A stretch of DNA of 64,000 nt, from positions 4,154,001 through 4,218,000 of the forward strand of contig OU015569.1 in the NCBI GenBank assembly GCA_907165135.1, given 5' to 3'. The translations under genes were made by a program, and so were the position numbers. How positions within the stretch are numbered: position 1 is the stretch's first letter; each line of letters begins with the position of its first letter. The DNA comes from Oikopleura dioica. Lineage: Eukaryota > Animalia > Chordata. The notes under the pieces were generated by a model that saw nothing but the letters and a program-made list of their open reading frames with translations, was not told where the DNA came from and searched no databases. Below, piece by piece: positions 1-64,000 of the stretch.

Positions 1-10
1 AAAGACTCCG

Positions 11-1939
11 ATGACTGCTGACGAAAACCCGTGGAATTCAATTCTGCACTCAACTGAAGAAATGTGCCTCTTTGCGAATCTTCCAGCTTGTTCTGAATCG
101 CTTTTCAAAACAGTTCTCAAGTCAAACGCTTGCCATAATGAACGCTTGCTGGAAATCTTTCAAATGGTCGTTCAAAAAGTCGCTGAAGTCTCAGTTACTG
201 GTGATTTTGACAGAACTTGTCTCTATTCAATCCACGAGGCTCCTTGTCATCTTCTCGATTTTAAGCAAACGAAATCGACAAGACAGGGATGTTAATTTTA
301 TGATTTTAAAATAGTTTATTTCTCATGAAAAAACGATTGTTCCGTAAAGATCAAATTGACATTCCAGTATTAGAGATTTTGTCTATCAACTGATCCATGT
401 TCTTAAAAAATGGGCATTAGAAAAATGTGGAAAGAATCATCTAAAATCCTTCTTGTTGCCGATGTTATTGGAAATGCTTGCTATAGTTGACGAAAGCAGA
501 GACAATGAATGTCCAAGCTTGCCGATTACTTTCAACATAAGCGAAGAAGAGTTCGACAATTTGAACTTTTCAGAGTTACCCGAAAAAAGTGCTCAAATGC
601 AAACCATTGATCACGCTACTCCAAGACCAATTGTCAATCGTAAGTTTACTTCGATTTTTCCGACGTTAAGTATTTTAGGATTCACTACACTAAAAGACGG
701 TCTCTGCGCCGCGAAATCCTTCGGTCGACTTGCTCCCGTCGTGTTCAAAGCCCGAGCATTTGACATCCGAAATCCTGAACTTGCTATCGACAGGTTTAAA
801 TCTTTTGCAGAAGAAGTCGGCAAAGTAGGAAAGAAAACAGCGCAACTGGAACGACGAAAGCGTAAATGCGACCTAGCGAACGCAGGAAAGATGCCATGCC
901 AACTTCTGGACTTTCCGACAGATGAAAGGGCTTGCCAGCTTGCACTGCGAGCAAAGGAGGTTTACGAGTACATGAGCGAACGCTGCGACTTGGAATGGAG
1001 ACAGTACTATGGAAACGTAATAAAAAAAATGTAGAGTTAAATGAACCTTTTTCAATTCAGATAATTGATGAGCTCATCGAATCTTCTGAAAACAGCGACG
1101 GAAGTCCTTGTTCCGACGGGATTGATGAAAAAGCGATGCTTACTAAAACTCGCAAGCTATCCAAAAAGTTCAAGAAAAAACACGGGTACCACTTCAAGGA
1201 GGCTCTGGCGGAAGCGAAAGCACAGTTGAAACAAGAACGGGAAGATGCGAAAGTTTCCCGTCTAGCGCTAAAGAAGCAGCGTGAACAAGAGAAACATAAT
1301 GTTCGAGTTGAAAAATTAAAGACATTAGCGTCGAACAGGCTCGAGGCCGCAATGCTTGAAGTAAACAAAAAACAGGAGAAGCTTGAAGCTTTAAAGATCG
1401 CTGTTGCCGCTGCTGAAGCTGGGAATTTTGCCCTTTTAGGTACTTTTTTCTGTCTTTTCAAAGCCATAATACTTATCTCAGAACGAAGACAGACGAAAAA
1501 AGAGAGCAATGTGATGCTTTTAGACGTTTTTGGAATTGAAGAATCAGAAGAAGAAGAGGAGGAAGAATATCAATGTTCATTCCCCGAGAATCTTCCGTTC
1601 GAGGAAGCTCGTGAGAATTTTGAAGGTCTTACGAGCAGTTATCTAGAAAGTACCAGACTCATATCATTCGGAATAGTTCATAGAGTCCGGCGTAGATTTT
1701 TCGACGCGCTTGATTACATAGAAGACTCACAAAAAGACTGCTTAGAGCAACAAGTACTTTTGAGCTGCAGAGACCTGCATCTTATATTTTATTCGACAGA
1801 TTCCGAGGATAGACATGTCAAACTTATTATCAAAGCAGCTGCGAATTTAGTCACGCAAGTTGAACGGGAGTGTGCAAAGATTTCATTTCCCGAGTTTTAT
1901 ATAACTATTCGTGGGAAATCAACGAGTATTATAATGTGA
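11..1939 (+). CDS. Uncharacterised multi-exon gene with a K/E-rich coiled-coil segment; 5' end probably outside the window, exon structure uncertain
   Basis: Protein-like ORFs 11-295, 453-1034 and 932-1939. A GTAATA...TTCAG intron near 1017-1060 joins the latter two frames. No family recognised. Confidence 0.4.
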
Positions 1940-2199
1940 ATTCATTTAAAAATATGATAAAATCGCTTTATGTAAATATTAATTGTACAAATCAACAACG
2001 GTCCCGATATGCTCCTAGAAAGAAAAACCTGAAGAATGTAAATAACCATTGGACTCTTGAAGAAAAGAAGCCTTTCGTAAAGGAATACAAAGTTCTCTTC
2101 ACTCGAACTGCAATAAAATAATACTTTATAATATTTGAGTATATTTTTATTTTCTAATTGTGAACAGATACAATTTATTTTCTATTTCTTTCCAATTTA

Positions 2200-3093
2200 T
2201 TATTTTGGAATTCGGACTCGTCGTTTCTGCGATGCTCGCTTTAACTCCGCCTTCAACTGGGCGTTCTCCTCGTCCTAAAATTTCTTAATTAATTCATTGA
2301 CAGATTTCAAAGGAACTTGCCATAAGTCTTGCCTTCTTTCGCTGTTCTTTCGACTGTTCTATGTACGAGTCCATGATATCTTCGAAGCTCGTTTGAGTAG
2401 CTTCAGTGGCACTAAAGAATTGTTGTTTTATTTTTGTTTTAGTGCTAAGAAAGTTAAATTACGTTTCTTTCTTGAAGGCTTGAAGTTGTGCTTCTAGTGA
2501 CGCCGCATGGTCGGAGATAATATTAGTCTCTTTCTTGAGACGTTCATAGGAATTATTCATTTCCACATAGTTCTTCTGAAGTGTTTCGTATTGACGCTAA
2601 AAGTTAACATTTACGGTCTTTTAACATTTAAAAGTCTAGTGCGGTAACAAAATTCTTGATCAGCACATTCTTAGCTTTCGATAGACCGCTTATAAGCCTT
2701 ATTTCGATGTTATTGAAAAGTCGAAAAAAATTCCGATTTTTACGCTTAGTATAAATTACATGCATTTTTGAAATTTTCGAGGGCAAAAATTTCAGGGATA
2801 TATGTTCGTAAAGGGGTCATGTAATACACAAAATGATCCTCAGATCACGAGGAATCTAAATATGCCAGATATAACCCCCTAATTATGAAAGACTTGAAAA
2901 AGCAGGGGGGATCCCTTAAGATCATAAGGGCCTTGGCTGCGAAGGCTTTGTTTTTAGCAAGTACCGCGTCTCGAAGTCTCTCTAGAGAGTGGTCGTATTT
3001 GAGTTGCTTTATTTGATTGTGGAATTTTTCTTCGGTCTTCTTCGTGGCGTCCTCGACCAGTTTGTTGACGATTTTGTTGATCTCGTCTGTCAT
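2200..3093 (-). CDS. Uncharacterised spliced coiled-coil gene
   Basis: Helical heptad-like segments (MTDEINKIVNKLVEDATKKTEEKF; YERLKKETNIISDHAASLEAQLQAFKKE; FEDIMDSYIEQSKR) separated by AT-rich stretches resembling short introns. Boundaries approximate. Confidence 0.4.
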
Positions 3094-3428
3094 CTTTTCC
3101 TTCTCTTTTCGGTTTTCTTCTATCTGCGATTTGTAGTTTTGAAATTAAATCGAGATTTTGCAATCGGAGCTCTTTTTTTCGGATGGAGAGACAATTCCCC
3201 CGGTTTGAAAATTTGCCACCGGGTTCTATTTTTAGAGATGAAAATCCCTGTATCGAGCAACAAGAAAGTCGGCAAAAAAGGTGACAACTCTCACGGTCCA
3301 TTCGTAAGAGTCGCCAATTCGATTGAACTGGCAGCTTCGTCGCGACGTTATTCGAGAGTTCTGCTCGACCAGAACCGCTCCTCCATGATATCCGCAGAAA
3401 ATTATCAAATCTAAGTGATCTTGACCAC

Positions 3429-3503
3429 GGGGCTTCGCCCCTTAGGTCCTAAAATGCCGGGGTCTAGTCTAGGGTTACTTAGGGTTACCTTCGGTAACCC
3501 TAA
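3429..3503. repeat. Cluster of short perfect hairpins
   Basis: GGGGC-TTC-GCCCC (3429-3441), TTAGG-T-CCTAA, CTAG-T-CTAG and TTAGGGTTACC-TTC-GGTAACCCTAA (3479-3503), read directly. Confidence 0.85.
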
Positions 3504-3728
3504 CACGAAACAGCTAGCAGAGTCTTTCTAGACTTTTCAGATTCGGCAATTCACGGATAAAGCTACTTGGCTGAAGGATGAAAAAGGCAACACATGCACC
3601 TTCTCAAGGACGAAGTAAATTTCTAAAGCAAAGTCTCAACCTTATAGCGAGTAAAACAAATGGTTTTATTCGATGTAATAAATAACGAATTAGATCAGTG
3701 TTGACCTCTCATAAATTATGAGTCATAA

Positions 3729-3819
3729 TAATTTGATTCGTAATTTATTTTAGCCCAAACGCGTCCCCAATAAATTACGAATCAAATTAAATAACGAATT
3801 CCTGAATTAAGAATTCGTT
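3729..3819. repeat. 21-bp perfect inverted repeat plus an adjacent 9-bp inverted repeat
   Basis: TAATTTGATTCGTAATTTATT (3729-3749) pairs with AATAAATTACGAATCAAATTA (3769-3789) across a 19-nt spacer. AACGAATTC (3793-3801) pairs with GAATTCGTT (3811-3819). Confidence 0.85.
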
Positions 3820-4298
3820 GACTTGACAAGTTTATCATGAGGAAGTGAGCAGTCAGCGATCGACTCTCACACTCGTAAATCCACAGCTGTAGTAATAACT
3901 GATTTCGATACTTTTAATCCAAAATGGTAAATTATTAAGTGGCTATTTTGAAAAATTGAGTTAGAGTGCGGCCGATAAGAACGAGAGTAAACTCTAGAAT
4001 TAGAAAATCCAAAGGTCGAATGAGACGTTGAATCTGCCCTGGTGGTCTTGTCGCAATCGAGAGAATATAACGATTCTTTACCGTAAGTAGCGTTTTTCTA
4101 AATAAAAATAACGCGCTGACGGTCGGAATGCGGAAAAATTTAAAGCTGTCACATTTAATTGTTTTAATGTGAGAACGACCGGGGCATGATCACTTCCAAT
4201 GCTCGCAATAATTACATTCAATTTGTAATCATTTATCAAAAGGACACACTGACAACTACGAGTCAAGATTCTTTCAAATTTTATACTGTATATAAAAA

Positions 4299-4341
4299 TT
4301 TACTCTGTATAAATTATACTGTATAATTTATACAGAATAAA
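4299..4341. repeat. Near-perfect AT-rich palindrome
   Basis: TCTGTATAAATTATAC-T-GTATAATTTATACAGA (4304-4336), extending a further 4 bp after one mismatch. Confidence 0.85.
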
Positions 4342-6024
4342 CTCTTTCCTCCTTATGTTAACATAATGATAGCATTTAAAATAAGCCACATTTGAGAGAC
4401 TCAAATCATAGGCATCTCTAGTGTCAAAATTTTGAGAAGTTGCTTTGTTAAAGTGCCAAACTTTTATTGCAAGGAGGTTGTCGGAGCTCCACGCACCTTG
4501 GGCCGATGAGGATGGTTTTATCAAGGGCCTGCCTGACGCGAGAGAAAATAATCTTGCGGAATTGAGCATTTTATTTCTGAAAGGGCGTTCGGGCCGCGGG
4601 GGCATCCCACTCCTTCCCTGACTCTCTGCTGAGAAAGAAACCTTTTACCAGAAGTTCCTCTGCCGTTGACGTCCGCAGAGTTAAGTTTCTAGTAGTCTGA
4701 GAAAAGCTTGATGGAGAGCCCGCTCGATATTCATTAACCGTGTTACGGAGTAAATAAACGCGCTGCCTTTGACCATAACACCGCGCAGAGCGTGAAGATC
4801 GCATTTGAGAGACTATTTCAGAGTCGGATTTTGTGAGCAAACACCAAGCCACCAGAACATAGAAGAAAGACCGCGATTGTTTCCTTTGGGGCCGAAGAAG
4901 GATCAGTAGGAGCGAGGGCGCTGGGGAGCGGGACCTCCACCAAAGAGACCAAAAGTACTACTCCCGGAAATTGTCCTTCAAATCTTGCTTTGCCTTCCTC
5001 AACAAGAAAGAGATCCTCAGAGAGCAACAGAGAGACACACAGCCAGGATGATGAAGAAAGTTCTCCTCTTTCCCATACTTTTAAGGACAAAGCCGGTTCA
5101 AATAATCAAAGTCTGATGATCAGACTCTGATCCATAACCATTTCTGTCGGAACCGTCTGACTAAGATTAATGTAGTTTCCTTCGCGCGGACTAAGTTCAG
5201 TATCATCAAGAGTCATAATTGACATTCGAACAAGAACATATTATAGAACAATAATTCTACTAGAATCAGCTTCTACTGGGGCTGAATTTTGCGCTTAGTG
5301 CACTTTAAAGACAAACTCATGTCTAGTCGCTCAATCAGATACTCATTAGAAGATCAGTTTCTCGATACAGTCAGAACGTGATTAATATTTTTAACCGCAT
5401 CAAAGGACTCTCGTGGAAGGCATGCCCTTTCCAACAGACGAACTGGATGAGTTTTTGTAAGTTTCATTTAGATTTTAACGGGACATTAAAAAGTACCATG
5501 CTATTTTAAGATCGCGTTATCAACCGCAAAGTGATCATAAACAGCAAAAAATGTTCGAACCGCCCCGGCTGATCCATTATCATTAAATGTTTCAGATCAA
5601 GTCTCTGCCTTGAGCGGTTTCGCCATTGCTCACTAAAAATAGACTTAGAACAATTGTCAATTGAATAAGCTCTTTGAAATTAATCTGTTTAATTCAGTGA
5701 ACAGAAAGTCGAGCATGCCACCAGAAATGTGAAATCGACACGTCGTCGAAGTCTCATCGTGAAAAACGTTGCAAATGCACAGAGAAGGGTAAGAAAAACA
5801 AGCTTTCCATGACGGCGACATAAGCCTTTGATTAATGATCTTTTCACTGGAATTTTCGACAAACGCGTGACACTACTGTTATTGTGCATAACGGATCGGG
5901 GCTTTGATTTGTAATGAGTGCTGATCTTCATGTTTTCATAATGCATGGATTCGTGAATCAGAAATAAAACTGCTAAAACTCAAGTGTTAGCCATCATGTT
6001 TTAGTTGAAAAAACATGTTTTCAG

Positions 6025-6848
6025 TGGCAGAAAAATTTCCTGAAACAGGTGAAAGAGCACTTTGAAAAACTGGATGACAAGAATGCCGAACTGGAAAGAG
6101 CGCGTATACTCGTAAGGGATTGCTTTGACTGTATAAATAGTTATTCGAAACTTTAGACAGACGACAATGTTTACGAGCTTTCAAATCGAATAGACGCAAA
6201 TGCGGAATTCGTTCACGACGGTAATTAATATCTTTCAGTCGCTCAGCACTGACACGCTAGGGAATACTGCTCCTTAATCTTCATTATTTTTGAGACCTTG
6301 AAAATAGGTTTTTGATGAGTTGAATTATTGCGTTTTGAACCTTGTGGATTCTTGAGCGGCTGCTTACACTCGTACTGCGCTAATAGTATTCAATTTAGAT
6401 ATCAAGCACTTGACAGAAGGCGCGAAAAATATCAATGAGCGGCTGCGGAAGATTGAAAGCGAGCAACGAGAATTAGAAGCTATTATGAACGAGGCAGTCA
6501 GCAAGCCACTCGTTGGAGAGGCGGACTACTCCGACGTAGGAAAAGGATTTTATTTTTATTAGTTTCTTTGCATCTTGCGACAAAATCGTTATTCCGAGTA
6601 AAGATGATTCCACGAGTGAGACTTTGAATCTGTTGAATGAGAAGTACAACAGCCTGGATAAAAGATTCAAGTAAGCGTTCTTCCTTTCAGACAGTGTTGG
6701 ATGATTAAATTTTAGGGACTGGTGGCAAATATTCAACACCAATTTGAAGCAAGCGAACGAGAATAAAAAAGCGATGGATAACATGAAGAATGACATTCGT
6801 GAGTTGGACAAGAAAATTACCGAGCTGCTTGTTAAGATAGACCTATAA
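6025..6848 (+). CDS. Uncharacterised spliced coiled-coil gene (start not defined)
   Basis: Exon-like segments WQKNFLKQVKEHFEKLDDKNAELERARIL, TDDNVYELSNRIDANAEF, NERLRKIESEQRELEAIMNE and KQANENKKAMDNMKNDIRELDKKITELL, with GTAAG...TTTAG introns of about 45 nt between some of them. Confidence 0.4.
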
Positions 6849-7552
6849 CTAGCGATGGTAATTGCTTGACACTTTCCCGCCCGAACGAGATAACGCTGCC
6901 TCACTCCTTTTCTGCACATTTTGTTAATAAGCTTACTCTTTCCTTCAGCACAAGAGAATAGCGTGCTTTGCTGAATACCAGAAAACCAAATTACACTTTT
7001 TTCAAAAATGCAGAGATGCACCTCGAAAATTCCTTCCTCCTCTCAAAACAACAACCGTAAACCCACAGCAAATTTCTATTGATACCAGAAAACTTCAATA
7101 AATAATACAGCATGAGAAATTGTTGAAAATACTTGACGAAAAAAGCTAAATGGCTACTCTTAGGAAGGAACAATTAATCACGCAATATTAGGTGACGGAA
7201 TCGGACTTGAACTTAATCAATTAGGGACATCTACAGTCCTGTTTCTACCCAATGATTTTAATCAAAATACAAAGAGAAATATCTTATTATTCACGTATCG
7301 GTAAAATAAGATTTTGAGTGTATTTGAATGAAGTTTATTTATTAAAAAGGTGCAGTGACTGAACTTTTCAGGTGCAAGTGGAAGTAATAGTTCTTTTTTT
7401 TCTGATGAGTTTTCTTTTTTTTTGGGGGGTTGAACGAGAGAATAATTGGAATGTGACTGTTTGTGTTTAGTGAAGACATGGAAAGCATTCAACTTAAAAC
7501 GTTATAAACATGACAAATACGCTCGAACCTACCATATTTACAAGGGATATCT

Positions 7553-10500
7553 TCATTTGCTCTTTTTGAGTTCGGTCAGTCGCTTGCGAAACTCGGCGAC
7601 GCGTTCGGGACTCATGCCCGGGTTTCTCACGGGAGACGTCTTCAGTAGCTCCGGTTGCTTGTCAAAGCTCTCGAGCTCAGAAGATGAAGGCTCGACAGAC
7701 TCGGGCTCGTGCTTGTTCAATCCAAAGCGCTCACGTAGTTCTTCCACTCGCTCTTCGAAATTGTCTGACTTGAGCTCTACCGCTGGCGGTGGGTTCGTCA
7801 GGCTTTGTCCTGAAAGAATATCATAAAAACGGCAAGAGTAACAATGAAATGCGACTTACCGTGTGAAAGTTTCATGTTTATATACTTTTGAAGTCCTTTA
7901 CTTTCTGATTTTAGGAACTTCTTGATGTCCCAACTCGGATTTTGATTGACAAACTCCGCCAGTGCCACCATTCCCACATCATGAGTTTCCTCAGTTTTTA
8001 TCTTCGCAGTTATTCGACTCGCTTGAGTGCTAAGAAACCATGGGAATTTTTAGGATTCTAAAAAGAGTAACGTACAATAACGGCGTCGGCTGGTTTTCTT
8101 TGTCGTCGAAAGCATTGACCTTGGCGACTTGTTGTCGGAGAATATCATGCAGTGGAATGTAGATTTCCGAGCGCAACTGATCAAGTCGGAGTCGAATGTG
8201 GCTAGCGTTGGTTTTGGCAAGATGAGAAGCGTAAAGACAAAGAAGGCTTAACAGCGTTATTTCATTTAAATTGAAATAAGGTTACCGATAAGTCTCGAAG
8301 GCAGCTTTCTGTTGATAAACCGAATTGCTCTTCGGAAACTTCGTGAAGAATTTACTTAGAGCTCTGATAACTAAAACGAGTGCATCTCCATCTGCTGGAT
8401 TTGCTTCTGGATTTTGGAAGAACTTCAAGAAACAGCGACAGATCTTTTGAAGCTTTTTTGTTTCCCCTTGAAGGTTGATAGACATGACTTCCAAGTATGC
8501 CTTAAATATGCCATGTTACGAATGCCTAATGTTCATGATGTCCTACCGATGTAACTTTCACGTATGAACCAAAATCGTTGATATCCAGGATAATTTGGTT
8601 CAAGTGTGATCCAAGATTGAATTCGCCCTTGTTGTTGATTGACTTAATTTTTGATTATTATGTTTTTAGACATTTTTATACCTTGTCACAACTGACATCG
8701 AAGATTGTCATGATCATGTTCGAGTATGCAGAAAGAGATACAAGTTTTATGAGTTCTTTTCGCCGCAGAATCTTCTGAAAGATGACGCAGATTTGCGTCA
8801 CGAGACTGTAAACACTCCCTGAGAAAACTATTATTAAATAGTATGAAGTCTTTTAACAAACTTGTATTGTTATTTTGCAAAGAGGGAAGAAGTGCTCTCT
8901 GGATCGCTTGACACAACGCGAGAATGATTTCTTCTAGTTTTGCTGGAGGTATGTTTTTGCTTCCAACGTCGCAAAACTTCTCGAACACACAAAGAGCTTC
9001 AGAAATGATCATTTGATTTTCAGAGCCAAAGCTGAAGATCAAATGTTCGAGAAGTTTTTCGTTCAGACAAAGGACTCCTAGTTGATGATCAAGGGCTGTT
9101 ATAGTGTCTTCAGGTGATACATTGGATGAGTCCCGTGTAGTCATTGGCTCAATGTCATCAGCAATGTCGTCGTACTCGACCGGATTCAACCTTACGCGAG
9201 AGATACGAGTTGGTGCCGCCGGAGGAAGCTCAAGTCTGAATCTGGCGTTCTCATTAACTTCGACTGGTCGTTGAGCATTTTTCTCCTCGACGTTTCTTAG
9301 TGCAAGAGCACTTTCAGCTGGGTTGATGTTTATCGTTCCTCGCCGTGTCGGTGACCGAGCTTTCTTTCTAGAATTGGGAGGAGCCTGCGGAGGGGGCATC
9401 GTCACAGTCTCGTTTGTATTAGGTGCAGGTGCAGCGCGCTTTATCCTCTCCTTCAAATATGACTCCTCCTTGTCGCCAAGGCGCCCTATTACTTTAGCAC
9501 TATAGACAGTGTCGCCAATAATGCGATGAACCTCTACCAAGCAATTCATAGCTCCAGAGCGGACATTCTGATCCTTGTCAGCAATGTGGGCAGCGATTTC
9601 TTTTAACGCGCCTTGTTTTGGCGGTCCTGCTACCTCGACTCCACTTTTCGCAATCATCTTCGAACACTGATTCAGACACTCCGTCCTTTGTCGCGAGTTC
9701 TTAGACTTTGCGCCCTGCAGAAGGTACTCGAAGATTCTCTTGTCGTTGCAGCTGTCTTCTAACGCAACGAGCGTAGAAAGCACTACTGAGCGGATTTCCT
9801 GTCGAGATTCACCAAGTTTGCTGATAAGATGAGGCAGGAACGCAACAGATTCATAAGGAGTCATCTCATACTCTGCTTCTTTTAGCTTCTCGCTCAGGTC
9901 AGAAAGCCATGAAAGAACTTTTGTCAAGATAGTCGTGTTCTTTTCATTCATCCTGATTGTCATCCATCGTGTTATAATATCAAGTACGGGAATTATTGAC
10001 TCAAGTGGCTGGGGTTCTAATATGCCAATCACTTTTGCAAGAGCAGTGGAGTCATTCTTCTGCATCAAGGGCGCAAATTTAGATCCAAAGTTTTCGCTTA
10101 TTTGCTTGCTAAGTTGCTCGATAAGTTCTTTTCGACAAGCAGTTCCGGGATCGTAGTGCCATTTTAGAAGCTTTAGCTTAGAGTCTTCTTTTATTCTTTG
10201 ATTCTTTGCTTTTTCAGTGCCAGTGATAATATCGCCGTAATCTTCTTCCTCGACCTTTTTACCGCCGATCTTTTTCTTAGCAGGTGCTTTCTTTTTAACA
10301 GTAGTTTTTTTCTTGGGTTCCTCTTGTTCGACAACAGGTTCATCCTCAACGGCTTCCTGAACAGGGGCTTTTTTCTTAGCTTTTTTAGGCTTTGAAGATG
10401 CCGCCGACATTATATCTCCAGCATCAATAACCTCCGCCTGAACAACGCGTACTGGTGCTTTCGGGAGTAACTCTTTCGCCTTGTCAAGCTCATCGCGTGT

Positions 10501-13500
10501 TTTAGGAGACTTGGCCAACTTAACCATAGCTTGATAACTCGTGTGAATCATGAAACCAAGAAGCGATTTCTGAGCAGCATCTCTCACTTTTCCGTCACGA
10601 TCTTCCATACACGCCAACACATGGGGCAGACAAGCCTCTATGCCTGCTCTTGGGATTTTTTTCTCGTCTGGTAGCTTATCTGCTAGCCAACCGAGAAACG
10701 TGTACCGCAGGTGAATCTTTTTGGCATCGACCAGAAGACCTGCAATTGCTTCATCATCAAACCAGAATCTGAGTGGGACGAGCTCATGCCAAGACGAAAG
10801 TGCACCGGCGCCCTTTTCTCTGATTTGAACCTTCGAATCGTTTAATGCGCCAATTAGAGGAACAACGAAGGACTTAATGTGAGTCTTTGCGCCTTTTTTG
10901 CCGAGAGCAGCTGCAATAAGAATTGCGATGTCAAAGGATGTCTGAACGAGGACTTTGTTGACATCAGTGAACCGCTTGCTCAACGATGCAGGAAGATCTC
11001 CAAGACTGTCTGTGATGAATTTATTTTTCTCAAATAATGCCTTTGTTGTGTCTAGCGCTTCTTTTCGCATTTTCCAGTTCTTGTCCTCCATCATTTCAAG
11101 GAGGGAGGATGTAATTTGGGAAGAAATATCGGTGCGCGGAATGAGATCGTCTTGATCATCCTCATCAGCTTCAGCATTCTCATCGGCCTCTCCGTCACCT
11201 CCTGGACCTACTTTCAGAGCGGCCTGGAGCACTGGACCTCTCGTTGGCGGAGGTGGAGGTCCATCGAAGGCTTTGAGTGCATCGTCGATTTGTGTCTAGA
11301 AGTTTAGAATTAGGAATCTAGTAATTTTAACGAAGAACAAACCTTGATCGCATCTTTTTGGTCATCATACTTGGCTCTCAAAGGTGCGACAAAGCGCAAA
11401 ACAGAGGCGATTGCTTCAATCGCCTTCGTTCTTATTCCTGCATTTGAGTGAGCAAGGGCGATATTGGATTGATCAATGAACATTTTGATATCCAACTTTC
11501 CGAAGCCAAACTGTGGTAAAGCGTCTGCAAACCATGCCCAGCATTCTGCAACGTTTTTCACGCTCTTCAGCTTATTTCCAGCAGGTAACACTCGTTCTGC
11601 CATGTAAGCTAAGCTAACGATGTCGGCCATACCAGATAAAGCTTCCTTCGCTAGCACTCCACACTTGACATCCGAGATTTTGTCGAGACAGTAATTGAAA
11701 ACAATGTTGATAGAAGTTTGTGAGAGTTTGGGGTTTTGCGCGGCAGTGCGTATGATTTTGAACTTTTCCTGATTGCACTGGAAGTTGGTGTCTTTGAAGC
11801 CAGGGGCGAGCGATAAGACTTTATAAATGGCCTGCGTTTTAAGTTCCTGGGGTTCAAATCGGTTAAGTTTATCCGTAACCTCTTGTAAGCCTTCAAGTCG
11901 AATTTTCCAGTTTTTCTCTTGGACTTTCTTGACGGTTTCTTCTCCGAATAAGCCGTTGCAAGCTTCTACAGCGGAATCTTCATCCATGTCTGCTTCTGCT
12001 GGTGGACCAGACACTTCGGTCACTTCTTCCTTTTTGCTCGCTGTAAATTTTTTCGACGGATTTTTGGCCTTTGTTGCAGTCTTGGAGCCTTTAGGTGCCT
12101 CTTTTTTGACTTCCTTTTTCTCTGCAACAGGAGCTTTCTTTATCACAGGGCTTTTCTCTGGGGCTTCTTTAGGGGCACCTTTGAGTTCCTCTACAGCGCC
12201 TTGGTAAAGCTTCATTCTATCTTCTTTGAAATCGCTGACGAACGTGTTCATTATCTTCACGTCTAACTTAGTGCTCATTACAGCAAGCATTTTATAGGCT
12301 CCATCTCGGACATTTTTATCAGAGTGTTCGATGTTTTTCGTCACCTTCGCCATGAATTCTTTGATGAAGGCTTTTGGGAAGATAACCTTTTTCGGCTTTG
12401 AGCAGCGGTACAAAAACAACATCGTCTCGGCGCGTACTCCTGGATTCTTATCCTCCAAAGACTCCATCACTCGGTCCATAATAGCATCAGGAAACTTGAT
12501 GGTCTTCGCAACAGCGTCTGCAGCCTCCCGAGCAGCTTCAAGAACTGTTACTTTCTTCTCTTTGAAGCGAGCAAGGACTTCCTGTAGAATTAACGGCCCG
12601 AAGTTCTTGAAGGACTCTCTCATTGCCTCTGCCATTCGTTTGACGATTTTGAACGCTTTGATGATCAGCAGAACATTTGTGTCTTTCTTTATGAGCGTTT
12701 TCAGATCAGTCATGACAGATTGATACTCCCCAGATGCAAGTTTAATCGGATTCCCTTTCTCCAGCATTAAAATGAGTGCCATTTTATCGAGGGCTTCTCC
12801 GCGCTCCTTCCATTTCTTGGAAGCCATCGCTGCTCCCGCGTCGATCTTATCTTCTCCGAAGCGTGCTTTTCCAAGCTCAGCCAGGAAGTTGACTTCTTCA
12901 GCGAACTCCCAAGCGTCGACTTCCACTTCCTCCTCATCATTATCATCCTCCTCGGCTTCGTCCTCCGACTCAGCCTGAGCGGCTTCTCTCTCAGCTTGCT
13001 GACTTTTGAAGAACCTTTTCTGCTTAGACTTTGATTTAAGGTCCTTCCAAGCGTCTTCGCACTCTTTTATACTTTGCTCGATCTTCGGAACTCGTTCCAA
13101 AGCGTGTTTAACAGGTGCACCAATCCAGCAATGAGCCTCAACGAAGAAATCTTTCGTTGCATTTCGCACGTTTTTATCTCGATGTTGGAAGAGCTTTGGC
13201 ATCTCCGCGAGGCACGCTTTCAGTTGGACGATTTTCGATCCAAATGAAGATAAACACGCAGTGAGGGCCTCCACACAGGCAACGGCAATCTTTGGGTTCT
13301 TGTTTTGAGTCCCCGAAAGCAAACTCGAACACACATCATCGGCCTTTTCGTGTTCAATAAGCAGTTGGCAGCATTCTATCGCGTTTTCTTTGGTTTTGGG
13401 CTAAAATAAAGTTGTCAATGAAAATGTTTTTCCGGTTGTAAGATACTTTCGAGCTGAAGCACTTCGAAATGATACCATCGCAAACTGCCGACACATGCCT

Positions 13501-13843
13501 AAAGTAAAATATCAAAAATAGTAAGATTAAGGAGATCATACTTTGCCGCATCTTTTGTCGTTGCATAATCGAGCACCAATTTGGCTACTTCTGATGAAAT
13601 CATCCGACTCAGCTCATTTTGCTCGGTGACGAAGCCTTTCAATAAGGGGCAGTATTTCTTTGCCTTTTCAGGTTCTAAAATGTCCTTCGCAAATAATTTT
13701 ATTAATTTTGTCTTACCTAGTGCATAAGAGGGAATTTCCTTTAGCAATTCCTCGTAGCCCGCTTTTCTAGCCTTCCAGTTTTTGTGGCAAACTTTGTCGT
13801 AAGATGATAATTTCCGCCATACATCCTCATCATTCTCTGCCAT
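7553..13843 (-). CDS. CKAP5: ch-TOG/XMAP215 microtubule polymerase (multi-exon)
   Basis: N-terminus MAENDEDVWRKLSSYDKVCHKNWKARKAGYEE. Five TOG domains, with KWKERGEAL, KNWKIRLEG and KNWKMRKEAL motifs in TOG2-4. C-terminus RVAEFRKRLTELKKSK. Canonical short introns join the long ORFs 11310-13334 and 8686-11232. Confidence 0.95.
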
Positions 13844-14536
13844 TCTCTGAAAAAGGAAAAATTTACTTTTGGCTTCGTCGAGAGATCGCCGGGTCCGTGT
13901 GGCCGGATTCAAATTCCTGACAGCCAATTGCACCTGCGTTGAACGAAAACGGATATTTTTCAGTTACGCGTTTTGTGCGAAATGATGCTGTTTTCGAATA
14001 CAGCGTCAAAATAGGAAAATTCCCAATAAAGATCTCTAGAACGATGTTGACTTCAATACTTGTTTTCGGGAAAAATTCAAGCTTGGATAGCGATAAAACT
14101 GAGGCCAAGGTCTCAGTTTTATCATCGGCAAGATACCGATGCTAAAGCTGATGGAGATGAACGAAGAGAAGCGGCGAAAGTCATTTCAACCCATGACAGT
14201 ATGTAGAAATACTTTCTTAATAGAGCGTGAAAGCCTACTAAGAATGGATACATTTTAGATCGGTCTCTTCGAAGAAAAATTAGAAGAACATCTCAAGAGA
14301 CAAAAGCGATGGGAAGTTCATGTTTGGGTACGTACCGAATGGTCTTATGATGAAGAAATGGAAGATAATATTTTGATATGAATTTTTAGTACATTATCAT
14401 TGTCCTGTATTTTGTATTCCTCTTTGCGATAATTGCCTGCTATGGGACTTGGCTGCTCAATATTAACTTACTACAGTGTTAAATTGCTGATAGTCAATTA
14501 GTTAAATGTATGCAAATGATCATTAGCCTTGCTTAG

Positions 14537-14797
14537 CTACACTTTTTCAATGAGAGAGTGCGGCTGCATTGGTGAGCTTTGCGGCAACAACGGGATCAAC
14601 AAAAATATAACGACGCATAACATGAGTCCCAACTGCACGACCGCAGGTATGCCAACAGCAAACTGCACGAGACTAGTTTTATAGTTCGATTCACGAAAAC
14701 GAATATGACGAGAAATGTCCAGACTGCGTCGACGACAACGGGTTGGGCGGAATCGTACATCAAAGGAAGGTTCTACCGGGATATTACAAAGACCCAT
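14537..14797 (-). CDS. Possible small single-pass membrane protein
   Basis: 86-aa ORF with one hydrophobic stretch (VGIPAVVQLGLMLCVVIFLLIPLL). No homology recognised. Confidence 0.2.
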   Translation of the reverse strand: MGLCNIPVEPSFDVRFRPTRCRRRSLDISRHIRFRESNYKTSLVQFAVGIPAVVQLGLMLCVVIFLLIPLLPQSSPMQPHSLIEKV

Positions 14798-15663
14798 AAC
14801 TTATGGGCATAAGTAAAATGCGGATGAAACCGAAATAGATTCGATTTGGATTTCGAAGTTCGAAGTGAACTGCCAAGTGCCGAGCAACTACACCACATTG
14901 TAACTCGATTTTACTGACTTTTTATAGTGCTTATCCTGTATCTCTTTCAATTAAACCAACACGCATAGCTTGATAGTTTTTATTCGGAGACGCTAATCGA
15001 CCGAGCGTAGAAGGAGTGAAGTAAAGGTTCCTGGAACTTGTGGGAAGAATTAAATGAGCAGTTATTTAGTAACGAATGATATTTGTTTTTGACTGCTGAT
15101 AGAGAGAAGTGATTCTGAAACTTTTTATGATTGGGCTCGACAAAAGAATGAAAAGCGCGAAAATAATGAAAATTAGAAAGCGACACTAAAAGTCAAAGTC
15201 AGATAAAAAAGTGTTTGGCATTCTGTCAAGGTGTGCGAATGGATTCATAAAGAAGAACAAATAGTACAGCTGAGATATAACTGAATTATGTGCAAATAGA
15301 CTTCTAGGAAAAATGAAATACCTTTTAAGTTGAAATAATAAAAAAGAAAGAACAGCTCATTTGAAAATGAATAGAACTTGACGGAAGAAGATGGATCAAA
15401 TCCGATGTAGCACCAATTTAGGTTGGTGAAGAGGTTTGCGAAAAAATCGTTTCAGTGGAATTTTTGATGAGCTAAATCAATTTGAGCCGCGTGACTGTTT
15501 TTGAGATCGGTGTAAGTCGCTCGTGGCTTCACCGTTTACTTTCACATACGCGCAAGTTGTAGGCTGATCGGAAGTGTTATTGACACTGCTTTTGGTTAAG
15601 AAGTATTCCGTATTGGTTGATTAACAGTTAAAATTTTAACTTAAAATGCTATTTTAAATATTA

Positions 15664-16269
15664 TTAAATGTTGAATTGCGTCCAAAACTCAAAACCGTTC
15701 CTAAAAGGTTTATTGATAATCAGTGGGTAGTCTGGGAAGAATTTATCGTTTCCATTGGGGCTGCACTGACTGCCAGTTGTGCCGGGTGGAGAGATAGGCG
15801 AGTTTGGTGTGTGCGTCGAAGAGTTTATTTTCGGCTTGAGCGAGCGGTCCGGAACAGGGGGCGAGTTTGCATATCTTTCTGGACAAGAAGGTGCCCGTTG
15901 GTTCTCCTCTACCCTGTCTACCGCCACGTAATCATCTCCATTCGTCGTCAAATCTTGATGAGAAATGGATGGCTGAATATTTAAATTTTGTTGGGTCTAT
16001 TCCACTGTTGACTCTACCGTTTGTCTTAATCCTCGCTGCACTTCGTGCCACTTTTTCTGTGATAGCCAGGCGCTGTTTTTATCTTTGTCAGAGAGGTTCG
16101 TCTTATTTTCGCTCGTTTCAAAGACGGTATCTTGACTGCCAGAGACAGACGTGCTCAACACAAGCGGTTGCTCACTCGAGCTTCCCTTTTTCGCCTCTCG
16201 CATCGACCCGCAGCAGAACACTTTGAGCAGGCCGTTTATCCGCTTTTGCATCTTGTCCGACGACCTCAT
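15664..16269 (-). CDS. Uncharacterised two-exon S/P-rich protein
   Basis: ORFs 15997-16269 and 15664-15951 join in frame through a GTAGAG...ATTCAG intron of about 45 nt. N-terminal VFCCGS is a possible palmitoylation site. Confidence 0.4.
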
Positions 16270-16295
16270 ACCATTTTTGTCATCTGAAAACGAAC

Positions 16296-17151
16296 TTATA
16301 CAATTGGTGGTGGATTTGTCAATATATCTTTGTAATGTGAAAGAAGAATGGCAGGTATTCTAGTAGACCGAATCTTGCACAGAAAGTTTTTCTAAAGAAA
16401 GTGCATCCGCGCATTTCACTTTATACAGCGAGGAGCAAGTTCGCAAGATATGTGAAAGATCTGCAATGTTTGGCGACATTATTAAATCGACAGAGTTTAG
16501 TTGAGCCACCATTTTCTGAAACGTATGATTAAAAACAAAGAGTCTGAAGAACTACCTTTGAGAAGCCAGCTCGACGAATCGAGGAGTTGAGGAAATCTTC
16601 AGTGATGTATTGTACATTCTCATGATCTTCAGGACTGACGACGACTACTTGCGGTAGTGGGAATGAGCATTGGACTCCTGCGAGTAAAATCAACTTCTCG
16701 AAGCCTAGAATAAAATCGTCAGGAATCTCTTTCGTAGAAAAAGATAATAATTCTTGAGTTTTCAAAAGTTTAGTTCTTAACCTGATGCGCGGAACCAAGG
16801 AATAAACTCGGCGCAGAAACTGGAATTCGATAGCGGCGGCGCTCTGAGCTGAACGAGACCGATTTCCGTCGTCGGCGAGAAAAATAATTCCATACATGTC
16901 ACCACGCGACCGTTTTCCACGCGGCCGACCATGGGCTGTATTGATGTCGCATCGAAGGATCCGTAAAACTCAAAGTTGTTTCCCTCGTCGGAAAGAATTG
17001 AGTCAACAGCGCGTTGCCCGATGCATCCTTCAGAAGGAACTGCAAGAATTAGCTTGCCAGAAAAACTTTTTGCCAAGTTTTGGAAAGAAATACTTTCGAA
17101 ATCAATCAAAAAAATACTATTTTCAAAATAGGCTGATGCAAAATACTGCAT
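16296..17151 (-). CDS. PSMG2: Proteasome assembly chaperone 2 (PAC2)-like; 3' end uncertain
   Basis: LILAVPSEGCIGQRAVDSIL, IQPMVG, VQLRAP and FCAEFIPWFRASG|FEKLILLAG match PAC2 motifs (LLMPAVSVGNVGQLAMDLII, LVPMVG, LQLRS, FCEKLLSWVKSSG) in order. Confidence 0.8.
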
Positions 17152-17811
17152 TGCTTAAAATTGCAAATGCGAAATAACCTTGATCATAAAGAGAATTTAA
17201 CCAAACCATCCTTTCAATATTTTTGCTCGGAATAAACATCACTTTCTCTCGCAGAATGAGAAGAGAACCCGAAGCGCGTCAAGATATCACTTCTGAATGC
17301 TCTCATATGAGGTGGCTAATAAACATGACGCGCAGACAAGGCTAGGATTGCGTTTTCTAGCTTTCAAGATATGAATTTTTTATTTATAATCATAAAACAC
17401 GAGAAGGTAAAAATCAACAAGGTTCAAAGTTTCACTGCAAATTGCAGCTTGTCGCGAGAGGAAATTACATGGAAGAATATTGGTTAGTCATTTGCACAGA
17501 AAGAAGCAAGGATCATTCACCCATGAGTAAAGAGATCGGGTACTATTTCATTGTATAAATTAAAGTGATGGCTTGATCTTGAAATCAAGACATTTGAATC
17601 AAAAGTTTTAAATCAGAGTAATAGCTAAATTCAGCCAGTATTCAAACTGCACAAAGATCCACAGTTTGTTATGTATTAAGAAAAGTACTAGCTTCGATAT
17701 AATATGGAAAGGCGAGATCCCCCTTATTTTAGTTTTCAGTTCATACGAGTATGAAATACTGAACATGCCGTCAATTTATACTTTATTGAGTGTTGACCTT
17801 AAAATAAAACG

Positions 17812-18153
17812 GTAATATCATCTTTTTGCACTGGAAGAAATGTACAGAATTTTGAATATTTTGCGCGACTGAGTCAATTCGCTGAGGGCGCGGTTCATTT
17901 CAAGCGGACGATTAATCGCATCCGCTTTGGGTACTGAAAGCAGTCGTTAGTGAATTCAAAAAAGCACAAATATTTCGTTACTTTTTGCTAGCAAAAGCTT
18001 TGAATCAAGATTTTTCTGGAGAGGAATAGTAATGCTCGAAGCAGGGGAAACGAAGTCGTCGGCCTTTTCGAATTTGATGTTTTTATCGAGCTGGGTTTCT
18101 CCTGGACGATGGTCGACGTCGCACTCGATCAGAAGCGTCCAGCCGCTATTCAT
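17812..18153 (-). CDS. Possible small uncharacterised spliced gene
   Basis: TTTTCAG acceptor about 10 nt before the ATG at 18153, a 65-aa ORF, and a downstream in-phase exon candidate (VPKADAINRPLEMNRALSEL). No family recognised. Confidence 0.25.
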
Positions 18154-18470
18154 TGCCTTTTTTATCTGAAAATTAGTTTGAATATAAAAGTTATGTTAAT
18201 CGAATAGTGTAAGTACTGGAAGAATCATCATTGCACAAAAATAGTCTCCTGAAATGAAAGAATTGTAAATGGTGTTAATTAAGTAGGGAAAACGATAAAA
18301 TTTGGGAGAATTTCTTGATTGATATCAAGGAAGACTGTTCACAAAAATCAATAAAATTAATGGTTAAGCTTCGTCGGTGATAAGTATTTACGATTTCTTT
18401 CATTTAGAAAGACATGAAGGAAGACAGGAGCAGTCGGAAAGTACAGAATTTTTTTCAGTGGATAGGTTTT

Positions 18471-20680
18471 CTAAAGTTCACTTTTGTCACTTTGGCTTTG
18501 ACTGTTCTGGTTTGTTACTTTCTCCAGTTCAGCCCGATAAATATTATGGAAGGCAGATCGCCACGCATCCATTTCCATTTGCCTTTCTATGTATGTAACC
18601 TCATCGGCGAAAGTATTTTCGCCGGACATCAAATCTGAAATCGCATAGGAGACAACCATCATCCCCTTATACACATTTCTTGATTTCTTGTCTAGCCAGG
18701 CGAGTGCGCTTGCATAGAAACTCCTGCGGAATGCTACGACGGCTTCTTTTCGCGAGTTATGATGGTCACTAATGTTTTGATTCGGGAAAAAATATTGACG
18801 CCACTTTTCTTCTTCTTCGTCAGTGAAATAGTCAGTAAGATTAGCTGGAAGGGGGCGATCGTTCGCAATGTGATCGTCGATTTCAGCTAAAGCCTTGTAA
18901 GCTTTTCTCACTCGCACGTCAGTAGAGTTTTGGTAGATATACATGTAGATCGCAGGCTCTTCGCTCGTTACTTTTATCGAGTGGAACTCGCCAGCTGGCA
19001 ATTTTACTCGTTCACCAATCTTCGGCGAGTACTTTGGCACTGTTTTCGTCACTTCATTCTCTTGGTCGTCATAGTTTATCTCAATCATTCCGCCTAGAAG
19101 CTCGACAGTCGTGTTGTCCAGGTCAGGCGCTAAATAATTCTCGAGACTGAGGCCCGGGAAGTCGGCGATGAAACTGATATCAATCTCATCATCCTGTATC
19201 TCTTTTTTCATCTCCTTAATTAAGTTAGTAAAGCTTCGAAGAGCTTTTATTTCACCTTCAGTTTCTCTCGCCAGTTCGATAGATCCTGGAGCAGTGGCAG
19301 GGCATATTTCGGCTTCTCAAACGGTGACCAATTGTAGTGCGCAATATCTATATCTGGGTCGTATACTCTTTGGACAAATCGTTGGTTCATCGATTTCCAG
19401 ACATCAAAATAAAGCTCTGGGTCAGTAATATTGCTCGCCTCTAATCTCTCGTGTATGCAATCAGCATATTGCTTTAGCATGTCAGGATGCATGGTCCATC
19501 TTTTTCGAGCGTAACCCAAAAATGCATTAGGCTTGAGATATCCAATTTCGCCCGTGAGTCTATCTTTGTATGATATTTTCACATGCTGCTCTTGAAAGGA
19601 GTGAATCATCATATCCCACGAGTATCCATATGCTCCCTCAGTCCAACCATTGTATCCTTTCGTTATAAAATGAGAGTACGGTAAAAATATCTGAATAGCA
19701 GTGTAGAGCAAAAAGAACGAGACTCGCCAACTAGACCTTTCCTCAGCCTTGACTGCAGGTGTTGTATCCACCAACTTCTTAAGGATAGGTATCTTTCCAA
19801 ATAGAATCTTCGGTGAGTTTGGCCGGCAGAATATCCACATTGTGGCAAGACAGACGTATGAAAACATGCCGATTGAAAACATTTGCGAGTTCATCAAGTG
19901 AAAGCTAGTAAGGGCGAATATCGCGAATGGACGGGTGCAATCGAAGAGCAACATTGGTCCAACCAGCAGGTCAATCATAAAACCCGTTATGTGGACAATA
20001 TAGCGGTCGATGAATTCATTGGACAGTCCCGCCGAGCGAAATGGATCAAAAGCCCAGTGCTTACTTAATCGTCCCATCGAATAGCCAAGCAGCCAGTCTT
20101 CCTCGGTCTTCTTTAGTCCAGCAAAGAAGTAGAGAATGAAAATTTGAAAGCGAATGATAAGATAGTTCCAGTTTTGAATCATTTTGTTGTTTGCCGAGAG
20201 CGCGAACGCTCTGTCGGAGTCGGTTAGCGTGAACATCAAACCACTTAAACCGAAGAGATAGGAATGGTTGTTCCAGTGCGTTTTGTCGAGTAAAAATGCA
20301 TACCAGTAAGGTATCACGAAAAGCCAGCCTTAAACAATGTAAAAATGAAATGCTATGAATAACCATTTACCAGTAAGCTTCACACGAAAACCAATGAATA
20401 TTGAAAGAGCGCCGAGCGCTTGAATGAACTGTAGAATAATCATCACATTTGGGTCCATTTGTTTCAGCCCGTTGATCAGTGGAAATTGACAGCCTTCGTC
20501 GCTCCATCTTTGATCTGCGTAATGAAGTCCTCGCTTGTTATAAACACAGAGTAATTTATCTTTTAGTACTCGGCCTACCTCAACAAAGCAGTCTAAAGTC
20601 ATCAAGAAGCCAAAAAGCATTCTTGTCATTCCGAAAAGAGCTGGATCTTTCGGCGAATGAAATATGTCATCCCAATGCAT
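18471..20680 (-). CDS. GGCX: Vitamin K-dependent gamma-glutamyl carboxylase
   Basis: LFGMTRMLFGFLM, CQFPL, YWYAFLLDKTHWNNHSYL, YFFAGLKK, YNGWTEGAYGYSWDMM and FDVWKSMNQRFVQR. Introns at 20534-20578, about 20329-20370 and about 19218-19258. Protein ends KSEL. Confidence 0.95.
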
Positions 20681-21031
20681 TCTAAAATGAGATCTAAAAT
20701 GGAAACTGCCTAGCGTACATTATGATCAAAATACATTAATAACATATGTGATTCAAGATTTGACATCCCTTATCATAGCAAATTCGCTAGAAACGAAAAA
20801 AATAATGAAAAATTCTGAAATGGTTTAGTTGTGACAGTTTTACAATGAAGTGAAATATTTCTAAGTTTGCTTTGCCCAGATAGATTTCTTTGTCGGTATT
20901 CTTTCTTGAAGTCATCAGAGCCTTTTTTCTGTAACTGTCTCTTACGATTTACAACCATTCAGTTAATTCAAGATATTCTCGGAAAAGGCAGTACAACAAA
21001 TTAATCTACAGTAATTAAGTGTAAGGAAGAC

Positions 21032-21812
21032 TTATTCCTCTTCGTTGTCATTTTCAACTTTCTGATCAGGACTATCAACCTGGTCGTTGATAGCATCTTT
21101 CTTCGTTGGTTCTTCTTCTTCGTCAGTCTCTTTTTGGCTAACGTCAACTTCTTCTTTGATCTCATTTTCATCCTCGACTTTTGCTTTCTTAGCTTCAACT
21201 TCTTTCTGCTCTTGAAGAGCCTTGCGCTTTTGCACATAGGCGTCCAGCTCTTGATCTAATTCTTCTTGCGACAACGGAATTCGCGAAAACGACGTTTTCC
21301 CCTGGACTTCTGTCAAGTCAGTCAGTCATCAGGATAATTCTAATGTAACTTACTGTGATCACCATTTGTTGTGTGATGAATTGAGTAGCCGCCGCGGCCA
21401 CCTCGACCTCGACCACGTCCTCTTTGGAACGTACCACGCTGATGGTAGGAATTATAGCCTAGTCGTTGTCGCATTTCCTGCTTTCGTTCTTCTGCAAGAG
21501 CTGCCTGGAAAGGAAGAGTAATAAATAATCTACATAGGATTGCCTGCCTGGACAGAGCTTTTCTTTTCGAAGTCTGCAGCCAGTTGTTTGTTTTTATTTG
21601 AACCCTGCTTCGACGGCTCAGCTGTGTACTGAAACATATCATCAACATGGAACGTTGCCAATTCCACAATAAAAATAATCAAAATTTTCATAAAAACTCA
21701 CTTTGTTTTCGTCTGCCTTTGGCCTGAGCATCATCAATTTCGTAAACCGATTATGAAGAGTGGTTTTGGAAGTTGACCGAACGGCTGTTCGCGGGATTTC
21801 TTGACGCGACAT
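21032..21812 (-). CDS. CHTOP: Chromatin target of PRMT1 (FOP/CHTOP)-like
   Basis: Spliced product has RSTSKTTLHNRFT, SVQAAL, an RG-rich box (RGRGRGRGGRGG) and LSQEELDQELDAYVQK, matching the CHTOP N-terminus and FOP C-terminal motif. Confidence 0.8.
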
Positions 21813-22750
21813 AACCAGACTATCTCTGAAGCATCAGTTGGCCACTTTGAATAATTCAAATAAAAGGAAAATGAAAGTCAAGGTTTATTTAGATAATAGC
21901 TGGAAGTTTTCAGAAAGAGCTATTTTTCAGGAGCTCAGGCAAAAAAGCGACAACCTTGATAGGGGTTTTTAAAATGAGTATATTGAAAACACGACGAGAG
22001 TTAAGCGGTTATTCAAAGCAAACATTGAAAAAGTTTCGGCGGCGGGCAACGGAAAGCTTCGGGAATAAGCTCGAGAAGATGGGCAATAGACAGTCACGAT
22101 GACTGTATTGCCTTCAATTCTACTGAGCTTGTTCCTCAAAAACATCCGTTTATCTTTATAAGTGTGGTGTTGCGCGGGAGTGAAAATAGAACAACTTGGA
22201 GAACGTAAATATTTTGGAAAAAGAATAGTCCGTAGTAAACAACATGCAAAGTCAACAGGTGGAACAATGGGAGCTCGAGTATATGCAATTTAATACACGT
22301 TCCGTTTTCGTAATTAGCAGTACATTTAAATAAACCTGCTTTGCATTGCGTATTTTCGCCCTGCAAGAATGGCGATACGCGTCGTCAAAATCGTGGATGC
22401 ATAAAGAGACGATCCGTCGCAGACGGATTAACTGCGAGTGTTTTTCTTGAACAGAATGAATATATTTCCTTGATTGAATGTGAAACAGTCAAAATTGTAA
22501 GAAACTCCAGGAACGGTGAAAAGAAGACATTCGCCTGCATCGGGATCGAAGAAGAATTGAAGTAGCAAGTTGAAAAAAAGAAACGCGAAAATGACTTTTG
22601 TTTTTGACTCATGGAAAACGACGAAAATTGAAAAAGGGGCAGAATTTATTCTTTTGTGAATGAGTTTTTTGAAAGATCCCAATGCAGGCTTTTGTGTGGT
22701 AGAAATAACTGAAGTAGGAACTTGCCCGCGAAACAGGAAAAGGAGCGAGT

Positions 22751-25700
22751 TTAGTAAACCTCGACTGAAAAATATTGATTCGATGAAGAAATGGCTAATC
22801 GGTGAGCTTACCAGAAGCGTACTCGTAGCTCTCGTCATCACTGGCGTTATCGTCGATAACGCAGAATGCGGCAGCTACGGAGCGAGCGCTAAAAAACACG
22901 ATTCGCTTGAGTCGTTTGTTGAAAAAGAAGAATTGAAAGGACCAAATCGTGGGCTTTTCCAAAACAATTATATTTTCGAAGTGATAGATGCTTTACCTCT
23001 TCTTCTGGCGACGAATCAGGGTTGTAAGAGTAGATCTCGCATTCTTGAGGAACGATTTCTGCCTCGATCGATGCCCAAAGCTACAAAATACATCAAAATA
23101 TTATTGGGATCTTAGATTCGTTAGACTCCCTCGTCCCCTAAGGTCACTTGCTTATCTAGATCGAGCTTTGCTCGGTCGCCGCCGTGTATTTCTCTTCATT
23201 CGGTAATTCACGCAGTTCGTGAATTAACCTCTATTTTACTCCAGCTCGAAATACAGACGTCAAAGATACTTTACTCGTTTTCTTCACTCGTCCAGATATA
23301 GAGAGCAGGCAAACTACGCTAGAAGTGGGAGATTCAGCAGAAGCTAGGATCCCTTCAGTGGTATCAGAGTAGTCCCGTTGGAGAAAAGATAAATTTTTCC
23401 GCCATCGACAACCGAAGTTTCGCAACTTGGACGCTGATTGGCCGTCAGCGGAGTCGAGGGGAACCGAATCACCAACCGCCACCGCGCCGCCGGAGAAACT
23501 CCACTCAGAGAATTTTCCGCACCACACCAACACCACCCCGAGCGAGCGCCACCGCACGAGCGCCACCACGACCCACGCGCCGAAAGTCGCGCCCACGCAA
23601 CCACGCACGCACGCCGGGGAAAACCTAAAATACTGAGAAAAACATAATTCTTTCGCCACTTTTCACCAAAAATCGAGAGAAGTTTACGAAGAATCGACCC
23701 TTGGACCAGACCTTGAAATTTCGACAATCGCTGGACAGAGAAATCGTCGGGCGTTTGCGCAAAAGGCACCTCAGCTCATCATATTGCGACTTTTAGTCGC
23801 AGTATTTTCTGAGGGCCTGAAAGGTAATCCAAGGCCCATAAACCCTTACTGCCGATATATTTCGAGCTATGGCGGCGAACAAATCACTGCTAGAAACCGT
23901 CACCGAAATAAGAAGCATAAACGATCGAGTAAACTACCTCGAAGAACAAGTGCGAAATGACGAATCACTAAAGCCAAGCCTAGAGCCCTTGATCACAGAA
24001 AGCAGAGTAAAATTAGAACAGCTCAGTACAACGCTTCTTACCTGCGAGCTCGATCAAGGAAAAGACTCTACGAATGCGACAATGAGAGAAGAAGCATGGG
24101 TGGCCACTACCTGGTCTCGTCACGTCCAAGACTTGCCGAAGCTGGACGCCGCATGCAACACATCTTTCAACACCTTCTTGGGCAGAGCCGACATTTATCA
24201 CCGCGCCTACGTCCGCGACAGACCTTCACGTGAACAGCCTTTCATCGCAGCAGTGTACAGCCACTTCGACTTGAACATCGAACGCTCACTTGGAACCGAA
24301 TTTCTGAATTGTCAAGACTGGAAATCGGCCAAGGCGCTGCTAGAGAAATCATTCGCCGCGAAGAGTCACTACTTACTGAAGCTAAGCGAAGTTTTCGACG
24401 TCGAATACGACCATTCGAAGCCGTTTGCACACTACACCGCCAACGTCTTGCAAAAGATGAACGAGGCGAAGCAAGCGACTTTGAACTCTTACCGACAAGA
24501 GAAGTCAGCCGACGCCGGGGTCGATGAAATATTTGACATATTCTCGACGATGATGCTGTACTTGAATCTTAGGAAAGAAGAACCAGACGTTTTCAACGCA
24601 ATCCTTCCAAGCCTATCAAAAGTTTACGATATCAACGAACTCTGCCGTCTCGCCCAATCCACAAGACAGAATCGAGTTGACAGCGCGACCGTCTCCCAGC
24701 ACTTCAACAGAAATAAGAACAAAAAGAAGAAGAATGCTAAGCGCGCCAGCAACGATTCTAAGGATGGGAAAGACGATAAACAACCAGAATCCAAGAAGAT
24801 AAATACGACTAAGAACGTTGAAGATTTCCAACCATTCGACGTTCACTTTTACACAGTGAAGAAGAAGCGACCAGGAAAGGCTTATTTCGCTTCGGCTACC
24901 ATCATTACGGGCTCTAAAAGTTTTGACGTATCGATGGAAGTCGACAGCGGAGCCGAGTCCTCCTGTCTGTCCGCTGCTTACGTTCCCGACGAATTTCTCC
25001 AGATGCTGAAGCCCTGTCCCTTCAAGGTCACCGGTTTCAGCCCAAATATTCCCGCCGAGCAGCCGATGGGTATCCTTCCCTGCCGCTTATCATTCAATGG
25101 TGGCCCTGCATCCTCCCTGAATCTCACCATTATGCCAGGCAGTAAATACCCAAGTCTACTGGGCCGCGATATACTAGAGAATGCGATGACGGACAGCTTC
25201 ACAGTCGACAATAAGAATCGTACTCTCTCATTTTGCTACAACGAAGCCTTCACACAAACTGAGACTCAAGTGGTGAAGCTGGACGGAGTGAAGCGGACCA
25301 AAATCAAGAAATACTTGACTACTAGATCAGCGGTCAAGGATAGCGATCGATCCCGCACTCAACCGCCACCAAAAGTCCCAAAGCTGGACGCACCTAACAA
25401 GAACGCAGCCAGGTGCCCCATTCAGCTAGCGAAGCAAAAACTCGGAATTACCCTACCAGCAAACGCCGACCCGGGGCAAAAGAAGGTGGTCGCCGAGCTG
25501 TGTTTGGATTTCGACGACAGATTCGGCTGCGACGGTCAAAAAATGGGTGAATTCCCATTCGAGATCGAAATCCCGACTGATGGTACGAGTCGAAACATCA
25601 GTCAACACCCTATTCCGCAAGCTTTTCATGGCCAGGTCACTGATCACATCTCCGAACTGCTCGATACGAAAATAATAGAAGAGATCAAGGACCAGAAAGG

Positions 25701-28700
25701 GTTTAATAGCCCCGTTCTGCCAATCCCTAAGAAATCTGGGGAAATGCGCTTCTGCATCAACTACAAGAACAGCTTGAACAAATGCCTCTCCGACAAATCC
25801 GACCCATATCATCTTCCGAGCATGGAGGATACGATCGCGAACATTGGACCGGGCAACAAGTATTTCGCCACAGTTGATTTGCGGAGCGGATATTGGCAGT
25901 GCCCTATTAAGAAAAGCGATAGGTATAAGACTTCCTTCCAGTGGGGTGGGAAATCTTACGCCTTCTGCAGATTACCTTTCGGTTATCGATGCTCGGGGAA
26001 TATATTCTCGCGCGTCGTAAACACGATTCTCGACTCAAGCCCCACCAGGAAGAAGATGCTTTCTTATATCGATGACATAGTATGTTTTGGGAAGTCTTTC
26101 AGCTGCTATTACAACACTCTCCGAAACCTATTCATCGCGCTCCGCAAGTTTAACGCTAAACTCAAGGGCGAAAAGTGCTCTTTCCTACAATCAGAAGCTC
26201 ACTTTTGGGCCGAATCATCAACGAAGAAGGAATCAAACCGGACCCTGCGCAAGTCTCCGCCCTTCGTCAGATGAAACCCCCACGCTCCCAAAAGGAGTTA
26301 GCTTCATTAATCGGGTCATTGAATTGGATCCGAGGTTTTCTAGAAACAAAAATGGGCGAAGCTATTTCATCCGGTTGCTTCTCGAGCAGAATGAAACCCA
26401 TAAACGATGTTCGAAATTCGGCGAACGAAACAAATTGTTTCAAGTGGACCAAAGAAGCGGATTTGGCGCTCAAGGAAATTCAACGACGACTCTCCGAGAC
26501 TCCTGTCATAAGCTTTCCTAACTTTGACGAGTCTTTTCACCTCTACACAGACGCGAGCCTGTACGCAGCGGGTGGTGTTCTGCTACAAGAGTATGGCGGG
26601 AGAGTGCACCTAGTAAGCGCGATTTCCCACACCTTCAACAAAGCTGAAAGAAAATGGAACACTTCAGAAAAGGAAATGTTTAGCATTGTCTGGTGCTGCG
26701 AGCGACTGGAAAAGCTCCTGAAAGGTAGATTCTTTCAGATTCACACAGACCACAGATCTTTGATCTTCCTACACAAAAAGAAGTTCAAGAATTCTAAAAT
26801 AAGCCGATGGCAAAGCCGATTGGAAGAATTCGATTTTCACATTGTCTACATCAAGGGATCAGAAAATCAATTCGCCGATTTTATGAGCCGCAGACCTGGC
26901 GAGGACGACAAATCACTTGGATACGACTCTGAGTTTCCCGTTGGTCGCGAGTACGAAATCGACAAGAATTCACCAGTACGTGTCTTCGTCCCTTTCTGGA
27001 ACGAAAATCAGTTTCCGGAGAAAATCACTTTATCAGAGGTGAAGATACATAAGGTAAACGTCAAGGCTATCGCGGCGCCAATGGAGATTCCGTTGGTGTC
27101 AGCGAATTATAATAACATTCTGGACTATCAAAGGGAGGACTCTGCTCTGAGTGCAATCATCACTTTTCTGGAATCTGGTAAGGAGCCACTGGACATAAAA
27201 TCGCTGGTGAAGGACTCCGACCACCGACAATCGTCTCTACTCAAGATGGAAAAAGCTCTGTTCCTGGATAACACTACCGGGTGCTTGATGTGTCAATTCA
27301 AATCTGGCGCGCGGGCGGTGGTACCGGAAGCGGTAAAAAGTCACTTTCTCTTTCTAGCTCACGACTTGTCCGGTCATCTGGGCGAGCCGCGGACTTTAGA
27401 GCGATTAGAGGACGTTTGGTGGCCTTCATTTCAAGACGATGTTTCTAACTACGTCCACAGCTGCGTCCCTTGCCTACGCAGAAAAGGATCTGCTGGAACT
27501 CGTACCAAACCGCCACTTGGAACCCTTCGTCGTGGAAAAACAGCTGGCGAATCGATTCAGATCGATTTCGCTTGTATGCCTCCCGCTGGCGGATTCAAGT
27601 ATTATTTGGTGGTGGCGGACACTTTCTCTCGCTACACTTGGTGCATTCCGACGCGGTCCGACACTGCTATCCGCGCTGCAAAAGCGCTCATCTACAAGGT
27701 CTTCCTTCCCATGGATTTCTTGCCGAAACATCTACACAGTGACAGAGGTACCCACTTCTGCGCAAGCGTGATTGACGAAATGTGTAAGCTTAACCAGATA
27801 AAACATACAATAAGTACCGCATTTCACCCTCAATCAAACGCTTTCGCAGAAAGAGCGAATCGGACTATCAAAAACAGTCTATTCTGCATGGTCAACTCAT
27901 CTTCCGGTCGAAAAACTTGGGCCGACTGCGTTCCCCACGTGATGCGCGCGCTCAATAGTGTGAAAAACAAAAGCACGAAAATTTCACCGCGAGAAGTTTG
28001 GTTTGGCCGAAAAAGTACTTTCACCCACTCTACTGGCGCAGAAATGACAGCGGAAACACCTCAGGTGTTTGGTCTCAATGTGGGAGCTTTAGCGAAATCG
28101 GCGGAAGCCATTGTGAAAACTGCGATGGAAGCTGCTGACCGAGCCATGGAGCACAGGCTGAAAAACGAGCCTAAGCCGAGACCAATCCCCGCTGGCGCTG
28201 TCGTGTACATTAAGCGAGAAAACCTGACCGACGCTAAAAGCAAGAAGGAACGCTGGGTAGGTCCCCTGAAAGCCGTTTCGAGCAACGACTGGGTCGTCAT
28301 GGTCGAAGATAAAAAAGGACAACGTGATTTCATCCATCGAGAACACGTGGTTCACGCCGCAGAACGAAATCACGACTTACGCTGGATTGATTACTACGAG
28401 GCCGAGTACGTATTCCCACATTTAACCGAAATCGTTAAGTCGAAAGTCCCACAAAAATCGCCTGTTCCTACTTCCAAACCGATGGAAAAGTCCGGGTCGA
28501 AGTCGCATGGGGGGAGGAAATCTTCTCAGGTCGCGTCGACTCCGATGGTTGCTATGGAAAAACCGCCAAGATCATCTCTATCACCTATTTTGGAAAGTAG
28601 ACGCCGATTGGACATGGAAAATCTGGGAGATACAACCGCTACATCTATTTTGGACTCGTCGGTAGCTCCAGCCGAGCCGTCAGATCGCTGGTACTCTGGT

Positions 28701-30170
28701 GGTACTCTTTATGAAACTGCCGAGGACATGTCAGCTGATGCTACAGTGATTTCGGAGGTTGCTGCGCCCGACAATAGCCATATGTCAGTCGATAAACATA
28801 ATTCAACAGTAGTTGAGGGCTCAGCAACTGAAAACAGCAAGAAAAGAACCCGTCCAAAGTCTTCACCAGATCGTCAATACTCAGCCGGCGCCGATCCGAA
28901 TGCGACTTTAACCGAAGTTGGAGCAGCTCATCTCCCGAAACATACAAAACGAGCACACCGTGAAACGAGGCCCGTCGAACCTCTAAACATCGGCACAAAC
29001 TCGGGTCAGTCATACGACTAAGCGCAAGTACTGCCCCACTCAGGTCCCCTATTCATCGACCGGGGCCTGAAAAGGTACGGAAATTATCACAGTTTACCGT
29101 CGCCGACGTATTTTGAGTTCTTCTACATGTGCAGCTACTCCTTCATGTCATCACCGCTCGGACATCACGAAAACTTCGCATCTGATTCAAGCTTTTTCCC
29201 AAAAAAGGGTTTTTTAACGCGAATCAGACTGCCTCGACGTTTCGAACCTGCCATGTTACTCATCTTACGCTTATACTCCTGCAAAAATCACACACTTTGG
29301 CCTTAGAGGACGTTTCAGTCTCATGGGGGGTATTGGGATCTTAGATTCGTTAGACTCCCTCGTCCCCTAAGGTCACTTGCTTATCTAGATCGAGCTTTGC
29401 TCGGTCGCCGCCGTGTATTTCTCTTCATTCGGTAATTCACGCAGTTCGTGAATTAACCTCTATTTTACTCCAGCTCGAAATACAGACGTCAAAGATACTT
29501 TACTCGTTTTCTTCACTCGTCCAGATATAGAGAGCAGGCAAACTACGCTAGAAGTGGGAGATTCAGCAGAAGCTAGGATCCCTTCAATATATAAAAAAAG
29601 ACGTGGATTTACCTGCTGTCGAACGTGGCTATTGAATTTAGAGGAAAGTGCTGCAGTAAGAGTCGAATCGATGAAATTCTTGACCCAGAAGAAGTTGGGC
29701 TCGACCGCGAAGTCATCCGCTTCAGTAGTGGAAAAGTCGTAGTCGAGACCGTAGGAATGATTGAGAGTCGATTTTAGATACCAGAGTGTCTTTCGTGAAG
29801 TGGCGCCGACCATTTGCACACCATCGTTGGAACTAGAAAGGGTTTAGAACGATTCAGAAGGTCGAGTTCCTTTTACCTTTGACTCCAAGTTCGGACGCGA
29901 GAAGGCGGAGTCACTGCGCCTGTGCACGGCGGGCTAAGTGCAGTCAGCTCTTGTGGATCTACGCCTTTTTTGTGTATGCTTCGTCCAAACTGTTTTTTGT
30001 CCTCGGACGTCAGTTTGCAGCTATCAGAAATGATGAAAACGCCTTACTATCAAAGTGTACCTGTAGCTTTCCAGTCGTGCATCAATTCTCGATCCATCGA
30101 GACAATCTTCTTCGAAAACGCTGAGTATGGACGATAAAGTATCGAAATTGTGGTTTTCTAAGAACTTCAT
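22751..30170 (-). CDS. MAF1: Repressor of RNA polymerase III transcription MAF1; 6 exons, intron 3 contains the LTR element
   Basis: Spliced product: MKFLEN...[16 protein letters not shown]...[24 protein letters not shown]...EPNFFWV...QQ|[22 protein letters not shown]...[26 protein letters not shown] introns at 30021-30060, 29833-29876, 23081-29612, 22954-22996 and 22765-22811 all keep the frame. Confidence 0.93.
23102..23357 (+). repeat. 5' LTR
   Basis: TATTGGGATC...GGATCCCTTCA; matches 29331-29586 with no difference seen by eye. Confidence 0.97.
23359..23370 (+). promoter_or_regulatory. Primer binding site (initiator tRNA-Met type)
   Basis: TGGTATCAGAGT, separated from the 5' LTR end by 1 nt. 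Confidence 0.9.
23869..26274 (+). CDS. Gag-protease-RT (N-terminal part) polyprotein
   Basis: Aspartic protease [10 protein letters not shown] motifs [22 protein letters not shown] and YIDD. The pol frame is left at about 26206. Confidence 0.95.
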   Translation: MAANKSLLETVTEIRSINDRVNYLEEQVRNDESLKPSLEPLITESRVKLEQLSTTLLTCELDQGKDSTNATMREEAWVATTWSRHVQDLPKLDAACNTSFNTFLGRADIYHRAYVRDRPSREQPFIAAVYSHFDLNIERSLGTEFLNCQDWKSAKALLEKSFAAKSHYLLKLSEVFDVEYDHSKPFAHYTANVLQKMNEAKQATLNSYRQEKSADAGVDEIFDIFSTMMLYLNLRKEEPDVFNAILPSLSKVYDINELCRLAQSTRQNRVDSATVSQHFNRNKNKKKKNAKRASNDSKDGKDDKQPESKKINTTKNVEDFQPFDVHFYTVKKKRPGKAYFASATIITGSKSFDVSMEVDSGAESSCLSAAYVPDEFLQMLKPCPFKVTGFSPNIPAEQPMGILPCRLSFNGGPASSLNLTIMPGSKYPSLLGRDILENAMTDSFTVDNKNRTLSFCYNEAFTQTETQVVKLDGVKRTKIKKYLTTRSAVKDSDRSRTQPPPKVPKLDAPNKNAARCPIQLAKQKLGITLPANADPGQKKVVAELCLDFDDRFGCDGQKMGEFPFEIEIPTDGTSRNISQHPIPQAFHGQVTDHISELLDTKIIEEIKDQKGFNSPVLPIPKKSGEMRFCINYKNSLNKCLSDKSDPYHLPSMEDTIANIGPGNKYFATVDLRSGYWQCPIKKSDRYKTSFQWGGKSYAFCRLPFGYRCSGNIFSRVVNTILDSSPTRKKMLSYIDDIVCFGKSFSCYYNTLRNLFIALRKFNAKLKGEKCSFLQSEAHFWAESSTKKESNRTLRKSPPFVR
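26175..29021 (+). CDS. RT thumb-RNase H-integrase (pol continuation after a 1-nt frame break)
   Basis: LGRII...KPDP. RNase H motifs YTDAS, EKE, TDHRSL and ADFMSR. Integrase HHCC (AHDLSGHLG...CVPC), D,D35E ([20 protein letters not shown]) and WVGP. Confidence 0.95.
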   Translation: MLFPTIRSSLLGRIINEEGIKPDPAQVSALRQMKPPRSQKELASLIGSLNWIRGFLETKMGEAISSGCFSSRMKPINDVRNSANETNCFKWTKEADLALKEIQRRLSETPVISFPNFDESFHLYTDASLYAAGGVLLQEYGGRVHLVSAISHTFNKAERKWNTSEKEMFSIVWCCERLEKLLKGRFFQIHTDHRSLIFLHKKKFKNSKISRWQSRLEEFDFHIVYIKGSENQFADFMSRRPGEDDKSLGYDSEFPVGREYEIDKNSPVRVFVPFWNENQFPEKITLSEVKIHKVNVKAIAAPMEIPLVSANYNNILDYQREDSALSAIITFLESGKEPLDIKSLVKDSDHRQSSLLKMEKALFLDNTTGCLMCQFKSGARAVVPEAVKSHFLFLAHDLSGHLGEPRTLERLEDVWWPSFQDDVSNYVHSCVPCLRRKGSAGTRTKPPLGTLRRGKTAGESIQIDFACMPPAGGFKYYLVVADTFSRYTWCIPTRSDTAIRAAKALIYKVFLPMDFLPKHLHSDRGTHFCASVIDEMCKLNQIKHTISTAFHPQSNAFAERANRTIKNSLFCMVNSSSGRKTWADCVPHVMRALNSVKNKSTKISPREVWFGRKSTFTHSTGAEMTAETPQVFGLNVGALAKSAEAIVKTAMEAADRAMEHRLKNEPKPRPIPAGAVVYIKRENLTDAKSKKERWVGPLKAVSSNDWVVMVEDKKGQRDFIHREHVVHAAERNHDLRWIDYYEAEYVFPHLTEIVKSKVPQKSPVPTSKPMEKSGSKSHGGRKSSQVASTPMVAMEKPPRSSLSPILESRRRLDMENLGDTTATSILDSSVAPAEPSDRWYSGGTLYETAEDMSADATVISEVAAPDNSHMSVDKHNSTVVEGSATENSKKRTRPKSSPDRQYSAGADPNATLTEVGAAHLPKHTKRAHRETRPVEPLNIGTNSGQSYD
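29322..29330 (+). promoter_or_regulatory. Polypurine tract (short G-run)
   Basis: CATGGGGGG directly abuts the 3' LTR start at 29331. Confidence 0.75.
29331..29586 (+). repeat. 3' LTR
   Basis: 256-bp direct repeat of 23102-23357. Confidence 0.97.
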
Positions 30171-30432
30171 GTTTTCGTATAATTTTGATGGATGTAACGA
30201 GACGCTGTGTAGAGAATTTTTAGTGCGCGCTTTCTGCTGAATCGATAAAAAATTATACAAGGTCGTGTCTGCGCGCGGGGTCAAATCAATCTGAATTCAA
30301 TTTCGCCTGAAAAAGAGAAAAAACAAAATTTCTAGGGACCATTCTAGAACAGATCTTATTCAATGTGATCAATTGAATTTTCGCTCAGGGGGACAGTTTC
30401 TTTTTTTTTTTGCTTCTCACTCGTGTATGTTT

Positions 30433-31759
30433 TTAAAACATCTCTCCGATGCCCATATCAGATTCTTCGATATCCATCGCTTCGACTCTCTTCGATTTTT
30501 TCATGAGCTCTTTCATCTCACCATCTTCTAACCAGGCCCATCTGAAAAATATTATTAAGATTAAATAGTGCCAAGGTCGTTTAGGAATTATCATGTCATC
30601 AATTATTTGCCAAAACGCCCTGTGTAAACTCCCTTTTACTGGCTTGTTTTTCAGATTGATTAAGTTAGTTTGAGAGGAAATAAAATTTAATTTTAATTTA
30701 AATTTTGTAAATTAATTCGAAGGGAGTCACGAAAAATAAGATTGAGATTGTAATTATGGCGACGCGGCTTTTATTAAACCTCTTTCAAGAACCTGATTGA
30801 GGCCTATACAAAGGTTGCCAAGCCCTAGTGATAGGATATCAAATGCTTAAATAAAAAGTACCTTTGATCGTCTCCTTCGACGACAATAGAATTGAACGTT
30901 CTTTTGTCCCACGATGAAACGGCATTCACGTCGGATACTTCTCCGGTCTCTTTGTTCCACACTTTCGTTAGCTTGACGTTGAAGCTTGTGATTGCACAAC
31001 CTAGAAAAGTCTTAATACAAAAAGTTCCGTAATAAACGAACCAAAAAGTTTGAGGAGACGAGACTGCATCGCAGTGATAGGCTCTCCGTCCTTCGCGAGG
31101 AAGAAATCCTTCATCAATGTTACAACTCCGTCTTTAAGCATCGTGGGCAGCTTGAGTCGTTCACGAAGGTGCGACTCGATCGCAAATGAAAACTGGGGCA
31201 ATGGCCCAGCAAGAACCTGGGTATTTTTTAGAAAATAGAGTTGTTGATTATTGCGTACCTTGACAGTTACTTCTGAAGTTTCTCCAGCTCTAGCAAAGGA
31301 TGCAGAGTTGTACTTGTTAAAGTACTCGACGACTTCTTCTTCTTTTTTATTGGTAAAGAGCAGTCCAGTTTCCCCGACTGAAATATTCATCACTTTTATC
31401 AAAGTTAAAATTGCTTACCTAAGCTCTGAGAGAACTTGTGAAGGCCTTCTGCGGTTTCAAGCTCTTTTGACTTTCCAAAGGCGACTTGGCAAAGTTTATT
31501 TTTGCCTTGGTAAAATCGAGAGTCATCTTTGAATTCAGTGCGCAACTCCTTCAAGTGATTGTTGCGAGTGTTCTCCAGCGAATAAATGAATATTCTCTCG
31601 TAACTGTTGACGAAGTCTTGGATCTGTGACACAATCTGAACATCGCCATTGGAACACAATTGACTTGATAAGGCACAATACCTTTTCTTTGTGCTCAAGG
31701 CCGACTTGCTTCTTCGTCTGGGTGAGAGAATAGGTCTTATCTCGTCGCGATTTCGGCAT
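30433..31759 (-). CDS. MRTO4: mRNA turnover protein 4 / 60S biogenesis factor; last exon tentative
   Basis: MPKSRRDK, FYQGKNKLCQVAFG, GETGLLFTN, FARAG, GPLPQFSFAIESHLRERLKLPTMLKDGVVTL and EPITAMQSRLLKLFG. Confidence 0.92.
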
Positions 31760-31997
31760 AGCAAAGTTATACTTGGTCTAAATTGGGGTGAAGGTCAATG
31801 GAAAGCCTTTTGGAGAATTATATGAATTATGTACATTTTGCTGAAAACTTGTACAATTTTGAACATAGTAATAATAATACAGGTTAGTTCATTCGATAGA
31901 AGAGACTGCACAAAGAAACTCCAGCATTGAACAGGGACAGAAAAATAGAATACCGATTGAAGGACTTTCTTGATACCGCTGTGGATAGAGATAGATG

Positions 31998-32791
31998 CTA
32001 AAGTGCAGAGTAGGGCGGCGGCTGAGGGTTATCGGGAGGTCTTGTTATGATGAAATAAGAATGCCTTGGATGCGATTTAAACGGAGACAACTCGAACTGA
32101 AATACCTTAATTCTTCTGGAATAAGTCGTTGCGCGTCTTCTTCAAGCGAGTCGTCGTAGATTCTAAGGACGTTGAGTGCAGCTCCTAGCAGGGCAGTGAC
32201 AGCCGCCGAGATCATGTACCAGTAAGCACGCGAAAAATCGGCGGAAACCTAAATTACCACTGCAAAAAAGGATGGGATGGGTTGATTACCTTTGATCCTC
32301 TAAAGCGTGGATAAGAAGAGAGGTCTTGAACAAGCGATTCGGAGAAAGCGAACCACAAGCCCGCCGAAATCATAATTAAAGAGACGCTGAAGAAATGAAG
32401 AACACTGTAGCGACGAAAAAGCTTGACGAACAAAGGAACTGTAAAACCACCTGCTTCGATAATGAAGCAATTAATTTCCAGCACGAGAGCGAAGATCATA
32501 AGCAAGGAGCCGTAAACTGCGACTATAGTAAGAATTAGCATAGGTTCTTATCACAAAAGCATACCTTTGGATATACCGTCGAGATACAGTTCATTACTCC
32601 AGACATTTGATAGGCCAATATACGACAGGGGCCATTTTTCTGGGTCGACACCATGTAAACTTAAAAGTTGAAGTTAAGATTAGAGTTTCAAATCGGGTCT
32701 ACCTGATGACCGCCGGATCAAAACAGGCGGCGACGAGAAGAGAGATAGAGACACTAGTGGCAAGAGCAGCAGGCAAGTTCTTTTCCTTCAT
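31998..32791 (-). CDS. Claudin/PMP22-like four-TM membrane protein
   Basis: Spliced product has four hydrophobic segments, IGLSNVW in the first loop, YWYMISAAVTALLG at TM4 and a PPPY motif at the C-terminus. Confidence 0.5.
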
Positions 32792-33757
32792 TTTGTCCGC
32801 AAAATTAAATCGCGACTAAAGAAATAAAAATTATAGTTTATATAGAATACAAAAAAGAGTAAAAAATATGCACCTGTATGAGATTTTCATCTTCCGTGTC
32901 ACCAGTGTTCGTTTCTGACTCCTCTTCTTCATTGTGCAGGTTTTGGAAAGAAACCATTTAAGAAAACCGATTTCTAAATCAATGAAAAATGAGAGAGGAT
33001 CAGATTTGGAAAGATTAAATTGCACAGAGTCATAAAAGTCACCACGGAGTCTCAGAATCGGCAGGTAAAGCGTTCGCAGGTACTTCATCGGCGTCGTTGG
33101 CAGCTTTTGGCTCGACTTTCTTGCTACACCAGTAGTAGGACGCCCCCTAGTGCGTGTAAAACTATCAGCATGAATCATAAACGAGGGAATACCTGATGAG
33201 TCATGGTTGAATAAAGCGTTCCCCTTGGTAAGAATAAGCGGTCCCCTGCTTCCACGTTATATCTATCGCCAGTAACCATGTCTTGAGAAAATTACAAATC
33301 AGAGCTAGACATAAAGACATACTTGTAAATATCATGTTTCCTTGCTGCATGAAGACGCACTCATCCGCTTCTTGACTAGTTAGGGTTTTACAAGTGGAAC
33401 ATTAGAACATTACTTTTTCAATACAAAGAAACAAACATATTTTAAAAAGAAATGCGTTTAACCCTTGGCGAAATAGACTATTTCAGACCATTTTCCTCTC
33501 TCTTGTTGGATATTGAGTTCCTGGTGGGTCAGTCCACTCGTACTGGCTCCACGCTTTTCCTGCTTTCTTGGAATTAAAGAAAAATATATAAAGAAACAGA
33601 TTCGATTTGAGAGTATAATTCATAGACTCGAATCATGCAGAATTCTTAACTCTCCTTGTCTCAACGCCTGCTGCACGGAAGCATATGATCGGAATCTCGC
33701 CTTTGTGTGCTTCACAACAGGACCCTCCATTCTTAACACACACATGTCAGACTTTGA

Positions 33758-34390
33758 TTAAAAGCGTACTACTTTTGGTTTCTTTTTAACAGTAACAACT
33801 TCTTTTTTGCGTTCTTTTATGACGAGTGCTTCGGTGTTCTCCATCGGGTTGAAAGTCGTCGCGACTTCTCCCGTCTCTGGATTATCCTCTTTCCCTATAA
33901 AATAAGCTAATACGCAATTAGTACCAATCTCAAAATACCTAATCGCTTCGGACAAGCATGGTAGTAGTGTGTAACGTCTCCACAAAATTTGCAACTTCCA
34001 CCCTCTGGATAAAGTCCTCTTGGATTCGACGGACAATTGAGCGCTCTGTGGTCCTTTTCTCCGCAAATAAAGCACACTCTGTCTTTTAGTTTCTTTCCCA
34101 TGCCTTCTGTTTTCTCGGGGCAGTCCTCGACGCCGTGTCCTGGTCTCCGACAATTAAAGCAGACCATTTTGTCTAATAAGTACATGTAAGTATACCCGAC
34201 AAACGCGATCCCTACTTTTCTTGTTTTCTTGTCGTTTTAGGCGACGATTTTCGGATCGTTCAATCTTGTGAGCTGCTTTTGCTTCTTCTTCAAGCTTAGC
34301 CTTCATTTTGCTCAAATTCATATCGTTCCAGTCTGTTCCTTTGTGCTCATGCCGATGACTATTGCCTTTGTATCTTGCGTATCGAGTCAT
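33758..34390 (-). CDS. ZCCHC9: CCHC zinc-knuckle protein 9-like
   Basis: RRLKRQ, CFNCRRPGHGVEDC, CFICGEKDHRALNCPSNPRGLYPEGGSCKFCGDVTHYYHAC and terminal KPKVVRF. Confidence 0.85.
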
Positions 34391-34688
34391 TTCTAATTAA
34401 GACAGGATCAAGTAGCTCATCCAGAATTAGCTTATAAATCAGAAAAAAATTATTTCTCAGAATATCTTTATAAATCGAAAATAATATCACAAAATGAGGA
34501 AAATTTAAACTCTGATTATCACTCCTGACTAACTAATTTTATTTCCCTTGAGAAGTAGCACTAATGCCCTATCTTTATCAAATGCGCTTATTTCTGGAAA
34601 TTTAGTCAGTCAGAAATGACAATCGCGGACCGATTCGCGGTACAATGCGAGTATCAGGAAAAGATGCAGAAGAAAGCCAATTTAACGG

Positions 34689-35385
34689 TCAATGCCACTC
34701 GATTTCATCAGGCCGAACAGGACGCTTCAATGGCTCTGTCGTCTCTTTGTTAATATCTTTTGACATTGACTTCCGCATATCGTACGCGTCTTCTTCCAGT
34801 CCATCTTTCGAAGAGGCGCCATAATAATTAAGAACTCGTCGGTACGTAGTGTATCCCAAGTTTTTATAAAGCTCGTGAGCTACTGTATTCGTCTGGCGGA
34901 CAAAAAGATCTAGAATAACTTATCGAGATGGAATAAAACAGATTATTTCTTTTGAAGGTGACTTTCTCTAACGGGGGATCTTTTTCAAATTGATAAATAT
35001 TGAGAGTTCCCTACCTACGAACCAAGTATTTTTCTTTTCTGACACCTCTTCCAAAAGGTTCATTAATTTTCTAGCGAGGCCGAGTCGCCGATATGTAGGC
35101 TGCACCGTAAGAGCAGTGACATGACCGTGCCATTGCCTCATCGAATCTTTTCCCTAGAAACTACGTTCAACAATTCATTTAAGAAACAAAGTACATTACT
35201 TCAGACTTTCCCATTATATAGCCCTGAATGTCACCATTAGGCGCCTCCGCGGTGAAATAATATTCTGGCCATTTGGCTTGATAGTGGAGGTAAAACGGCA
35301 GTCCGTACGTTTCTGTTAGAGGATCCAAATTCACCTTGTTGAATTTGAAAAGATCAAAACAAGAAAACGGTCTTATTTCGGTCAT
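34689..35385 (-). CDS. NAA20: NatB catalytic subunit N-alpha-acetyltransferase 20
   Basis: VNLDPLTETY, WPEY, YIMGKSE|G, WHGHVTALTVQPTYRRLGLA, FV|DLFVR and EDAYDMRK across three exons. Confidence 0.95.
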
Positions 35386-35845
35386 TCTAATGAGAAAAAG
35401 GATAGACGAAGTTATTTATTCAGGAATGTTGAGGTAATTCAAGGAAACAGAAGGAAGAAATACAGACATGTTACATGTACGAACATTAGGTTAGTAGAGG
35501 CTGGGGTCATATTCTCGCTTGTTTTCGAAAGAAACTTTTCGGCGTTTTATAATTCTCTTCTCGGGGGCTTTTATTTTAGTTGTGTTTGAGTTTTTTGTTG
35601 GGCAACGATCAGGGCAGGACTGTGTCGATGCTGTATCTTAATTGAAAAATTATTTTACTTCTGTTATAAATTTTCTGCACCTTTCAACTCGATAATTACT
35701 TTCTTCAGGTATTTTATGTCGTCGCAAACGCATTCAGCCATCTGAATAGATGAAAGATTCACGAGCGAAAGTGTATCCTTTAGTGGAAATGAACTTTTGT
35801 ATAACGATAAAAGACTAAAGTTAGCTAATGAAGTTTCATAAATGT

Positions 35846-37607
35846 CTATCCTTTAATGACAGCAATAGGTCTAAGTTTGATTGCTTTCTTCGTGATTCCC
35901 GCCACATCGCAAGTGTCTACTACGTCCGTCACATTTTTATAACTTTCTGGTGCTTCTTCCATCACAAGTTTGGGAGATGCAACTCGGATGGAGATCCCCT
36001 TTGCCTGGAGTCCCGCTAACACATCCTAAAATTCGGTGATCACCTGAGTTTTGATCGATCATACTTTGTGATCTAAAATTCGTCTCGATTTTGACCTTGA
36101 CAGAGCTCTTCCAGCTCCATGGCATGTTGTCCCGAAACAGTCGTCAAAGCCTTTCTGTGTTCCAGTGAGCACATAAGAATTCGTCCCCATTGTTCCGCCG
36201 ATAAGAACCGGCTGCCCAATGAGCTGATAGTCAACAGGGATGAGTGGGTGATGTGGTGGAAATGCACGAGTGGCTCCCTTGCGGTGAACAAGCAGCGTTT
36301 TTGTTTTCCCATCAACCACGTGTTCTTCCACCTTTGCGATATTGTGAGACACGTCATAGATTAAATGCATGTCTAGATCATCTGCAGTTGTGTTAAATAT
36401 TTTTCCAAATGCCTGACGAACAAGGAAGGTCATTGTCGAACGATTGACAAAGGCGAAGTTCGCAGCACAGGCCATTGCTGAGGAGGAATTTAAACCCTAT
36501 CGAAATCTGGTAAGGAACCTGCAAGATAGTTCTGTCCTTCGGTAGAGTTGATGCGTGCACAAGCGAGCTGCTTATCGTTGACATGAATTCCGTCACGCTT
36601 CATAGCCTTTTCCATTTCGAGAAGGGCATCTGTCGCGACCTAAAATGATAATTTATGCTCAGTGAATGAAAAAGACATTCACAACCTGATGACCAAATCC
36701 TCTTGATCCCGAGTGGATCATAATTACAACTTGGCCCACTCGATCGATTCCCATTTTGTCTGCAGCCTCTTTGTTAAATATTTCGTCGACGACTTGAATT
36801 TCTGCGTAATGATTTCCCGCGCCAAGTGTACCAAGCTGTGGCAAGCCTCTTTTCTTAGCCTTCTTCGATACTTTGTTCGGATCTGCGCCCAACATGCGTC
36901 CGTACTCCTCGCAGTGCTCTTTATCTTCAGCCCATGCGTAGCCCTCTCTCAATGACCAGTCGAGACCCATTTCAAGCGCTTCGTCGAGGTCTTTTGGTTT
37001 CATTGGAATAACACCACGGGAGCCCACTCCAACAGGAATATGATCGAATAGAGCCTTTTCAAAATTTCTATTTTAACATTTCTCAAAGAAGTGACTCGAC
37101 GCCTGTTCAGAAATCATTCCTGCGCTAATTGCTCCTTGACTGGCTGGACATCATTCTCGTGCAAATTCGTACGAACAAGACGCACACCACAATTAATATC
37201 GAAGCCTACCCCACCAGGAGATACGACAGCCTCTGGATCGGACATATCAAACGCTGCAATGTTCCCAATCGCAAAACCGTATCCAGCATGAACATCTGGC
37301 ATGCCAATACTAATGCCGAATTTAGAAAAATTGAAAAAGGCTTTCTAACCGCTTGCCTAGCATTCACAATTCCCGGTAGAGCAGCAACATTTGCCAGCTG
37401 TTTCATAGCAGGCAAAAAACCGCCGCCCCCGTCAGCGCGTGAAAACGAGCTTTTGTACTCGTCGAACATTAGTGGCTCGAGCGCCCCATTGCAAAAGAAA
37501 TAAGCTGGCACATTCATGTTTGGCACGAAGCCCTTTTCGATTTTGAATTTACATTTTCCAACTTTCTTCACTAATTTGATTTTCTCTTCATAATTCTCTA
37601 TTCCCAT
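35846..37607 (-). CDS. RTCB: RNA-splicing ligase RtcB
   Basis: [77 protein letters not shown] and terminal LRPIAVIKG. Confidence 0.97.
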
Positions 37608-38330
37608 ATTTTCTTAAAACTCCTCGTTGATATCACTGCGATATTGAAAGAAAAAACTTGCGTAAAGAATGTTTTATTCAAAAACTTATATTAAGGAATC
37701 AGTAAGGAAATTGAAAGGATTGTAGATTATTAAAGGAAATTGATAGGAAATAATTAGCACATGCTTTTCATTTTTGTTGAACAGTAGAGAACAGTTGCAA
37801 GGGTCAACGGTTAATCAAGCTGATGTCCTGCATGGTAAAATGAAGGGATAAAGAAACGAGGGTAATTTGAAGTAAAGTTGATGCTGTAGTTAGAAGCAAA
37901 AGGCGTGAAGGTGAAAAAATCGAGGCTTGGAAGGCCGTCAAGGAAAGATCAATAAATGCAAGACTGGTGAATACTTCTTGTTGCTTTTTTCATTTGTTGT
38001 ATTGACAAGTCGTAAAGAAATAAATTGGCGGAATGGTTATTTTATAATATTACATGTCGGTTGAATATCTACTTGGAATTGAAGTCAGAAAATGATTGAA
38101 CAAACTGATTGCATACAAATATAAAGGTGTTCATTTACAGTTATCAAAGAATTTTGTACAGTAGAATGACGACAAAGAATGTCGTCGAAAATAAAAGAAG
38201 AGGAGAAAATATTTCTTCTAGGGAGAAGGCAGTGCATAGAAAGGCATGCTATGCAAGTCGGAAAGAGCTGAAGCCGTTGAATGTACTCTGAGGTGAAACG
38301 TTGTCGTTGTATCTGTACTGTCTAAGAATG

Positions 38331-41300
38331 TTATTCTTGGTTTGCTTGTTCCTCTTCTTCGGCTGTCTGGCGACGGTAGCGTTCTTCGTTCGCGTGGCGC
38401 AGTGCAGCTTCGGCTGCTTCCATTTCTCGTTTTGCCTTGAGAAGTCGTTCACGAGCTTTGAGCTCTTCTCGCTTGACTTGGAAGTCGCTTTTGTTTTGAA
38501 AGTTCGTCGCCATCTTCATAATTGTTTATTATCAACTGATAACACTGAAAAGTTTACCTCTTCGTTTTTATTTTCTCGTGCAGCAGTCGACGCTTTCACA
38601 AGGTTTTCAGCAGCTTTTCGTACTCCAGCACCAGCTTGATCCAGTCGTTTCATCGCTTCGCTATCAGGCTCAGCTTTGACTACAAAAGAGATTAACTATC
38701 GAAGACCGAATTCCCACATTACCTTTGCATGCTATAAGAAGCTGACCAGTAGCCGTTGATACACCTTGAGCCGCTGCTTCGAGCCTTAAAATATATTGTG
38801 AATCGCAATTTTCGATTAAATAAAATACTTTTCTTCAGATGCCTCTCCTTTGACAAGATCGTTTGCAGCTTCACACATAGAACCTGTTTCTCGAGCGACC
38901 ATCTGTGCAGCTGAGACAAGACCCTGACTAAATTGTCCCGTTTTGTCTTTTGAGACACCAGTGACTTGCAACCGGCCTTCCAGTACGAGTTCTTTCTGGG
39001 CGGTTGATGCTTTTTGAACAAGCAACTTAGTAGCCAGAGCAATCGACTTTGCTGCATCAAGAATTTGCTCGTCGAAATTCAGATTTTCATCGGCCTAAGA
39101 AAACTTATGACACGAAAAAGAATTATATTATGTACCTTCGAGTTAGCTTCTTTTCTAGGGGTAAGATTTGAGAGCTTCGAAGCAGCAGCTTCAATAGCGT
39201 TGGCAGCACGGAGAAGTTCTTTTTCAGCAATGACGTTGGGATCGTTTGGATCCTCCCAATCATCGCCCTTGAGTCGAAGAGCTGTTTTGGAGAGCCTAGC
39301 GATTCCAGTAGCGACCCGCTGAGAGTAGTGACTTATGTCAGACTCAAGTGCAACATCAGCTAAAACAACTTTAAACTTCGCATTTAAAGCTACGATTACC
39401 ATTGACCAAGCGATCGTGGAGAGCTGTCAAAGCGCATTTATAATCTCCAATGATATTAAAACTTTCATCGAGCAATTCAGATCGCAACTTTTCGGATGGT
39501 GTTACGGAAGCGTTGGTAACCACAGACCGAACAAGTCCATCTACAACATCAACCGAGACGCTAGAAAAAAGTGATCAAAAATCCATTCAGTTGTAAACTA
39601 CGGCTCTACCTGCACAAAGAAATTATCTCCGTTGTGTTTCCCTTTTTGCCAACGGCAACAGCGCGACTAGCCGCCATTGTCAATGGCTTCGTCGCTGCGA
39701 TCACGGCCTCTGGCTCAGGGGATCCACCCTGGACGACTTGCACGTTCTCATGCTTGAGTTTCTTAAAGGAATATTGATTGTAATCCTTAGAAAATGACAT
39801 TATTACCGCACTGAAGTTTTCAATCGCGCTTATCGAAGCCATAAGTTCCGCTGGTCCTCTAGACTGATCTTCTCGGATAACTTGAACTGTTTGAATGAGA
39901 CGAGTAACGTTTCGTACAGTTTCCGTTGATGAAGACTTCAGCTTTCCAACATTTTCCTCGCTAGAATTAGCATTGAGTTATTTAAAGTGATCTTCGGTCG
40001 ATTACCTGAATTGTCCATTAATGACTCGTGTAGCATTAATGAGCTCGGATAAGGCGGCTACAAGACCCTTGGTCACGTTGAGCAACGCAACCTGGGCATC
40101 TGGACCTTCTTTAGCGATGAACTTGGATGTAGCACGGATAGTATCTGTCAATCTGTTTATTGATTCTCCAGAAGACTCGCAGGCTTGCGTCAACTGAGAG
40201 TTATCTGACGATTCAACTGCTTGAACTAGAGAGCGTATGTCCTCAGTGAGCATTCGAGAAAACTTGGCGACCTCGCACATAAGATCTTCGAACATGAAAC
40301 TCTCGCCGATATCAAGGGCAAGTGTGCCTGATTGTGCAAAGAGAATATCTGTTTCGACGTCCTGTCTAATAGAGTCGATTTTCGATGTAAGCTTTTGGGT
40401 AGCTTTTGCGGAGGCAGAAGAGACCGATAGAACTTCCATAATACCCTTGACAGCGTCAGCGACTCTTCGACATTTTTCATGCAGATCTCGTTTGTTCGAG
40501 TCAGACGGATCTTCAGAGTAAATAAGAGAAGCGTTTATCATATCAATGAGTGAACTTCCACATGTTCTAAGAGACCATTTACCATCAAAAGCTAAAAAAA
40601 TTCTTTACCTAGTTTTCCCTTGGATAGAATTGGCAGCTACTTCGCTATCAGCGATCTTGTGCGCATGCGTGGAAACACTGCAGAGTCGCTGGAATATGGC
40701 GACAGAGTCCTTCTGAAGCTCTGGGATATCAGCAGGAGATGCAGTGCTAACACTTTGTGAAATTTGTGCCAATTCACGGCATTCTTTCGTCAGATTCGTT
40801 TGAAGCTGATTTTGTGAAAGTTTTGTGATATCAGCTAAAAATGTTATATATTAATCAGGTCAAGGTTTGTTGTTTCCACTATCACTGATGACTTACCAGT
40901 ATTAGTTAAACCGTTGACTGATTGCTCAACGACGTTAATCAAATTGTTGGCCGTAGACGCAGGTGAAACATTGATCTCTTCTTGGAATTCAACGATTGTT
41001 TCCCTTAGCATCGTACATGCTTTGTCGACTTCACTGTGAGCAGTCTTGATTTTTGGATTTCCTCCAGATTCCTTAGCACTGTATACAAGTTGCAATAGAT
41101 TTTCAAGGACCGTTTTAGCGTAGCTTATCAAGTCATCTTGTTTAGAAATCGGAAGTTTACTAGCAGCAGAGACGGTGCTAATTTAAAATTTATCATTGAG
41201 GTTGCTAGATGATAAATACCTGAGAGAAATGTTTCCGACAAGTGAAGCCATCTGCGTAACTCCGCGCCCTAGATCAACCGCTTCTGATTTAGCGGCTTTA

Positions 41301-44300
41301 GCAACAGGTGAAATCGAAGAATCGAGTTCGCTCATCAAATGGTTAAGCTCTTTGGTGTGTGATTGGAAAGTTCCAGGGAAGGTTTCTCCATCAAGTCCAT
41401 GAGACATAGCGTCCATACTTGCGTTGTTGAGCTCACGGAAGGCATCGTTGATGGAACTAATCGCTTCGTCGCACTCTTTCTGACCAGGAGCCGCTTCTCG
41501 AATGGCCTGGATCATCTTTTTGATTGACTCAGACACTTTTCGACTTGCGGCGTGAAGGCTGACTTCAACTCCCATTTTCGGATTTTGAATGTAGTTTTTG
41601 AGAATGTCGATCATTTCGGAGCCTCCATCTAGCATCGTCTTGCCAGCATCAATAATTGGTGATTGAGCTTCTTTTGCCTCTGAAGATAACTGCGGGGCAA
41701 CGTTGGAGAATTCAGGCGACGATGCAAAGTCACTCAAATTGTTCGTGACTTGTTTGAGCTGGACGGAAGCACTTCCAATATCTCCCATCCTATCTTCATT
41801 TGGATCCTGAGAGTAAGATCGGAATTTCGCAACTAAATCAGTTGTCGCCTGTCCGAGCTCCCGTGCCCCTTGCTTGAATTGATTACGCTGTTCGGGCCGG
41901 TTAACTTTATCTGCCGCTGTAGCACACATCGAGCAAAGGTTCGTTGTCTGTTTAGCAACGGCTGTAACTGCTGCCATCAACTTATCTTGAGAAGAGTCGT
42001 ATGCAATATCATCAAGGGCTTGGAAGAGCCCTTTCGAGCATTCCTGGAAACGCACCTGATCAACAACTCCCTCTTTTCCAGGGATACTTCCTTGGTCAGA
42101 AACCCCGACGATGTATGCAGCTGCACTCGCCTCGTCGGTTAACTTCAGCAGAGTATTCGTCGTCGCGTCAACATCTTGGCTGAAGGCTTCTGAGTTTTGC
42201 TCTTTGGCATGTTGGTAAAGGCTCTTCATGGAGTTGCCGAGTGAGCGACTATGCTCCGTTATGATATCGTTCAAAATCGCAAAATAGTCTTTTTTCGCTC
42301 CTGTTGGAAGAATGTCAGAATTGAGCGCGGCTTTGGCGTTATTCAATTTGCGTATAGCTGACTCGCACGACGCTTGGCCAGGAGCAGCAGCAACACATTT
42401 CGAGATGAGATCGTTAATAGCATCCGTAACACCTTTTGCGGCAGAGGAAAGAGCTATTCGGTAGCCCGAATTTCCCATATCAGTTGCGATATCCTTCGAA
42501 GCGTTTAGCAACTTGCTTGAAGCTGCAGACACTTCGCGCATTTCATCTATAACGTCTTGACGATCACTGCCAGTTGTATGGCTTGCAACTTTGATGCCCG
42601 CTTCGACGAGTCTTTCATAATCTTGGGCGTATTCCTGACTTGCAAGAACGACATCTTGTAACTCTCCACTTGCTGCTCCAACAACGTTTCCAGCAGCTTG
42701 ATTGGTATCTTCTGCAGCAATTTTCAGATCGCGCGCAGCAGCGGAATAAGTTCCAACAGGCTGAGAACGATCAGCAAGCTGATCGAACTTGTCTGTTGCA
42801 GTTTTCATCATTCTGTGACTATCTTCGATTTCTCGCTGGCCTAAAATAAAATTAAATACTATTTTCCACCCAAAGCAAAAAAATCAATAGAAACGATAAA
42901 ACTACTACGTACCAGGGATACAATTAAACATGTCCGAGAGCGCTGAAGTTAGCTCTTTCGCCATATCGAGAAGTTTATTCTTTTTGTCTGGCGAGTCGTT
43001 CTCACGCTCATCTCGACATAGAAAGAGCAATCGCTGGATTGAGTCGGCAACTTGATGTCCACATTTGATAGTGTCCACGGTGTCCGCATTTACAGCAGAC
43101 TCGTTCGCAATTGTATACTTCACAGAGTCCTTGAGCTGGACGGCTGCATCCGATGCCGCTGTCGCAGCACCATTCAATGCTGTTTCATCGGAGTTGGCAG
43201 CAGCAGAGAGAACTTGTGGAACCACTGCGATGCTTTGTTTAACAGCCTTTCCAAGTTCCAAGTCTTCATTGTGAGCAGGTACACGTCCGAGCTTGAGTCT
43301 CCCATTTTCCGCATCTTGCCTCATTTTGCCCAACTCCTTCACAACATCTCCGACCTTGTCACAAGCATTATCAAGTGGACTTGATTCACAGAGTTCAGCT
43401 GCACGTTGAGAAGACGCAACGAGCTTATTAATCGCGGTAGCTAATTTTTCAGTAGCATTTCTTAGCAACGCCTTTGCCGAGGGATCAGTCACTGTTGGCT
43501 GGGCGGATTTGGAAGCGCCGACGGTTCTCTGAGCAGGGGGTGCGAATTTCTTTGCTGCCTCAACGAGTTCGTTCAGGGCGATTGAGCTCTCTGGCTTTTC
43601 TTCCAATTGCTTAGTTGCCTTGATAAGCTCAGGAACTTGCTTCTGCATAGCTTTGTTATGGATGTTAAGGTTATTCGCTTGAATAGCGTTGTTGTTGCTC
43701 CTGGTGCCAGCACGAACGGGTGCTACCATTTGAGTTGCTGCAGAGGCAGCATGCTTAGCAGCATCGATCAAACTCTTTGCAGTCGCTCGCTTTTCACGTA
43801 GTCGAATTCCAGCTTCAGTAGCCTCAGCAAGCTCTCGAGCAGCTTGGTCCAGGTCACCAGAGCCAGCATTTTGGTTCATCGATCTCGCAGCTTCTACAAC
43901 TCCCTGGGTAGCTTGCATAAGATTTTTGGCAGCAGCGTGCAGTCTGTCTCTTTTATTTGAATCAGTAGCATCATCTCCTTCGAGCTTGAGGGCATGCACG
44001 AGGCCACCTTTTCCAACATACTGCTGAGCTAAATCCTTGACTGCGGCAATTCGCTCTTCGGGGTCATGAATGTTTGGCAGATTTTGCGCCTGCCCTGAGA
44101 GATCGCTATACTTTTCCGCGGAAGTACTTGGAGTGACGATCTTTTTCATGTGATTGATGAGCGCTTCGAGCGCGAGTGATACCTTGCCCGTCGCGTCTTT
44201 CAATTTGTTACGATCGTTAGACTCGAGCCAGTCAGTTTCCATAACTAAGTTATTGATTGCGTATGATACGTCCTTCATTGCATCTGTTAATTGCTTCTGA

Positions 44301-46972
44301 CAGCCAGTGTCGTGAATAGTTGGTGCAGTTACTTTCGCAACGGTCACGAGTTGCGACGCTGCATGAGCAGTCTTTGTCGCAGCGACAATCAACTTTGATT
44401 CTGGTGAGTTAATGTCTGATAGATCTGCATCTGATTTGCTTTGAATGACTTCTTGTACATTCTTGACTAATTCTTGTGTGGCAAATGGAACCTTAGATGC
44501 AAGTTCCACTAGACGCTGTCCACTGTCGTCAGAACTAGAACGGACACAGTTAAGAACATCCCCGAGAGCTTCAGACACTTCGATAGCAGCAGATTGTATA
44601 GATCGTTTCTTTGCTGACAGATCTTGATCAGTCTCCTGTGAGGACTTGAGAAGCTTTGAGACAGCCTGAAGAAGGTCGTTAGCAGCATTCAAAATTGAAC
44701 CTGATTTTTCTTCATCTGGAAGGCTGAGGGCAGCGAGAGCCCGGATCGGTTCCGGAAGTTCCTTGAGTTCAGACACAAGACCATCAACTGCTGGGGCGAG
44801 ACTTTGATCATTGTCGTTAGGAAATTTGTTGACAATTTGGGCGGTTGACTCGGCAACTTTCTCGCAGTGGGCGTTAATTTTATGTTTATTGAATTCAATA
44901 TCCTCGTCGCTATAGTCATCGGAGTCTGCTCTCTCGACAGCTCTCATAACTTTCATCTGTATTTCTGGGAGTTCATCGAGATTCTGCTGTACAGTCGTAT
45001 GGAATGGAATAAGTCGGGATTGTTTGGCTTGCGGAAGATTAGGATCATTGGGATTCATTATTGCTCTCTTCGCGCCTTGGAGTTCTCCCTTGACGATTTG
45101 TTTCGGATCATGCCCAGTGTAGCTAATTCCTGGAATTGCGGGCTCGCCTCGAACCCCAGCTTGGGCTTTCTGTCCCTCAGAATAGGTTTTTGCTTTGCTG
45201 GGAGCATTATTGGCTATGTGTGGCTTTTGCCAGTTGGCAGATCCGTCGTCGAATTTATCTCCGCCCTTACGTTGCTCGAGAATGATTTGAATGTAGCCAT
45301 TGATAAGAGCAATAATCTTCTCAGATTCGTCTGCCTTTGTTTTCACGGAGTAAGTGGACGAGCTCGCATCGAGCCCTTCTAGACCTTTGTAGTCCCCGAA
45401 ATTGAGTGTGACGTTGTTTGTCCCAGCCGCCCAGTTTTTAATGCTTTCGAGCGGGTATTCGAATTCTATTTCCTTGTCCTCCGTCAAACGGATCACACTC
45501 GTCTTGCTGATACCCAACAGTCGAGGCTTCATGCGATTTTTACCGCGTTCTTTTTCCTTCACCAGGAAACAAGTGACACCATACGTAGGCATACTTCGAC
45601 AGACTTTGATGTATTGCTTCTTCCATTTTAATTGGAAATTCTGTGCTTCTTCTTCTTCTTGGCTGTCTTGCTTTTCTATTCCTATTTGCTCGTTTTCCCA
45701 TTCTTTCATGATCTCTGCATATAATTTGTTCACCTTTCCTTTGCTAATGATTTCAGCAGGAATAAATTCGCTAACGAACTCTTTTTTGTCATCTTGCTTG
45801 GTCGCGTTAGAATATCGTCCACGATCTGCCTTTGCTTGATATCCCGCTAGCTGAAGAGCTTTTTCTCTCGTCACTGAGTATTCGCCAGAGATAACAGACT
45901 TCACGCATTGCTTGTACAAAAGACTCAGTTGCGTTGGGTCCCTCTCTTCTACATTCGCATCGCTGAAGAAATACCTTCTTCTTAGGACTACCACTGGTTC
46001 AATTTGGTTATGCTCATTCTCATTAAACATATTCAATAATTCCCTATAACGATAAAGCTCGCTTGCGAGGGTCTCTGAGGGATTGAGCCATTCAATTTTA
46101 TCGTCGGTGATGAGTTTGCTTTGCAGTTTGGTGTAATTTCGGTCCGCCATCTTTTTAAGCTTATTTTTAGACTTGGTAACGATAGTTTCTTTGTTCTTAT
46201 GGGCCGTTCCGTCGTGAAGTCCACTTCTACTCATAGTGCTGTCTATTCTGCTTCGGTTCATCGTTTGGTTAGACTTCATCGTGTTGTACTGACTTCTATT
46301 CATTGTCGAGTTCATCGTTGAATTCATCGTCTTCAGTGTACTTATATCGGTTTTTGCTGAATACTTCTTCACTGCGGCCGTCTCTTTTAGTGCGTTGATT
46401 TGATCCTCATCTATGCAGAAGAGATACTCAGTTGGGTTTTTATGCGTAAAGAATCACACGCATCTTTGACAACTTTCTTTACTTCTTTGGAGAAATCAAC
46501 CAGCTGGGTACTCTTGGTATCATTGAGCGTTTTGATAGGGAGTCTTTCAATTTTGTTCTTGAACAACAATTTGTAGCCGTCGTGAATGAGAAGATTGTCC
46601 AAGGTCATTTTATCATCGAGCCATTTGCCCGGTAGCTGTAGTGGAAAGATATCATCGCCATTGAAATTCATCATATAACTGAGTTCTTCGGAGAGATCAT
46701 CGAGCAGCCAAAGGCCAAATCTGCGTTTGTTGGCGACATCTTCGAAGTACTGACATTCCTCAGGATCTGCGCCATTACGGCGAAGTTGGTCAATGCATGC
46801 GCTACGAATTGTTTCGATACAGATGCTAGAATATCATTTTAAAACCTGTAACTTAACATGTAACTCACGAAGTCTCTCTGGAACTATCAAGCTCAAAGTT
46901 CTTGATAAATCTGAATTTCTTCGGCGCAATTTTAGGCTGTGCCTGTATGCCAATATCCACGGTTATCCTCAT
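38331..46972 (-). CDS. TLN: Talin (FERM head, helical rod, I/LWEQ actin-binding tail); start codon tentative, one or two apparent 1-nt frame breaks near the 5' end
   Basis: RRRYFFSDANVEERDPTQLSLLY, KVCRSMPTYGVTCFLVKEKERGKNRMKPRLLGISK, LINGYIQIIL, long Ala-rich helical bundles, DPNVIAEKELLRAANAIEAAASKL and ACKVKAEPDSEAMKRL. Confidence 0.95.
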
Positions 46973-48772
46973 CGCCACTCTCTAGTCGTGAGCAGAATTT
47001 TATCTTTGCAGAGCTGAAAATTGCAACTTAAATTTCCTAATCATTGTCGCATTCATCAATTTATTATTCATCTCTTTCCTAGTTATTTTTCAGGACTCCA
47101 GGAATTTTCTCTCGAGATACATTGATCTAAAAGACCTTTTTTAACAAAAAATCGAACGTAAAAAGAAAGGCTGCCGCCGCGCAATCTCTGGACAGACACC
47201 CTCGAAAGGGATGAATTAAATTCCTCGCAGTCCTTCCAGCCAGTCTCTGGGAGTCAAATTGCCCCATTCAGAAAAAGTCGCATTATCATCAATACTGATG
47301 GGGCTTCCTTGTTTTTGAATCGGTCCAAAGCTTTATTGTGGCAATTGGAGACTCGAGTGGGGAGACCTGTGGTGTGACGCTTATAAAACTTAAAGAAAAG
47401 GATTAACGAATATCTTTGGATCAGAATAATTGGCTACTGTCTCTTTGCTCTTGGCGTCCATTTTGGTGGACTGGAAAGCTCGAAAGGCTGAATAAAGGCT
47501 GACTTGGTTTTCACACCGTAATGCGATGGCCTGGTTCCCCAGATGGTTACCTCTCCTGGCATTGCCTTTATCTGGGAAAGCGGGCCGGTCTCTCTTATCG
47601 GGCTCTTTAGGTATTTTCACATGGGGAGTACACATTTTACTGCTCGGCGTGGTGCGCGTCTCGCTGAATCATCCACATAAAAACTCGAAACGCCTTTAGA
47701 GATTTCTCTATGAACTTGGCCTCTAGTTCTCAGAAAAAAACGACTAAGACAATATTTACGGGTTTTTAGACGCCTTATGGTGACTTCGGGTGAATATTAG
47801 CTGATAGGGCAATCTTGCTCAAATATTTAGTATTCCAGATGCCATTCTGCGTGTTTTCTGTCTGACTCTCTTCCCGCGCTCTTTTTTCAAACGAAGAGCG
47901 GAGCTATAATATTTTTTCGTACGTCGGCGCAAATCAAAGGGACGCGAAGGCAGGGCCCGCCGTCCAGGTCCCTCTCGATCTTTTTCTGGACAAAGATTCA
48001 TCAATGAGGCGATCATAAAATGCGTGTTGTAGTTATAAATCGTATCTGCCCTTTTCGGCACAATAACATTCTCGCGCTTGACGTGATAACAATAACTGCG
48101 GAATAAAAGGACCAGAAGTTCGATAAAAAAGGTTCAAGAACGGCGGCTTTGTAGTGGTCCATTCAGGTCACGTAAAATCTCTATGAATGGCAAAAGCACA
48201 ACGGTGAGTTGAGCCCAGCTGGCAAAGAGAAACGCAATTTACGATCAAATATTTGACAAATGATTTTAAGCCGTTTTCTCAATTACAAGCTGCCCACATA
48301 TTGAAAAGAGGCGACCCACAGAATGAGTATTATACTTTTCGTATCTCTAAATAAAATATCTCGAAGGGAGGCAAGTAAAACGCTTGTGGCGGTTTAAGCC
48401 GACCGATAATTAGGGCAATTTTCATCCTCCACCTTGCCGGCTGCGGATGTGGCAAAAGGGGATGATCTCTAATTTTAGCCTAATTCAGTGATGAAAACAA
48501 AACAACTTTTTAGGTCTTTGAATATTTATTTTTGTTTATTTCCGATCGAGGCCCACCGAAAACACAGAGAAATTCCAGCGTATATTTATATTTTTACAGT
48601 GAGTGAACCTTTATGGAACCATTGCTTCATGAAAATGATGAAGCGAACCACCAGTGAGAGGGTCAGTAATAGGTATTTTCTGGCGAACAATTGACAGATA
48701 AAGAAATATGTACAGATTCAATGATGAGGATGAACTTGAAGCTTTTAATTGTTTTCGTCTTATTTGCGGGCA

Positions 48773-51700
48773 TTATCTTGGCTGATGAGGTTCTTTGTAC
48801 ATTAAATTTTGGCTATTTGGTAGAAGGGGGCGCAGCAGTTCCTCGGGCGGATTGTACATGTGACCTGCAGAAGAGCCAGCTGAAGAGCTCGTAGAAAGCG
48901 CACCAGTGGGATAACGTAGCTGATTGTTTGAGTGACTAAATTTCTGTTAGTTACGGCCGATTTTAGAAGAGCTTTTCTACCTCGCTGGGCTTGCTGGTGG
49001 AGCGGGATGAGGACGAACGGATGATTTCCAGCTGTTCTCGTACGGATTTGGCACAAATTGAGTATTTGACACTGTGGTAGATTCTGTTGAAGGTGAAATG
49101 TGAGATCGAGCATCGATATTGGAAGAGATGTTTTTGTTCCTCGAACTCTGGAATTGAAAGGAAGATGTGGAAGAAGAAGAATGCTGAAATAAATGAGTGT
49201 TTATCACAGAGAAAAAGATTGAACTCACCGATCGTGGACCTGGGTGGAATTGTCTGGTCTGAGGTAGATTTCGATGTTGCGTTTCCAGCTGCGAAACGAT
49301 TTTGGAAAACACGGGCCGTGCTTGGCCGTTGTAAGCCCAACAATTAATTAATAGGTTGTAAACTGGTAGCGGGCAGCCATCAGGACATGGCAAAACTTGC
49401 TTGCGATGGATAACAAGTTCCATGACTCCTTCGTCAGTGTAGCCAAGATATGGCTGTGTGCCATAGCTGTAGACTTCCCAGCAGCAAACGGCAAAGCTCC
49501 AAACGTCGGAAGCCTAATCGATTCTTGTAAACTTGGCTTGATAAACTTCCCTTACCGTTGTGTAATCGGCTTTTAGAAGCGATTCGGGAGACATCCATCT
49601 AACGGGAATCAATGTTTGCGGGCTACAGGAAGAGCCAATTTCGCCAGCAGCAACCTGAGGATTGAAATAGTCGGAAGCGGTTTCTGCTCGCGCGATGCCG
49701 ATATTTGAAATTTTGACGCGCATTTGCGAATCGATTAGAATATTACGCGCTGCGAGATCACGGTGAACGTATGGCCGTTCTCCAGAGGATAAATAATCCA
49801 TGCCTTCAGCGATCTAAACAGTTGATTATTTTGGTTTTTTGTCGCTGAACAAACCTGAAGGCAAATATGGAGCTGAGTTTGAGCGTTCATTGGCGAGCCG
49901 CAGTAAATGTCAGAATTCGGATTTTTGCTCAGCAAAAAGTTCTTGAGATCCCCAAGATCAGTGTATTCAAATATCATCGAACGGAAACTTGGCGTGATAA
50001 CAACAGCGCGAAGCGAAGCAATACGATCGTGCCGCAACTCCTGGAGCATTTCGATTTCACGCCAGAACTGGTGAATTTGTTGCGTATTGGAGCCGGCGGC
50101 GAGAGACTGAATTCTTGTGTGAGTATTTTACTTTTATCGAAAGTCGCGTACCTTTGCGGCGACAGGATGTGTTGGAGCGTAAAGCAGGTTTGGCGCAATT
50201 TCGGCCAAGTAGACCGTCCCATAAAAAGCTTCGCCCAGTTCCTTTCGGCAGTGAACAGAGCCGGCGGGGAGCTCCGGAAGTGGAATCCGCCTGGGCATGC
50301 CCAATCCATTGCTCAAATTTCGCGTCTCCTGATAATTCTAAATTTAGTTCTCATGCACATGCTCATCTTATCAAACCTGCTGCTGGAGGATTTCAGACGA
50401 CTGTCGATTATCAACATTGCTGAGATGGTCGCCTTTCGCGGCGGCTTTTGGATTTCGCTTACGACAAGCGATCCAGGCAATCACTAGAATCCCGAGGACA
50501 AGGGAAACAGCAACAGATGGCAGGAGGATAATTAACGCTTCTTTAGTCAGAAGTGTTTCTTTGGGGCACTCTTGCACTTCACAAGCTTGAGGTTCTAAGG
50601 TTCCGGTCGAGGTTTGAACAAAACACCACGGTTCTTGAAGCAATGGGTCTGGGTGCTATAATCAATCAAGGTAAAGGCTCATCACTATTTTAAATTAGCT
50701 TTACCATATTCTGACTTATAGGATTGCGACAGTAACGATGGCCTCCAGAGAGCTCAGGAAAATTTGATGGCCCATAAATCTTGTACTCTTCCTTGTCGGC
50801 TAAATTGGGAACGTCTTCCCATTTCACGCAGTTCTTGTTTACATTGCCACGATAGCCTGAATATATCAACTGTTACTACTTGATACGAAAACGTCGATCG
50901 CACCGATTCCATTCGACTCGTAACAAGTCTGCGATGTATTGAGAACGGCGGGGAGACCGATCGATAGGCAATCCTGTGACTTTTGCTTTGCGGCGAGATT
51001 CTCGCAGTTGAACTTGTGCAGCTCGTTCGCGACGACGTAAAGCTCCTCGTTTTCTGTCATGGTCAAGTTTTCGAACACGGAGGCGCAGTACGAGTGGCGC
51101 ATCATTTCGCAGTCCGCAGGACAGAGTTGTTTTGTTTCTCTGAATTCGAATTAATACAGACTCTGTATTACAGAGCAAAGAAATCCGCTGGCGACTTACC
51201 CGCTCTCAGTGCATTCTGGGAGGAGATAGTGGCAGAATGCTTTTGGTGCGTAATCATAACATTGCTCTGTCATAATGCCATGTTTCTTCAGCTGCTCGAA
51301 AGCATTGTTGATGATGTTCTCCATTAACGGGATGCTCTCTTCGCTTTGAATATGCACTGATTTGTATTTCAAGTAGCGTCCGCATATTCCAGGGTGCTGA
51401 TTTTAGGTAAACACACCTTTTATTCAATTAACTTCAAAGAAAAAAAAATCTTTGAAAAGCACGTATGAAAGTGTATGAACCATTCCTCATTGGGGTATTT
51501 GAAGCAATAGTTGTCGACGGGGACATCAGAGCCAGTGTCGGGCAGTTTTGGATTAGTGTCTTGGTCCACGGCGACATTTATGGTTGCCGAAGTACATCTA
51601 CTATCATTCGTGGACTTTAACCGCCCGCAGCATTTGTACTTGCCGCCATCGACCGTGGTCGCAAAGTCGATATTTATAGTTGAGGTGAATTTTTTCTTTT

Positions 51701-51954
51701 GATTCTTGTAAGAGCCAGAAATATATAAATTTACTTACGTAATCGTTGATGATGCTCTGAACATTTTCTTCGTCGAGGAAGTCGCCATCCTTTTCCCAGG
51801 TGAATTCTTCTGCCCCGTGGATGCTGCACTCGAGCTCGATTGAAGAAAAGAGCTTGTAGGTTTTATCTCTCAGAGGTTTGGTGATGACAAGGTCTTCTGC
51901 GCTCACGAGGGCGGCGAGAAGGACCAGGCCAGGTTGAAATACTTTTCGATGCAT
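48773..51954 (-). CDS. ROR: ROR-family receptor tyrosine (pseudo)kinase: signal peptide, Ig, Frizzled-CRD, kringle, TM, kinase-like domain, S/P-rich tail
   Basis: Signal peptide plus Ig (LECSIHG...WEKDG), Cys-rich CRD, kringle PWCFVQ, TM LLPSVAVSLVLGILVIAWIAC, VHRDLAARN, PVRWMSPES and LPCPDGCP. The last exon is tentative. Confidence 0.9.
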
Positions 51955-54900
51955 GGCTGGAAACGCACGGCTTGGAACGTCTCACATCGGTACCGATTTC
52001 ATTCTAAAGCACACACTCACGCTTATCACTTGAACATGTTCACAGCTGGATGCACAATTTTAGAAGTATAAACATCCCGTCGACGCGCGATTTCGCAAGT
52101 TTCCTCAACAATTTCGGAAATAGCAATTTCAACACGTCCGATCTCGATAATCCCATCAACAGCGGCAAAACCAGCCCTGAGCGATCCCGTCAAAATCTGG
52201 CCAGAAAATCAAATAAGCCCATAAAATATCTGACCGTGACTAAGTCAGTTTTCGAATTTTCACTATCTAATAAGGGTTGCTTTATTAGTTCTCGAATCGA
52301 GTGAATTCGAACTTGGCGAACGGTGTTTAATTGACTCTTGTCCCATTGAGTGGCTCAGTAACTGTAGTGCACTGTATTCAGCGGCGGGTATATTTGCGCT
52401 GGTCATTTAACTTCACCAATGTCGCCAAATGACGGCTAAATTGTCCTGGCACTCTTTATGTCACGATTTTGATTCTCGCGCAAATATTAGCCCAAGTCCA
52501 CTGCTGATCTACAATATTATCTTTAATAACACCCTTCAAAGGAAAATAAAGCGTGCGTAAATCTTGAGTATGTTTGAATTGACGAAGAGATTCGAGGCAA
52601 AAGAATAATTGAATTATGCCTTTGGAAGTTGAAAGAATTCTTCAAAATTGAATAAATCAGTTGAAAGGGGTTCCGCAAATTTGCTCGCCCTAGACTTTAA
52701 TCGGATAAAGGGTCAACCGTGCTCTAGTTCTCCCCTTTGGAGTCTCGTTGAGCTAGAGCTTTACTAATCTGTTTACTGATCGACGCCGTGCAAACGACCA
52801 AAAATACTAAAAAATTCGATACAGTACAGTTCCGTGTTGTGGCAACGGAAGTGGAACCTAAGTGACCCGAATGAGCTTTCAGGGTGTTTGGATTGGTTCT
52901 CTCCCTTATTAATATTCGCGATGGAATTGTGCTCCGCCAAAAATATTCCAAAAACGAAGAATGCACTCAAGTAGAATATCATTTTCCCAGACGCGCGAAA
53001 AATTGCGAAGGAGAAGCACTTTTGAGAAGTGTTTGCGCATTGCTTTTAAAATTGCGCCACGAAATTGTCGAGAAAATATTATGAGCATCGGACGTTGTTG
53101 TTCGTTCGGCTTCGTAAAATTTCAAAAACGACAAAAAAATGCGCACGATGACAATGAACACATCAAACGATCTTCTCCGTAAAATGAGCTTTAGGGGCGA
53201 TCAGCTGGTACATTTACTCTCGACGCGGAGAATTCTTTCAATTCAAAATGAGTGTTTAAAAAACTCAAAACTCGAAAAAAGCTGTTGTTGGCATACATAC
53301 AGTTGGCAGTGCTCGTCAACCTTGGCTGGGGAAAGCGACCACAAATTCGTGTCAACCCAACCCCTAGCCAGCTTGTCTGGCTCGCACGAGCAAGGTTGCG
53401 TGTGGCCTAAACTAGCCGTAATCAATAAACGACTCTATTAAATATTGACGCGTATTTTCGTAGGATACTTCCTGACAAACATTATTACGGCCGCGAATTT
53501 GTCAGCAAAAGCACTTCTGAATTACATTCCCTAATTACTCGAAGGAATCTACTTACTTCAATAAAAGAAAAGAGCAAATGTCAAAGGCGTGTCCCTAAAA
53601 TACCGAAGTACAGCCAAAATTCTTTCCTTCTCTTTCAAAACTAAAAAAAGACGAGATAAAAAAGTTGGATCAATGGGCTCGCCTCGTGTGCGAAATACAT
53701 TTGTGAATCTTTACAGTGCTGGGCTCAAATATTCAATCTTTGTTCGTATATTTGTCCATAAAATGCGATAAGTCCCCTTTTGTCAAACAAGCGAGATTGG
53801 TGTTGGGTGCTCTCTTCCGGTCCTATGTCAAATTCCCCGTCAATGCGTCCCGTCTTCCGCAAACTAAACTTCTTATCTTCCGCCTTCCTAATCTCTTTAC
53901 TTCTTGAAAACATTCTCTAATTAATTGCCCAGTCAAGGTAGTATTTGAGTTTAAGGCTGATTGCGCGAGGAGGTTCCTCTGCCCGAGGTCGTTTTGAAAA
54001 GAAACGAAGAAAGCCCCCCGCGAGCCCCAGCGCGCGCGCTCACATAGCGCAACTCAACTCAACGCACTCAAGACCCCCAGTGGCCGCGTAGGCGATCGTA
54101 CCCTTATTCTTCTGGCTTCAAGGACTTTTTATCGGTCTGAGGCCAAGTTCAAGCTCTCAAGCGACGCGCTCGCGAAAAAATAAGAATAACCGTAGTGGCG
54201 ATAAACTTGTCCGGACGTATTAATTTTGTTTCCGAGCGTTTCTATTTGAATTTCATGATTTCCGTCCGGAAATTCTTCATTTTCGTTATTTTTTTAATTG
54301 CTTTATCTTAATACCTCTGTCTAACAGCAGATTTTCAAATGCTAAGTGCAGTTTCAGTGAAAAGGTGAGTCGCCGGCTGGATCGGGCTCCGCGCGCCCGT
54401 CAATCCCATAAATCATCATCAAGTACCTGGCTGTGTGGGGAGAAGCTGGACCGGGCCAGATGATGGGATACACAAACGTTTCCTGTGCGTAATAATTTAT
54501 ATCATTGACAGTTGGAGTACTCTGATATTCGACGCTGCATTTACGAGCGCTCACTCCGGCTCGTTTGCTCGTTAAAGCCGAGTGATTATTTTAATTTTTT
54601 TTTTTTTTTGATATTGTCACAACGTGGGGCAGTGTTTTTTCTCCGATCTACTGTAATTAATGCTGTATAGGATCACCTGGAAAGGGAGCAGATAAGTAGA
54701 GCAGTTCTGGCTATCAAACAAACAATCGCGTTTCTGGAAGGGACGGCAGTGATGCGCCTTCAGATTTTCGATGGGGAGACTTATTCAGCCGTGAATTCCT
54801 GTCCTGGTTTAGAGCCACTTGAGCAGATCTAGGCCAAAACAATCCCAAGATAGTATCTGCCAAACTACTTTGCTGCAAAATATATCATCTCCGTCTTATT

Positions 54901-56621
54901 TCTAAAACTGCTTCCTTATCACTGCGTGACGTCAAGTGCGTTGAAGCCGTCCCTGGAGTTATGCGATATCTACGGCGCATCTCTTTGACAGAGCCGACTT
55001 TGACTAAAAAAAGAAGCAGCTGCTGCATGCGCAAAATACATACAGAGCGGCGGGTAGGCCAGACTCCCGGCGATTTTCCGCATCCGGCCTGGGAGAAAGT
55101 GATAGGCTCATTATGTCCTGCTGAGACCGCGACGATCCGTATAATCTCGCTCGATGCTTTCAAGGTCGTATTTGTCGCGGTGCAAGGAGCTCTGTCGCCC
55201 TATGAGAGTAATCACGGAGGTACTTACTTTTAAAGTGCCACAAGCAAGCCCAGCGTGTTTGTAGCGATTCGAAGAGCGTTGAAATTAAAATTGACATGCG
55301 TCTTTTTGCTGCTTGAATTTTGAATTGCAGCAACATGCGCTGCAGACGCTGGCCTCAGTCCAGTCAACAATTTTCAAATGGGATTTCACTCATTTGTTTA
55401 CGCAAGGAAGAGAGCGATAACATAGGCTCTAAACTTCCGAAGTGGACCGGGGGCATGGAAATTGAGACTATCTAATCTTGTCAAAATCCAAGCGCACTGA
55501 GTAGGCTCCCAGCAAATTCACTTCCTACAGGAGTGCCGTATACAAATAATCAATTCAATTCGCAGCAACTCAAACGATGGTCCCTAATCACGAGATGTTC
55601 TATAAACATAAGCCCATTCGACTTGAATTCGATAAATCGGCTTTTGTTTTGTTAGAAGAATTGTAAAGACCTAATCCTGTTCTTTCATAAGATTTATGAA
55701 ACGGTCTTCTCCTCTACCTTCGACCATTATCCCTATTGTGCGCTGCTTCCGTATAAAGAGTAGAAGACGCTGCTCGCCAACGCCGTTGTCAACACAACAG
55801 TTTTTGGTGGATCTGTGATCATCAAATCGGGAAATAACTTTCTTCCGAGATCGCCGGCTTTCGAAAAACGGTTTAAAATGACACGTGGCGATTTATGAGT
55901 TCAATAAACCTATCGAGTCCCAGATGTTTTATCGCATTAATTCAATGACTTATCTAGGCGCTAATTTACATAAGTGGAATCAAGCGCACTGCATTTTATG
56001 CAAAAATGAACTTTATTAAAAAAAATAAAGAAGATTGACTGCCAACAAGTTAAATTGGAGAAGTGATTTGAAGAATCTCTTCGAGCGGAGGTGCTGACTT
56101 CCGGGAGTTTGGTCCATGAATTCGACTCATCGCGCCCTGAAAGAAGACTTGTTTTAGATTTCATACAGTGGTGGCGAAAATAATGGCGGATATAACGCAG
56201 GATCATCGTTAATACGTGCCCAGATTTGATGGACTCTTGATCTGAAAGATCAATCAAATTTCAGAGAGGCGAGGCGCACCTTTTATCTCAAGCAGCAGGG
56301 TACCGCTATCCCGGTCGGGCTCTTGGCCCGTATTTGTTCATAAGTTCTTAGACTGAGTGGCTAATCTGGCGAGAGCCGAGTGATCCGCACCCGGCGGAAA
56401 TAACAAAACAGTAGGGGACTTAGATGACAGCATTGGGCAAAAATAGGGTGGATTAGAGCGGCAGAGTCCGCGATAAACATATCGCAAGTGAAGAAAGATG
56501 ACTTTCAGAATGATTTATTGCCGCTGATTCCTTTTCCTCGTTAAAATGAGTTTGAATTTTGGACAAAAAATGTAAAGTGCCTCAAATTTGACATTGAATT
56601 TTATTATCGTTCTTATCGAAA

Positions 56622-58457
56622 CTATTTCGGTGAAGCGCGCTCTTGGATTTGGCACACGTTACACAGAACATGCGCTTTTGTTTGCTCCATGTGTTCTTGG
56701 TTTAGCGAAGGCACTCTTGAGAGGTGCTCTTGAAAGCTACAGCATGAGAACTTACTCTCTTCAGACTGCGCAAGATCAAACAGATTAGCTCGTTGTTATT
56801 ACCCTTATTTGATAGCTATCGATATCTTGCAATTATTTTTCTCAGGACGTAGAAATTTAAATCAATCATTCTGAACGTGATCAACGAGCCTCATTTTTGA
56901 TTATTTCAAAATTACTTGTCCAGATCTCTTCCATGATTTCAATAACTGATAATGACTTGAATTCTTACCCTTGATCTCGCTTCCATCTCCCCGACGACTT
57001 CTGCTTTTCTTATAAGTCTATTTCGAAGCTGTGCGATTTCCTCCTTCAAATTACTTATTTGCGTGTTATGGTAGCTGCTGAGAGCCTGTAATTGTCGCTT
57101 GTGATGCCCCTAAAACACACTTTTGAGCTTTTGCCAATTATGAACTAAAAGCTCCTTCAAGCTCTTGAAAATTTGCTGCGATTACCTCAATTTCTGAAAG
57201 CTTTGATTTCATTGCGCGGCATTCAACTCGTTTCGCCTTTTAGAAAGTTTACTTACTCGTCGAGTTACAAGAAAGTTTCCGAATAAGAACCGTTCCTGAA
57301 TAGCAGATTCAGCATCAGCCAAGTTTTGTTTGAGTTGAGTGACTTTTTGAGTCAATGAAGACATTTTGGATTCACTTTCTGTCAGTCTATCCGCAGCTTC
57401 ACTCGCGGAGCTATCACGCAACGTTAGAATTAAATTTAATGTTCAATTTCACTCGCCTTATTTGTGTTACAAGGTCGTCGGTCTGCGCTTTATGCTTACT
57501 GTTCAACTCAGCCAGCATTTCAGCAGTTTCTGCCTCGATGTGCGCTCGTTGATCTCGCAAGCGCGAGCTGAGCTTTTTTTGGAACGAGTTCTCAAGCTCC
57601 ACTCGCTTTTTCGCTTCTTCGTCTTGAATGAGTTTATTAACAAAACTAGCTATAAAAAAACTATGAAATTGAAACTCGCACTAGAATGATTCGTCGCTCC
57701 TCCTCCAGTTTTTTATTGTATTCAACTTTACATTGTGCCTGAAACTGTTCAAAGGCCATTTGTGTATCCGTAAGTTGCTCCGATACTTGTCTATAATAAA
57801 TTAGTGAGTGCACTTGAATCGATGACTTACTTTTCTCGTAATCGAGATGCTTCAGCTTTTTGAGCACGGTCCCTTTGGAATTCGTCTTTTTGCTGTTGAG
57901 TTTGATCAAAAAACTCCTGATTCAGTAAGACTATTTTATTCTCATACTCCTCTCGGATCTTCTCTTCCAGCTCTCTTTTTCAGAGATATAAAAACTGTCA
58001 ATATAAATCGTATCATAACATATCTTCATAATATATCTAGTTTTATTCGCTTCCTAAGCTCATCAGCACGCTCCATTTTTGTACGCCTGTGCGATTCTTG
58101 CTCTTCCTGCAGAAGATATGAAAGCCGCTCTATCTCTTCTTCAAGCATTCTTGATGTTGAAAGCTTTCCATCGAGCTTCTTGCTTCTTTGGTATCGTGGA
58201 TCTGAGGGCGAACTTATGCGTGGCAGTTTTTCAGTGTTCAATTTCGCGACTATTTGATGGTCTTCTGATCTTGAGAGCTCAAATCCAGCTTGCTCGTAGA
58301 TCTTGGTAGAACCCTGAACGCCGAGACTGTTTAGTTTGCTAGAGAAAAAGGGGGACCTTGTCCTGGCTATATCTTTTGACAGGTATTCCGTCGCCGAGGA
58401 TATCACTTCCGCGAAGAGGTTTTGGCGGTGATCTAGGAGGCGATTCGGCCCCATCAT
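56622..58457 (-). CDS. Uncharacterised long coiled-coil protein (multi-exon, ends approximate)
   Basis: A series of heptad-rich exons (LEEEIERLSYLLQEEQESHRRTK; QAQCKVEYNKKLEEE; SLTQKVTQLKQNLADAE; QISNLKEEIAQLRNRL) separated by short introns. Confidence 0.5.
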
Positions 58458-59640
58458 TCCTATACCGAAGAGGCCACCCTAATGGCAATGGACTTTGCTA
58501 AACAAGCTCGCTCTACGAATATCGCTTGCTAAGTATTACCTTTGGCCTGTAAAATGGCACCTTGTCGTCCAACATTCTGAAATTGGCGTCTTTGCGCGCT
58601 TTTAAAAACTTCACCTAAGGCCGAATAAGAGCACCGTGAAGTATTTAAATCTTTCGCTCAATATTTTGGACTCTGTGATTTTTCCGCGGCCAATCACGAG
58701 CAAAAAGAAAGCCGCATAAAAGACAGAGGGGTAAGAGAATGGACAGTGAAAGGCGCTTTCTCCAGAATTTAATCGACGCACACAGCAATGACGACACATC
58801 GACTGGTCAGACAAAGCTCCGTCGCCGTCAGTCAGGGCTAACCTCATCTGCTTTATTTTAACATTTCCTAACACAGTGTAACACACTCTTTCTTTGAATC
58901 AAATCCTTCTATTTAGTGTTATTACAAATTAATTAACTGGTCTTAAATTAAATAGCCTATTTTATCTAGGCTATATAAGATAGGTTAACACAGGTTAACC
59001 TGCTATCAGAAACGAGTCGTTGCAGCTCAATACGGTAAGAAGCAAAAGTGTGCATTTAATTCTCTGACTCAGTTTTTTATTAGCAAATGTCATTTTTTCG
59101 AGCCGTTTGGTAGAGTAAATATTTGGCTCAGTGATAGAATAGTAAATCGTTTTCGATCGGCCGAAAGCATCACTGATTCTTGATCCTACAGTGGAATTCT
59201 TTCTATCTCTGTCTCAATTAAATTCTTGATCGCGTAATATTGACTCGACCATAGTTTCTACCAGTATATTTCAAACGGAATTAGATAAATTTTATGACAT
59301 AAAATGAGACGCATCAGTGAGTTAAAGACTTCATCGAGCATGAGAGTGATCAGAAAGTGTAAATATTTTGATCTCGGGATAAGTTGCGCTCCGATAATAA
59401 GCACTTCTGTTGGCAAAACTTTTCAAGCGCGGAGTTGAATACATGTGCAGTCTATGCCTGATACTCAATGCAGATTATTCTTTAATTGCAACATTCATTT
59501 TAGTGGACGAGCAAATCAAAGAAACATATCTAAGTGGTCTTCTTTTCCGGTAGAATTTATAATGACTTATTTTTTTGTCTTCTATCTAATATAATGTTTT
59601 CGAATATATAATTTCGAATTATTAATTTGTAATCAGCTCG

Positions 59641-61164
59641 TTGAAAAAATATGAATTCAAGCACAGGCATCTTTACCAAAACTTTTCAAAGTTCCAAACA
59701 AAGGAGGAAATAAGCACTGGAGAGTTTCCGCATCAACTGGTGATACAAATTATCGAACACTGCATTCAAGAAGCTGATATCGAGGAAAAAGATCCAGAGA
59801 TATTGCTAAGTAAAATAAATCTTTAAAAAAAAATTCATTATTTTTAAGAAAATTGTCTTTGCATTTTACCAAGTGTGTCTGAAAAAATATCTGATTCTGT
59901 CGATCAACAAAATCGCCCTGAATCATATCGAAAATACTTCTTGGAATCATGGAAGAAAGGGTGATATATTTTTGGTAAGCTAAGCGGAGTTTCTGAATAG
60001 AAAAAATATCACAAAAAGGGCTCAAAACGGACAAATGAGGATTACTTCAATGTGAAGCAGAGTGATCAAATGGAGATTTATGCTATCTTTGGTAAGATGA
60101 ATTAGGCCTTCTCGCATTCAGTACAGCATAAGATGGTCACGGAGGATTTTCTGCGGCAGAGTTTGCCTCCTGCCTTCTTGTTCCTCAGGTTCAAAATCAA
60201 TTGGCCTCAAGTCACGGAGAAGATCAAATAATTAATACCTTTGGGAATCTACAGAAAATGATTGAAGACTCAATTTCTGATAGATCTGGGTCAACTGCTG
60301 CTCTTTATATAGGTTTAAAAGGGGCAGTTGCGATTGTCGTTATTATTTGAATTTCAAGAGACTCGTGGAAAAAGTATTTTCTCTTGGGTCGGCGACAGCA
60401 GCATACTTGGAATTGACGAGGTATCAGAACAAGCTGAACTTTTGACAGAGCCACATACGCTCGAGCCACGGGATCTGCTAATTGATGAACTTGAGAGTTA
60501 ATAAAACATTGAAAATCCCAAGAATAGTGCAGCGAGATGCGCGAAAGTATTTCCAAAAATGGGGCTGTCATCACCGGATCTAAAGGAAACTACAGAGTAA
60601 ATGGAGAGCTTGGAGTTGCTCGTGCCCTAGGTAAGTCAGGGCCAAGACCTGCTATATCCGCAAAGGAAACGGGAGCGCACTTTGCAAAGAATCGTTAAAA
60701 ATTGGTGCCCCCAGCTGAACAGCCCTCAGTGCGCGAATTTTCCAGCAGTGTCATCAAGGATAGATACAAATGGATCTGTTTGGTTACTGATGGGCAGGGA
60801 TAAAGTATAACCTCTGCTGATTTAAACCACGTCATTAACGCTGCTGTATACCATCTCCACAAATTTGCTAATATTCTATAAAAATGATGAAGTGTCCATG
60901 CACGAGTATAATGATGTGCTACTAGAGAGCATGTCAATCTTGAACTGTTTCGAAATTCATCGCATTCGTTCTTCAGCTTGCTCAAAAAATATTGTGCTAT
61001 TTTATCCCTAGAGAAGCGTCACAGATGTGCTTTCGCTCAAACAGATAGCTGGTCTTGTGCAGGGAAAGCCAGAAAGCCCATCAATCAATGTTCTCAAAAG
61101 TGCACTCGCTGCTGGAGCTGCCGACAATTTATCGTGCATAGTCGTTGAGATACGTGGAGATTAA
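59641..61164 (+). CDS. PP2C/PPM-family Ser/Thr phosphatase (start uncertain)
   Basis: Ordered PP2C motifs across exons: TNED, IF|DGHGG, SGSTA, WVGDS, RVNGELGVARALG, LVTDG and ADNLSCIVV. Confidence 0.8.
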
Positions 61165-61710
61165 CGAGCTGCCAACCAAATCATAAATGTACTGAATATT
61201 TCACCTTTATTTGCTACGAAGCCTGAAAACATACATCATCAAATAAAGCTTACAACAAAATTGGAAGTTTAACATTTACGATGATTTATATTTATAAATT
61301 TCTTCCAAGTTTTCTGTAAAATTTTGAACGCACAATGTTCATTTTTTCAATAATTCAACGAAACTTGCTTCATCAATTTTTCTTGGATTCTCTATGAAAG
61401 CAAATAAGTCATCCACATGAAATCGTATTTTTTTCAAATAAGAGAGCGAGCTCCTCGAAATATGCGTTCGATGTGTTAACGATCTCATCTTCAGTGGGAG
61501 GGGAAATCGCCCTGTGTGTAGCTGTGTGTGTAGGTCAAAGTACGAGTATATTCTGAGTTGGGCTCGCAACCCCTTGGACCATTTTTCAAATCAAAATCAT
61601 TCAACACGTTTTGCAAATCGCGTTTTTCGTTCCTATTTTTTAACTCTGGCCACTACGAAGAGAAACATCAGAAATATAAGAGAGGAACTTGTCTGAAGCA
61701 TTAGAAGAAA

Positions 61711-63949
61711 AATGAGCTCGCCTCGACAGCAACGAAGAGAGAGCAACGGTAGACGACACTCGATAGACTCTGCTACGTCTTTCAAGGTTAGACTCCCGAA
61801 GTAACCTTGACTCGAGAATAACGAGCACAATGGTTGACTGTTTTTAGAGAAGATCGGTCGTCGACTTTGCTGCAGATGCAGGGGATACACTTCGTAGAAA
61901 AATTCTAAAAGGGTAAGTATTAAGATTTTTGTCTTCATAACTTTATTTATTAAGTATATGAACATTTTTAAAATCAAGACATAATGATGCTTAACTCGTA
62001 GCAGAAGACAGTCTTATTATTATCTAAATTAATACATAAAAGTTTTTTTTAAATAGCACCAAAAATATACAAAAATTAACTTACGTACAAAACGCTTCTT
62101 GTCATATGATTCATGTGTCAAAAGCAATGCAGAAAAGTTGAGTTGGTTCTGTCAGCATAGCACAGTAAAGTTTATGAAGCAATGAAAGGAAACTGTGGCC
62201 TAGAGCAAAAAGATAAGATTTATGGCAAAAAGTGCACTTTTGTGGCGATCAGTAGCGATGAGCCTAGTCGGAGTAAGTGCGATTTGCGTAGACAATCGTA
62301 AACAGCTCAGCGCGATTTAAGTATTTGGGGAAGTTGTAGTACCAAGACAACCAGTGGGGATCGGAGTAGAACTCGAATTAACTCAGCTCACACTCATAGG
62401 CATGCGCTTTTCAACACTTTCTTTAGCAAGAATCTACGGCAAGGAAAGAACAACGCTCTTGAAGCTGTTGACGAAGACATGGCTTCCCAATTCGAGACAG
62501 GTGAGAGTTTAGACAACCTGACTGTAATGTAACTAAATCATAGACAGCATGTACGACGACGATGACTTCGACAATATTCCGGGCAGAGTGATCGAGCACA
62601 AATGGAGACCGTGTAGATTCAAAAATGCTACTTTCTGTATGGTCTGCGGAAAGCTTACTTCATCTCTTGGAGAGTGTCCAGAAGAAATACCAGCAGACAG
62701 GAATGGATTTGAATTTGAAAAAATATAATTCCCGCGAGAATAATTCTTATCCTACTTGAGCTTCATTTTAAAAAAAGGACCTGGAGTGAGCAGAACTGGA
62801 CTAAGATGCCAAGTCTGCCTAATGAATATACACAGCGACTGTCTCGAACGATCTAAAGAAAGTTCAATCGGTAAATAAACATTGCTCTTGAAATTCTTTT
62901 TCTATCAATTATTTAGCACACACATGTACCGGAAGACCAGATCCTCGCTCAGGACAATCACATTTTATTCGAGAAGGGGTAAATTTTATAATGTCGAACT
63001 TACCGTAAATCTTTTCTTGCAGATTGGAAACTTTAACTTTTCTCGACATCTTTCAATATGCGAACCGAAATCAGCCCACAGGGACTCAATAGTATCTCAA
63101 ATGGACAATATGGGTAAGTAATGATAAACGAACTAATTTCTGTAAACAAATCTAAGCGCTGGAAAACATAGACGACTCCTACAAAGTTCTGAAACAAGGG
63201 AAAGCACTTAGACTTGTTAATACTGGAGAAGATATCCGCGCTGGAAAGAGTGCCAAGAATTCTATTGCCGATCCAGTGTTTTGGAAAAGCCTTTTTTCGA
63301 GCAAGAGAGGCTCCATCGCTCCAGACCCACTTGACGCCATCAGAAGACCTAAGAAGGGTCTTTTTGGCGGCTTGATGGGGGTGAGATCAACCAAATTTGA
63401 TTTTTGTAAATATTTCCTAGTCACGAAACTACAAAGTTCCAAAAAATCACGACAAAGAGCCTTACTGTGCTCTCTACGACTTCAAGGTAATAAACGACCA
63501 TAAGAACGTTTGACAAGAAGAGTTTTAGCCCCGCGACAAAATGGATATTTCTCTTCGACCTGGGGATAAAATTTATGTCTGTGATTCGAAGGACGACAAC
63601 TGGTGGTTCGTAAGTTCAAAATTATATTTATCTTCCAACACTGATGACTTTCTCTAGGGTAAAAAAGAGCCTTCTGGTGCAGTTGGATTCTTTCCAGCTA
63701 AGTTTGTCATGAAAGTAGAAGAAACCGAAAAGCCCTTTATCGTAACTAAACATTGCTACGGAAACTCGAAGCGAAAGGAGCTAAAGGCAAAGGAGAATAC
63801 AGTAAGCAAGCGGAATCTTTCTGGAACTAACGGTATTTCAGATTGTCGTTGTGAATTTCGCCTCACCTATCAACCGCGAAGACTCGCTTTTCGTACGGTC
63901 ACTTGATGGCGAAGGTTTCGTCCCCAAAAATTCTATCCGTTCTCTCTGA
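61711..63949 (+). CDS. STAC: SH3 and cysteine-rich domain protein (C1 plus tandem SH3); start tentative
   Basis: C1 domain (HKW...CMVC...CQVCLMNIHSDC), DDSYKVLKQGKAL linker motif, SH3 (YCALYDFK|PRDKMDISLRPGD...NWWF|G...GFFPAKFV) and a second SH3-like domain ending EGFVPKNSI. Confidence 0.85.
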
Positions 63950-64000
63950 CGCTTCCACCTTCATTTCATACCCGTACATTTTGTCTTCTTTCTGCCTGTA

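Follow-up and report, generated by a model that had tools for sequence, protein, structure and literature searches.

A young LTR retrotransposon in a 43-nt intron of the X-linked MAF1 gene of Oikopleura dioica: an insertion polymorphism of the Okinawa lineage

The MAF1 gene and its third intron

The window analysed here (64,000 nt; contig OU015569.1, positions 4,154,001 to 4,218,000) lies within the X-specific region (XSR) of the O. dioica OKI2018_I69 assembly, a location that agrees with the name of the annotated MAF1 product described below. The MAF1 gene is encoded on the minus strand and is split as follows (coordinates here and throughout are those of the window):

30061..30170, minus strand, MAF1 exon 1, coding part; ATG at 30170-30168; the peptide aligns with residues 8-36 of P0004 and equals the start of P0126
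29877..30020, minus strand, MAF1 exon 2; bordered by GT-AG introns of 40 and 44 nt; aligns in order on P0004
29613..29832, minus strand, MAF1 exon 3; Pfam Maf1 match of 54.7 bits, profile positions 59-117; P0004 residues 87-159; ends in CAGCAG
23081..29612, minus strand, MAF1 intron 3; 6532 nt, GTAAAT...TTGTAG
22997..23080, minus strand, MAF1 exon 4; starts with CTTTGG; Pfam Maf1 profile positions 122-145; P0004 residues 160-187
22812..22953, minus strand, MAF1 exon 5; Pfam Maf1 profile positions 154-174; aligns on P0004
22751..22764, minus strand, MAF1 exon 6, coding part including the TAA stop; the ending ...VEVY matches P0126 and P0004

The GT-AG introns of the gene measure, in order, 40, 44, 6532, 43 and 47 nt. 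Exons 3 and 4 meet in phase 0, and translation of both exons reads HVRQQ|LWASIEAEI across the boundary. The Pfam search was run exon by exon, with the exons unjoined; the matches to Maf1 (PF09174) are nevertheless collinear over exons 3, 4 and 5, and the score of exon 3 stands against a cut-off of 28.9 bits. A protein search started from exon 3 alone retrieved P0004, a spliced environmental homologue on which exon 4 aligns directly after exon 3 (residue 159 being followed by residue 160), and a second search, started from P0004, retrieved P0126. The latter is CAG5096030.1 (Oidioi.mRNA.OKI2018_I69.XSR.g14447.t1), a protein of 237 aa that bears the name MAF1 in UniRef and to which animal MAF1 proteins are 40-45% identical. 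Its sequence equals the MAF1 exon peptides in order; thus, the public annotation already joins exons 3 and 4 over the 6.5-kb intron. Maf1 is single-copy in the genome, as judged from a search of the assembly (64,281,565 bases in 19 contigs). From its membership of the family, the protein is assumed to be a repressor of RNA polymerase III.

The junction between exons 3 and 4 is also seen in transcript-derived relatives, in which the intron is short. The peptide HVRQQ|LWAS is common to 13 cluster relatives, at 90-95% identity, most of which come from short transcript-type contigs, and the alignment of the cDNA contig of a relative (L044) to the window falls into two blocks, the sole break being at 29613 / about 23080. 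Moreover, the relative P0003 has a read-through of 25 codons at the position of intron 3, which indicates that the relatives have a short intron at this place.

Two minor observations concern the surroundings of the gene and its homologues. A gene that lies upstream of MAF1 on the same strand has its stop some 265 nt short of the MAF1 ATG (window 30171-30440), and an acceptor-like tttttcag is found between the two genes, which may form an operon with trans-splicing. Among the homologues, a JGI environmental contig of 2646 nt (L021) carries two MAF1 ORFs, of 237 and 241 aa, placed head to head on opposite strands; it is apparently a chimeric or fold-back transcript assembly.

Anatomy of the element in intron 3

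Nearly the whole of intron 3 is taken up by a retrotransposon of 6485 bp, which is on the plus strand and hence antisense to MAF1:

23098..23101, no strand, target-site duplication ATAT, copy 1; perfect 4-bp duplication
23102..23357, plus strand, 5' LTR; 256 nt, TATTGG...CCTTCA
23359..23376, plus strand, primer-binding-site-like sequence, TGGTATCAGAG..., one base past the 5' LTR
23869..26274, plus strand, ORF1, 801 aa; gag-like N-terminus, weak aspartyl-protease match, RVT_1 (E 2.7e-21)
26175..29021, plus strand, ORF2, 948 aa, in a different frame from ORF1; RT_RNaseH, Integrase_H2C2 and rve in order
29325..29330, plus strand, G-run GGGGGG, polypurine-tract-like (the reverse complement of CCCCCC), directly before the 3' LTR
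29331..29586, plus strand, 3' LTR; 256 nt, 100% identical to the 5' LTR
29587..29590, no strand, target-site duplication ATAT, copy 2; a single ATAT is present in the empty-site contigs described below

The plus-strand orientation follows from the primer-site-like sequence after the left LTR, from the G-run before the right LTR and from the two ORFs, both of which are on that strand. The LTRs have the termini TA...CA, unlike the usual (not obligatory) TG...CA; their boundaries are nonetheless fixed, because perfect duplications surround all 41 copies of the family (see below). ORF1 has two matches, RVP and gag-asp_proteas, at aa 353-438; both are weak, and both are upstream of the reverse transcriptase. 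The order of the pol domains, that is, protease, reverse transcriptase, RNase H and integrase, is that of Ty3/gypsy elements, which makes the element one of the Tor type in this host. After the integrase core, ORF2 continues in the pol frame for a further 397 residues, a hydrophilic C-terminal part to which no family was matched. An env-like third ORF was not found, the element having no other long ORF than the two listed. As for the priming tRNA, a pattern search of the genome gave matches at chance level, and no tRNA was found within the window.

The pol frame changes between the reverse transcriptase and the RNase H, a trait that is not common to all copies in an alignment of 19. The interruption may be an assembly artefact, since single-base run-length errors occur nearby in the assembly (30317).

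At position 30317, about 150 nt upstream of the MAF1 start codon, all three DNA runs considered below, the source run included, have one A more than the assembly in a homopolymer run; single-base frame breaks in assembled repeats are thus suspect.

Read along MAF1, intron 3 is made up of 22 nt of original sequence, ATAT, the element, the other ATAT and 17 nt of original sequence, so that removing the element together with one ATAT leaves a GT-AG intron of 43 nt (6532 - 6485 - 4). With the ATAT copies counted, the element begins 26 nt from the donor and ends 21 nt from the acceptor, and neither splice site is touched. The last 17 nt contain the T-rich tract and the acceptor, intact, and a candidate branch site, TTGAT, 12 nt from the acceptor, is still on the acceptor side. 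The initial annotation had described a 6485-bp element with identical LTRs, an ATAT duplication and a 43-nt remainder, and its coordinates and arithmetic are all borne out; the minus-strand splice boundaries that it proposed (CAGCAG|GTAAAT and TTGTAG|CTTTGG), with the phase-0 frame QQ|LWASIEAEI, are likewise confirmed. Its distance of about 20 nt between the antisense element and each splice site agrees with the 26 and 21 nt measured here, and its assignment of the gene to MAF1 holds, as the reconstructed protein is the annotated CAG5096030.1 and P0004 aligns with it exon by exon.

A young family with an A/T target preference

Searches of the genome for the LTR and for its junction with the primer site revealed at least 41 full-length copies of the family (L001-L018 and L022-L043; for example, C5:5989306-5995786 and C4:3013873-3020354). 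A perfect 4-bp target duplication is present in 41 of the 41 copies, and the two LTRs are identical in 39 of them, the exceptions being one copy with a single mismatch and one with a shortened 5' LTR. When 18 copies were aligned with the MAF1 element, the nearest was separated from it by 2 substitutions and by 3 length differences of one base over the 6485 nt; the others had as many as 84 substitutions, whose arrangement in blocks resembles exchange between two subfamilies. Because its LTRs are identical and its nearest copy is only 2 substitutions apart in 6.5 kb, the MAF1 element is, on this sequence evidence, judged to be very young; the family is currently or very recently active.

The integration sites of the family share a base composition. 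Three bases outside the duplication an A or a T is found at one end in 36 of 40 copies and at the other end in 39 of 40, and the flanks of these 40 copies are mirror-symmetric, T-rich upstream and A-rich downstream, a pattern to which the MAF1 site conforms. With such a preference for A/T, the A/T-rich micro-introns of this genome are natural targets.

Two further candidate regularities were considered and rejected. Targeting of splice sites was suggested by duplications that end in AG or start with CT (12 of 40; p = 0.003), but the bias is weak and depends on the batch (10 in the first 19 copies, 2 in the next 21 that could be scored), and a palindromic A/T preference was favoured for this reason. 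An enrichment of the family on the X, where the X-specific region held 9 of the first 19 copies, disappeared after wider sampling (10 of 41).

Other features of the family deserve mention in their own right. Between about 25320 and 26580, the 19-copy alignment contains shared blocks of differences that occur in two states and have differing break points, which fit template switching or recombination between two subfamilies. The family as a whole is too young for dating by LTR divergence. Two copies, L014 (C2:863328-867615; 4288 nt) and L041 (on C5; an element of 5049 nt), have large internal deletions; despite these their LTRs are identical and their duplications perfect, so that deleted copies have seemingly been mobilised too.

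The empty site and the segregation of the insertion

Contigs of three DNA runs, X1 (the source run), X2 (another sample of the same study) and X5 (a sample of another study), were placed on 27901-30500, that is, on the exon 3 side of the element. The X1 contig (5239 nt, depth 101) covers 30500 down to 29560; it thus crosses ATAT and enters the LTR for 27 nt, with no mismatch. It ends where the sequence is no longer unique, the 27 letters of LTR being fewer than the 31 set as the threshold for bridging. Among the X1 contigs placed on 27901-30500 there is no empty-site end, and X1 contains all sampled words of 29540-30200, those specific to the junction included. The other two runs yield the empty site. 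A contig of 3025 nt from X2 joins window positions 23067-23096 directly to 29586 onward, with a single ATAT, and a contig of 12674 nt from X5 joins 23074-23101 to 29594 onward, with the neighbouring A-run shorter by one A. The flank depths of these empty-site contigs, 39.6 in X2 and 63.4 in X5, equal the depths of the neighbouring contigs; X2 and X5 thus carry the precise empty site, with no sign of the insertion.

It is this exact empty site in two other DNA runs that shows the element to be a genuine insertion: the intron already existed and was short before the element arrived, and no new intron was made. The MAF1 insertion is a segregating polymorphism within the Okinawa lineage, two samples of the same lineage being empty. 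The suggestion of the initial annotation that the insertion was very recent is in line with the identical LTRs and the nearly identical copy elsewhere in the genome, and its guess of a polymorphic allele proved right with the X2 and X5 contigs. What is new here is the exact empty site in two DNA runs, and hence the polymorphism, together with the size of the family; polymorphic young Tor insertions (PMC4402516), and the joining of exons 3 and 4 in the public annotation, were already known.

The OKI2018_I69 assembly was made from one male, and its XSR, of 12.9591 Mbp, has a Nanopore depth of 140 as against about 250 on the autosomes (PMC8008620). The location of the window within the XSR and the sex of the sequenced animal together mean that MAF1 is X-linked and that the insertion allele was the only MAF1 copy of this male.

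The three runs also differ in the depth of the element. Word depth in the element (27901-29586) exceeds that in the unique flank (29641-30500) about 35-fold in X1, about 85-fold in X2 and about 2-fold in X5, which may point to a line-specific burst of this family, although such depths are not copy numbers.

Origin of the giant intron and its likely consequences

Very probably, a young Tor (Ty3/gypsy-type) element integrated in antisense orientation into the 43-nt intron 3 of MAF1, in the X-specific region, where the insertion is segregating. Integration in the A/T-rich middle of the intron duplicated ATAT; the donor and the first 22 nt were left on one side, and the T-rich tract and the acceptor, within the last 17 nt, on the other. 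The sequenced male carried the insertion as his only allele, and the empty one is found in two further samples of his lineage. An assembly error that misplaced the element, the real locus having a 43-nt intron, could be invoked because the assembly comes from Nanopore reads whose median length is 840 bp (PMC8008620), because it retains an error at 30317 and because the element is multi-copy. We regard this as very unlikely: the X1 flank contig passes through ATAT into the LTR without a mismatch and X1 shows no empty-site end, all sampled words of 29540-30200 are contained in X1, and the ATAT duplication is perfect, as are those of the 40 other copies, which a collapsed or misjoined repeat would not create. 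The chances are poorer still for an old, fixed long intron that holds a mere transposon remnant. Nothing speaks for it except that some long introns exist in the species (PMC4122922); it is refuted by the exact empty site in two other samples, and the identical LTRs and the short intron of the relatives (the 25-codon read-through of P0003) also stand against it.

An alternative of greater weight, which we hold possible, concerns the effect of the insertion: the allele may be a loss-of-function or strongly hypomorphic MAF1 allele, whose carriers would survive because the gene is dispensable in culture. Two routes would lead to this state. By one of them, short-range pairing would join the exon 3 donor to an acceptor-like site that lies 65 to 70 nt further on, within the antisense LTR, where the following site is predicted:

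29548..29549, minus strand, candidate cryptic acceptor AG, tctcccacttctAG, in the antisense LTR, 65 nt past the exon 3 donor; a prediction only

The pyrimidine fraction of this predicted acceptor, 0.79, is as high as that of the best real MAF1 acceptor, its distance of 65 nt from the donor is inside the intron-length range preferred by the species, and its use would bring the reading frame to a stop after 15 codons (within 16). The antisense LTR also contains GTGACC, with a candidate donor-like GT, 67 nt before the intron's own acceptor. By the other route, transcription of the element out of its 3' LTR would make antisense RNA; this right-hand LTR could drive transcripts antisense to MAF1 exons 1-3. 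A deleterious allele would also agree with the rarity at which Tor insertions are kept (PMC4402516), and no MAF1 transcript of the Okinawa type was found in the two sources searched: of the reads of RNA run X24, 0 fell on MAF1 and 6, which were 95-99% alike, at the end of the stretch covered, and none of the transcript-derived proteins in our collection is identical to Okinawa MAF1. An exact look-up of P0126 likewise gave no match, possibly because the collection leaves out records from the genome of the window. The lack of MAF1 reads in X24, however, is equally explained if the run comes from another lineage, as the mere 95-99% likeness of its six reads suggests it may. Against the loss of function also stand the intact original splice sites and the MAF1-sense strand of the element, which has no canonical poly(A) signal AATAAA and a single ATTAAA. 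In addition, antisense orientation is usually the least harmful one for an intronic element.

We lean, though not strongly, towards an insertion allele most of whose transcripts still lose the 6.5-kb intron at its original sites, if somewhat less efficiently. In favour of correct splicing, both sites and the T-tract on the acceptor side are intact, and the hemizygous male reached maturity. In other organisms, however, MAF1 is not essential and its loss is tolerated, so that a viable male does not prove splicing. PMC4122922, citing Denoeud 2010, puts about 2.4% of Oikopleura introns above 1 kb, and on this figure the Oikopleura spliceosome already handles long introns. The initial annotation, which proposed that a 150-fold longer intron may be mis-spliced or may force exon definition where introns are defined by a short donor-acceptor distance, thus starts from a premise that is weaker than stated. 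That most transcripts are mis-spliced, which would make the allele a MAF1 hypomorph or null, is conceivable and less likely than correct removal. We think it rather unlikely that the allele is mostly mis-spliced, for example by way of the acceptor-like site of the LTR, and that carrier males deprived of their only Pol III repressor develop normally. Were the allele indeed mostly mis-spliced, it would be a ready-made, X-linked and naturally segregating MAF1 knock-down in a chordate, and would demonstrate directly that sites are paired over short distances by the spliceosome of Oikopleura.

In any event, the locus offers a clean pair of alleles, in which the same single-copy X-linked gene has either a 43-nt or a 6532-nt intron with its splice sites untouched. 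Male carriers express one MAF1 allele only, which opens the splicing of a giant intron in a micro-intron genome to testing, and pre-tRNA levels are a functional readout of the MAF1 allele.

Comparison with known systems

Henriet et al. (2015; PMC4402516) described Tor insertions that some individuals carry and others lack, with LTRs that are nearly identical and duplications of 4-5 bp. In the Bergen line these insertions were hemizygous, were found in < 5% of the animals and were never homozygous, which was read as turnover under strong purifying selection (PMC4402516). At MAF1 this phenomenon recurs in the Okinawa lineage, as an ordinary insertion polymorphism: the element resembles Tor in its host species complex, in the Ty3/gypsy order of pol, in the 4-bp duplication, in the near identity of the LTRs and in being polymorphic. 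There are also differences. In the env-bearing Tor3 and Tor4, pol is followed by a third, env-like ORF ahead of the 3' LTR; the MAF1 element has no such ORF. Small numbers per individual were reported from Bergen, whereas a single haploid assembly contains 41 or more full-length copies of the family to which the MAF1 element belongs. Homozygous insertions were absent from the Bergen study, and the MAF1 copy is hemizygous by being X-linked in a male. Moreover, the MAF1 site, in contrast to the Bergen cases, is a micro-intron of a conserved single-copy gene.

Intronic insertional alleles due to IAP and ETn elements disturb splicing or polyadenylation in mammals, the mouse being the case in point. 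As at MAF1, a young LTR element then resides in an intron of a functional gene and offers cryptic splice signals. Mammalian hosts, however, normally have long introns and exon definition, whereas the MAF1 host intron had 43 nt and grew 150-fold; and the mouse alleles come with effects on transcripts, whereas the MAF1 insertion is known here from DNA. New introns derived from transposons are represented by introners and by the MITE-derived non-canonical introns of the larvacean Fritillaria. There, as in the MAF1 case, the spliceosome has to remove a mobile element, and in Fritillaria it likewise does so in a larvacean. Those introns are new, however, whereas the GT-AG intron of MAF1 keeps its own ends and has only been lengthened by the element.
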